Origin: Amoebidium appalachense | Lineage: Eukaryota > Protista > Ichthyosporea | DNA length: 64,000 nt | NCBI GenBank assembly: GCA_963693365.1 | Contig: CAVNZM010000002.1 | Span: 13,053,615 to 13,117,614, forward strand | Direction: 5' to 3' | Part shown: piece by piece, positions 1 through 64,000 of the stretch | How positions within the stretch are numbered: the stretch's first letter is position 1 | Layout: every line of letters begins with the position of its first letter | The notes under the pieces: model-generated | Seen by the model: the letters and a program-made list of their open reading frames with translations, nothing else | What the model was told of the DNA's origin: nothing | The model's database searches: none | Translations under genes and position numbers: made by a program

Positions 1-1
1 C

Positions 2-772
2 CTTGACGTTGAACTCCTGCGGCAGCGTTGGCCCCGCCACCATGTCCGGGATGGGCATCATCGGCGCGTCCGTGTTCGCCAGCCCGCGGATCTCGGCAAA
101 GTCGTGTGTGCGGATCCCCCTGCGTGCATGCACCACCTTCTCTGGGTCCACGCGTGCCGGGTTTGTCGCGTATGTCGGTAGCGGCGGCCGCACGCCCTGC
201 TGTGCATCCTCCCTGCTGTTCAGCACGGCCTCCGGCCGGGCTCCCTCGTTGCGCATGTTGCCGTTGTACACTGGCGCGCGCGTGCGTGTGCGGTACAGCT
301 CACGCATGTAGTTGCTGCGCGACTGCTGTTCCTCGGGATGCACATGGCCGTCGACGGCAGCACCTGCCAGCACGGCCACGGTCTGGGGGAGGGGTGTGCG
401 GTCGGCGGCGTTGGCGGCGTCGTCGAAGGGCTTCTGCCGTTGGTAGGGCGAGAGGTAGCGGAATCTGCCGTAGTGCTCGTCATGGGGCACCTCCATGACC
501 TTGGTGTTGAGACGGTCGAGGGGGTTGAACGGCCGATTGAGGCCGAGGGCGTCAGTGGCCCCGGCGTGCGGTGCATAAAGGGTGTTCCTGTCGAGGTTCA
601 GGTTAGGCTGGAAGTCTGCGGGGGACAGGGGCGGGGCGGGCTTGGACGGAGGGTCCGGGTTGTCAAACCCCCAGGCCTGATAGAACGGATTGCCTTCGTG
701 CGAACTCACGTACAGGTAGACCACCGCCAAACACACGATTGCAAGGGCGAGCTCCGAGTGCGAACTGTCCAT
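2..772 (-). CDS. Hypothetical viral protein with N-terminal hydrophobic anchor (3' end lies beyond the window)
   Basis: Hand translation from ATG at 772: MDSSHSELALAIVCLAVVYLYVSSHEGNPFY... stays open to base 2. Missing from the ORF track because no stop codon is reached. Confidence 0.75.
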   Translation of the reverse strand, partial: MDSSHSELALAIVCLAVVYLYVSSHEGNPFYQAWGFDNPDPPSKPAPPLSPADFQPNLNLDRNTLYAPHAGATDALGLNRPFNPLDRLNTKVMEVPHDEHYGRFRYLSPYQRQKPFDDAANAADRTPLPQTVAVLAGAAVDGHVHPEEQQSRSNYMRELYRTRTRAPVYNGNMRNEGARPEAVLNSREDAQQGVRPPLPTYATNPARVDPEKVVHARRGIRTHDFAEIRGLANTDAPMMPIPDMVAGPTLPQEFNVK

Positions 773-830
773 TGAGAAGGGCTACATTAATGCCACCGCC
801 ACGGGTTGGCGCTGTTTATTGCCTGTGCGC

Positions 831-1340
831 TCAGCGCCGGCACACCTGGTAGTCGACCACGTACCGCACGCGGTCCCGCAGCGTCCGCAGGTGGCTGACC
901 CCAAACAGCCGCCCGTGCTTGTTGACCTTGCGGTCAAGGCACACCTCGAGCGCGCCCTCGCACGGCCGCCACTGGTTGTCAGGGCACAGGATCTCGAGCG
1001 TGACCTTGGTCAGGCGCACACTCTTGTGGATGTTGCCGTTCGAGTCGATGGTGTTGGACTCCGTGTACGGCACCAGCGGCTTGCGCCCGTCCATTAGGCC
1101 CCAGCCGTTGGCCACCTCCAAGTCGACGTAGCTGTTCTCAGACCCCACATCGTACACCAGCTTGAACGTCTTCTTCTGCCCCGCCACGCGCACCATCACC
1201 ATGTGCGTCTTCGAGCACTCGGGGATCAGGAACACCGGCACCTTGCTGTGCCGCGTCGACGTCCGCCGCACGCACGTCTCGAGCCGTCGTGCCCGGCAAG
1301 CGCAGCCGCGCCCTCTGGCTTTGCGTTTTCGTTGATGCAT
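831..1340 (-). CDS. Retropepsin-like (clan AA) aspartic protease
   Basis: KLVYDVGSENSYV resembles the hhhD(T/S)GA motif; C-terminal RLFGVSHL resembles ILGxDxL. AATAAA follows the stop. Confidence 0.65.
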   Translation of the reverse strand: MHQRKRKARGRGCACRARRLETCVRRTSTRHSKVPVFLIPECSKTHMVMVRVAGQKKTFKLVYDVGSENSYVDLEVANGWGLMDGRKPLVPYTESNTIDSNGNIHKSVRLTKVTLEILCPDNQWRPCEGALEVCLDRKVNKHGRLFGVSHLRTLRDRVRYVVDYQVCRR

Positions 1341-1387
1341 ACTGGGGGCCCACAATGTAGCGTTGGCCGCTCAACGGCCGCGCCTTT

Positions 1388-1684
1388 TTAGGGCTTCTTG
1401 AAGCTCTTCCAGCACCGCCGTTTGCGGCAGCAGCCCCGCTTGGGCTTCTTGCGCCCGGGAACCAGGCCCTTGCACTGGCCGGCGTACGAGCACATGACGT
1501 ACTTCATGTTGTAGTCGGTGACGCGCTTGATCCACTCGGGATCCGCCGAGGGGAAGCGCTTGTAGAGGTCCTGGCCGATCATGGCCTTGACGTGGTGGTC
1601 TGTGATGCCCGTGCTTTCCGGTAACATTTGCAGAAGGCGCAAAAACATATGCTGCGTCGCGCCGTGGGAGCTATTTTGGTTCAC
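1388..1684 (-). CDS. Small basic Cys-rich hypothetical protein
   Basis: 98-aa ATG ORF packed between viral genes; GC3-rich; K/R-rich tail. Confidence 0.6.
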   Translation of the reverse strand: MNQNSSHGATQHMFLRLLQMLPESTGITDHHVKAMIGQDLYKRFPSADPEWIKRVTDYNMKYVMCSYAGQCKGLVPGRKKPKRGCCRKRRCWKSFKKP

Positions 1685-1693
1685 AACGCCTGC

Positions 1694-4321
1694 CTACTTG
1701 ACGAGTCGCAACAGCACCGTGTACCGACCGACCACGAGGTTGTCTTCCAAATCACGCACCTCGACTGACACGGACGTGGCCGCGGTGCGGTGCATGAGCC
1801 ACATCTGCCCGTGCGAGCTCAGGAGGTCCGCGCGCACCGTGTGGCCGTCACGCACCAGCACGTACGTCAGACCCGGGCGGGAGCGGCCGGCGTAGTCGCT
1901 GCTGTTCGAGGCTGTGGTATCGACGGCTGGAGAGTCCGACCGAACCGACGGTCGGCTCCAGCTCACGCCCTTGCCGAAGACTCCGTCTATCGTTACAAAG
2001 AAGAGGAGGGTGGCAGGGGCAGGCCTGAGGCACGGAACTACAACGTCATGTCCGTCAGTGTAAAAGTATCTCTTGGGCGGGCGAAACTGCACAATCCCCA
2101 CCCTATCCAGGGTGCTGTTTTGGAGGAACGCCCTTTGGTAGAAGGGGGTACTGGTATTAACTGTTAGGTTAAGAGGTGCGGGAACATCTAAATCATCCAC
2201 AAACTGGTTGAAGAATGTATAAACACGAGTCGAGTATATTTTTTTCGTTGGCTCTGATATACCGAGGGCTCTGCAAAGGGGGCCATCGAGCTCTACATGT
2301 ACTGGTGTGTTGAACCAATGTGGCGACACATGAACCAGATGGCGAAGATACAGGGACTCGTTGTTCCATAACAGGGCCTTTTCCCAATTAGGACGAACAA
2401 AAACGGTGTAGGTATTCAGCACGTTAGAATCACCCAATTGTTGGAACCTCATTCTTCGGTACACTGTCATGAGATCCTCACCAAGCCTTTTCCAAGAAAT
2501 ATCTGCACTGGATGCTGGGAATGCGTACATCAGCGCAAAATACTCAGCACCATAGGCTTCCATCCATGGCCGCTTAATAGTTGTTGAGTTATCATACGGT
2601 GCTTCGGGAAAGCGAAATGCTTCGTAGACATACTCGTTAGCTGGCACAGTTTTTCTTTCCCTTAGGCACACCTCTGCAAGTTCTGTTGAAGATTTTACAT
2701 CTAGGTAGAATGGCATTCTGAAGTCACGCGTGATCTTGGATAAGTCGATTCTATTGTCAACATGTGGGTTGCAGGGTGATAAGCTGACTTCAAACGCGTG
2801 AACACTGAATTGCAATTGTTGTGTTTGCACCTCCACGGTGGTGCCCACAGGAACATCGGTCCCAGGGGTTCGGGAATTCGATATGTAGTAAATGTAGAAT
2901 CCGTCAATCTCCACCTTGTATATCGTGTGTCTATCAGAACCATCTGATACACCACCGCAAAATTTCCAAAAGAACCGATACAGCATACTCTCCCAAAGTA
3001 CATGCTCAATTGTATAGTCCACCTGGTCAGTATTGTTCGTATTATTATAAAGAGGTAAACCAAAAAGGAGTCCCTTGTGCACTCGTGCTAACGGGGTCGC
3101 GCTTGATAGCGTTTTTCGGGCAATAATGGTTATCGAATGAAGCTCTTGTGGTTTTAGAAGAGACCCTGGCATGTACCCACCAGCTTGCAACCACGCGTGC
3201 AGCTCATAGGGTATTGCTGTTAAGGGCTTGGGCTCGGGCAGTGTTGTGGTCGAGTGAATTCGAAGTCTAGTGTAACTTGCACCATGTTGGGGTTCTGAAT
3301 ACCCAGTTTTTGGTGTATCAAATATGGCCCTGTCGCTTGCCATGCCCTCTCCAAAATCTCGATCCCTTGTAATGTCAACCAATCCATGAAAAGTAGCAGA
3401 TGTAGTCCAAACAGCCAAAGGGCCGTTCTCTGTCCGTCTTGGATGTTGCATTGCTACTAACCTGCTCTGGTTGTCAGGTAGGTCTAAGAAAGTGATGGTG
3501 TAATCTACTAGACGGCCCCATTCATATGGCCTCCACTCCCACCGAATGAAACGTGGAATAGCTGTACCATTGATGGATATGTCCTGTATTAGAGGTTTTG
3601 TAGGAATGAGTACCTCTGGGCTCAGAGTTGAATTCTTATAACCAATCGACATTCTGTCGTAAACCTGTTCTATTGATCCATAGGCCATTTCAATTTCCAG
3701 ATTGATACATTTCACCATTGTCTTCAAAAGCTCGTCGACCGTGTAGCGACCTTCGGGGATATCCACGCTGATATTGATATCTCGACTCGCCGGCGGCTCA
3801 GCTGGTGACCTAGTAATGAAAGGTGCGTCTCGCACCAGACAGTTAACACCGTTGTTTTCTGCCGTGACAATAAATCCCTCCTCTGCCCCCCCATGCACAG
3901 TCACAGACTCCACCCGCACCCCTCGCACCCCGTGCACGCGCTGCGCGAGCTTTGTGGTCACCTTTGAATCGGGTTCGCTCATCGAATTGCTCACGAGCAC
4001 ATATTCATCCTCCACCCTACCGCTTGCCTCCCGGGTGTATCCACCCATCCCTCCGCGCACGTTTCCCCCATCCGCCTCCCGCCCCCCCGACGCAGGGAGC
4101 GCCACGGAATTTTCCTGTGCGGGTAGTGGCTGCGTCTGCGCCTGCAGAACCGCACCCCCCACGCCCTGCTTGTTTGACTCCCTCTGCAGTTTTGCCTGGT
4201 CCCCGCCCTCGACCAGTGCCTTCATCTCGGCGTAGATCTTGGCCCGGGACCCCGAGTACAGGGGCATGGCGGGCGTGCGCGACGCACGCCGCCCGTCGCT
4301 GTCTGAACCCCGCGTGGCCAT
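1694..4321 (-). CDS. Putative penton/minor-capsid-like protein with a large central insertion
   Basis: VHGVRGVRVESV and DIPEGRYTVDELLKTM match the NCLDV penton-like pattern (VxxIxL ... IPxGxYxxxxL). Paralog at 19193. Confidence 0.45.
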   Translation of the reverse strand: MATRGSDSDGRRASRTPAMPLYSGSRAKIYAEMKALVEGGDQAKLQRESNKQGVGGAVLQAQTQPLPAQENSVALPASGGREADGGNVRGGMGGYTREASGRVEDEYVLVSNSMSEPDSKVTTKLAQRVHGVRGVRVESVTVHGGAEEGFIVTAENNGVNCLVRDAPFITRSPAEPPASRDINISVDIPEGRYTVDELLKTMVKCINLEIEMAYGSIEQVYDRMSIGYKNSTLSPEVLIPTKPLIQDISINGTAIPRFIRWEWRPYEWGRLVDYTITFLDLPDNQSRLVAMQHPRRTENGPLAVWTTSATFHGLVDITRDRDFGEGMASDRAIFDTPKTGYSEPQHGASYTRLRIHSTTTLPEPKPLTAIPYELHAWLQAGGYMPGSLLKPQELHSITIIARKTLSSATPLARVHKGLLFGLPLYNNTNNTDQVDYTIEHVLWESMLYRFFWKFCGGVSDGSDRHTIYKVEIDGFYIYYISNSRTPGTDVPVGTTVEVQTQQLQFSVHAFEVSLSPCNPHVDNRIDLSKITRDFRMPFYLDVKSSTELAEVCLRERKTVPANEYVYEAFRFPEAPYDNSTTIKRPWMEAYGAEYFALMYAFPASSADISWKRLGEDLMTVYRRMRFQQLGDSNVLNTYTVFVRPNWEKALLWNNESLYLRHLVHVSPHWFNTPVHVELDGPLCRALGISEPTKKIYSTRVYTFFNQFVDDLDVPAPLNLTVNTSTPFYQRAFLQNSTLDRVGIVQFRPPKRYFYTDGHDVVVPCLRPAPATLLFFVTIDGVFGKGVSWSRPSVRSDSPAVDTTASNSSDYAGRSRPGLTYVLVRDGHTVRADLLSSHGQMWLMHRTAATSVSVEVRDLEDNLVVGRYTVLLRLVK

Positions 4322-4346
4322 TAGTGAGTCTCACCATTTTATTGGA

Positions 4347-5789
4347 TCAACCAGCTCCCAGCAGCAGCAGCACGAGCGCCACCGCGATCACCAGGCCCCA
4401 GTACGCCGCGGCGTTCGCGTGCGCCCAGGCGCTTGCCGACCCCAGTGGTGTTGGGGCAGGCTGTGTCGGCACAGGCGGCGCAGGCGGGTTCTGCGAGTCC
4501 TTTCCAGCCTCCCCAGGCACACCGGGTACGGCCGGAGCCCCGGGCTCTGAGGGCTTGTTGTCGGGGTTGGTGTTGGTGGTGGTGGCACCCGACTCCTCCT
4601 TGCCGATCTGCATGAGGCACTGCTGTACCTGCGTGGCCTGGATCTTGGCGTCAGTGTTCTCCGTGACCTCCATGGCCTGGTTGCAGATCTGCACGTTGAG
4701 CGCCGTGCACTCCTCGTTCTCCATGTCGCGCGTCTTGTAGCCCTGCACCTTGCACACGGCGTGGTGGCACTGCACGCTCCAGCCGAACTTCTTCTTGAGT
4801 GTGGCGTGGTCCATTCCCGCCGGCAGCGGCGCAAAGCACCCGCACGTGGGATCATTGACCCCGGCCTCGGTCTTGCAAAAGAACTCGGCATATGCATTCA
4901 CAGCGCTGTCCTGTGTTGCCGGGAAAAGGTAGTTCTTGTCCATGCGAGCCTGGTCGTGCAGCGGAACCACCGAATCGTCCCGCCCGCGCGAAAACTCGAG
5001 GAGGTCGCGCAGCCGCAGCGGCCTAGCGGTGTCCCAGTTCTGCTCTCGCTTGTAGTCAAACTTGTACAGCAGGTAGCGGTCGTGCATGCGCAGGAGGCTC
5101 ACGGGCCGCATGGTGTGGTCGTTTCCCTTGGCCAGCTCGCCGCGGTACTGGACTCGCAGCTTGGACTGCTGCAGGGACACAAGGTGGCGGTGCGGGGCGC
5201 GCAGCCAGTAGTCCGGGTTCCAGTACTTCTGGTAGTCGTCCCACTTCCAGTCCTGGTTCTTCCTGGAGGCCGAAGGGGCGCACATCTTGTCGCCGGGGTT
5301 GTACGTGGGGAAGGCCGGTTGGTCGCTGAGCGCCACGTAGTCGGCCGGGCACGTGAGCACCTTGAGCCGGGTGGCGTTCTGGCGGGTGCTGGCCGGGCAC
5401 CCAACGGCCTGTGCGTCCTCCTGGATGTCTGCCAGGCTGGGGGTGTAGCAGAATCGCGGGTCGTCGTAGATCAGACACACCAGGTCCGAGTCGACGGGGT
5501 TGTACTCGGGGTCGCCGTGGTTTCGCCTGCAGCCGTTGGGGTCCTCTGCGGTTGCACAGGAGGCCCACGACACAAAAGAGACGGCCTTGTACTTCGGAAA
5601 CGCAGGGTGTGGCAGGGGGAACTGGAGCTTGAGCGAGGGCATGCGCCCACCGTGGTGCGCCCACTCGTTGCCGAACTGCCAGTCCCACAGTTGCTTTCGG
5701 TACTCGTCCCAGCGCACGAACTTCCACGGGTAGTCCGGGTTCTCCTTGAGACGCTCGATGTCGTCCTTTCCCCAGGTGATGTTGGCCAT
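4347..5789 (-). CDS. Poxvirus G9/A16/J5-like entry-fusion membrane protein
   Basis: Cys scaffold FCKT..NDPTCGCF..QCHHAVC..GYKT..ECTALNVQICNQ, then a Pro-rich linker and a C-terminal TM helix. Confidence 0.8.
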   Translation of the reverse strand: MANITWGKDDIERLKENPDYPWKFVRWDEYRKQLWDWQFGNEWAHHGGRMPSLKLQFPLPHPAFPKYKAVSFVSWASCATAEDPNGCRRNHGDPEYNPVDSDLVCLIYDDPRFCYTPSLADIQEDAQAVGCPASTRQNATRLKVLTCPADYVALSDQPAFPTYNPGDKMCAPSASRKNQDWKWDDYQKYWNPDYWLRAPHRHLVSLQQSKLRVQYRGELAKGNDHTMRPVSLLRMHDRYLLYKFDYKREQNWDTARPLRLRDLLEFSRGRDDSVVPLHDQARMDKNYLFPATQDSAVNAYAEFFCKTEAGVNDPTCGCFAPLPAGMDHATLKKKFGWSVQCHHAVCKVQGYKTRDMENEECTALNVQICNQAMEVTENTDAKIQATQVQQCLMQIGKEESGATTTNTNPDNKPSEPGAPAVPGVPGEAGKDSQNPPAPPVPTQPAPTPLGSASAWAHANAAAYWGLVIAVALVLLLLGAG

Positions 5790-6556
5790 CAGTTACCATC
5801 CTCCCCATTAATTTGCGGACGCCGGGCCTGCAGCCACAGCAGCGCGCGTGCGGCCAGGGCGCCAGCCACGCCGCCAAGCAGGGGCCCCAGGAAGAAGATC
5901 CACAGGTGCTTCAGGTCGTGGCTGTCGCCAAACGTGGCCGCCGCAAGGCTGCGTGCGGGGTTGATGGAGCAGCCGGTGACAGTGACCAACAGCATGTGCA
6001 TGAGAAACACCACAGACCCGATGGCCAGAGGGGAAATGACGGGCGCGATGTTCGCAAGCTTGGGATGCTTGCATGCGAGCGACACCGTAAACACCAAGAA
6101 CGCCGTGGCGAGCAACTCCATGGCCAGGGCCTCGGCCTGGGTGGTCCCGCCGACAAGCCCGTTTGTTCCGAACGAGCCGTGGAGGGCGGGAGGCATGCCG
6201 GCCCGCAGCAACGCCGTGCCCACGATACCTCCGGTAAACTGGGCGGTGAAGTAGAGCGGGAGAAGCACGGGGTCCAGCCAACCGGCGGCAACCATGCCCA
6301 GAGTCACCGCCGGGTTGACGTGGGCACCCGACACGGGGCCCAGCACGGCCACCAGCCCCCCAACAACACCCCCGAACCCGGCGGCCACAGCAAGGACGTC
6401 AGCGGCCGATGATGCACCGTGTGAGGTTTCACCCGTGGCCATGGCGATGCCGATGGCGGTGAAGGTGAGCAGGGCGGTGCCGCAGAACTCGGCGATGAAG
6501 GTGGGTGCGTTGTGCAGGAGGAAGGACTTCACGCTCTGCATGGTTGAGTGTGGCAC
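5789..6556 (-). CDS. Aquaporin (MIP family)
   Basis: AEFCGT, SGAHVNPAVT and TGCSINPARS (two NPA motifs), WIFFLGPLLGG; six hydrophobic helices; intronless. Confidence 0.97.
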   Translation of the reverse strand: MPHSTMQSVKSFLLHNAPTFIAEFCGTALLTFTAIGIAMATGETSHGASSAADVLAVAAGFGGVVGGLVAVLGPVSGAHVNPAVTLGMVAAGWLDPVLLPLYFTAQFTGGIVGTALLRAGMPPALHGSFGTNGLVGGTTQAEALAMELLATAFLVFTVSLACKHPKLANIAPVISPLAIGSVVFLMHMLLVTVTGCSINPARSLAAATFGDSHDLKHLWIFFLGPLLGGVAGALAARALLWLQARRPQINGEDGN

Positions 6557-6576
6557 ACATTTTGTGGGGTGGTGGT

Positions 6577-7407
6577 TTATTTGGACTTTTTGAGGATCTC
6601 GCGGGGGCGCTCTACCAGCATGCCAAGGGAAGTGTGTGGGGGGACCAGGTGGATGATCTCGGTGGCGCTCTCCGTGGTGTTGTACGGCTCGCTTAGGAGC
6701 ACCACGGAGTCGTACCCACGGGCCCGGGCCTCATTGATGAGGTCGAAGTCGTAGAAGTCGAAGTAGCCCGTTCCAACAATGGAGCTGTAGTGCGCGCCGC
6801 TGCGCATGAGCTCGACGAGTCTGTCCACCTCGGCCACGTAGTGCTTCTTGTTCTGCGTTTTGGAGAGCACCTGAGACACGAAGTACTGGTCGCCCGGATG
6901 GAAGGACTCTTTGGTCAGTCGGTTGTGGAAGTTCCAGTTCAGCTGCACCAGCGCGTCCAGCTTGGTTTTGGCCACCAGGGGGTTGGCCAGGTTCAGGTAC
7001 AGGGCGGTGGTGTCTGGGGCGGCATAGTAAAAGGTGTAGGTGGGGCCATTTGGTGCCTTGCGTACGTCACTGGCCCGTCCGAACCGCATGACCTCCACGT
7101 ACCCCCTGCTAAACGACTCCAGTTTGGGAAACGGCCGCGTGGTGCACGTCGTCGAGGGCTCACGGTACAGCTTGTCCCGCCTACAGAATTTTGGCGGGTT
7201 TTTAAGAAGGAAGTAAGCGTTGCGCCTGCGCAGGTCGAATGGGCAGCTGTCGGTCTTGTGCACGGCCTTCATGTAGTGTGGGTTGCAGCGGCTGGCCTTG
7301 AGCTTGTCGTAGCTGAAGACGCGCTTGCGGGCGCTGCTGTTGAACAGGTGCTTGTACTCGGTGATGGGCCGTAGTGGCCTGCGCTCACGCGTGCTGGGTG
7401 CGTCCAT
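6577..7407 (-). CDS. Putative ADP-ribosyltransferase-fold protein
   Basis: YVEVMRF...FYYAAP..LYLNL and ARARGYDSVVL...TEIIHL resemble the GYDS...E signature of ART-like domains. Confidence 0.45.
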   Translation of the reverse strand: MDAPSTRERRPLRPITEYKHLFNSSARKRVFSYDKLKASRCNPHYMKAVHKTDSCPFDLRRRNAYFLLKNPPKFCRRDKLYREPSTTCTTRPFPKLESFSRGYVEVMRFGRASDVRKAPNGPTYTFYYAAPDTTALYLNLANPLVAKTKLDALVQLNWNFHNRLTKESFHPGDQYFVSQVLSKTQNKKHYVAEVDRLVELMRSGAHYSSIVGTGYFDFYDFDLINEARARGYDSVVLLSEPYNTTESATEIIHLVPPHTSLGMLVERPREILKKSK

Positions 7408-7414
7408 CGTGTTG

Positions 7415-7624
7415 TCAGTTGGCCTTCTTTTTTTGCTCGGGGGCCACCGCAGCCGCCTTGGCACTGCGCGACCGGAAAATCTCCTCGTACATCTTCTCCA
7501 TGGACGGCCGCGGGGTCTGCTCGGTCACCTCCCTGCCGTTGAGCTGCAGGTACGTGATCAGTTGGGCAGTGGAAAGGTGGTCGGCCAGACCCACGTGTGG
7601 GGATGTGCGGGCGTGCTTGCGCAT
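7415..7624 (-). CDS. Small hypothetical protein
   Basis: 69-aa ATG ORF that fills the gap in a minus-strand gene run. Confidence 0.5.
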   Translation of the reverse strand: MRKHARTSPHVGLADHLSTAQLITYLQLNGREVTEQTPRPSMEKMYEEIFRSRSAKAAAVAPEQKKKAN

Positions 7625-7654
7625 GTTCTACAGGAGGGGGAACAATTTACAACT

Positions 7655-8038
7655 TTACTCAAGCACCCGCCCGGGGTTCAGCAGCACCAGGGCCTCCTTG
7701 GGCCCGCCCTGGGCCTTGCTGCCCCGCACGTACCAGCCGTCCACGCCGAACGCCTGGCACAGCGTGCGTGCGCGGCGCTGCTGCACGGCCGTCAGCTTCG
7801 TGCGCTGCGAGAGCGCCAGCAGGAGCTGCTTCTCGGGGCTGGGCTGCCCGAGGTCGGGGAGGAGCAGCGTGATGTCGGTCTTGACGGTGTACTGGACGGC
7901 ATGGACGCCCCTCTTCGCGAGGTGCGTGCCGTTGCTGAGGATGCGGGCGCCCTTACGGATAGCGAGGGTGACGTTGCCGTTGAAGTGGCGGGAGTTGCAC
8001 ATCTTGCGGTCGAGACACAACCCGTTCGGTGCGGGCAT
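7655..8038 (-). CDS. Hypothetical protein, possibly a truncated ART-like fold
   Basis: LCQAFGVDGWY...KEALVLLNP resembles the GxDG...E motif of ART-like domains. Confidence 0.4.
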   Translation of the reverse strand: MPAPNGLCLDRKMCNSRHFNGNVTLAIRKGARILSNGTHLAKRGVHAVQYTVKTDITLLLPDLGQPSPEKQLLLALSQRTKLTAVQQRRARTLCQAFGVDGWYVRGSKAQGGPKEALVLLNPGRVLE

Positions 8039-8168
8039 TTACGAGGGGCTTGCATTATGTGAGGTGCTTTCGGCTTGGCACGCTGCGGCTCTTGGTTTTT
8101 GCACATCAAGGGCTTCCTGGCGAAGGTATAAAAGGCCAACACACTCCCACAGGAGCTCAGTCTGCAAC

Positions 8169-8696
8169 ATGGAGTTCCCAACATCTTCTACTGACTCCAA
8201 GACCAAGACTGGGAGAGGCGACATCAACCTTGATAGTGACGAGGACTACTTCCGGCTTCGCATTGCATCCCTGCCATCAGACGCTTCTCCTGACATGCGC
8301 TTGGATGAGTGCGAGTATGGCCGTAGGCTTGCACGCGAGGTGTCCCATGATGCCGTGATCATGTTGTGGCACAAACACCAAAAATTTGAACACCGCTTCA
8401 ACCCGGGCTACTGGAACAGTTTTTTCAAGTGGCACATGAATGTGGACCCGGGGCTCCCAGTGTACAACTCCCTCAGCGACGTGGAGTTGGCTCTGCGCAC
8501 CGCCGTCTGTCGTCTGCACAAAGTGTCTTCACTGAACTGTCTGACCTACAACCAGCTCTACAACGTGCTGAAGCGGCTTGCCGTGATGAGATGTGCTCCA
8601 GCACAGAAGTTTGAGTTGCAGCTTGTCTTCGGCGACAAGCTTTCCAATGCACCAGCAGTCAAACTTGACCGCGCCACTGGGCTGGGGAGCATGTAA
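8169..8696 (+). CDS. Hypothetical viral protein
   Basis: ATG at 8169 (MEFPTSS...) preceded by GAAGGTATAAAAGG at ~8122-8135. Confidence 0.7.
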   Translation: MEFPTSSTDSKTKTGRGDINLDSDEDYFRLRIASLPSDASPDMRLDECEYGRRLAREVSHDAVIMLWHKHQKFEHRFNPGYWNSFFKWHMNVDPGLPVYNSLSDVELALRTAVCRLHKVSSLNCLTYNQLYNVLKRLAVMRCAPAQKFELQLVFGDKLSNAPAVKLDRATGLGSM

Positions 8697-9395
8697 GAGC
8701 TGCTTCCAGCACCGCGTTTATGACGTCTTCAACTCTAAAGCCTTCGCCGTGTGGATTGTATTTGATAACCGTCAAGCCCTTGCTCTTGAGAAAGGCATCT
8801 CGTGTCTGTTCGTATTTCTCATCCCTGTCTTTATGACCATGTTCGTCACATTCTACCACAAGCCCCAAAGAAGCATAATACAAATCGACCCTATAACTGC
8901 CGATGTAAACTTCTCGTTTTCCGTGTAGACAAGCAGTTGCACGCATGACAATTTCAATTGTTTCACTTTCTATGCATGTTGCTTTTGAATTTGGTATCCA
9001 TGTTAGCATAACGTCACGGAGCCTAAAGAGGTCAAGATACAATTGCTTGTGCTTGTTGGCCATCTTGCTGGACAAGATTCCATAGGCAAGTATCTGTCTG
9101 GATGTTTGGGCATCTGTGACCGGTGTTGGATATCCTCTTCCAGCCCCTGCCACAGAGTTGAAAAAAAAGGCTCGCCTACACGGCCTTTGTACCTCTTGAA
9201 GCCTTTAAATACATCACGAGAACGTTGTGTCGTTCGTCCGGTAATCGGGTTATTCATTCGCAGTTTATGGATAACATAATCGGGTGGCATGCCAAGCACG
9301 CTGAGGAGGTCGTTGACAAATATGCCGCCATCCTCACACACACGTACCTTTATGCCCAGAAGGACTGCGTGTTTGAACTCCTTCATGTCATACAT
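8659..9395 (-). pseudogene. Bro-N-like plus DUF559/Vsr-like endonuclease split by a -1 frameshift in a T8 run
   Basis: Upstream frame IKVRVCEDGGIFVNDLLSVLG; downstream frame GRGYPTPV...YRVDLYY..LVVECDEHGH..KYNPH. The frames join at A8 (9161-9168). Intact paralog at 13844. Confidence 0.75.
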
Positions 9396-9419
9396 GGTGT
9401 CAGATAATTTAAAAAACCG

Positions 9420-9548
9420 CTAGGCAAAGTACCCGTTCAGCTCGTTCAGCAGGTTCAGCAGCATGGCCGCAAACAGCACGAACGTGGCAATCAGTCGCGC
9501 GTACTTGAGCTTGTAGTCAAACGTCCATTGGTCGGGCAGGAGCTTCAT
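9420..9548 (-). CDS. 42-aa single-TM microprotein
   Basis: Hand translation MKLLPDQWTFDYKLKYARLIATFVLFAAMLLNLLNELNGYFA*; strongly GC3-biased; below the ORF-track size cutoff. Confidence 0.6.
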   Translation of the reverse strand: MKLLPDQWTFDYKLKYARLIATFVLFAAMLLNLLNELNGYFA

Positions 9549-9597
9549 GTTGCTTCAGCCCCCTATTTTATTGCCTGGTTGCCCCGTCCCCACCCCC

Positions 9598-10704
9598 TTA
9601 CCCCTCCTTCGTCTCCTTGCCCTGGTTCAACATCTCCGCCAGCCTTCGCTTGCGCGCCTGCATGCGCGTGCGCGTCTCCTGGTCCACGTAGTCGTCGTCG
9701 TCCGAGGTCTCGACGTCCTCGCCGGCCGCCCGGCGTGACTCGCGGTCGGTGACGTAGGCGCCGTAGAGGTCCGTGATGACCCGTGCGTCCTTGTTGATGG
9801 GATGCGGGAACCCGGCCACCAGCTCCGGCAGCCGCGGCGTGCACTTCTGCACGCGCACGCGCACGTACTGCACGCGGAGCATCTCGTAGCGCGCGAGCAG
9901 CGTCTCGTGGTCGTCCTTGAGCTTGTTGAACTGGATCTCCTTCTGCTGCAGCGCGGCCACGCGGGCGTTGAGGTGGCGGATGTGCTCGACGTAGCGCTCG
10001 CACTCGGGGTTGCTGCGCTTCATCTTCTCCAGTTGGTCCTTGAGCAGCTCGTTCTCGCGCTTGGCCGCGTGCAGCTGGCCCTTGTCCTCCACCGTCTCCT
10101 TGAGCGACTTGTAGTTGGCCCGCAGCTCCACCAGCTCGCGGTTGTTGGTCTCGGCGTTCTGGATGGACTCGCGTGCCTCGCGCAGGTCCAGCATGATCGC
10201 ACGGGCGGTGGACTCGTCCACGCCCTTGCGCTGCAGCGTGCTCTGGTCGCCGATGCCCTGCAGGATGTGCACCAACACGTTGGCAATCTCGCGTGTGAGC
10301 GCGCCGTTGCTGCGGTTGGTCCCGTTCAGCTGCTCGCGGAACCGGGACATGTCAATGGGCAACTTCCACACGACCTCCTTCGAGTCCTTGTTTATATTCC
10401 CGTCCTTGTCCAAAGTGGGCATGTCCGAAAACACCAGCTCCACAGCCATTGTAGCAGTGGAGTTGTCACTGGCAAATGATTGCAGGGCAGTTTCGATGGC
10501 CGGCGGGAGTTTGTTGTAGATGTCGCCTATCACTTTCTGGTGGCTCGAGATGACGGCGTTGTTTTGGTTCAACAGCTTGGCGATCATATCGGTTACACTC
10601 TTGATGTCCTGTGTTTGCACGATGCCACTCGGCCCTCCACCCCCAAACCTCAATTTCGTGAGGATCTCTATAGCCCTGTTAAGATCATCCTGGCTCATGC
10701 TCAT
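9598..10704 (-). CDS. Coiled-coil hypothetical protein
   Basis: Long heptad-rich ORF with acidic/basic tail; AATAAA downstream (~9567). Confidence 0.75.
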   Translation of the reverse strand: MSMSQDDLNRAIEILTKLRFGGGGPSGIVQTQDIKSVTDMIAKLLNQNNAVISSHQKVIGDIYNKLPPAIETALQSFASDNSTATMAVELVFSDMPTLDKDGNINKDSKEVVWKLPIDMSRFREQLNGTNRSNGALTREIANVLVHILQGIGDQSTLQRKGVDESTARAIMLDLREARESIQNAETNNRELVELRANYKSLKETVEDKGQLHAAKRENELLKDQLEKMKRSNPECERYVEHIRHLNARVAALQQKEIQFNKLKDDHETLLARYEMLRVQYVRVRVQKCTPRLPELVAGFPHPINKDARVITDLYGAYVTDRESRRAAGEDVETSDDDDYVDQETRTRMQARKRRLAEMLNQGKETKEG

Positions 10705-10767
10705 TTGCTCTTGCCCCACATAATGCAGCTTTGGCCACACCCCACCGCATTATTCCCTTGGTCAACA

Positions 10768-10998
10768 ATGTCCGTGCTCGCCAACGTGATGATGTTTGTC
10801 TTCTGGGCGCTCGCCGTCGGCTCCATGGCCGGGTTCATGAGCCTGTACAGCGCCATGACGAAGGAGAAGTGCGTCGAGGCCGCCGTGAAGAACAGGTACG
10901 AGGCCTCGAACACTGCCGTGATGGTGGCCCTGGTGGTCACCGTGTTTGCGTACCTCATCTACGGCGTGTACGCGTCGGCCTCCTCCGCGCAGGTATAA
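10768..10998 (+). CDS. Small two-TM membrane protein
   Basis: MSVLANVMMFVFWALAVGS...VALVVTVFAYLIYGVY; GC3-rich. Confidence 0.75.
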   Translation: MSVLANVMMFVFWALAVGSMAGFMSLYSAMTKEKCVEAAVKNRYEASNTAVMVALVVTVFAYLIYGVYASASSAQV

Positions 10999-11035
10999 AG
11001 GGAGCTCGTCTGCAATTGTTGCGCCCAGTCTCAGT

Positions 11036-11428
11036 ATGGGTGCCGTCGCCTCGCAGCCCATCGTGTGCGCGCCGGTGCAGACCTTCTTCGTCACCACGGA
11101 CGCCGACTGCTCGCCCGTCCTGGTCACCAACCGCCTCATGGGCACGCTGACCGTGGACTCGACCCGCGTGACCGTGTGGGCGTCCACGCGCCCGCTCTAC
11201 TTTCTGCCCACCACGGGCCTCAAGGCCATGCCCCCGGACCAGTACCTGCCGGCGGCCGTGCAGCACGGCTGCGACGCACTGCTGGCGAACCGGCTGGTGC
11301 TGGGGGGCGACCCCGAGTCGCTGGGGCTCGTGCGCCTGGCCGACATGACGCCGCGCGAGTTCAAGCAGTACCGGCCGATCTTCGTGTCCGGCACCGTCAC
11401 CACGTCCGTCACCGTGCCGCAGCTCTAG
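11036..11428 (+). CDS. Putative N-myristoylated virion protein
   Basis: Starts MGAVAS (MGxxxS); TATAAA at 10994 overlaps the upstream stop. Confidence 0.6.
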   Translation: MGAVASQPIVCAPVQTFFVTTDADCSPVLVTNRLMGTLTVDSTRVTVWASTRPLYFLPTTGLKAMPPDQYLPAAVQHGCDALLANRLVLGGDPESLGLVRLADMTPREFKQYRPIFVSGTVTTSVTVPQL

Positions 11429-12083
11429 GCGTCATAGTCTCGCACCACGCCAGGTCCTTGAGGAACAGCCCCATGTTGAAGTACTGCACCAGGCTGTTGA
11501 GGCCCGCCAGGAACGGCCGCCGAAACATCGGGTTGCCGGCCATCCCCGGCACCGGGTGGTTCCAGCGCGACTTGAGCGCCACCTCGAACACCTCGTCCGC
11601 GAGGAACCACTGCATGTTGCGCTTCTCCAGGAAGTCGTACTTGACGCGCAGCGTGCCGTCGCGCACCTCTGTCGACCCCGGCAGAGCCAGCTGGCCTGCC
11701 GACAGCGCCTGGCGCGCAGCCCGGAACCGGTGCGGCAGGTGCGGGTCAAATGGGATCTGCACCATATACGTAATAAAGTAGCGGTTCTGACCGGCCGCTC
11801 CCGCAAACCTGAGCACGTACGCCCGGTCCCGCAGGATGCCCTCGAGCATCGGGCGGGGGATCACAGTGTCCAGTGTCTCCTCGTAGAACTCCATGACCGT
11901 GGTCTCCTCCACGGTCAGGCCCGCCTTGAGCCTCCCGCCAAACACCCCGTACCTCCCGTCACTGTCCTCCTGTCCGAGGAGGAACAGCACGCGGCGGTCG
12001 TGCACGGCGTAGGGCAGCACGCCGGCGCCGATGATGCGACAGTCATCGTCGTGGTAGGGGATGCACATGTCCAGGACTTTCAT
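11409..12083 (-). CDS. NUDIX hydrolase (NCLDV type)
   Basis: GAGVLPYA..LFLLGQE..YGVFGG...EFYEETL Nudix-box region. Confidence 0.85.
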   Translation of the reverse strand: MKVLDMCIPYHDDDCRIIGAGVLPYAVHDRRVLFLLGQEDSDGRYGVFGGRLKAGLTVEETTVMEFYEETLDTVIPRPMLEGILRDRAYVLRFAGAAGQNRYFITYMVQIPFDPHLPHRFRAARQALSAGQLALPGSTEVRDGTLRVKYDFLEKRNMQWFLADEVFEVALKSRWNHPVPGMAGNPMFRRPFLAGLNSLVQYFNMGLFLKDLAWCETMTPRAAAR

Positions 12084-12287
12084 CAAGTGGAGGGGAGATA
12101 ATCTGGGGTGGGGTCGGTGCCAAACTCACCAGAAACTTGGGGGCGAGCGCGCCCGGCCGGTCTGGGTGAATATCGGGTGAACCAGGGTGGCTTCAGCGCG
12201 AAGGGGTCAAAAAACGGTCAAAGCAGCGCAGGTTTGGCCAATATCAGGTGAAGCTAGCGCGAAGTTGGTGAATATTAAACTAAATTG

Positions 12288-12490
12288 GCGCGATCCCCGG
12301 CCAATATCCAGCGAACCCCAAAACGAAGTCGCGCGATCCCCGGCCAATATCCAGTGAACCCCAAAACGATGTCGCGCTATCCTCTGCCAATATCCAGCGA
12401 ACCCCAAAACGAAGTCGCGCGATCCCCGGCCAATATCCAGTGAACCCCAAAACGAAGTCGCGCGATCCCCGGCCAATATCCAGTGAACCA
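12288..12490 (+). repeat. 43-bp tandem repeat, ~4.7 copies, each containing CCAAT
   Basis: Unit gcgcgatccccggccaatatccag(t/c)gaaccccaaaacgaagtc starts at 12288, 12331, 12374, 12417 and 12460. Confidence 0.95.
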
Positions 12491-12499
12491 AAACAAAAC

Positions 12500-12760
12500 C
12501 TCAGTCAATATCGATCGATTCACGGAGCATCCCTTTCAATATTGATCGAATCACGGAGCATCCCTTTCAATAATGCTTGAATCTTAATAACCGTTATTCG
12601 ATCTGATTGGTCGAAAACGGCCAAGATCAATCGAGCCCGGGATTCACACTCTGACCAATCAGAACGCGCAGAAATTCAAAGCCAGTGCTCCGATGTTTCA
12701 GCCAATCAGAGCGCCCCAGATTAGATCACGAGATCCAGCCAGTATGTTTCAACTCATTCG
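12500..12760. promoter_or_regulatory. CCAAT-box cluster in an AT-richer non-coding region
   Basis: ctgattgg, gaccaatcag and gccaatcag, plus a duplicated tcacggagcatccctttcaat. Confidence 0.5.
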
Positions 12761-12946
12761 CAAATATCTTTATTTATTTTGAGAGTGGCCAGGTGCGCTC
12801 CAAATAAAAAAAAGGCAATGCAATCCCGTTGGACCAAACTTGCATCCCGGGCCCCGAATTTTACACACCTGGCCAGCCAGATGATACAAAACACACCCGA
12901 ACCCGCCATCCCCACAGCAGCCCTGCCAATTGTTGGGGATGACAGG

Positions 12947-13837
12947 CTACCCCAGCACGTGCTTCTCCAGGAAGCGCACGGGGTACACCTTGACCGGGCG
13001 CAGGTCCCCCTGCACCATCTTCAACGTCTCCTCGGGCTCGCAGCCCTCCTGCTCGCGCCACGTGCGTGCGAGCATCCGGCCGACCGTGCTGCTGGATCTG
13101 TCGGTGATGCCTCGGTCGACGAGGAACTTGGCCACGGTCACGTACCCGCCGATCGCAGACTCCTCGATGGCCGTGCTGGTTCGGGTAGGGACAAGGATGT
13201 TGGCAAGGGTGTCGTTGAGCAGCATGCGCATGCGTGGGTCCCTGTCGAGGCCAAAGTCTTCCAGCAGGCCACGGTACATGGTGATGTTTTCCATCTCCAG
13301 GCGCCTGACCTCCGCCTCCTCCCGGCGCAGACGCAGCCGACGCTCCTCCTCCAGCTCCTCGCGGCGCCGCTTGCGGTCGGGGGTCTCGTCGGTGCCGTTG
13401 CGGAAGAACTCACGCTCCTCGGGGGTGCTGGCGTCGTAGCGCGCCTCAATCTCGGGGATGAGGGAGACGTCGCCGGAAAGCAGCCGGGCTATGTAGGTGG
13501 CACACGTCCTGCGGAACTCGTGGGCGCGCTTGCCGGGAAGCAGGAAGATGATCTCGAGGAGGACACGGAAGGGGGCTACATCAGTCTGGTTACCCTTGCC
13601 GTTGATTTTCAACCCATGAGTCTGACTCACGAGTTCACTCACGGGTGGATCCTTGCTATCCTTCAGGGCCTTCCAGGCTTGTCGAGCCGCGTCTCGGTTT
13701 CCAAGCACAATGGTTGCGGTATCCAGGACACTCGCCATCTTCGTATCCTCGTCAACACGTAGGACGGTGCCCTTGAACTGGGGGAACTCCCTCCAGAGAA
13801 GCGATATGTCGCCTTTTTTGTTCTGCTCACCAGCCAT
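12947..13837 (-). CDS. Bro/KilA-like viral DNA-binding protein with coiled coil and small C-terminal domain
   Basis: ASVLD...INGKG..T.VAP..LLEIIFLLPGKRAHEFR...LSGDVSLI, a phycodnavirus-type DNA-binding domain. Close paralog at 27378. Confidence 0.8.
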   Translation of the reverse strand: MAGEQNKKGDISLLWREFPQFKGTVLRVDEDTKMASVLDTATIVLGNRDAARQAWKALKDSKDPPVSELVSQTHGLKINGKGNQTDVAPFRVLLEIIFLLPGKRAHEFRRTCATYIARLLSGDVSLIPEIEARYDASTPEEREFFRNGTDETPDRKRRREELEEERRLRLRREEAEVRRLEMENITMYRGLLEDFGLDRDPRMRMLLNDTLANILVPTRTSTAIEESAIGGYVTVAKFLVDRGITDRSSSTVGRMLARTWREQEGCEPEETLKMVQGDLRPVKVYPVRFLEKHVLG

Positions 13838-13843
13838 GCTGTG

Positions 13844-14557
13844 TCAGAATGACGGGTTCTCCCCGGATACGTGGTCTTTTATACCCTCCAGTCCACCCAT
13901 TGCAATCGTCACAATGTCATTCACTACGCTGTACACACAGAATCCCTCTGCGTGCGGGTTGTAGCGCAGCCACCGGCATCCCAGAGCCTTGGTTATGTAG
14001 TTCTGGCGCTCCTCCTCATACACTGGGTTGCGACCGTCATGGTTGTGCTCATCGCACTCGACTGCCAGATTCAGAGCCGGAAAATAGAGATCGATCCGGT
14101 AGGGTTTTACGCAGAATTGTAGCGAGCTTTCAAAGTACGCCGTGCACCGCCGGATAACAGATATTGTTTCGCTTTCGATGTAGGTTTGCATCATCACACC
14201 TACCGGCAATTCAAACTTGGAAGCCCAGTAGGTCTTTCTGTCGGCTGATATTCTGCAACCAGGGAGGATGGCCGCAACTATCTGGCGCATCCCATCCCAA
14301 GGTGCTACCGGCGTCGGCGTGCCTTTGCCATTGATACGGATAACAGAAACACTTGAAACTGTGGATAGACTGGGACTGCTTTTAAACGACTTCCATGCTT
14401 GACGGGCAGCGGCACTGTTACCAAGCATGATGGTCAATGTGTCCAGAACGCTAAACTTCGCAGCATGCCCCTCTCCGTGCACCCTAATCAATTTAAACTG
14501 GGGGAACTCCTTCCAGAGCATCAACATGTCGCCTTTTTTGTTCTGCTCGCCAGCCAT
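13844..14557 (-). CDS. Bro-like DNA-binding domain plus DUF559/Vsr-like endonuclease
   Basis: Same MAGEQNKKGD N-terminus; YRIDLYFP..LAVECDEHNH..R...RYNPH. Confidence 0.85.
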   Translation of the reverse strand: MAGEQNKKGDMLMLWKEFPQFKLIRVHGEGHAAKFSVLDTLTIMLGNSAAARQAWKSFKSSPSLSTVSSVSVIRINGKGTPTPVAPWDGMRQIVAAILPGCRISADRKTYWASKFELPVGVMMQTYIESETISVIRRCTAYFESSLQFCVKPYRIDLYFPALNLAVECDEHNHDGRNPVYEEERQNYITKALGCRWLRYNPHAEGFCVYSVVNDIVTIAMGGLEGIKDHVSGENPSF

Positions 14558-14762
14558 GCTGTGTCCGACTGGCCGCCTCTGCCGGACGCTGCTCTTTTAT
14601 ACCTTCAGACCAGGAGAACAGGAGCCCCGACGCCCGGCACGGTTGGTGTCGGCCTCCCAGGCTGCCAGCCGCTTGTCGTCCAGCCCCAGCTCGCAGTAAA
14701 CTGCATCAACACGGAAAGTGCGCCGGACGTGCACATGTAGCAATCTTTTTGGGGTCCCGGGT

Positions 14763-16904
14763 ATGGCGAATATTCTGGAGGATCTGGACTTGGTGGAAAA
14801 CATGGAGGACGAGGACACGGACAGCATGGAGGACAAGGGCACGGACAGCATGGAGGACGAGGACGCGGATCCCTTCTCAGATGCGTATTTTGAATTCCTG
14901 GAAGCTGCAGGGGTTGTTGAGACTGGCACGACGGTCGACGACTGGTTCTGCGCCGACCCGGCAGACATAAGTGCGCTCCGGACAGGTAGAAACTGGTGGC
15001 CGAACAAGCGCGCGGTTCAGGAGGCCGTGGACAACGGCACGGTGCAGCGGGCGATTGAGCGCCTGCAACAGCAGGGCCTGGAAATGCCCGAAGGACGGGG
15101 GATGGAAGACCTAATAATCGAAACGCTGGTGTTCATGCGCGTGGCCCGCCAGGCACTCTCCGAGTCTGGGATGGTCCGAAAGGTGTCAACCTTGTGGGGC
15201 GGGGAGCCTGAGAACCGCGACCCCTACATACGCGAAAATCTGGAAGATCTGGTGAGCCCCGCCGTGCGCGAAGAGGTAAAGGCGGCCAAGCGCAATGGGG
15301 ACGAGAATGCCATTCAAAATATTATGGATGATCCGGAAATCCGCGCCCAGATCACAGACGCGCTGTGGTGCAGGGCTGCTCGCAGGGCCAATCGTCTCAA
15401 GCGCCTGGAAACAGCTCTGTACATGTCCGAGGGGCTCACCAAGAGAGAGTACATATTCAGGTACGCAGATGAGTTGTTTCCCTCGTACGCCGCGGCACGG
15501 ATACGTGATATACCAATGGGTGATAACGAAGCATGGGAAAGGGCCGTCGAAACTGAAATGCTAGACGAAGCTGTGGTGGAGGAAGTCCGGAAGAAACTTA
15601 TGAAACGCGCCACCAGTATTGGCGGCAAATATGTCGGAATCTTCCAGTTGGCTCTCAACGAGATGATAGCAAGCCACGGTGGCGTCATTCCAAACATGCA
15701 ACAACGTCCCCACAATGGCGATGTCGAAATGGCTGTAGAACCCGAAGCCCCGGATTCGGATTCGATGCCCCAGGCTCCATCTGGTAGCACTGCACCGGTG
15801 TCCGGGTCTGCCATGGATCTTTCGCACGCGGAGGGCGATGAAGATGATGCGAACATTTTCGAATGGACCGCACAAGGCCTTGTCAAACTATTTGCTACGT
15901 TGACCGCTGACTCTCCGCACCAGGCGAATCGGCTTTGTTATGAGCACAAGTGGGAGCTTGTTGACAAGTTTGAGTTGTTCGCGCGCGGTGCGCTCGAGAT
16001 CGCCAGACGACGTCAAATGAAAGAAGATTTGGGCAAAATGCTGAAGGCAGATTTGGACGCAGAAGAGGCAGACGCTAAAGACGAAGAGGACGAGGAGGAC
16101 CGCGCGTTTGTGGTCCCTGATGACGACCCGGAGTTGCAGCCACCAGACAACAATGCACCCGACACCCTTTCCGACGAGCTCCGCGACCTGAGGGCTGCGG
16201 TACAGATTGCACAACCCGAGACCAGGATCGAAGCCGTGAGGCAGGTTCTTGACTGGCTGGCGAGACAGCCGAACGGGGTGTACCACCCACCGCCGCCACG
16301 GATGCTGTTCCACAGGTTGCCGTCTCCATTGGACCTGTCAGACTGGCTCACCCGGACGATTTCTCCCATGGATGAAGAGGACATGAGGATCCCAGAAGGG
16401 GTTTACAACGCGCTGCAGAAGTGGATCAGGTACACGAAACTTAGACGCCTAGAAGCCCTGCGCGCAAATTTCAGACCGGCCCCGTCGACCGCGGAGTTAG
16501 AGGCATACGTAGAGAGAATGTACAGGGCGATCAACGGCTTGCTCCCGGATCGCTTCCACAACCACACTAATGATTGGACGGGACGGTTTGATGCCTACCC
16601 CAGCGAAACAGCAGCCATCATACTCCTTTCTGGGGCAGAACCCCGGGGGGATCCATTGACGGCGGCAGACGGCGACCCCATATTTGCGAGGATGCTCATC
16701 ATCGCCGCAGGGGTCCAGGGATTGCACGATGCAGGGGTTTTTCAGTTTACAGGTGTGGAGTCGCCGGTTAGACCGGTGGTTGAAGACTTGCCATTAGGAC
16801 CGGCTGGCAATACCCGGTGGACGCGGTCTGGAACAACGCATGCCCTGAGGACCACCAAAAGGCAAAGGAGACAACTCAGGCATTACAGGCCACCCGGGCA
16901 GTAA
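14763..16904 (+). CDS. Large acidic hypothetical protein
   Basis: ~713-aa ORF; three 24-bp MEDEDTDS-type repeats near the N-terminus; acidic EDEEDRAFVVPDDD patch. Confidence 0.75.
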   Translation: MANILEDLDLVENMEDEDTDSMEDKGTDSMEDEDADPFSDAYFEFLEAAGVVETGTTVDDWFCADPADISALRTGRNWWPNKRAVQEAVDNGTVQRAIERLQQQGLEMPEGRGMEDLIIETLVFMRVARQALSESGMVRKVSTLWGGEPENRDPYIRENLEDLVSPAVREEVKAAKRNGDENAIQNIMDDPEIRAQITDALWCRAARRANRLKRLETALYMSEGLTKREYIFRYADELFPSYAAARIRDIPMGDNEAWERAVETEMLDEAVVEEVRKKLMKRATSIGGKYVGIFQLALNEMIASHGGVIPNMQQRPHNGDVEMAVEPEAPDSDSMPQAPSGSTAPVSGSAMDLSHAEGDEDDANIFEWTAQGLVKLFATLTADSPHQANRLCYEHKWELVDKFELFARGALEIARRRQMKEDLGKMLKADLDAEEADAKDEEDEEDRAFVVPDDDPELQPPDNNAPDTLSDELRDLRAAVQIAQPETRIEAVRQVLDWLARQPNGVYHPPPPRMLFHRLPSPLDLSDWLTRTISPMDEEDMRIPEGVYNALQKWIRYTKLRRLEALRANFRPAPSTAELEAYVERMYRAINGLLPDRFHNHTNDWTGRFDAYPSETAAIILLSGAEPRGDPLTAADGDPIFARMLIIAAGVQGLHDAGVFQFTGVESPVRPVVEDLPLGPAGNTRWTRSGTTHALRTTKRQRRQLRHYRPPGQ

Positions 16905-17012
16905 ACACGCAAGGACGGCGAGCAACTTGTGAACGAGGTCCGAGAACAAGCGGCGCGCCTCCTCCCCTGAGGGCATCAAAAGGTCAAGAATTGAGGTGGA
17001 TTGATCCCTGCC

Positions 17013-17378
17013 TCAGCGGAGGACCTCCCTTCTCAGCGCAGCGGCCAGCCGCGCGAGCCAGGCGGTGCGGTCGTCGCCCAGGCGTGTGGCAAAGTCAGCA
17101 TAGGACATCTGTGCCGAGAACCATTGACCCTTCTCCTCGTTCCAGTAGCGCAGGCCGTTGACATTGGAAACTTCCATGCGCGGGCACCGGCCACATTCGC
17201 CAAAACGGGCTGTGTCGGCCTCCCAGCCCGCGGCCAGGCGCTTGTCATAAAGCAGGGCGGCACAGGCGGGTGCGTCGCAGGGCGGGTCACGACCGAACAC
17301 CGTGCGCACCGCATCTCGCAGCGCAAGCGCAAGCAGGGTGGTCACGCAGAGGGCCATGAGCAGGAGTACCAGCAGCAT
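17013..17378 (-). CDS. Small secreted or membrane Cys-containing protein
   Basis: Hydrophobic N-terminus MLLVLLLMALCVTTLLALAL; CxxxxC and CxxC motifs. Confidence 0.7.
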   Translation of the reverse strand: MLLVLLLMALCVTTLLALALRDAVRTVFGRDPPCDAPACAALLYDKRLAAGWEADTARFGECGRCPRMEVSNVNGLRYWNEEKGQWFSAQMSYADFATRLGDDRTAWLARLAAALRREVLR

Positions 17379-17426
17379 TGTTACGTCACGGGCGCATTTT
17401 GTGCCGGCTTAATCTTCCTGTAGTGC

Positions 17427-18014
17427 ATGCACATCACGCACGGCGACCGCTTCGTCAGCCGCAACCTCGCGCTGCTCAGCTGCCCGGTGGAGTGGCCCGA
17501 GGACCTGGCCAACACGAGGCACACGGGCATGGGCCTGCGGTGGCGGCGTGACGGCGACAAGGTCACCGCCATGCTCGGTGAGACACGCATGTACTGGAGG
17601 GCGCTGCCCGAGGCCAACGTCGTCACGTTCACCGATGACCCGGCTCAGGCGAGCTCTTTTGGGTTCAGCGACTGCCCGCTCCCGCAGCCCAACCACGTTC
17701 CCGACACGGGTCTGGCGGGCGTGCGGGTGCGTCTGCACGACAAAGACCTGCCGGCTCTCCCCCCACCTAGCGCACCGCCCCAGGGCCGCGTGGAGCTCGG
17801 CGTAGCCTTCTCCATCGGCGTGCTCGGCGTGGGGCCCCTGCCCATGCCCTCGTGGTTTGTGTCCTCGGTCGCAGACACGAGCCCCACCATGCAGTATGGG
17901 TTCCGCGGCGTCAACCTTGCGCTGTGCCTGCTGCACGTGTGGCGCGTGCGCGTGTGCGTGGACCTGTTCCCGTTCCCGGGCCTGACGCTTTTTCTGGCGC
18001 TGCTCGAGCTCTGA
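17427..18014 (+). CDS. Hypothetical protein with hydrophobic C-terminus
   Basis: 195-aa ATG ORF, GC3-rich, divergent from the 17378 gene. Confidence 0.6.
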   Translation: MHITHGDRFVSRNLALLSCPVEWPEDLANTRHTGMGLRWRRDGDKVTAMLGETRMYWRALPEANVVTFTDDPAQASSFGFSDCPLPQPNHVPDTGLAGVRVRLHDKDLPALPPPSAPPQGRVELGVAFSIGVLGVGPLPMPSWFVSSVADTSPTMQYGFRGVNLALCLLHVWRVRVCVDLFPFPGLTLFLALLEL

Positions 18015-18034
18015 TATTTTGTAGCCATCTATCA

Positions 18035-18430
18035 ATGCGTGCGCTGCTCCTGTGTCCCCCCCTGCTTGCACTGGTCCTTGCGGCCCCCGAGTGCCTGGTG
18101 TTTGCGAGCTCGGCAACCCTTGCGGCAACCACCGCGCACGTGCCGCCCAGCTCCACTGCCGAAACAAAGACGTGGTGGGCGACCCTGACGCACGTGGAGA
18201 CCGTTGCAGCCACCACCACAGCCGCCGCTTCGATTCAAACCATCGAAACCACCTCGGCCTCGGAAACTCCCACCGAAACGGACACCGACGTATTCGAGAT
18301 CCCCACCTCCATCACTGAAGGCGACCCAACCGACGAACCCATGCCCACGATGCCCGTGGACCCGCCCGCACCACCCGCCGGGGTGAACGCATCCAACTGG
18401 GAGTGCCGTTGCACGCTCATCAGACGTTAA
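18035..18430 (+). CDS. Secreted mucin-like Thr/Pro-rich protein
   Basis: Signal-like MRALLLCPPLLALVLAA; T/E/P-rich stalk; C-terminal WECRC. Confidence 0.7.
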   Translation: MRALLLCPPLLALVLAAPECLVFASSATLAATTAHVPPSSTAETKTWWATLTHVETVAATTTAAASIQTIETTSASETPTETDTDVFEIPTSITEGDPTDEPMPTMPVDPPAPPAGVNASNWECRCTLIRR

Positions 18431-18510
18431 TCATTTCTCGGAAAACCAGAGTTGGCCTGTCCATTCTTTGTTTTGTTCAGCCACGCCAGCTTTTAATTTG
18501 CGCAAGAAGA

Positions 18511-19014
18511 ATGGACTTGTCAAATGCGATTGCCTTAATCATTCTAATGCTTACTATCGGTGTGTTGGCATGGGCATACATCAAGTACGAACCCAAACCT
18601 GCCCCTGGCAAAAACGACAGTACCCCTAAGCCTGGCCCCGGCAAAAACGACAGTACCCCTGCAGTCGCACGGACACAGTGGTATGCTTTCGACCAAGTGG
18701 GGGACCACAGCACGGACAACACGTTTAACGACTGGCAAGACCCGGTGAACTATGGGTACACGTCGGCCAGTCAGTGCATTAACCGATGCCAATCTATGAG
18801 CGGATGCCAACAGGTGGGCTATTCGCCATGGCAGGATATGGACGGGAAGCGGCCAAAAGGCTATTGCTACATGAGAAAAGCCGTCAAGAAATGGCCGTTG
18901 GATGCGTGGTCAAACAAGTCCGGTGTGGCTGCATCGGAATCGCAGGTCACGTATGTGATGGCCGCACAAGTGCCGGAGAGCGAGAAGCAACATGGCAAGC
19001 TGGTTGAGTTCTAG
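18511..19014 (+). CDS. Type II membrane protein with a PAN/Apple domain
   Basis: N-terminal TM; duplicated 33-bp PGKNDSTP linker; SASQCINRCQSMSGCQQVGY...YCYMR PAN Cys pattern. Confidence 0.75.
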   Translation: MDLSNAIALIILMLTIGVLAWAYIKYEPKPAPGKNDSTPKPGPGKNDSTPAVARTQWYAFDQVGDHSTDNTFNDWQDPVNYGYTSASQCINRCQSMSGCQQVGYSPWQDMDGKRPKGYCYMRKAVKKWPLDAWSNKSGVAASESQVTYVMAAQVPESEKQHGKLVEF

Positions 19015-19192
19015 CATGAATCAGACGAACAAATGTAAGAAAGGCTGGCATTTCCATTGCCCCCTGGTTTGGGTGCACGCTGCTACAAAGATATTTGGCA
19101 ACCTTGTTTTTCTTTGTCGTGTATATGGCCAATTTGATGGCTGTTTGATCTTGTGTCTAGAGCTGGCTTCTTTTTTATTGTGCCCCAATGTA

Positions 19193-20551
19193 ATGTCGCA
19201 TGCGCGCTCCCGCATCCTTGACGACATGGCGTCCCACATCGATTTCTCGGCAGCCGTGGCGCGCCGGGCAGCGTTCCCGCACGGGCCAGCCCTGCCCTCG
19301 GCCCCCCGCAGCGTGTCGGTGCCGAGCGAGGCGCCCCCGCGTGTCGAGCCCCCGCAGCCGCCGCAGGGCCAGTGGCGCTACCACTTCGTGACGGGCGGGT
19401 CCGAGTGCCGGCCGCTGCAGGTGGAGTTTCCCGCCACCCGGTCCGTGCACGGCATCCGTGTCGAGGGCTTCAAGGCGCACAGCGTGTACGACGTGTGCGA
19501 GGGCGCCAACAAGCTCACGCTGTCGCTGTCGTACCTGGACTCGCCCGACGGCCGGCCCCCGGGCATGTGGGTGAAGGCGTCCACCGACGTGTACCTGCCT
19601 GTGGGCAACTACACCCTGGACACCCTGTGCGCCGAGCTCGAGATGCGTCTGGACGCCGCCATCGCCGCATGCTTCAACCCCAGCTACAGCCCCGAGGAGG
19701 TGGCGGACATTTTGGAGATGTACCCGGACACGCTGCCCTACTACGCCAGCGTCACACACACGGAGCGGTTGCGCCGGGACGCCGAGCGCAACGGCGAGGC
19801 GTGGACCAGGCACCAGGACTTTGTGTGCAAGACGCGGTGGGCGCCACGCCGGCAGGGCCCGCGCGACGAGATCGCATTCGAGGCGCTGATGCTCGCGCAG
19901 CTGTACTACAGGGAGAACGCATGGGCGTGGCGTGAGCTGGCCAACGAGCGTGACACCCACGGGCGCATCCAGTGGCCGTTCCACAACACGCTGTACAACC
20001 TCATGACGCCCTCGAAGCTCGCGCTGCCCGGGCGACTGGTCATCAGCATCCACCACCGCAAGAACATGGACCCGGACACCATGAAGCACTGGCTGCCGTA
20101 TGCGTCGGTGCCGACGTTCTCGCTTGACGTGTGCCGGGGGCTCGGGAGCGTGCTGGGAATGGCGGCCGGCGCGCACGTCAGCCACAGCCTGACAGCGGGG
20201 CTGCCTCCGCTGGCCCGCTACTTCGACGGGCGAGACCATGCGGCCGTGGAGGAGGGCGACCAGCAGCTGCCGTGCCAGGGCGACAACATCCAGTGCGTGT
20301 TTGGGACGGATGCACCCCTGGGCCCGCGGGGGGCGCTCATGGTGCACGTCATGCAGGGCGAGACGAACCTGCAGGGGCGCATCATGGCGCCGGGCGTGCA
20401 GGGGGCGGCGGGCGGGGCGGTGGACGACATGCTGGCGAGCCCGCAGATCTTGGGGACGCTGGACCACGTCGACACGCTGCGGCTGGTGGTGGTGGACGAG
20501 ACCGGGACAAGGGTGAGCGGGTGCTTCTCGGCGCTGGTCGCGATCAAATAA
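19193..20551 (+). CDS. Second penton/minor-capsid-like protein
   Basis: SVHGIRVEGF and YLPVGNYTLDTLCAELEMRL match 1694-4321; stop codon lies inside AATAAA. Confidence 0.45.
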   Translation: MSHARSRILDDMASHIDFSAAVARRAAFPHGPALPSAPRSVSVPSEAPPRVEPPQPPQGQWRYHFVTGGSECRPLQVEFPATRSVHGIRVEGFKAHSVYDVCEGANKLTLSLSYLDSPDGRPPGMWVKASTDVYLPVGNYTLDTLCAELEMRLDAAIAACFNPSYSPEEVADILEMYPDTLPYYASVTHTERLRRDAERNGEAWTRHQDFVCKTRWAPRRQGPRDEIAFEALMLAQLYYRENAWAWRELANERDTHGRIQWPFHNTLYNLMTPSKLALPGRLVISIHHRKNMDPDTMKHWLPYASVPTFSLDVCRGLGSVLGMAAGAHVSHSLTAGLPPLARYFDGRDHAAVEEGDQQLPCQGDNIQCVFGTDAPLGPRGALMVHVMQGETNLQGRIMAPGVQGAAGGAVDDMLASPQILGTLDHVDTLRLVVVDETGTRVSGCFSALVAIK

Positions 20552-20584
20552 AACGGGTCACAAATATTTTCTGTGCGCTAGTTT

Positions 20585-21058
20585 ATGGTGTCTAACGTTG
20601 AGACCCAAGAGCCTCCCTCCTACACGACTGTGCATCAGACGGGAGTGGTCATGTATAAAGGAAAGGCTTACAAGGAGGGTGAACACTTTGATATGACCGA
20701 TCGTGGAGAAGTAAGAGATGGGGGGAAACTGTGGGTGAATGGGAGCCGATTGGCCGCAAACATGGGAAAAACCTGGAGTAATTGGTACAGGCTAAAGGGC
20801 GCCCGAGATTTGGTGGAGGGCCTTGAGAAACACCAGTCACAAACTTCTCCAGCGATGGGGGAGAACACCTTTGAAGTGCAGGGCAGGACGCAGGGCGGGT
20901 CAGGTTACCAACCACGATCTTCTCCATCGATGGGGGAGAACACCTTTGAAGTGCAGGGCAGGACGCAGGGCGGGTCCGGTTACCAACCACGATCGGCACG
21001 GGTACGGCAGGGGCGGACAGGTCACTGCAGGACAGGCTTACCACCCAGAACGCAATAA
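20585..21058 (+). pseudogene. KilA-N domain gene, disrupted
   Basis: WVNGSRLAANMGKTWSNWYRLKGARDLVEGL; 75-bp tandem duplication (~20844-20995); the expected GTWV motif appears frameshifted (ggcacgggta). Confidence 0.65.
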
Positions 21059-21085
21059 AAGCACGAACTGGGGGGGGGGATGAGT

Positions 21086-21397
21086 TCACACCCCAACACA
21101 GTTTAACTCCTGGGTTTCCAAACATTGTAGTTTGCGAATGTGTGTTTCCATCTCCACCTTGACGCATTCGGCCCGCAGCTTGACACGCTGTGCATTAAGC
21201 TTTTCAATTTGCGCTTCCACCAATCTGCATTCCGCTCGAAGGATCATTGCCTTTGCTTGGGCTTGTCGCAGAATAGGGTCGTTAACCATCATGTATCTTT
21301 CATAACGTGCCAGTTCAGAATCGCGCATGACAACATCAGACGCACAAGGAACGACTGTATTGTATGCTGGTGGCGGACTCCGAGGTGTGGTGGCCAT
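21086..21397 (-). CDS. Small coiled-coil protein
   Basis: ILRAECRLVEAQ...LRAECVKVE repeat; resembles the coiled coil of the 28407 ORF. Confidence 0.55.
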   Translation of the reverse strand: MATTPRSPPPAYNTVVPCASDVVMRDSELARYERYMMVNDPILRQAQAKAMILRAECRLVEAQIEKLNAQRVKLRAECVKVEMETHIRKLQCLETQELNCVGV

Positions 21398-21460
21398 CTA
21401 TTTATATGCAGATTATTTTTTGCGGTGCCCCCTTTTTTTTTCTACGCTTAACACAGGCAA

Positions 21461-22108
21461 ATGCCTAGTCAAAGCCAAAAATACATAGGAGAAGACTATG
21501 CTGATCCAAAGTCACAAACTGCAAAGATAAACCACCTTGAGCCTGTGTACTCAAAAAATGGGATGCTACTGACCATGAAAGAGGTTAGGGAGGATGGGTC
21601 TGTGTGGTACAATGCCACTTTGTATTTTAAACAATATGGTACAACATTTTCAAATTGGCTCAAGCTACAGAAAGTACAAAAAATCGTTGGTGGATTAAAT
21701 GAAAACGTTGACTACAGCATGTACCATTACAAAGGGATGTACCATGATTACCTCAGGGGAACATGGGTCAAGGATACTCTCGCAAAATATATGATGTTGT
21801 ATCATGGGCAAAAAGCAAGCCCAATCTACAGGGAAGCCATGATTCAACATGCTTTAGCGGAAAAAGAAGATGGAAAACGAGAGATTTGCACTGCAACTGG
21901 GCCAGTAGATGTGATCACAGCGACCCATGTCATCGAAGTTAAGAGGGGTAAGCGTTGGAAAGAGGCTGTGGGTCAGATAATGGTGGATCGACTTCATTTT
22001 CCTCACCTTCAGCCTCGTCTGCACTTTTTTGATGTTTCGGAAAACGAAAAGGAACAAATCGAATGGGTTTGCTCTGCATACAATATCATGGTTACATACG
22101 AAGAGTAG
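21461..22108 (+). CDS. KilA-N plus PD-(D/E)XK-type nuclease
   Basis: WYNATLYF...FSNWLKL...RGTWV (KilA-N); GPVDVIT..VIEVKR..WKEAVGQ. Confidence 0.85.
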   Translation: MPSQSQKYIGEDYADPKSQTAKINHLEPVYSKNGMLLTMKEVREDGSVWYNATLYFKQYGTTFSNWLKLQKVQKIVGGLNENVDYSMYHYKGMYHDYLRGTWVKDTLAKYMMLYHGQKASPIYREAMIQHALAEKEDGKREICTATGPVDVITATHVIEVKRGKRWKEAVGQIMVDRLHFPHLQPRLHFFDVSENEKEQIEWVCSAYNIMVTYEE

Positions 22109-22163
22109 TAAACGACGATCCGCAAACCTATATAAGTAGCTGAATACCCACCCCACCCTCACA

Positions 22164-22772
22164 ATGCGTGTGGCCGCCATCGACGTCGGCTTCCTGAACC
22201 TGGTGGTGTGCGTGCTCAGCACGACCGACGACCCCGCCACGCCCTTCATCATCCACACGTGGGACCGCTGGCTCGTGGGCAACCCGGACACCACGGCCAC
22301 GGTGCTGGTCGAGCTGCTGCTGCGCCGGCTGCACGAGGACCGCGCGCTGTTCGCGGACGTCGACATGGTCGTCATCGAGCGCCAGATGGTCACCAAGCTG
22401 AGCGTGCTGGCGCACGCGCTGCAGGCGTACTTCCTCACCCTCAGATTGACCAATGGCCACGGGCCCGGCGTGGTGCTGCAGCACGGCACGCGCAAGAACC
22501 AGTGCGGGGCGTGGCTCGCCCGCCACGGAATGGCTCCGGCGGAGACGGGCAAGGCGGCGTATGCTGTGTACAAGCGGCGTGCGGTGGTCGACACGCAGCA
22601 AGCGCTCAAGCTGCAGAGTGAGCAGGGGTGGCGGGACAAGTTTGCGCGGGAGGGCAAGAAGGACGACATGGCGGACGCGCTGCTGCACGGGCTGTGGTAC
22701 CTGTTCTGTCGGACCCAGAAAGGGGGGTCACGCTGGGGGCATATGCAGGCAAACGGACAGTGTACAAAATAA
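22164..22772 (+). CDS. Holliday junction resolvase (poxvirus A22/RuvC-like)
   Basis: AAIDVGFLNL, VVIERQ and KKDDMADALL catalytic motifs; TATATAA upstream and AATAAA at the stop. Confidence 0.92.
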   Translation: MRVAAIDVGFLNLVVCVLSTTDDPATPFIIHTWDRWLVGNPDTTATVLVELLLRRLHEDRALFADVDMVVIERQMVTKLSVLAHALQAYFLTLRLTNGHGPGVVLQHGTRKNQCGAWLARHGMAPAETGKAAYAVYKRRAVVDTQQALKLQSEQGWRDKFAREGKKDDMADALLHGLWYLFCRTQKGGSRWGHMQANGQCTK

Positions 22773-22877
22773 AATTGGCAATTCATCTCTTTATTGCTTT
22801 CTCATAGACCGGCTTCCGGTCCCATGGACCGGAGGTAGAGATTGGCCCGTTGGTTGTCTGTGTCGAGCTTGACTGCA

Positions 22878-22953
22878 TATCTGCACTGCAGATTTTCCCC
22901 TCCAACTTAGCAATGAGTTCCTTTGTCCCCTTCAACTTGTACCAATCAAACCA
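22878..22953 (-). pseudogene. KilA-N fragment (direct repeat copy 1)
   Basis: WFDWYKLKGTKELIAKLEGKICSAD; nearly identical to 24896-24971. Confidence 0.7.
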
Positions 22954-23118
22954 AAACTGTCTGCGCCCCCCACCCCGGGCTGTCACAGTGGTACCTGTTC
23001 TGCAGGCCTGGGTGGTCGGGGAAGATGTAAGAATAAAGCGCTTTATTTCATGGAGACTGTAATGCTACACGGATGACAATTAACCTAGCTCAGGGTATGA
23101 AAAAGCATGCCTGAGAAA

Positions 23119-24675
23119 TCAACAGCCCAGTCTGGGCTGCACGCTGGCGGGGACCAGCCCCTCGTATGCGTTCCTGAACACCTGCGCCGTGTACTTGAAC
23201 TCGGCAACCTCTGGGCTGTGGGGTACCTCCCGCTCCAGCCAAACCGCCGTGGCCAAGATGATGGTGTAGGCCTGGCGGGCAGTGATCTCTGTGGACATGA
23301 CCGCACGTCCCCAGCCGAGTGCTGAGCGCAGCTTGATGGCGCGCTGGATAGCCATGTCAGCTCCGATGACCCCCACCACTGCCGTGTCGGGCTTGTCGGT
23401 GTAGATGTCCACGTTCAGCACCTCGAGTACATAGCGGCGCACGAGTCCAACAGAGCCCTTGGTAGACCCTCCAAACATGGCGGCGGTGACGCTGCGGGGA
23501 AGGTTGTACAGGCGGTCACGCAGGAAGGGGTTGCCTGTGCCACCGAGGGCGGAGCTGTCCGGGTCCTCGGGTAGGATGCGGGGGGTGAAGGCCTGGGCCG
23601 TGCTGTTGAGGGCGCTGGTGAGGCGGGCCACGTGGGACTTGCTGTACTCGATGATGAGCTGCTGCTGCTCAATGAGGGTGTCCCGGTCTCGGATGGTCTT
23701 GTTGCGCTCCTCGATGGTAATGTTCCGGTCCTCGATTGTGCGCTGCATGTTCTGGAGCAGCGTCTGCCAGTAGGCAGCCCCGTGCTCCTCGGATCCCCCG
23801 GCACCCCCGTTCTCCACGTACTCCCCGAACAGGCGAGCGCCGCTGCCCTCGGGGAGGGACTCCTGAAGACGACGGTTGGCGCGCACCTCGTCAACCAAAG
23901 TCTCGTCACCACCCAGGTAGCGCACGATGAGCTCAGCGGCCGCAGCCTTGAAAGCAGCAACCTTGGGACCGGTCAGGGCCAGGATGATGCGCACCAGCTG
24001 CTTAGCATCGGCAATTGGGGTTGAACGCTCCTGATCGACCCACTCCGAAAGCTGGAGTGAGTTAATCAGTCCGGGTTCGGCCACTGTCAGCTCGTTGATC
24101 TTTTGATGTGGGTTGCCATAGCCAATCGCAACGAGCACATCAAACACATCCGCCTTCCGGGGCACGGTGTTGGTGCAGCGGATGGTCTTGCCGCTCCAGT
24201 CACCACCACCCTCTCCGAACTTGAACAGGGTCGCGGCCAGCCCGTCGCCGTCGAGGTCCATGCCCGGAACCGCCGTGGGCAGCTGGCGCATGGCTTCGGC
24301 AAGGGCCTTGTTGTCCGCCACCTTCCAGATGCTGATGGAGGGGTCGCCGAGTACACCACGCACGGAGGTGGCGTGCACCTGTTCACGCAGGCGGACGAGG
24401 GACAGGGTCTTGCCGGACGGCAGGGTGCGGGTGTCCTGGGCGACAACCCCAAATCGCTTGGTGTCGCCGAGGGCTGTGGCGGCACGCTCGTGCAGGTCGG
24501 TGTGGTCGGAGAGGAGCGCCCAGTAGCGGATGCGGGAGCGCTCGGGGTCAAGCAGAAGGGTGCGGATGGTGTCCTCAAGGGATGCGTTCTCCTCCATACT
24601 GTCGTCCGTGTCCATGCTGTCGATGTTGTCGCTCTGCATGTTGTTGTTGATGTCCATGTTCTGGGTTGTCTCCAT
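23119..24675 (-). CDS. Multidomain protein with Bro-like DNA-binding domain and coiled coil
   Basis: ADVFDVL...TPIADAKQLVRIILALTGPKVAAFK...RYLGGDETLVDEV; TATAAAA at 24721-24727 supports the ATG at 24675. Confidence 0.8.
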   Translation of the reverse strand: METTQNMDINNNMQSDNIDSMDTDDSMEENASLEDTIRTLLLDPERSRIRYWALLSDHTDLHERAATALGDTKRFGVVAQDTRTLPSGKTLSLVRLREQVHATSVRGVLGDPSISIWKVADNKALAEAMRQLPTAVPGMDLDGDGLAATLFKFGEGGGDWSGKTIRCTNTVPRKADVFDVLVAIGYGNPHQKINELTVAEPGLINSLQLSEWVDQERSTPIADAKQLVRIILALTGPKVAAFKAAAAELIVRYLGGDETLVDEVRANRRLQESLPEGSGARLFGEYVENGGAGGSEEHGAAYWQTLLQNMQRTIEDRNITIEERNKTIRDRDTLIEQQQLIIEYSKSHVARLTSALNSTAQAFTPRILPEDPDSSALGGTGNPFLRDRLYNLPRSVTAAMFGGSTKGSVGLVRRYVLEVLNVDIYTDKPDTAVVGVIGADMAIQRAIKLRSALGWGRAVMSTEITARQAYTIILATAVWLEREVPHSPEVAEFKYTAQVFRNAYEGLVPASVQPRLGC

Positions 24676-24895
24676 CTTGATGGTTGCTGCAGAATGATGA
24701 ATTATGGTCTGGACTGCTCCTTTTATACCTTCAGGTCTAACCACCGATGGTGCCAAAATCGATGGTGATGGTGAGTTTGGGCACCAAACTAATGAACCCT
24801 GAATTTCAGGGATGATGATTATTGTGTCATTCGGATGTTGATCACAATTGTCGGACGACCCGACAACAGCGAACACATATCTGACCGCACAATAT

Positions 24896-24971
24896 TATCT
24901 GCACTGCAGATTTTTCCGTCCAACTTGGCAATGAGCTGCTTTGTCCCCTTCAGCTCGTACCAATCAAACCA
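24896..24971 (-). pseudogene. KilA-N fragment (direct repeat copy 2)
   Basis: WFDWYELKGTKQLIAKLDGKICSAD. Confidence 0.7.
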
Positions 24972-25030
24972 CGCGTATCTGTCACATAATTAGTATGAAA
25001 GAGAAGCAAGCCAGAGATATCACAGATATA

Positions 25031-26542
25031 TCACACACTTGCATTCGGAGTTGTCGATGCTGCGATCCCGATGTCTTCCACAAGCCGCTCCCCATCCCTG
25101 CGCCTCGGCAGTCCTGCGGCTTCAAGCTCGGCATCGGTCAACACGACCGTTTTCTTGGTTATTACCTCTCGTATTACCTGTCTGTACCGTGGGTCATCAA
25201 GATTCGGCTGCACCACATCTATCTCTCCTCCATGCATCTTAGCCCAGTAGAGTTCGGTCAGTTGCTTCCCGTACAGGGACAACACGGCCCCGATTTTGTA
25301 GACTGCCCGGAATCCTCTGTCCACCTTCTCAAGCTTTGTCGTTATATGATTGCAGACCCGTTCCCCAATGGTGTTTCCATTGCCCGGTTGGGAACCCCAG
25401 TCGAAGCTTGACGTGCGCAGGAGTATGTAGACCATCAACCAGGAGGCACATGCCGAGTCGTGTATTTCGTTTCTATCGACAAGCCCCTCATACAAAACCC
25501 TCCCAAAACTTGTCTGAAGGCTCTTACATACAGATTCGTGTTGGTAGGTGCGCAGAACTTTCGAGCTTCCAGTGTAACCGGCCCCCTCAAGGAACATACA
25601 GAGGGCGTCAGCGATTAGCCCTGCCGGGGCAGACATGTTAAAGCACTCAACCACCTTGACTTGCGAATCGATAATGATAACAGAAGCATGCTCTGGGCTC
25701 GACACATGCATTATATAGTAGCGCTCACGCTCTTGGCTTTTCAGCCAGGAAGAGAGGTTCGACACAGATGCTTTCGAGCATCTGAAACCCCACTTTCCTG
25801 CTGACACCTTCCAAGTGGACATTTTACCATTGTCCGTCACAACACCGAGTGCTGGTGTGGACTTGGGGACAGCATCACCATTATACTCTATTTTGAGGGA
25901 TGTGCCAGGGGAAAAACGAACAGATTTTGGCAGATAGGTTTGCAGCAGTACGAAGGTGTTGTCCCGAGACATGACGCCACACCCTGCCACAGCCGGTGAG
26001 GCTTCAACGGAGCCAACCCCAATCAGCTCGGCCAGTGACTTCTGAAGATCAACGAGGCCGTTGTACCAGTCAAATAGAAGTGGCCACGTTTTTTGTATGT
26101 CCTCCATCATGTCCGAGGGCGTAGGTCTTCCAGGGACAATAGCCTGTTTGTACTTTTCGGCCACGTAGGGGGCACACTTCACCACAATCGACCCGAAACG
26201 GTGCTTCCGCTGGTCCACGAGAAACCGGCTTTTTGAATCATACCTTACAGCAAACTTGTATTCCGTACCCGCTGTTTGACGCATACAAATAAACAACAAT
26301 CTGTAGCCACCCAGCCCTGCTTCAAAAACCAGAGATGTAACACAGGTCAGACAGACTGGTTCGACATCATTTTGAGTGCTCCACAAGTTGATGGAGAGAC
26401 AGACGTCCTCCATAGCCCACTTGTATGTCTGGGTGTTGCGGGGTTTCAGATGTGCGTCTTCCAACTTGAAATGTTGGGTATTGCGTTTGACAAACTTGAA
26501 GAAGCAGTGGGGCTTTACCGACAATGTCTGTGTTGAAGCCAT
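25031..26542 (-). CDS. Papain/Ulp-like cysteine protease domain protein
   Basis: EHASVIIID..VVECFN...LQT...SACASWLMVYILLR gives the H...(D/N)...Q...C order of NCLDV cysteine proteases. Confidence 0.65.
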   Translation of the reverse strand: MASTQTLSVKPHCFFKFVKRNTQHFKLEDAHLKPRNTQTYKWAMEDVCLSINLWSTQNDVEPVCLTCVTSLVFEAGLGGYRLLFICMRQTAGTEYKFAVRYDSKSRFLVDQRKHRFGSIVVKCAPYVAEKYKQAIVPGRPTPSDMMEDIQKTWPLLFDWYNGLVDLQKSLAELIGVGSVEASPAVAGCGVMSRDNTFVLLQTYLPKSVRFSPGTSLKIEYNGDAVPKSTPALGVVTDNGKMSTWKVSAGKWGFRCSKASVSNLSSWLKSQERERYYIMHVSSPEHASVIIIDSQVKVVECFNMSAPAGLIADALCMFLEGAGYTGSSKVLRTYQHESVCKSLQTSFGRVLYEGLVDRNEIHDSACASWLMVYILLRTSSFDWGSQPGNGNTIGERVCNHITTKLEKVDRGFRAVYKIGAVLSLYGKQLTELYWAKMHGGEIDVVQPNLDDPRYRQVIREVITKKTVVLTDAELEAAGLPRRRDGERLVEDIGIAASTTPNASV

Positions 26543-26669
26543 CTACACAACAGCCGAATTTTTCGACATATGGGTGGTTCCCTGGGACAGTTTCGGGTGG
26601 GTTCCTGCGCGGGGCTGGGGGGAGGGAGGGGGATTGCGTCCATTCTGTGACCGATATATGCAAAAGAGT

Positions 26670-27079
26670 TTATATGCCTGCTGCACCGATGCCGGCAGGC
26701 TTGACGCAGCAGAAGTCCGGCGCGCACGGCATCGACGTGGCCCTGCGCCGCTTGCACCGCAGCACCCCGCCGGTCTTGGGGTCCGGTCGGTAGAGGTTGC
26801 AGCCCACAAACTGGTTGCACGGCACGAGCGACGGATTCTGCGGCACCACCGTGCGGCACAGCCACCCGCACCCCACCCCCGGCACCGGCACCTGCGAGCA
26901 CACGGGCGCTGCGGTGGCCGTCTGCGCAACGAGCCGTGTGCATCTGGATGGTTGGGTGAGGGTGGGCGTCGGGGTGGTTGGCGCCGGCGTCGGGGGGGGG
27001 CCGTCACGGTCACGTAGCTGGCGGCGGCGGCGGCGGCTTGTGCAAGTAGAGCAACGAGCGCGTACATTACCGTGTGCAT
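26670..27079 (-). CDS. Secreted Cys-rich protein with a frameshift in a homopolymer
   Basis: Signal peptide MHTVMYALVALLAQAAAAA joins PTPAPTT...CGWLC..PCNQFVGC..FCC across the G-run at ~26992-27000. Confidence 0.65.
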
Positions 27080-27377
27080 GGATAATAGTTGTGGGGGCAG
27101 GGGTGTTCTTGTTTGTTGGGGGGTGGGGGGCGGGAGGTCCCAGAGCTGGTTGTGTTCTATTTATTGGGGCCTGCCCTCTGTTTGAAGAAACGAAACTTTG
27201 AAGGTATGTCGTTGGGCTACTGCGATTGAAGAAACGAAACTTTGAAGGCATGTCGTTGGGTCCGGAACAGCAGGCGACAACTTCCCTCCCTTACCAAACG
27301 AGCAATTGGTCACTTTGACCAATTGGTCCCCTGTCGTATCCAATAGATGCTGGTTGGTGTGCCTCGGCCACTATAAA

Positions 27378-28295
27378 CTACACAACGTGCTTCGCCAGGA
27401 AGCTCACAGGGTACAGCTTGACCGTGCGCACGTCCCCGTTGACCACCATCTGCGTCGTCTCGGGCTCGCACCCCATCTCGTCACGCCAGGCCTTGCTGAC
27501 CATGCGGCCGAGCGCAGAGGCGGATTTGCACTTGATGCCACGGTCGACCACAAACTTCCCCACCGTGACATAGTCGGAGAGGGTGGTGCCTTCGATGGCT
27601 CGCAGACCCTGGTTGGGGAGCAGCATGTTGGAGACCGAGTCGTTGACGAGCTGACGCATGCGCGGGTCACGGTCCAGCCCCAGGCGCTCAAGCAGCGCCT
27701 CGTACTGGACGAGGTTGTCCATAGCCATCTTCTGGTTCTCCCTCTCGAGACGCGTGATCTCCGCCTCCTCCCGGCGCAGACGCAGCCTCCGCTCCTCCTC
27801 CAGCTCCTCGCGGCGGCGCTTGCGGTCAGGGGTCTCGTCCGTGCCGTTGCGGAAGAACTCGCGCTCCTCGGGGGTGCTGTTGTCGTAGCGGGCCTCGATC
27901 TCCTCGATGAGAAGCAAATCGCCAGAGAGGAGGCGCGCCATGTACTGGGCAGAAGTCTTACGGAAATCATGAGCGCGCTTGCCAGGGAGCAGGTAGATGA
28001 TCTCGAGGAGGGTGCGGAAGGGGGCAACCGGGGTAAGTTTGCCAGTGCCATTGATCCGGACTTGGGGACACAGAGTCCCCATCTTTTCCTCGAGTTGTTT
28101 GTAGTCATCGGACAACTGAATTCGCTGCCACGACTTCTTGGCCGCTTCGTTGCTCTCCAAGATCAGCTGCAGAACATCGAGGACGCTCGCCATCTTGCTG
28201 GCTTTGTCGACGCGGACCGTTGCATCCTTGAACTGGGGGAACTCCTTCCACAGAAGCGACATGTCCACCTTTGAGTTGCTCTGTCCGGTAGCCAT
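27378..28295 (-). CDS. Bro/KilA-like DNA-binding protein (paralog of 12947-13837)
   Basis: Long identical stretch STPEEREFFRNGTDETPDRKRRREELEEERRLRLRREEAE. Confidence 0.85.
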   Translation of the reverse strand: MATGQSNSKVDMSLLWKEFPQFKDATVRVDKASKMASVLDVLQLILESNEAAKKSWQRIQLSDDYKQLEEKMGTLCPQVRINGTGKLTPVAPFRTLLEIIYLLPGKRAHDFRKTSAQYMARLLSGDLLLIEEIEARYDNSTPEEREFFRNGTDETPDRKRRREELEEERRLRLRREEAEITRLERENQKMAMDNLVQYEALLERLGLDRDPRMRQLVNDSVSNMLLPNQGLRAIEGTTLSDYVTVGKFVVDRGIKCKSASALGRMVSKAWRDEMGCEPETTQMVVNGDVRTVKLYPVSFLAKHVV

Positions 28296-28370
28296 GCTGT
28301 GTCAGACTGACCCCAGGTGGCCGTGTGTGCTCCTTTTATACCTGCGCGTGGCGCCCTCAGTCGTGCTGAG
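28293..28370 (-). promoter_or_regulatory. Duplicated TATA promoter/leader cassette (copy 1)
   Basis: Near-identical to 30030-30107: CCTCAG..CTGAGG hairpin, GGTATAAAAGGAG, then tctgacacagcATG. Confidence 0.8.
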
Positions 28371-28406
28371 GGCAGGTTGGTGCTTATCCATTGAAATGTC
28401 GTGGGG

Positions 28407-30032
28407 CTACTGTGCTTGCTCCTGGCTGGCTTTCTTGAACACGCTGATGACGAGGTCCCTTGTCAAGTCGTCCTCCATGTGTTCCCTTGCCATCTCCAGC
28501 ATGGCTCCTGCAAAAGTGACAAAGTCCACACGGAACAGCTCGCGCTCGACGTTCTTGTGTTTGAGTGCCGTGTGCAGACACTTCTCCGCAAGCGCCAGCT
28601 GCTCGGACGGCACGGGCAGCGCAAAGAGCAGGCGCTTGTTGGGTCCCACATGCCACGTACCGGCCTGCTTCATGCGGCCCTTCACGTCCTTCAGACTGAG
28701 TCCGATTTTCAGGCAGGGCGGGTCGCCGTATTCGGACACAAACACGTAGATGCCGGACTGCTGCTTGGTGCACACGTGGTTGGTGACCCGGCGCAGCTCC
28801 TCGCTGGCATCCTCATATTCGGATGGGATGTGGTCCTGCTTGATGCTGTCTGTTGTCTGGAGCTCCAAAAGCCGGCACTGCGCCTCGATCTTCAGGCGCT
28901 CCTCTCGAATCACACTTCCGCGCTTGTCACACAGAGCGCCTTCCTCACGCATCATCATGATCTCCGTGTACTGAGCAGATTCGGCGATGCGCGCCTCCTT
29001 GTACAGACTCAGCGCAGTTTCCATCTCGGCCTGGTTGGTCATGAAGTGGGTGATGTCCCCTAGCTTGAGTCTCTTGGGCTCCCTCTCGGGTGTCCTGTCG
29101 GCATCCATTTCTGCTCGCACACTGTCACGCATGAAAGCGTTGGGTCCTGACGGGTTGGCCGCTGCCGCGGCACGGTTGCGCTCGATGTCCTCCACGAGAG
29201 TTTCGTCTCCACCTTCCAGGCGCGCTATGTCTCGGGCCCACTTGTCGATGATCGCGGAACCATAGCGTGAGCCAGATGCAATCTTGAAGGTCAGCTTGAC
29301 CAATGAAGTTGCAGGAACACCAGGAGATGGTTTTCCCCCAGTACCAAAGTGGCAATCGGTCATTTTGACCGATTGCTTGAGGGATGGGTCTTCGAAGATA
29401 CGCCGTAGATATCGACCGGCTGCGTCTCTATCCAAACCGCGGACAAGCATGGTATAGTCCACGAGACTCGCCATCTTCACACCATCAACCTCACACACTC
29501 GGATGGCGTGGTCACCTATGCAAATTGTGTCGCCTTTTTTTGCGGCAATCTCGTCTCCAGTCAATACCACATTTGTGTGTTCGGAATTCATAGTTGGGGA
29601 AACTGAGGTGTTGTCATGTGTGTTCAGTCCTTTTATACCTTCGGCCTCGCTCACATGGTTAACTTCGTTGGACATCAGGCGCTTGATATCCAGGCGCGCT
29701 ATGTCTCGGGCCCACTTGTCGATGATCGCGGAACCATAGCGCGAGCCGGATGCCATCTTGAAGGTCAGTTTCACCAACGATGAAGCAGGAACACCGATCG
29801 AGGGTCGCTTTGAATCGCCGAACCTCAAAGGCCTCATGTCGAGGCCTTTGATTTCCTCTTCATTCTGATAATGTCGTCTGACATACTCAGCGGCCGCATG
29901 TCTGTCTAAATTGCGCACTAGCATTGCATAATCAACAAGACTGGCGTATTTAACACCTTCGGATTGAGCAACTCGCACTACATAGTCACCAATGCAGATG
30001 GTGTCGCCTCTTTTGTTCTGCTCGCCAACCAT
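28407..30032 (-). CDS. Tandem Bro-like domains plus T5orf172 (GIY-YIG-like) nuclease
   Basis: Duplicated GDTICIGD..ASLVDY..SGSRYGSAIIDKWARDIARL; C-terminal GIYVF..LKIGLS..RMKQ..AEKCLH..RELF. Confidence 0.85.
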   Translation of the reverse strand: MVGEQNKRGDTICIGDYVVRVAQSEGVKYASLVDYAMLVRNLDRHAAAEYVRRHYQNEEEIKGLDMRPLRFGDSKRPSIGVPASSLVKLTFKMASGSRYGSAIIDKWARDIARLDIKRLMSNEVNHVSEAEGIKGLNTHDNTSVSPTMNSEHTNVVLTGDEIAAKKGDTICIGDHAIRVCEVDGVKMASLVDYTMLVRGLDRDAAGRYLRRIFEDPSLKQSVKMTDCHFGTGGKPSPGVPATSLVKLTFKIASGSRYGSAIIDKWARDIARLEGGDETLVEDIERNRAAAAANPSGPNAFMRDSVRAEMDADRTPEREPKRLKLGDITHFMTNQAEMETALSLYKEARIAESAQYTEIMMMREEGALCDKRGSVIREERLKIEAQCRLLELQTTDSIKQDHIPSEYEDASEELRRVTNHVCTKQQSGIYVFVSEYGDPPCLKIGLSLKDVKGRMKQAGTWHVGPNKRLLFALPVPSEQLALAEKCLHTALKHKNVERELFRVDFVTFAGAMLEMAREHMEDDLTRDLVISVFKKASQEQAQ

Positions 30033-30107
30033 CCTGTGTCAGACTGACCCCAGGTGGCCGTGTGTGCTCCTTTTATACCTGCGCGTGGCACCCTCAGTCG
30101 TGCTGAG
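30030..30107 (-). promoter_or_regulatory. Duplicated TATA promoter/leader cassette (copy 2)
   Basis: Matches 28293-28370; TATAAAA at 30071-30077. Confidence 0.8.
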
Positions 30108-30194
30108 GATATGTTGGTGAGCATACTTGACTTGAAAGAACTTGAGGGATCGCCAAATCTCAAAAGCTTTTGATTTCTTCTTCGTACTGCGGCC

Positions 30195-30440
30195 CTGCGC
30201 GGGGCGTGGGGGGCTGGGAGGGGCTGGGAGGGGCTGGGGGTGCCTCGTCTGCCTCGCATGCCTCGCATGCCTCGCGCGCAGGAACGGCTGTGTGCGCCGT
30301 GTGTGCGTGTGCCCGTGTGCCTCGCCTGCCTCGCCTGCCTCGCCTGCCTCGCGCGGGGTGTGTTCGTGCTTCCTTTATTGTTCCTCGTGTGCCCCCCACA
30401 GCCCCCCACAGCCACCCCCAGCCACCCGCGCCCCGGGGAG
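30195..30440 (-). terminator. Putative 3'-end element: AATAAA within G/C-complementary arms and 10-bp GCCTCGCATG repeats
   Basis: Lies downstream of the 30452 ORF; homologous copy at 30965-31120 and a partial inverted copy at ~35720-35775. Confidence 0.45.
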
Positions 30441-30451
30441 GTGTCACGCCA

Positions 30452-30865
30452 TCAACGCCCGGACTTCCGAGCCTCTGGCGCAGCGGCGGGTGCCGTGTGC
30501 ACGGGTGGGGGGGCACTGTGGGGCCCAACCGGAAACAGCCCGTACAGGATGTCCTCCTCGCACGTCACCATGATCTCGTGCTTGTCCATGATCCTCATGG
30601 CGTGCGCGATGGTTTCGGCGGGCACGGGCGGGCCGTGGTTGAACAGGTGCACGCGCATCTCCTTGTCGGGGTGGAAGTGGTGGTTCGCCAGCACGTTCGC
30701 CATGGCGGTCTTCCAGTCGGCCAGCTGCTCGACCTGGACGATCTGGTGGTCCGTCAGCACGTCGATGCGCCCGACCTTGGTGAGCGTGTCCTCGACGCCT
30801 TCCAGCCGGTCGGCCAGCTCGTATACGACCATGTTCCGTGCGAACTCAAGCTCGGTGTCCGTCAT
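30452..30865 (-). CDS. Short PD-(D/E)XK-family paralog, predicted inactive
   Basis: GRIDVLTDHQIVQVEQLADWKTAMAN: the ExK motif is replaced by QVE. Confidence 0.8.
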   Translation of the reverse strand: MTDTELEFARNMVVYELADRLEGVEDTLTKVGRIDVLTDHQIVQVEQLADWKTAMANVLANHHFHPDKEMRVHLFNHGPPVPAETIAHAMRIMDKHEIMVTCEEDILYGLFPVGPHSAPPPVHTAPAAAPEARKSGR

Positions 30866-30964
30866 CACATACCGCACACATAAAATTCGCGTGCCGCCCC
30901 AACCGGGTTACCCATTGACAATCACACATCGCACTTTCGACCTTGTGTGGGCGCCCGACAATGT

Positions 30965-31120
30965 TGCGGCGCGTGGGGGGCGGGGGTGGCTGGGCGGGGC
31001 TGGGGGGTGCCTCGCGTGCCTCGCGTGCCTCGCATGCCTCGCGCGCGCGGTGGTTCCGGTGGTTCGTTTATTGGTTCCTTGTGTGCCCCCCCAGCCACCC
31101 CCAGCCACCCAGGGCCCCGG
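30965..31120 (-). terminator. Second copy of the putative 3'-end element
   Basis: ggctggggggtgcctcgcgtgcctcg...tttattg...ccccagccacccccagccaccc downstream of the 31139 ORF. Confidence 0.45.
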
Positions 31121-31138
31121 GGGGGGGGGGGGGGGGGG

Positions 31139-31852
31139 TTAACTCTCAGCCAGATGATCCATCTCATCTCGCATACCGGAACCCAGTGTGCTCTGAAGCT
31201 GGTAGCATTGAACAATTTGACTGCGGTTGTTCAACTTTGGGTGCCCAGGCCATAATGTCACATTTGCAATACGCACACAACTGACTTTTCCCAGCAACGA
31301 TGTCATGAGCATACCAAAGCTTCGAATGGACCAGTTGGAGGTTTCCTTCGTATGATGTGGAAGCCACACGATGAAAAGTGAAAACAAACCCGAGGGAGTG
31401 ATGTACGACCCTGGTGCGATGTTACAGTTAGCAGGCAACCATACAGCATTGCCGGAACACAATTCATGTAAGAAACCAATGGCACACTGCTGGTTGCATT
31501 CATGCTCTGTAGGTTGCACCAACAGCCCCGTCTTCTTTGCTCTGGTGTTTCGCTCGTGGCTACACGTGACACGGATACCATGGGCTTGCAAGATCTCCAC
31601 GACATACGGGAAGGTTTTCGATCGCTTGTATCCGTACAAGTGAACCCGCATTGTATGGTTCGGGTAGAAGTGGTGGTATGCCTGAACCTGCCCCATGGCT
31701 TCCTTCCATCTTGAAAACTCCTTGACCTCGATGACCTCTTGGTCGGTCAATACATCGATACGTCCTACTGGGGTGTGGATTTCTGTACGGCCATTTTCAA
31801 GCCTTGCAAGTTCATCCCTGACAACACTCTCAGATGGTTCCCGACTAGCCAT
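31139..31852 (-). CDS. PD-(D/E)XK nuclease plus C-terminal winged-helix-like domain
   Basis: GRIDVLTDQEVIEVKEFSRWKEAMGQVQAY; tail GFLHEL...ITPSGLFSLF..W...SIRSFGMLMTSLLG. Confidence 0.85.
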   Translation of the reverse strand: MASREPSESVVRDELARLENGRTEIHTPVGRIDVLTDQEVIEVKEFSRWKEAMGQVQAYHHFYPNHTMRVHLYGYKRSKTFPYVVEILQAHGIRVTCSHERNTRAKKTGLLVQPTEHECNQQCAIGFLHELCSGNAVWLPANCNIAPGSYITPSGLFSLFIVWLPHHTKETSNWSIRSFGMLMTSLLGKVSCVRIANVTLWPGHPKLNNRSQIVQCYQLQSTLGSGMRDEMDHLAES

Positions 31853-31919
31853 ATCCAGTATCTGCACAGAAAATATCTGATCCGTCACAGTCTGAGCAAC
31901 CTTCACTCACTGTTGCGAC

Positions 31920-32240
31920 GAAGCTAAAGTCGCTACACACGAAGCTAAACCGAAACCATGTTTCACTAATAGAAATTGACTTTTTAGCTGCTTTTTACTA
32001 TGATTTAGCTTCGTTAGCTAGATTAGCTAGATAAAATGAGGTCAATCGTAGCAAAAAATAAACACAGAGGGCTGTGTGTGTGTGTGTTTATGGAGGGACC
32101 CAAAAACCATCCAGCTATCCAGCTAAAGTAGCTAAACCGTGATATTTAGCCAATCACAAACAAGAAAAAACACTTCGACCAATGAAATTGCCCGGATCTG
32201 GGTGTCGACGAAGCTACACGACGAAGCTATCAAGCTAAAT
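31920..32240. promoter_or_regulatory. Iteron-like AGCTA/TAGCT cluster (candidate replication origin)
   Basis: About 12 AGCT(A) motifs in opposing orientations around an A/T- and GT-rich core, directly downstream of the helicase gene. Confidence 0.55.
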
Positions 32241-32258
32241 CGGGTGGTTCTGGTATGG

Positions 32259-34316
32259 TCACTTGAAATTCATGATTTTTGCGAAATCGAGCAAATGAGC
32301 ACGTGTGTGTCTTCCAGGCGTCCCTCGTGAAACTCTTCCTCCTGCGGGTACGAAGGCTGAACCGCCAAACACCTGTGTCAGTACCGTGCCGAGCTTCTTG
32401 ACCCCGACAACCTTTCGGCCATCCATCATGTTTGCATCGGCCCACTCTTTCATGCACTCCACCAAGCCACTCGTTGTGGCCCAGGTGCCATCCTCGAGAC
32501 CGAAACTATCTGTCCCCTCGGCGCCAGTTGCGACGTCCCTCAGAAATTGTATCTCAATGGGCAGACTCTTCTCCATGAGCTTCTGTTTGAGTTTTGTTTG
32601 TGGCGGCGGCGGCATTGTTTTAGGGACATTGGGAAGGTCCAAGAAGAAGTGAAACAGAGCCTCCAGCACCTCCGGTTGCCGGTGAAATCTGACGAACTCG
32701 TCGAAGTACCGGAGCTGACCCACCCGAGAGCCGTTTGCCTCGAGACATATGAATCTCCGATCGGATAGCTCCACACGAACGGGCCAGTCTTCGTTTGACA
32801 GAAAGACGTAGCGCTCAAAGTTTTTGGTGTAGATGCCATCCACACCCTTCTTCTCCAAAAGGCTGTCTTCTTGTGTGATCAGACTTTTGATAAGGTTGTT
32901 GGCCTCGTGGCACCCACCAAAGACACACTCGTCGATAACAGCTAATAGTTTGTGGTTGAGGTGGGAGTTGAACTTGCTGGATATATGTTCCTTGTTCTTC
33001 ACGTAGGCGTAGTATTCCGAGCCAACCAGCGCCTTGAGTACGTCGAAGAACACGTTTTTCCCGGTTCCCTGGACTGACTTGACAAGTACCGCCGCTCCAG
33101 ACTTAGTGTCGGGGTACTGGAAGATCTGGGCCACCCACTTGAGAAGGTATTCGAATGCCTCGGCGTTTCCATCGGCAAGCACCTCGAATGCGTGGCGTAT
33201 GAACATCTCGATGCCACCGTATTCATGTACACGGTACTTGTCGAGGAGCTGATCCGGCATGACCACAACCTTCTGGCCAGGATGGTAGGGGATCACGGGG
33301 CATTCTGGACCCATGTAACGGAATCCCTCGGCGTACTTGATGGGGAAGCCGCGAAAGAAGTTATATGTGAACAGGGCTCCTTGGCGGTACTTTGGGTTTG
33401 TCTCTCCTGTCTTGGGATTGGGCGACGCGGGGTCAAAGACTGCTAGTCCATAACGAGGAATGCGGCGTCCCATAAGGAAGTCAATGCCGGTGTATGTCCG
33501 CTTGATTTCACAACCCTCGCCCTCCATCCACTCGACCACAAAACCCTGCATGGTGCATTTCATGTCTTTTTCGGTCAACGTCTTGAGTGTGTACACGCCC
33601 TTGTCATGGCACCACACCTTCAAGAGGTAGAGGGAGGTTCCGCTGATTTTTCCCACCCACTTCTGCAGGTACTCGACGAGCTCAGTTTCCTTCCAGGTGG
33701 TTGGTAGCAGGTCCGGCATGAACTCGTATCCACCCGGAGGGTCGGTCGACTCCTGCTCCAGAACACGAAACACCTCCTCAATATGAGCCAGCCGCTTGCT
33801 GTCCTTTTTCGCAACCACAGCGGGGACAGCTGCCGTACAAGGTGCTTCGCCGAATGTGGTCGTATGGGGCCCCTGGGTCCAACGCGTCGCGGTCGTCCAG
33901 TCGAGAATCGGGTTCATTACTACCCTGTTGGCCAAAGGAAATTTCTCCTTGGCCCATGACTTGAGCGCAGCTCTGTTAGGCCCGGGAGCTGGGTGGCGGG
34001 TGTTGCACTCGTAGTGTGCGGTCTTGTGGCGCTTGGACTGACGGGTGGTTATTTCGGCATAAACCAGTCCAAACTGTCGCTTGAGGGAATTGTGGAGGTC
34101 GTTGTGATCGAAGGGCTCATTGTCCACCGTAACTTCCCGGGACCCCTGTGGTGCAAAGACTGCGAGGTACCAGTCAGGACAGGCACTGCGGCGCGAGAGC
34201 CCTTGGTTTGCCTGCTTGGGTTGATCTGCACCCTCGCAGCAAACCTCGTATTCGGTCTTCTCCGTATCCTTGCCGTCGCACCGGGCAGTGTTCATGTTTG
34301 AGCGAATGACATCCAT
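32259..34316 (-). CDS. DUF5906/D5-like SF3 helicase with C-terminal winged helix
   Basis: Walker A VQGTGKN, Walker B LAVIDE, KSLIT..EKKG, FLSNE..PV..DRRF; TATAAAA at 34370-34376. Confidence 0.93.
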   Translation of the reverse strand: MDVIRSNMNTARCDGKDTEKTEYEVCCEGADQPKQANQGLSRRSACPDWYLAVFAPQGSREVTVDNEPFDHNDLHNSLKRQFGLVYAEITTRQSKRHKTAHYECNTRHPAPGPNRAALKSWAKEKFPLANRVVMNPILDWTTATRWTQGPHTTTFGEAPCTAAVPAVVAKKDSKRLAHIEEVFRVLEQESTDPPGGYEFMPDLLPTTWKETELVEYLQKWVGKISGTSLYLLKVWCHDKGVYTLKTLTEKDMKCTMQGFVVEWMEGEGCEIKRTYTGIDFLMGRRIPRYGLAVFDPASPNPKTGETNPKYRQGALFTYNFFRGFPIKYAEGFRYMGPECPVIPYHPGQKVVVMPDQLLDKYRVHEYGGIEMFIRHAFEVLADGNAEAFEYLLKWVAQIFQYPDTKSGAAVLVKSVQGTGKNVFFDVLKALVGSEYYAYVKNKEHISSKFNSHLNHKLLAVIDECVFGGCHEANNLIKSLITQEDSLLEKKGVDGIYTKNFERYVFLSNEDWPVRVELSDRRFICLEANGSRVGQLRYFDEFVRFHRQPEVLEALFHFFLDLPNVPKTMPPPPQTKLKQKLMEKSLPIEIQFLRDVATGAEGTDSFGLEDGTWATTSGLVECMKEWADANMMDGRKVVGVKKLGTVLTQVFGGSAFVPAGGRVSRGTPGRHTRAHLLDFAKIMNFK

Positions 34317-34371
34317 TGTGGTAGTGAATGGGATAGATAATATTTGACGGTCTGAGGTCTGGCAAGCGCTT

Positions 34372-34827
34372 TTATACCTTCGGGCTGGGCACAAGACTGG
34401 GGTGTTCAGTCTCGACGTGCCTGTTCAGGGTTGTAGACCAGGCAAATGCAGCCTGGCACTGGTCGAAGGGGCATGTAAAACGCCCGCTTGCGCGCCGGGG
34501 CCGTCTCGGCAGCTGACACCCTTCATGAGCTGTTCGTCGGTGAACCCACAAACCCGCAGGATAGACGTAAGTGGCTGGACAGTCTGGGCATTGATAGGGT
34601 CGGCTGCCAGAGTGTGTGCGCTGGTGCAGTTTCATGTGGTCGCTGCGGGCAAAGCTTGCAAAGCAGCCGGGTTGTGGACAGGCATATGCGCCGGTGCTAT
34701 TATTCTTGTGGGTATTTTCGTGTCTTTTTAGATTTGCCTTGAATGTGAACATTGCTGAACACAGTGTGCAAGCGTGGCGCTTCGGGTTAGGGGGTGTCTC
34801 TATGGTTGGCGTGTATTGGAGGTCCAT
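34372..34827 (-). CDS. C2H2 zinc-finger protein (4 fingers)
   Basis: CTLC..HENTH, CPQPGC..HQRTHSGSRPYQCPDC..HRRTAH, CPFDQC..HVETEH. Confidence 0.92.
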   Translation of the reverse strand: MDLQYTPTIETPPNPKRHACTLCSAMFTFKANLKRHENTHKNNSTGAYACPQPGCFASFARSDHMKLHQRTHSGSRPYQCPDCPATYVYPAGLWVHRRTAHEGCQLPRRPRRASGRFTCPFDQCQAAFAWSTTLNRHVETEHPSLVPSPKV

Positions 34828-34919
34828 TACTGCTAAGTGGCAAGAAAAGAAACATGATAACGCTTTATATAACCCCTGGTCTTCTTCGTCGGCCACTGAT
34901 TTTTTTGTGACCTACAGTG

Positions 34920-35609
34920 ATGGCCACCTACAACGAGGCGTTTTTCAGCGACAAATTGGCACGGATTGAAGGTGGGAAACGCGAAGTGGTGACCCCCGCG
35001 GGCCGCATCGACCTGCTCACAGACACGGACATCATCGAGGTCAAGCGCGCACCGCAGTGGAAGGCTGCACTCGGACAGGTGCAGGCGTACCAACAGTATT
35101 ATCCCAACCACCAACCACGGGTCCATTTGTTTGGCTATGCGTCGGCAGAGGTGTACAAGGTGGCTGTTGAAACCATAATGGCCCTTGGAGTGATCCTTAC
35201 AGTAGAACAGGATACACTACAATTTATATGGGGCCCACGTGCACGCCTAACCCCAACATCCAGCATTGAGAACAGGGAAGCTCAGTTTCTGAAAGACCTC
35301 ATAGCACACAGAAACGGTTGCGAGAGCTTTACCTTCATCCAGCCCGAATGTTCAGTCACACCCAGTGGTCTCTACCAACTCTACCAGCACTGGCATAAAA
35401 TCAACCTTCAAGATGACCACACCCCAAGTCTGAAGACTTTTGGTACAAGGATGACAAAGATTCTCGGACATACCAAATCAACCTGTACTCCACATATCTG
35501 CACATGGCCTGGTCACAAGCCTACCTGGTCGAGTGGCAGGGCAGACTGTTACACTCTGTCAACAACAGCCATATTCAAGGTGGGGGATCGATTACCGAAC
35601 CAGCTCTGA
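34920..35609 (+). CDS. PD-(D/E)XK nuclease plus C-terminal winged-helix-like domain
   Basis: GRIDLLTDTDIIEVKRAPQWKAALGQVQAY; tail EAQFLKDL...VTPSGLYQLYQHW...SLKTFGTRMTKILG. Confidence 0.88.
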   Translation: MATYNEAFFSDKLARIEGGKREVVTPAGRIDLLTDTDIIEVKRAPQWKAALGQVQAYQQYYPNHQPRVHLFGYASAEVYKVAVETIMALGVILTVEQDTLQFIWGPRARLTPTSSIENREAQFLKDLIAHRNGCESFTFIQPECSVTPSGLYQLYQHWHKINLQDDHTPSLKTFGTRMTKILGHTKSTCTPHICTWPGHKPTWSSGRADCYTLSTTAIFKVGDRLPNQL

Positions 35610-35805
35610 ACCACTGGCTCACGGGGTGCGCAGGCTCAGGGTTCAGCGACAACGCGGTAACTTGTTATATGAAGAGGATGTGGCAAGGGTAATGCATTTA
35701 TGGGGACAATGTTTCTTTCTGGCTTGGGAGGCATGCGAGGCTTGGGTGGCATGCGAGGCTTGGGGGGCACGAGAGGCCCGCGTTTTTTTCTGCGCACTGT
35801 ACAGG

Positions 35806-36162
35806 ATGTCCGCGGTAGGCTACGACGAGGCGTTCGTGCGCGAGCGACTGGCCGAGCTCGAGGACGGGGTGTGCGGGGTGCCCACACGGGCCGGCCGGAT
35901 CGACGTGCTGACGAGCACGCAGGTCATCGAGGTCCAGCGCGCGTCGCAGTGGAAGACGGCGATCGGAAACGTGCTCGCATACAGCCACTACTACCCCGAC
36001 CGCCAGCCGAGGATCCACCTGTTCGACTATGCGCCGGCAGACGTGTACAGGATTGCCGTGCAAACCATCACGTCGCTCAACATCACGCTTACAACCGAAG
36101 AGGACACGTTGCAGCTGATTTGGGGGGACGACGCGGGCAAAGACGTAAAAGACGAAAAATAA
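35806..36162 (+). CDS. Short PD-(D/E)XK-family paralog, predicted inactive
   Basis: GRIDVLTSTQVIEVQRASQWKTAIGN: catalytic K replaced by Q; stop lies in an AATAAATAAATAA tract. Confidence 0.85.
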   Translation: MSAVGYDEAFVRERLAELEDGVCGVPTRAGRIDVLTSTQVIEVQRASQWKTAIGNVLAYSHYYPDRQPRIHLFDYAPADVYRIAVQTITSLNITLTTEEDTLQLIWGDDAGKDVKDEK

Positions 36163-36257
36163 ATAAATAAGCCACGGGCAAAAAGGTCAAAGCAGCGCAG
36201 AGTTTGCCAATATCCGGTCAAAGCTAGCGCAAAGTAGTGAACATTCAATAAAGCTAG

Positions 36258-36327
36258 CGCACACGGTAATAGCGCTCATGACCCTACTCTCAAACAACAC
36301 AGGTGCAAGCGCACGCATATCCCCCCC

Positions 36328-36375
<48 letters not shown>

Positions 36376-36597
36376 GCGCCCGGTGATAGCGCTGATGACC
36401 CATCTCTCCAACATGCGCAAGCATTGGGCCCCCCCCCCCCCCCCCCCCCCCCACCCACCCACCCCCCTACACACGCACAAACACAAAGCGCCCGGTGATA
36501 GCGCTCATGCCCCTTCTCTCACACAACACATGTGGAAGCGCCCGGTGATAGCGCTCATGAGCCTACACTCAAACATAACAGGTGCAACCACACGCAT

Positions 36598-36637
<40 letters not shown>

Positions 36638-36796
36638 ACACACGTACAAACACAAAGCGCCCGGTGATAGCGCTCATGCCCCTTCTCTCACACAACACAT
36701 GTGGAAGCGCCCGGTGATAGCGCTCATGAGCCTACACTCAAACATAACAGGTGCAACCACACGCATTGCCCCCACCCCCCCCCCCCCCCCCCCCCC

Positions 36797-36865
<69 letters not shown>

Positions 36866-36994
36866 ACACACGCACAAACACAAAGCGCCCGGTGATAGCG
36901 CTCATGCCTCTTCTCTCACACAACACATGTGGAAGCGCCCGGTGATAGCGCTCTTGCGCCTACACTCAAACATAACAGGTGCAAGCACACGCAT

Positions 36995-37036
<42 letters not shown>

Positions 37037-37520
37037 CCCCACACACGCACAAACACAAAGCGCCCGGTAATAGCGCTCATGCCCCTTCTCTCAAACAACA
37101 CATGTGGAAGCGCCCGGTGATAGCGCTCACAACCCTGCTCTCAAACAACACATGTGGAAGCGCCCGGTGATAGCGCTCATGACCCTACTCTCAAACAACA
37201 CATGTGCAAGCGCACGCATTGGACCCCCCCCCCCCCCCCCCCCCCCCCTCACACACACACACACACACACATGCACACGGTGGCTGCGTATCACTGTGCG
37301 CTTGCACCTGTGTTGTTTGAGAGTAGGGTCATGAGCGCTATCACCGTGCGCTTGCACCTGTGTTGTTTGAGAGTAGGGTCATGAGCGCTATCACCGTGCG
37401 CTTGCACCTGTGTTGTTGGAGAGTAGGGTCATGAGCGCTATCACCGTGCGCTTGCACCTGTGTTGTTGGCGAGTAGGGTCAATGACATGATCGCTATCAC
37501 CATACCCTTGCTCATGAGCG
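36258..37520. repeat. Higher-order tandem array with inverted end copies
   Basis: Core aagcgcccggtgatagcgctcatg occurs ~11 times forward, with poly-C/CA spacers, then ~4-5 reverse-complement 50-bp units (37290-37510). Confidence 0.9.
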
Positions 37521-37598
37521 CCCCCCCCCCCCCCCCCAAACCCTCCTCCCATCTGCCCGCACAACCCCAACCCCACATTATATCGTGCACCGGGTAAC

Positions 37599-37991
37599 AT
37601 GGACGCTGGCGCACCCCTTCCCCCACCCAGCCCATTCGCACCCCCTCCCCCGATCCGCACAAGCCCGCGCAGCACCCCCGGGCCCTCCCCCATCCTACTG
37701 GCCATCCTGGCCGGCCTGATCCTCTACGTGCTCTGGGACACGTTCAGCCCACGTGTGCGGCGGCGCCTGGCAGTGCTCAAGTGCCAGCGTGCGTGCCCAA
37801 TGTGTGCCAGCTGCGGCAGCTGCGTTCCCCGCCGCAAGTGTGCGCACTGCCCCCGCTGCCACGTGTGCGGTGCCAGCCCCACTCGGTGCGCACAGTGCCC
37901 CGCATGCACGCGCTGCCCGCCCGAGCAGAAGTGCCCGGTGTGCCCCACGTGTGCGCATGCGCCTGCGGTGGTGATCAAGGAGCGCACTTGA
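37599..37991 (+). CDS. Single-TM protein with CxxC-repeat tail
   Basis: ILLAILAGLILYVLW followed by multiple CxxC repeats. Confidence 0.7.
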   Translation: MDAGAPLPPPSPFAPPPPIRTSPRSTPGPSPILLAILAGLILYVLWDTFSPRVRRRLAVLKCQRACPMCASCGSCVPRRKCAHCPRCHVCGASPTRCAQCPACTRCPPEQKCPVCPTCAHAPAVVIKERT

Positions 37992-38027
37992 AGGCTTGGG
38001 TGAGCAGAGATTTTTGTGGCATAGAGT

Positions 38028-38288
38028 ATGGCGTACCGATGGGAGTACAAGCTGAAGGAGGAGCCCGGCAAGGCACCCGTGGTGCAGGCAACTATTGTGC
38101 CGACCGAGGCCACCACCCGGCGGACGAAAATGGAGCAACGAGTATATGCACAAGAGCTTGCGGAAAAGGGCTATATAGATCTGCCCGATGAGTTGGCGGA
38201 GAAGTGTGGATTCAAGAAGTGGGTGCCCAAGAATCAACGACAGACAGCAATTGTACTGCAGAAGATGATGGAGCCTGAGGATGCATAG
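38028..38288 (+). CDS. Small hypothetical viral protein
   Basis: 86-aa ATG ORF; last gene of the dense block. Confidence 0.55.
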   Translation: MAYRWEYKLKEEPGKAPVVQATIVPTEATTRRTKMEQRVYAQELAEKGYIDLPDELAEKCGFKKWVPKNQRQTAIVLQKMMEPEDA

Positions 38289-38487
38289 AGACCTACACAA
38301 GCCAAAGGATGAATGGACTCACACCACAAACATGGAAAATGTAAATGACGAGAGAATCTCCACAAACATGGAAAATGTAAATGACGAGAGAATCTGTTGG
38401 GGTTTAATTTTGATGAGCTGGAGTCTATCTCCCCCCCCCCCCCCCTCCCCCCCCTCCCCTACACCGTTCAATGAAAACTTGGTAGCA

Positions 38488-51602: not shown

Positions 51603-52085
51603 ATGGGAGACGCACTTTTGCGCCCCGATTCGGTTGACCCCGAACGATGCCCTGCATTTGCACCCTCAAAAAAAGCCCAGTGCAAAAACAGAAAGAAAAC
51701 ATGCCCACACCACAAGGACGGCTTCAAGCCCTGGGTATGCTTTGCCCCTGCCACCGGTGTCCTCCTCTACAGCGACAACACCATCAACATCCTCCACCCC
51801 CACAAGGCCGGGGACTATGCTCATGCAAACCTCCTGCTGGACGACCTCCTGGCCGCCTTTACAGTCGCAGAAATGCAGCGCCCTCGCACCGAGCGCACCG
51901 GGGTACCCGCGCTGACTGTGTCCACTCCGGATCCACCCATGGGTGCACCACAGCCACCGGTTGCAGCTGCAGCGGTGGGTGTGGGCAGGGAAAATGGGTA
52001 CTGCCAGGGCAAAACCAAGGCTGGCAATCCCTGCAAAAACAGGGTGAAATCTACGACCCATTGCCATAAGCACAAGCCCAAATAA
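51603..52085 (+). CDS. Protein with two NCLDV-type CCCH-like zinc fingers (DUF5763-like)
   Basis: RCPA..SKKAQCKN..TCPHH and YCQGKTKAGNPCKNR....HCHKH; intronless; reverse CCAAT boxes upstream; stop inside AATAAA. Confidence 0.75.
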   Translation: MGDALLRPDSVDPERCPAFAPSKKAQCKNRKKTCPHHKDGFKPWVCFAPATGVLLYSDNTINILHPHKAGDYAHANLLLDDLLAAFTVAEMQRPRTERTGVPALTVSTPDPPMGAPQPPVAAAAVGVGRENGYCQGKTKAGNPCKNRVKSTTHCHKHKPK

Positions 52086-52139
52086 AAAAACCACCCACAC
52101 ACCCCCACGTGCCAACATACACTATCCTCCCCGTGAGTG

Positions 52140-52720
52140 GCATGCCAGTCTCCCCTGCTCCCCTGCCCCCCTGCCCCCCCTGCCCCCCTGCCCCCCTGCT
52201 CCCCTGCCCCCCAGCCCCCCTGCCTGCCGGAACCAGGCCCCCCAGTGGTGGCATTCCAACACGTGCATGCTAGAAGATCGTGCTACATGAACAAATGGTC
52301 TTAACTCAGCCATACACACAACCATGGTTCCCCCACTCTCCCCAGCCTCCTGTGCACGTGTGCCTCCCCTGCACGTGTGCCCCCCTGCCTCCCGTAACCA
52401 GGCCCCCAGTGGTGGCATTCCAACACGTGCATACCATGGTTCCCCCACCCCCCCCAGTCTCGCCTGCTCCTCTGCCTCCTCTGCCTCCCGTCCTGCCGGA
52501 ACCAGGCCCCCCAGTGGTGGCATTCCAACACGTGCATGCCATGGTTCCCCCACTCTCCCCAGCCTCCTGTGCACGTGTGCCACCCCAGCCCCCCAGCCTC
52601 CCCTGCACGTGTGCCCCCCTGCCTGCCGGAACCACGGCCCCCAGTGGTGGCAGTGAGTGTCCCCCCTGCCTCCCCTGCACGTGTGCCCCCCCTGCCTCCC
52701 CTGCCTCCCGGAACCACGCC
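52140..52720. repeat. Irregular C-rich tandem repeats next to the palindrome
   Basis: ccggaaccaggccccc(c)agtggtggcattccaacacgtgcat and cctgcacgtgtgcccccc units. Confidence 0.85.
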
Positions 52721-52977
52721 CCGGCGCAGTGGCAGCTATTTTTAGATATAGAGATTCCATGGCCACATGGCCAGATGGCCAGATCATTTTGCTCACCGTT
52801 TTATCCCGTTTTATCCACCTTTTTCCACACACTGAATTTGACCTGGCCATCTGGCCATCTGGGTAGAGACCGTTTTCTGTTCTGATATTGGAGAACTGTC
52901 TGATAGTGATAGCAAATGTCATTCGAAGAACAATCGGGAAACCCCGTGGTGTGACAACCAATCAGAATGAAGCAATA

Positions 52978-53363
52978 TTGGGATATTCGGGTTGGTTGTA
53001 GGTTTCCGGGTCGGGCCGAAGGCCCTAACGGGCCGCAGGCCCGCCTATTGGGCCGCCAGGCCCTAGGCCGCCAGGCCCGGGGCCCCGGGGACCGGGGGCC
53101 CGACCCGGCCCGCGAGCCACCCCCGCCCGGCCCGGCCCGCGGGGCCCGGCGGCCCCGGGGTTAGCAGACTCTGCTAACCCCGGGGCCGCCGGGCCCCGCG
53201 GGCCGGGCCGGGCCGGGGGTGGCTCGCGGGCCGGGTCGGGCCCCCGGTCCCCGGGGCCCCGGGCCTGGCGGCCTAGGGCCTGGCGGCCCAATAGGCGGGC
53301 CTGCGGCCCGTTAGGGCCTTCGGCCCGACCCGGAAAACCTTACAACCAACCCGAATATCCCAA
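52978..53363. repeat. Near-perfect GC-rich palindrome (~190-bp arms, 1-nt centre at 53169)
   Basis: ttgggatattcgggttggttgta...ttagcaga-c-tctgctaa...tacaaccaacccgaatatcccaa; a few extra single bases in the right arm. Confidence 0.97.
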
Positions 53364-53893
53364 AATATATACGTGATGGTCAGGCGCTGACGGTAAGCTG
53401 ATTGGATGACGGCTACGGGGAAATAGTTCCGTGACTTTCATGGAATCGATGTTTGCTTTGCAGGGAAGAATTAGACCAGCAGGGTTCAAGGTTCACCAAA
53501 TTTTATTTATTTATTATTTCAGCTATTTAATACGGAATATATTATCATAGATATAACTCCAGTAAATTTTATTAACAATACTGTACTAAATAGGAGGAAA
53601 CGTTTCACTTTCGACGGTTTGTCACTGTGGTAGCCTAAATGTCCATGGTCGATCTACGAATCAACTCTGGCATCGTCAGCAGGCAGCTTGCCAAACTGTT
53701 TGTTGATAATGAAAACACCATTTTATTGGCGCACAAAGAAAATAAAGCTCTTTTAAGTTTTTAAAAACCCAGAAACGGATTTTAATTTTGTTATTATCAT
53801 ACTGAGAAAATCTTTTGAGTAAAACGCGGCTCACAAGGCACTGCCTAATTTGGAGACATAACCAATGACATGCCCGGGTTGAGCCTGTGGGGC

Positions 53894-53942
53894 TCCGACT
53901 CTTCCTTTGCATTCCACTGTGGAATGCAAAGGAAGAGTCGGA
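53894..53942. repeat. Perfect palindrome with 24-bp arms
   Basis: tccgactcttcctttgcattccac-t-gtggaatgcaaaggaagagtcgga. Confidence 0.95.
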
Positions 53943-55729
53943 CAGTCAGAAGTTCCCCCGCATTCGGATTTCGGAGCCCCAGAAAATACCCGCAACTTCT
54001 TGCAAGCCAACAAAAGATAATACATTATAAAGCAAAAGTTTTTCAATAACCATAAAATAACATAAATTTTAAACTTGTAACAAGTTGATATATTCCAGAA
54101 AACATCAATGACTGAAAAAAAAAACCGCTATTCCGGATTTTCTCACCACTTCCATTCACTATCTTATAACCAGTTTGCTTCGCTCATGGGATTCCCGGGA
54201 CAAACACTGATGGCGCGAAGATACGAACTGGTCGGCTGGATATGAACTGGCCTTTTTTTTGAACCCACGCGTGTGTAGTATCGTCACAGTCGTGTGTGTA
54301 CAGGTATATCGTGTGTGTCAGTGTGTTGGGCACAAACATGGTGTTGGTCAGTGTTAACGAAGTGCTCCATGCGCAGCACCCATTTTTTCTCCGTTGGCAC
54401 GTGACATGTGGACGATTTCAAATAATTATCAACGGTGTCATCAAATTCCCCCGGCTTATAATTACAGTAAACCATTTGCAGCGTGATGGGCGGAATACAT
54501 ATACACAACGCAATATTGGGAAACCTGTTGTTCAGCCTTTTTTATGCACAGTCAGGCTGCCAATAAACCTCAGGCTGTGGTTCATACTACCAGCGCTAGC
54601 ATGCTTCCATCCCTTTACAAGCCTCGTGAAGAAATCACCGTGTTGACCACGTATGCGCAGTGCATGTTGGGGCATGGGCATGACCTTGGCCATGGCCATC
54701 CATGGGCAAAGGCAACGGTTACTGGGATTACGACGAAGCTTGTCGTATAAAAGGTTCATTTCGAAATACTCATACAACCCTTAGCACACCCGTAACCGAA
54801 GTGAATCATCGTGTTTGGCAAGCACGTGCCTGCTTCACAAAGGTATGTCTTCACACAGAAAATAAGCCTTACTTTTTTTGTGTGTGGACAGTCACTGTTA
54901 ACAACGTTGCATAGACTTTGGGAGGGAAAGTGCTGGCGTGCGTGCATGCGTGCGTGAGTGCGTGCCTGCGTGCCTGCGTGCCTGCGCGCCTGCGTGCCTG
55001 CGCGCCTGCGTGCCTGCGTGTGTACGTACGTACGTGAGTGCTGCGTGCGAGCGTGCGTGTGTCTATGTATACACGTGTGTGTGTGTGCGCGCGCGAGCGT
55101 CCGTGTGTGTGTACACGTGTGTGTGTATGGTGGTTGTGTGGGTGTGCGTGCGAGTGTGTGATATGTTATGGTGTTTATAATTTACGGTGTGTGTGTCTGT
55201 GTGCCTGTGTGCCTGTGTGGCTGTGTGTGTCTGCGCGCGTGTGTGTGTGGCGATGGTCTGGGGGAGGGGAGGGGGGGGGGGGAAGGGGGGGGGGGGGGGG
55301 GGGGGGGGGGGAGGGAGGGGGGGTGTGTGTGTGGGGCGGGGGAGGGGGGGGGGGGGGTAGTGAATGAGCAAATGTGTTTTTTGTTCCCTTCTTCTCATGT
55401 TTTTTCCTTTTTTTTTTTTTTTTTTTTTTGTGGTGGCGGGGGGGAGGGGAGGGGGGGACAAGGGGGGGGGGGGGGGGGGGGGGGGGGGAGGGAGGGGGGG
55501 GATTATGGGAGAGGGAGGAAGAATGAATGACGAACGTTCAGAAAGACTCCTCGGGATTTGGAGAGAATGGGGCGCTGGATGGGCGGGCGGGTTAGGGTAA
55601 GCTCTGATGCCCTTGCGCGAATGGTGCCGGGAATAAACAGGCTTAGGATGTGTGTGTTTTTGTTTTGTTTTTGTTTTTGTTTTTGTTTTTTGTTTTTTGG
55701 GGGGGGGGGGGGGGGAGGGGGGGGTAAGG

Positions 55730-55760
<31 letters not shown>

Positions 55761-55828
55761 AGGGAGGGAGGGAGGGAGCGAGAGGGGGGATGGTGCTCCA
55801 ATTATCGATGTCATGTGTCAAGTTTTTC

Positions 55829-55896
<68 letters not shown>

Positions 55897-56095
55897 GGTA
55901 CAGCCATTGGTCGCCGTGGGTAAGGGCAGTGTTTGTTACCTCTGGGATGCAAGGCTCGAGTCCAAGTTTGCATTTCAAGGTTTTTTCCCCGGAGGAGTGC
56001 TCATAGGGATTACGGGTCTTCCGCCAATGAGCAAGGACTGTACCCGGTGAATATAGTTAAAGTTACAGTTAAAGAGTTAGTTTAGTTAAAGAGTG
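55897..56095 (+). mobile_element. Possible tRNA-derived SINE next to a (TA)n tract
   Basis: A-box-like TGGTCGCCGTGG, B-box-like GGCTCGAGTCC and an (AGTTA)-type repeated tail. Confidence 0.35.
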
Positions 56096-57257
56096 CTAAT
56101 GGTTCAGTCAGTTGGCTAACACACTGTTAATGATCCTCACTGTAGCTACAGTACTAGTACGGTACACACAGCCCAGTGTTTTTGCCCCAGCCTCCTTAGC
56201 GGGGAGAATGGAATGCAAGGCTTTTTTTTTTTTTTTTTCGGTTGGCCGAGGGTTTTGTTTTCGACGTGTATGATGACACGGGGATTTGAGACAGCAGCTA
56301 AAACAATTTCACCGGCTATACATACCGTTTTTTTTTTATGTGCAAATGTTTGCTAGGCCACAAGTTTTAAGATTGATATCATACTGAATGTTGCATGACA
56401 GCGAGATAGATTTTCCGACTACCAAAAGGCTATAGCTTAAGGATCCTGCTGCTTTCATGATAAATTAATGTCTGCGGCAAATCTTGCTATTTATTTTCGC
56501 TAATCAGCGATGATTTATGCACCAGAGTGGGTAGAACTAATTTTTATTATATTTTTAACACTATTCAAATTAGGGGCCAATGGGGGCACCCGGTGTTCTG
56601 GATAACGCACCCGGTGTTCTGGACACCGGGGGGGGAAGGGGGGGGGGGGGGGGGGGTACCCGGGGGGCAAGATCGCCGGGCTGAAAATGATTATGGCTCA
56701 GGATTTGGGAACTTCATAAGAGATCTGCAACCAAACCCCCTGAACTATACGAGATTAGCAGGAATTGCGTTTGTAAATTCCGAATACATTATATGATGCC
56801 TTCAACACCTGCCAGTAGCCTATGAAGTCCATCTGAGATTGAGTTACAAGGAAGATCACGGGAAGTACCGACCTGCTCGAATTTTCAATAAATATTTGCG
56901 TACATTGTCATATCGGAGATGCGGACGTCTCCTGTGAGTTTACTGTTACACAAAAAAGCTCCAATTAGTATTTGCTAGTTTATAACTCTTTCTTTTGTGT
57001 GTGGGGGGGAGGAGGGGGGAGGGGAGGGGGGGATAAAGAGAGGGAGAGGGAGAGAGAGAGAGAGTGGGGGGGGGGGGGGGGTTATAGAGAGTGGGGGGGG
57101 GGGAGGGGGGGGGATGACCGAAGAGGGGGGGAGGGGGGGAGGGGGGGAGGGGGGAGTGGATATACCGTGTGCCACAGTGGTGGTGGGTTGTGTGGGAAAG
57201 GAGGTGAATGGAGGGAGGGAAAGGGGAGGGGGTAGAGGGGTGGGGGGTAAAGGGGGG

Positions 57258-57321
<64 letters not shown>

Positions 57322-57746
57322 GGGGAAGGGGGAGTGGAAGTTGCAGGGCAGGGTGGGGGCCTGGGAGCACCGATTTGGTGTGGGGGCTGGTGGGTGAGTG
57401 GGGCCTCGGGAAGTTGGGGGGCGAGGTGGGGGGGGGGGAGGGGGGGAGGGGGGGGGGGGGGGGAGAAGGGAAGGGGGAGGAGGAAGGCATATATATCGCA
57501 GGGGGAAGCGTGCCAAGTGGAGGTGGGTGCGGGGCGGGGGGAGGGGGGGGGAGGGGGGGGGGGGGGGGGGGGGAGCTGGCACAGGAAAAATGGGGGGGAA
57601 GGGAGTTATGTGGAATCAAGGGAGCCAAACATGTTGCTAGGGCTGACCAGCGCTGGTAGAAGGAGGCAAAGGTCTGGATAATGGGAAGGCAGCAGGGTTT
57701 GCTTTAGATATTAGTTAAAGGCGACACGGTGGGTGGCTGGGTCACG

Positions 57747-57912
57747 GATCCGGCCTGACTGTTGAATGGGTGCGGCAGTTTAATTATTGATTAACCATTT
57801 ATGGTGTCGCGTCTAAGTGTTTATACTGTACACCTTGGATCCGGCCTGACTGTTGAATGGGTGCGGCAGTTTTATTATTGATTAACCATTTATGGTGTCG
57901 TGTCAAAGTGTT
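57747..57912. repeat. ~90-bp tandem duplication
   Basis: ggatccggcctgactgttgaatgggtgcggcagttt..attgattaaccatttatggtgtcg x2. Confidence 0.85.
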
Positions 57913-58112
57913 TCATTTAGTGTAGGAGGAGCTATTGTTTCCCTATTCTACATATATCATGCAGGGCCGACGTGGGGTACTACATCAATAATTAATACAG
58001 GGGGTGATTGATATTAAGATACTATGATCTGAACTTAAGTCTTCACTATTTTTTATTTTTATTTTTATTTTTTTTTCTTCATACACCCTACCAAACCTGG
58101 ATATCTGAGAAA

Positions 58113-58147
<35 letters not shown>

Positions 58148-58582
58148 CTGCGTTGATTACAAAGTGACTTGCTGCACGATTGAATTGTCACGAATGCAGC
58201 ATGCAATATTGCTTTAGTTTTCCACCGCAATCAAACGTTAACATGCTAAACAGTGTTGCTGAATGGCTTCTCAAGGTTCCCTAAGCTATCCGATGGCTGT
58301 TTGACCCCCCCCCCCCCCCCCCCCCCCCCCCCCTTGCCCTCATCCCCTCCCATCCCCCGGATCCTAGGGTGTTGCTAATCAAACTCTTAACTTAGTCACG
58401 AAGAAATATCGGGGGCAGAGAGGCAATGACCAATACCGATGATGCCTCTGTCCTCTTTTATGGCTTCCCCTCTCGGTGTTTCTCTGTTTCTAGCTTTAGA
58501 TCTTTCTTCGTTTTTTATTTCAGTTATTCGTCCAAGTTGTGTTCATGCACAATTCGTGAGTCACATATTAATGTGTGCACAC

Positions 58583-58724
<142 letters not shown>

Positions 58725-60901
58725 ACACGTGTGTGCGTGTGTGCGACAGTGTGTGCGTGTGTTTAGTGCCTGATGGAAAGGAGGCGGGGAGAGAGGGGGG
58801 AGGGGCCGGGAGGAGGGGGAGAAGAGGGGGGGGAGGGGGGGGGGGGGGGGGGGATTGAAAGAAAAATGCAGATAAATGGTGTGTCTGAGTCATGAGCCAC
58901 AAGGATGATTCTGAGGGGCCCTAAAAGCAAGGGGCCATGTATGTCTGTGTGATGGGCTCCGTCTCGAAAGTAGGTATACTGAGGTCCCATGAGCTGGTAC
59001 CCAATGTACACTAGCCTCAGCGGTATTGAATAAGACCATAAATAAAAAGGTTCAAATCAAACCAATCAAATCAAAGCAAAGGGCAGCCAAGCCGAACCAC
59101 CAGTTACACCCTAAAATGCCAGATACTCATTTTACATGAGTCCAGATCTCTAGCAATACAAATCATTGCTGATTATCATGATGATATCACAGATACAGGG
59201 GTGTAACTTGCACATGGTCACAGCCTTGAAAGGAAGAAGGGGCAGGGTCGGGGTGGTTGGGAGGAAGGCAGGGAAGGGGATTCCGAAAGAGGGGCGGGGA
59301 GGTTAGAACACGGTACGAAGCTCATTTTTTTATTTTTTTGGTTTAGTGCTCGGCTTCAAGCCCATTGCGCGACAACCACCCCAACCAGTCTACAGATCGT
59401 GTGTACAGAATATGATTGCCGCGGTGCAACTCCTACACTCTGCAATCACGACCCTGGTCCCGCCATAACAGACGGTACTAACCCAGGGGGAAGTATACGA
59501 TGAGAAACACGGTGCAGGACACATACAAACACAAACATTCAAGTATGCAACACCCGCAATGCGCGCAGTATGCATCATAAGCAAAACCCATCCTATAGCC
59601 ATATGCAGGGGGAAGGGAGGGGGGGGGGGGGGGGGGCAAGTCACCCCCTTAAAAAAGGTGGGGAAGGTTGGGGGGGGGGGGGGGGGGGGGGGGGAGGGGC
59701 CAAAATTTTAACCACTCGAGCTCGAGCCAACTGACAGATTACGCAATTAAAGGGTATTTCTTTGGGGTTTCCAGGTCGGGCCAGGTCAGAGAGGTTTCCA
59801 GCTATTTGATTGGTGTGCTGCGCATCAGACGCGCACCACCGTTTGGCCAGCAGCATGTTACAGATGCGCCATAATACAACAAAAGAAAAGAGAGAAAAAA
59901 GAAAGAAAGAAGGGAAAAAATAATAATCGCAAGCGTCAGGAAGAAGATTGCAGTTCCATGTTTTGATTTATATGGTGAGCAATTGGCTTGACCCGGATGT
60001 GCTGGAATGGGGGCAACCTATCGCAAACGGCAGAAAAAACGAAGAAACAATGTTTTGGATGTGCCCACTGGGTTCGAATCCACCACACAGCGCACCGTAC
60101 GGTATCACCACGCGGCCGGTCGGGTCTTCCGAAGTTCACCCCCAGACACCAGATATACGTTTGCGCCACTCCAACACTTTTTACTGGTTGCATAATTTTC
60201 ATGAACCCGGAGTCTTTGATAATAGTGTCCTTTAAGTATACGCCTGTACTGTAGCGGAACTTTTTCCACAGGCCTAAAAAAGTGTTGGCTCTGATCGAAT
60301 CCAGTTCAAGCGGAATACTATATAAGGCAACAGCGCAGAGTCGAAAAAGCGTTAAGTCCGGGTACGTGTATCCCATTGTCCAACCAGTTCATTGCACACC
60401 GGGCCCATAAATAACAGCTTAGGTCACCTTAAAGTTTTTTGTCCTTTCTTTTCTTTTCTTTCTTTTTTCGGGGGGTGGGGGGGGGGGGGGGGGACCATGG
60501 ACCATGTTTCATGATCTGTTCATATGTTACATTTATTCATCCCTGCTGTATGTTTCGTTTGTACTGTTTAATTAACAAGCACTTACATGTTCAAACCTCT
60601 TACTTTAAGTTCTCTATGCCATACCAGTAGCACACATCTGTTACCACAACTATCAAAAAACTAATGTTTTTCATCATCTTATCACAAAAGAGGGAAAAAA
60701 AGGAGGTGGTGCGAGTCAATAAGGTATGGTTGGTATAGGAAAAAGAAGGAGCAAAGCCAATCCACTGGGCAGAGCTGATTTTGATTTATTGATTTATTTT
60801 GATTGGTTGAGTCGACTATCAGACTATCATATATGGATTACGGGTTAGAGATCGCATTCGTGTCTTGTCAACGTTGTTGCTCAATGCCGATCTATGTGCC
60901 C

Positions 60902-60975
<74 letters not shown>

Positions 60976-60995
60976 TTGCGTGTCCCTGTGTGTGG

Positions 60996-61141
<146 letters not shown>

Positions 61142-61190
61142 GGGGGGGGGGGAGGTAGTACTCATTCACATCCCGCCCCTCACCACCCAT

Positions 61191-63384
61191 TTACTTCTTG
61201 GTGCACGGAGTGTTCGTCTCGGCCCCCTGAGTGACCAGTGTATATGGAGCGAGGTTATCCCCAGAATACGACACCCCGATCGCGTACTTTCCTGGGGGCA
61301 GGCATGCCGAAATTTGCACCAGTGTGTTTTCCATCAGCGGGCCTAGTTTCTGTGAGAACACCACCACGTCGTATATGGCACCGTCTCGTTTTCCGGCCAC
61401 TTGAACTTGGGCGTTTCCTGGCCCAGACCAGAAGAATGTGACCTGTGGGTGTGTGGATGGGTGGGGTGGGGTGGGGTGTAGGGTGTGGGGGGGTGGTGGT
61501 GGAGGGGATGGGAGGGGAGGGGGGGGGGGGGGGGAGGGGGAGGGGGAAGGGGGAAAGGGAGGGGGGGGGGGGGGGGGGGAGGGGTAATATTAGACGAGTC
61601 TGTGTAGACACTTTTGTTGGGTGTTGGTTCCCTTCAACATTACCAAAACGAAAGATAATTGCATTAAAAAACGGGCCGGGAAGAGGCGGCGGCGGCGGTG
61701 GTGGTGGTGGTGGAGGGGGGAGGGGAGGGGGGGGAGGGGCAGAATGTGTTACAAAGCATGAAGAACCTTCACGACGGGCAAACAATGAAGGTGTTGCAAG
61801 GGCACACAAAACGGGGGGGTGTCCAAAAAAAATGTGTGTGTGTATGTGTGTGTGTTTGGGGGGGGAGAGGGGGGAGGGGGGAGTCTATGTCGATTGTCGA
61901 TTTCTCCGCATCCACCGACACTATACCAAAAAGAAAAAAAAGAAAACGAAAATCATGGGGGGGGGGGGGGGGGACAGTTTTTTATATATATATTTTTTAT
62001 ATTTTTATATTGCACTTACCAGAGAGTTTGTGTTCAACTTTGGAACCTTCCTGACCTCAAACTTCTCCGACACAGTGAAAAACGTCGACTTGGGGACCTC
62101 GCCAGAGTACGTCGTGCACTTTGCGCCCCTGGCCACGCACGCGGGGGGCGGGGAAGTAGCACACTGATAACCACTGTATCCCCTTTGGCACCTGCACGTG
62201 TACCCTTGCTTGTATAGGCGGTTCTGCTTGCATTCTCCGCCGTTCTGGCAGGGTCTCGAATCGCACGGGTTGACTGCCTCCTTGCAGTTTCTCCCGGAGA
62301 AGAACGCTGGGCATGTGCATGTGTAGCTGGTACCGTTAACGCTCGTGCACGTGCCGCCGTTAAGGCATGGGTTAACCGCGCACATGTTGATCTGCGTCTC
62401 GCAATTTGCACCCGTCCACCCCTTAGGGCATAGACACTTGTATGTGGAAGCGGTGAGTTTTGCGCAAACGCCCCCGTTCTGGCACGGGTTTTTGGGAAGG
62501 CATGGGTTGGGCTCGATGGTACATTGCGCTCCAGTGTAACCGTTGAGGCACGTGCACGTGAAACCCGCGGGAGAGGATGTGCACTGGCCGTTGGCGCCGC
62601 ACGGATTTGATTGGCAGAAATCGATCTGGCTCTCGCACGTGCTTCCCGTGTATCCGGCAGGGCACGTGCACTGGAACTGCCCGTTCTGATTGGTGCATTG
62701 ACCTCCATTCTGGCACGGGTCGGGCAGGCACGGATTCACAGGGGGTGGGGGCGGGGATGGGGGTGCAGTCTCACAGTTTGTTCCCGTGTACCCGTCAACA
62801 CACGCGCACGTGTATGTCGACGAGTCGGAAGAGGTGCATTTGCCGTTGTTTTGGCAAGGGGAGGATGAGCAAGGATCGGTAGGGGGGACGGGCGGCACGG
62901 TGGTCGTTTGGCTCGGTGTATTGGTGGTGGTGGTGGTGGTCGTGGTGGTGGTCGTGGTGGTGGTCGTGGTGGTGGTCGTGGTGGTGGTGGGGGTTTCCGT
63001 GGGGGTTTCGCTGGTGCTTCCGCTTGCCGAGGGGGTTACAACAACGTCTGGGGTTTCGCAAGCCGTACCCGAAAATCCGGTCGGGCATGCGCAAGTGTAT
63101 GAAGATCCGTTGGTGGTGGAGCAGTTGCCGCCGTTCTGGCACGGGTTATTCGGGGCGCAAACCGAATTTTCGCAATTCAAACCGGAAAATCCGGAAGGGC
63201 AGGTGCACGAGTACACGAGCCCGTCGTTTGTGTTGCACGTGCCGCCGTTTTTGCATGGGTTGGAGGGGGTGTTGCACACAGTGTTTGCGAGCTCGGGCCC
63301 GGCGTAGACGAGAACCTTGGGGGTGTTGGCCGGGATAGTGTTGGTGCTTAAGGGGGTGGCCTTCTTCAGCAGGAAGTTGGTTAC
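61191..63384 (-). CDS. Host EGF-repeat/mucin extracellular protein (last two exons; 5' exons upstream)
   Basis: Exon 63384-62020 (8 PCxNGGxC-type EGF repeats and a poly-Thr stalk) splices in phase 0 (GTAAGT...CAG) to exon 61442-61191, ending ...NTPCTKK*. Confidence 0.9.
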
Positions 63385-63833
63385 CTGTGTGAGGGAAAAA
63401 GGAAAGAGTGAGTGGATAGACATGAAAATACAACCAAAAAAAGGGAGGGGGAGGAGGGGGTGGGGGGGTGGGGAGGGGGAGGGAGAGGGGGGAGGGGGGA
63501 GGGGAGGGGAAGAAGGACAGGGATAGAGAGACGGGCGAGGGGGAAGGAGAGGGGCTAGAATGTATTACAGAGTAGTACACATTCACGGTGGAAGGGGAAA
63601 AGCAGGGGGGTCATGGGGGGCAGGGGACGGAGTGTTAAATATGTCGGAGTACGATGTACATATCTCAACGGACAACACCATGCAAAGTGCAAACCGGGGG
63701 GACCAAATACACGGAGCACACCGACCCAGTGAAACAAATACACCCACTTGAGCGTGGCGGAGTGCAGGGCGGTACGGATTCTTTTCGGCTGGTGGTTACT
63801 TTGGTGGCACAGTGTGTGTGGGTGTGGGTGTGT

Positions 63834-63864
<31 letters not shown>

Positions 63865-63890
63865 GGGGGGTATAGATTAGGTGAGGGCTT

Positions 63891-63934
<44 letters not shown>

Positions 63935-64000
63935 AAAGGGGGGGGGGGGGGGGGACCAGCAAAAAAAAAAGGGGGGGGGGGGGGGATGGGGTTTATGGAT

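Follow-up and report, generated by a model that had tools for sequence, protein, structure and literature searches.

In nucleocytoviruses, replication origins and initiators are poorly characterised. In Odn (Gp88) of vibriophage ICP1 the N-terminal RepA_N domain is a 42%-identical copy of a rival's and is joined to a T5orf172/GIY-YIG nuclease; the protein has demonstrated activity on a phage-satellite target, the rival's iterons being required for cutting (available text of PMC8263062). In SaPIs, which are bacterial islands, the origin consists of short iterons right after rep with an AT-rich centre, recognised by a C-terminal WHD (available text of PMC9371898). In entomopoxviruses and PLVs, D5-like accessory helicases occur together with homing-type T5orf172 nucleases, and nuclease conflict has been proposed to drive replicon turnover (available text of PMC11296320). 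Giant endogenous viral elements of Amoebidium form many divergent insertions in a single genome, with exon-bearing JmjC genes inside (PMC11244446, main text, from which the words 'helicase' and 'nuclease' are absent).

The window analysed here (the whole stretch of 64,000 nucleotides) includes a giant-virus-like segment, set inside eukaryotic-type DNA, that holds the module at 30195..36162 (Table 1). With ORFs taken from the first ATG, the gene order and motifs given in the first-pass annotation were recovered: S1(-), L1(-), AGCTA array, helicase(-), C2H2(-) / L2(+), S2(+). As in entomopoxviruses and PLVs, helicase, repeats and nuclease genes are clustered in a variable nucleocytovirus region; the nucleases of those viruses belong to another superfamily, and helicase-tail fusion and inactive paralogs are unreported in the available text (PMC11296320). 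A fifth paralog outside the module joins KilA-N to the same nuclease domain, which is the family's common giant-virus architecture.

Table 1 Features of the module and the related paralog in the window
Feature	Position	Strand	Details
Fifth paralog, KilA-N + same nuclease domain	21461-22108	+	outside module; D/E/K intact
GC-rich element with GCCTCGC 9-mer repeats	30199-30352		between S1 and next gene; direct-repeat partner of 30966-31046
S1, short NucS-like paralog	30452-30865	-	137 aa; tail-less
Second GCCTCGC element	30966-31046		upstream of S1
L1, NucS-like nuclease domain + winged-helix tail	31139-31852	-	237 aa
L1 tail	about 31175-31486	-	
AGCTA iteron-like array	31918-32237		candidate origin; directly downstream of helicase
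Helicase, NrS-1/D5-type	32259-34316	-	685 aa; DUF5906 (E 2.9e-20)
Helicase winged helix	32262-32558	-	
C2H2 zinc-finger protein	34372-34827	-	151 aa; zf-C2H2, 4 stretches; divergent from L2
L2, NucS-like nuclease domain + winged-helix tail	34920-35609	+	229 aa
L2 tail	35274-35585	+	
Inverted GCCTCGC copy	35721-35777		upstream of S2
S2, short paralog	35806-36162	+	118 aa; tail-less

The helicase has a fold related to NrS-1/PriRep5 and ends in a winged helix. Its N-terminal domain is small, with a weakly primase-like Atlas lead (0.92; families inconsistent), and a HUH-Rep reading of this domain is unsupported. Across the adjacent array (31900-32260) AGCTA/TAGCT occurs 15 times, at 12 distinct sites; shuffled sequence has a mean of 0.96, and 0/2000 shuffles reach 15. 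The sites lie in both orientations around an A+T-rich centre (30-33% GC at 31940-32059). With these repeats placed directly after a gene for a helicase with a C-terminal WHD, the array resembles a SaPI-type origin and may function as one, and by analogy with SaPI Rep the helicase family would act as initiator. Flanking tailed nucleases are unmentioned for SaPIs in the available text (PMC9371898), and binding of the array by the helicase is a prediction here.

The GCCTCGC repeat is found at 30251-30346 and 31009-31036 and, as had been noted earlier, is inverted on the right side (35735/35753). Read in gene orientation, it precedes S1, S2 and the 28407-30032 gene, so that the inverted copy tracks the direction in which the genes run. 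The mirror layout is not a recent inverted duplication: the two longest inverted repeats (54 and 46 nt, 70-74%) fall within the nuclease core, and L1 and L2 are ~35% identical. Many diverged contigs map onto the module in deep runs and are far shallower over L1 and the L2 tail than over the helicase and zinc-finger genes, contig depth being a hint only and not a copy number. Deletion joints were found for both nucleases. In one contig of a related copy 34966 is followed directly by 35721, so that most of L2 is missing as far as the repeat that precedes S2; a joint from 30082 to 30907 in a related copy skips S1; and X8 and X16 have zero cover over 35180-35679. Among related copies, gene presence around the helicase varies and the full mirror arrangement, which had been proposed as a module, does not form a constant unit.

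In the AF2 model of L2 (pLDDT 88.6), the N-terminal domain has NucS (2vld) as its top fold match in VIA (Z 9.8, rmsd 2.4, 89 aligned), followed by 1y88 (Z 8.9) and Can2 (Z 8.1); a Foldseek search of the nuclease model against the PDB gave no match below E 0.001. On this predicted structure the domain is assigned to the PD-(D/E)XK nucleases as NucS-like, with a restriction-endonuclease-like alpha/beta core. Across 148 homologous domains E40, K42 and Q53 are present in 148/148 and D31 and Y57 each in 147/148. The full D/E/K/Q/Y set, including the D..EVK motif, is kept in both L1 and L2, in agreement with the intact D..ExK reported for the inner nucleases. The NucS/EndoMS HMM (NCBIfam NF003270) matches the catalytic strands weakly (E 0.003-0.08; 12-17 bits, L2 11.9, against a cut-off of 216), over model positions 152-202 of 250 only rather than full length, which indicates a fold in common and not membership of NucS/EndoMS proper. 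Neither L1 nor L2 matches Pfam, and despite its wide distribution (1549 representatives at E <= 0.001) the family has no Pfam model; its partner domains include KilA-N, HTH, Rha and other generic DNA-binding domains.

The tails of L1 and L2 are homologous to the C-terminal winged helix of the Pox_D5/P4-type helicase family. The L2 tail aligns with the resident helicase tail at a local score of 80 (z 13.7, 0/5000 shuffles), and the models of the two proteins show identical helix/strand order in the tail. The L1 tail is weakly similar to the resident helicase tail (z 2.7, 126/5000 shuffles) and strongly to the L2 tail (z 18.5, 0/5000 shuffles), which links L1 to the helicase via L2. A helicase-only tail HMM also detects the L1 tail (E 4e-5, among 173 proteins), hhalign of tailed nucleases against helicases gives 98.5% (E 2.6e-15), and the tail of a homologous nuclease, P0167, matches Pox_D5-bearing Atlas clusters at 0.95 in 21/30 matches. 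Against solved chains (ORC, oriT-binding, RFX5) tail residues 112-229 reach Z 5.5-5.8, with a VIA bar of 8, and by sequence the tail has no match in the PDB below E 0.35. The alignment with the helicase C-terminus that had been made by eye is thus borne out, and the motif quoted for both long nucleases holds for L2 but not for L1, whose tail is of another type.

The ancestry of the tails lies outside the resident helicase. In a tail tree of 17 rows (10 nuclease tails and 7 sampled helicase tails), a branch with 99/97 support parts the resident helicase tail from those of both L1 and L2, and sisterhood with it is rejected for each (p-AU 9e-4 for L2, 6e-6 for L1). The L2 tail groups with that of a foreign helicase, P0024 (84/91), with 46% identity compared with 22% to the resident tail. 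The L1 tail shares its type with P0021 (54%), is 16% identical to the resident tail and belongs to a type absent from the 7 helicase tails sampled; among these, only L2 has a close foreign match. The earlier view that the nucleases took up a helicase winged helix therefore stands for the helicase family and not for the neighbouring helicase. Winged-helix tails were captured several times: a single clade of the 10 nuclease tails is rejected (p-AU 4e-50), and the P0022 tail pairs with that of helicase P0007 (98/97, 50% identity). By nuclease domain, all tail fusions together with S1 and S2 form one clade (97/96). One nuclease clade bearing tails of several helicase lineages suggests repeated retargeting of one nuclease lineage. 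Tail exchange between helicase cores received no support (p-AU 0.24).

These relationships bear on the first-pass proposal that the nucleases act on their own AGCTA origin, by nicking for initiation or resolution or as an addiction module, under control of the dead paralogs. L1 starts ~70 nt from the array, its tail and that of L2 are homologous to the resident one, and for the helicase/T5orf172 pairs of entomopoxviruses a separate nicking nuclease acting together with an SF3 helicase has been proposed (available text of PMC11296320). However, with tails 16-22% identical to that of the resident helicase and sisterhood rejected, targeting of its origin is unsupported, and the shallow contig cover of L1 and of the L2 tail, with the deletion joints, fits poorly with an essential role; this reading appears quite improbable.

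We give about an even chance to L1 and L2 being Odn-like nucleases aimed at the origins of rival replicons, with the dead paralogs as possible dampers. The helicase and AGCTA array would then be initiator and origin of the module's own virus, and L1 and L2 chimeric NucS-like nucleases with winged-helix tails from other helicases in the same family; because the tails come from other helicases, the prediction is that both bind origins in competing relatives and cleave them, leaving their own intact. Cleavage of this kind would shut out a relative, whether resident or co-infecting, or, alternatively, would allow the replicon block to be copied into the broken locus, in the manner of a homing nuclease. 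As in Odn, a nuclease is fused to an initiator-type origin-binding domain matching another element's (42% in Odn, 46% for L2; among the 7 tails sampled, closely for L2), and the target population has variant initiator domains and origins (available text of PMC8263062). Unlike Odn, L1 and L2 lack a T5orf172/GIY-YIG catalytic domain; the module has a NucS-like PD-(D/E)XK domain, a D5/NrS-1-type winged helix, related viruses as presumed rivals, Lys-less partners and a predicted activity.

Ordinary domain shuffling would explain the fusions differently, with the winged helix as an interchangeable module and genes that drift between relatives through recombination close to the replicon; the mismatch to the resident helicase would then reflect history rather than targeting. 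The varied partners across the 1549 representatives, to which the tail could be one more addition, the KilA-N fusion in the same window and the variable gene presence around the helicase are all consistent with this, but a single nuclease clade has acquired tails from several helicase lineages and its adjacency to a helicase recurs, so we regard shuffling alone as rather unlikely.

This recurrence was found in another assembly, beyond the window, where the locus tags of helicase P0008 and of tailed nuclease P0167 directly follow each other (GHT06_003767/8; longest contig 183,011 nt for each). The P0167 tail is 44% identical to that of P0024 and 33% to that of its neighbour P0008, sisterhood with the latter being not rejected (p-AU 0.054). 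P0024 and P0021 are a further candidate link, the sole basis of which is an equal longest contig (7624). In viral contigs, scans with the helicase alone and L2 alone returned no close relative, and a helicase-alignment search yielded 3 distant loci there and no locus in metagenome contigs; a tail-profile search gave 4 matches, all previously known proteins. As neither the winged-helix tail nor a Lys-less paralog is present in 132 fetched loci, synteny outside the element family rests on the database tags. No description of the tail-nuclease fusion or of such dead paralogs was found among the papers listed in the open-access literature.

The outer paralogs lack the catalytic Lys through different substitutions, as first described: where L1 and L2 read EVK, S1 reads QVE and S2 EVQ. 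At positions 40/42/53/57 (L2 numbering) S1 has Q/E/N/N, without the invariant E40, K42 and Q53 and the near-invariant Y57, and S2 has E/Q/N/Y, without K42 and Q53 and also without E22. The nuclease-domain tree places S1 with L1/P0021 (95/95), and L2 is the closest protein to S2 (56-58%), which implies two separate losses of the Lys; a common origin of the two short paralogs is not favoured, as the tree needs 2 changes and a single change suffices in 5% of bootstraps. Each thus lies adjacent to its cognate partner (S1/L1 and S2/L2), as in a toxin-antidote pair with a pseudo-enzyme antidote, and a regulatory or immunity role of these putative antidotes is compatible with the pairing. As tail-less, Lys-less neighbour copies, S1 and S2 may associate with the nuclease domain of the cognate partner and damp off-target cutting.

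S1 and S2 could instead be decaying or repurposed duplicates without control over L1 and L2, which may still be targeted nucleases. The long S1 branch (3.15), the existence of copies that skip S1 and the lack of Lys-less paralogs in the other loci searched (0/130 domains in 132 loci) would be expected from decay. Against this, both frames are intact and keep the structural core (G-R-I-D-x-L-T, W-K, R-x-H-L), the same invariant Gln is changed to Asn in both, and 6/8 of the best-supported S2 variants listed are synonymous, so that decay or repurposing without control seems improbable.

Origin targeting with damping by S1 and S2 may, more tentatively, be extended to an origin arms race among related genome-integrating giant viruses, in which one nuclease lineage would repeatedly steal the winged helices with which rivals read their origins, in order to cleave those origins, while every nuclease would spawn a dead antidote that persists after nuclease loss as orphan immunity; this is possible but on balance doubtful. 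The locus provides a concrete helicase-tail/iteron pair and a candidate eukaryotic-virus counterpart of Odn from a different, widespread nuclease family. If the tails set specificity, the module would be a naturally occurring collection of retargetable nucleases, and a candidate mechanism for both superinfection exclusion and the turnover of replicons among endogenous giant viruses.

Among 27 further window ORFs scanned there was no capsid or VLTF3 marker to establish the host and virus lineage. The context fits a giant endogenous viral element of the Amoebidium type (JmjC stretch, weak A22-like resolvase match and KilA-N), and the many diverged contigs over the module recall the divergent insertions described for those elements (PMC11244446, main text). 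The JmjC stretch lies at 39777-40088.

Gene order, strands and motifs of the module (Table) were as described in the first-pass annotation. The mirror symmetry it had noted holds for gene content but not as a recent inverted duplication: the longest inverted repeats (54 and 46 nt, 70–74%) lie within the nuclease core, and the long nucleases L1 and L2 are ~35% identical. A GCCTCGC repeat precedes three genes (both short paralogs, S1 and S2, and one further gene), each in its reading direction.

Table. Features of the module and its surroundings, in window positions.
Feature	Position	Strand	Remarks
Aquaporin (MIP)	5789-6541	-	E 7e-45; inside viral segment
MAGEQNKKGD-type family	12947-14557, 27378-30032, 23119-24675		Common starts; related N-terminal DNA-binding-like domains
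Fifth nuclease paralog	21461-22108		KilA-N fusion
Further gene after GCCTCGC	28407-30032
S1	30452-30865	-	Short, tail-less, no catalytic Lys
L1	31139-31852	-	Long nuclease, winged-helix tail
AGCTA array	31918-32237		12 AGCTA sites, both orientations, directly after helicase stop
Second array version	31903-32313		In related copies; 36 differences, 7 gaps
Resident helicase	32259-34316	-	NrS-1/D5-type
Second helicase-tail version	32472-32762		In related copies; 22 differences
Helicase N-terminal domain	33850-34187	-	Residues ~44-155
C2H2 zinc-finger gene	34372-34827	-
L2	34920-35609	+	Long nuclease, winged-helix tail
S2	35806-36162	+	Short, tail-less, no catalytic Lys
AAGCTAGCGCA repeats	36180-36270		Two, AGCTA core in common
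50-nt repeat array	to 37480		Inverted arms; follows AAGCTAGCGCA repeats
JmjC stretch	39777-40088	-	E 1.5e-12; within microsatellite DNA

The resident helicase matches NrS-1 (E 3e-17), the SaPI5 primase-helicase, ASFV PrimPol and poxvirus D5/E5. Its N-terminal domain is compact (beta-alpha-beta-beta-alpha-beta; strand 3 bears a conserved His), has no Pfam match and gave a weak primase-like lead only. The proposed homology between the long-nuclease tails and the helicase-family C-terminus was borne out: the alignment score of the L2 tail with the resident helicase tail was reached in 0/5000 shuffles; the L1 tail, weak pairwise (126/5000), is linked clearly to helicase tails via L2 and via a helicase-only HMM; and comparison of tailed-nuclease and helicase profiles gave 98.5%. 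Helix/strand order is identical in the predicted models of L2 and the helicase, and in the Atlas the tail of a homologous tailed nuclease, P0167, falls with Pox_D5-bearing clusters. Against solved winged helices (VIA), the tail reached only Z 5.5–5.8.

Capture of the tails from the neighbouring helicase, also proposed earlier, was not supported: in a tree built from the tails of 7 helicases and 10 nucleases, a 99/97 branch sets the resident helicase tail apart from those of both L1 and L2. Four tests, done once the tree was already known, rejected a sister relation to the tail of the adjacent helicase for L2 (p 9e-4), L1 (p 6e-6) and P0021 (p 3e-4; its adjacency deduced only from contigs of equal length), and did not reject it for P0167 (p 0.054). 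That the nucleases act on the self origin, a reading to be set beside these results, appears quite unlikely. Monophyly of the nuclease tails was rejected (p-AU 4e-50); the P0022 tail pairs with that of helicase P0007 (98/97) and the L2 tail with that of P0024 (84/91), the one helicase among the 150 matches listed, which include eight tailed nucleases (seven complete; P0072 is a fragment). In a nuclease-domain tree of 30 rows, which we selected from 153 domains, S1, S2 and the nuclease domains of all nine tail fusions included fall together in one 97/96 clade. This single clade, combined with mixed tail ancestry, argues that one nuclease lineage acquired tails from several helicase lineages. 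P0020 and P0141, in which domain order is reversed (tail N-terminal, nuclease C-terminal), have sister nuclease domains (100/100) and tails in opposite tail clades, by phylogeny a direct tail swap. Untargeted domain shuffling, an alternative account of the tailed nucleases, is a minority possibility. The pairing of helicase and tailed nuclease recurs in a Daphnia sinensis assembly, where P0008, only 51% identical to the resident helicase, and P0167 have consecutive locus tags.

The L2 nuclease domain is matched by 1549 representatives (E <= 0.001). BFVD shows it in KilA-N proteins of mimivirus type and elsewhere among giant viruses, and it is frequent in genomes of cyanobacteria, Chloroflexi and Burkholderia (loci L109-L132). 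No Pfam, NCBIfam or PHROG model matched it above cut-off (NCBIfam NucS matches were weak, far below), and 51 members gave no Pfam match under E 0.01, one stray match excepted. The closest fold to the AF2 model of L2 (pLDDT 88.6) is NucS (Z 9.8, rmsd 2.4, 89 residues); Foldseek on PDB returned nothing under E 0.001. The domain was recovered in 148/150 best matches listed, with E40, K42 and Q53 (L2 numbering) in 148/148, a set ranked by L2 likeness that favours intact copies. Six-frame scans of 132 loci plus the window gave 135 scorable domains, of which 133 keep D/E/K; S1 and S2 alone do not, and both have Asn at the invariant Gln position. Each short paralog likely arose beside its own nuclease: S1, on a long branch, clusters with L1/P0021 (95/95), and L2 is the closest to S2 (56%).

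In three of four runs, between 316 and 1191 contigs, differing by degrees in similarity, align to 27300-36250; the segment is thus one of a family of many diverged copies, consistent with what PMC11244446 reports on endogenous giant viruses in Amoebidium. Single-contig depth, which is not copy number, hints at wider retention of the short genes: 34.6 (S1), 25.3 (S2), 12 (helicase) and 2.8 (L1) in X8, and 1148 and 124 at the L2 start, 36 and 7.3 at its tail and 1447 and 248 at the S2 end in X1 and X2, respectively. In X16, a single contig connects 34966 directly with 35721, and joints with short sides omit the L1 nuclease domain (31495 to 31916) or S1 (30082 to 30907). Among the best variant rows listed, 6/8 variants are synonymous in S2, 16/28 in L2 and 11/19 in the helicase. 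Neutrality of S1 and S2 seems quite unlikely.

The AGCTA array (15 matches, versus 0/2000 shuffles) holds a stretch of 30–33% GC. It resembles SaPI origins, as presented in PMC9371898, in having repeats in both orientations after the helicase gene and a low-GC stretch; there, the same layout is recognised by the C-terminal WHD of Rep. By this analogy we infer that the array is a candidate replication origin. The second array version and second helicase-tail version have similar depths (406 in X1 and 377), which suggests a co-varying tail/origin pair; no contig joins the two. The AAGCTAGCGCA repeats, where depth is high, loose ends are numerous and a go-back joint occurs, may mark the end of an element or offer a second site for binding.

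L1 and L2 would attack the origins of rivals, acting by exclusion or homing, a proposal that we hold to be as likely as not. Its closest tested precedent in mechanism is ICP1 Odn, a nuclease that bears a copy, 42% identical, of the RepA_N of a rival and cuts at the iterons of that rival (PMC8263062). For nucleocytoviruses and PLVs, PMC11296320 likewise proposes that nucleases are in conflict at replicon modules. As regards this origin-directed nuclease idea, the nuclease family, non-self helicase tails and paired Lys-less copies were absent from the literature searched (supplements and subscription papers outside its scope), including the accessible part of PMC8715426.

Genes are closely packed in the left 36 kb of the window, where ORFs are long and unbroken and giant-virus-type genes occur (KilA-N, DUF559, the aquaporin, a weak match to an A22/Ydc2-like resolvase and a hint only of T5orf172); the right part is microsatellite-rich, with an EGF-repeat ORF and the JmjC stretch, which resembles the multi-exon KDM4-like genes that viral insertions in Amoebidium reportedly carry. 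C-termini of the MAGEQNKKGD-type family are varied, including DUF559-like and T5orf172-like nuclease domains, and TTTTATACCT (+ strand) precedes several members.
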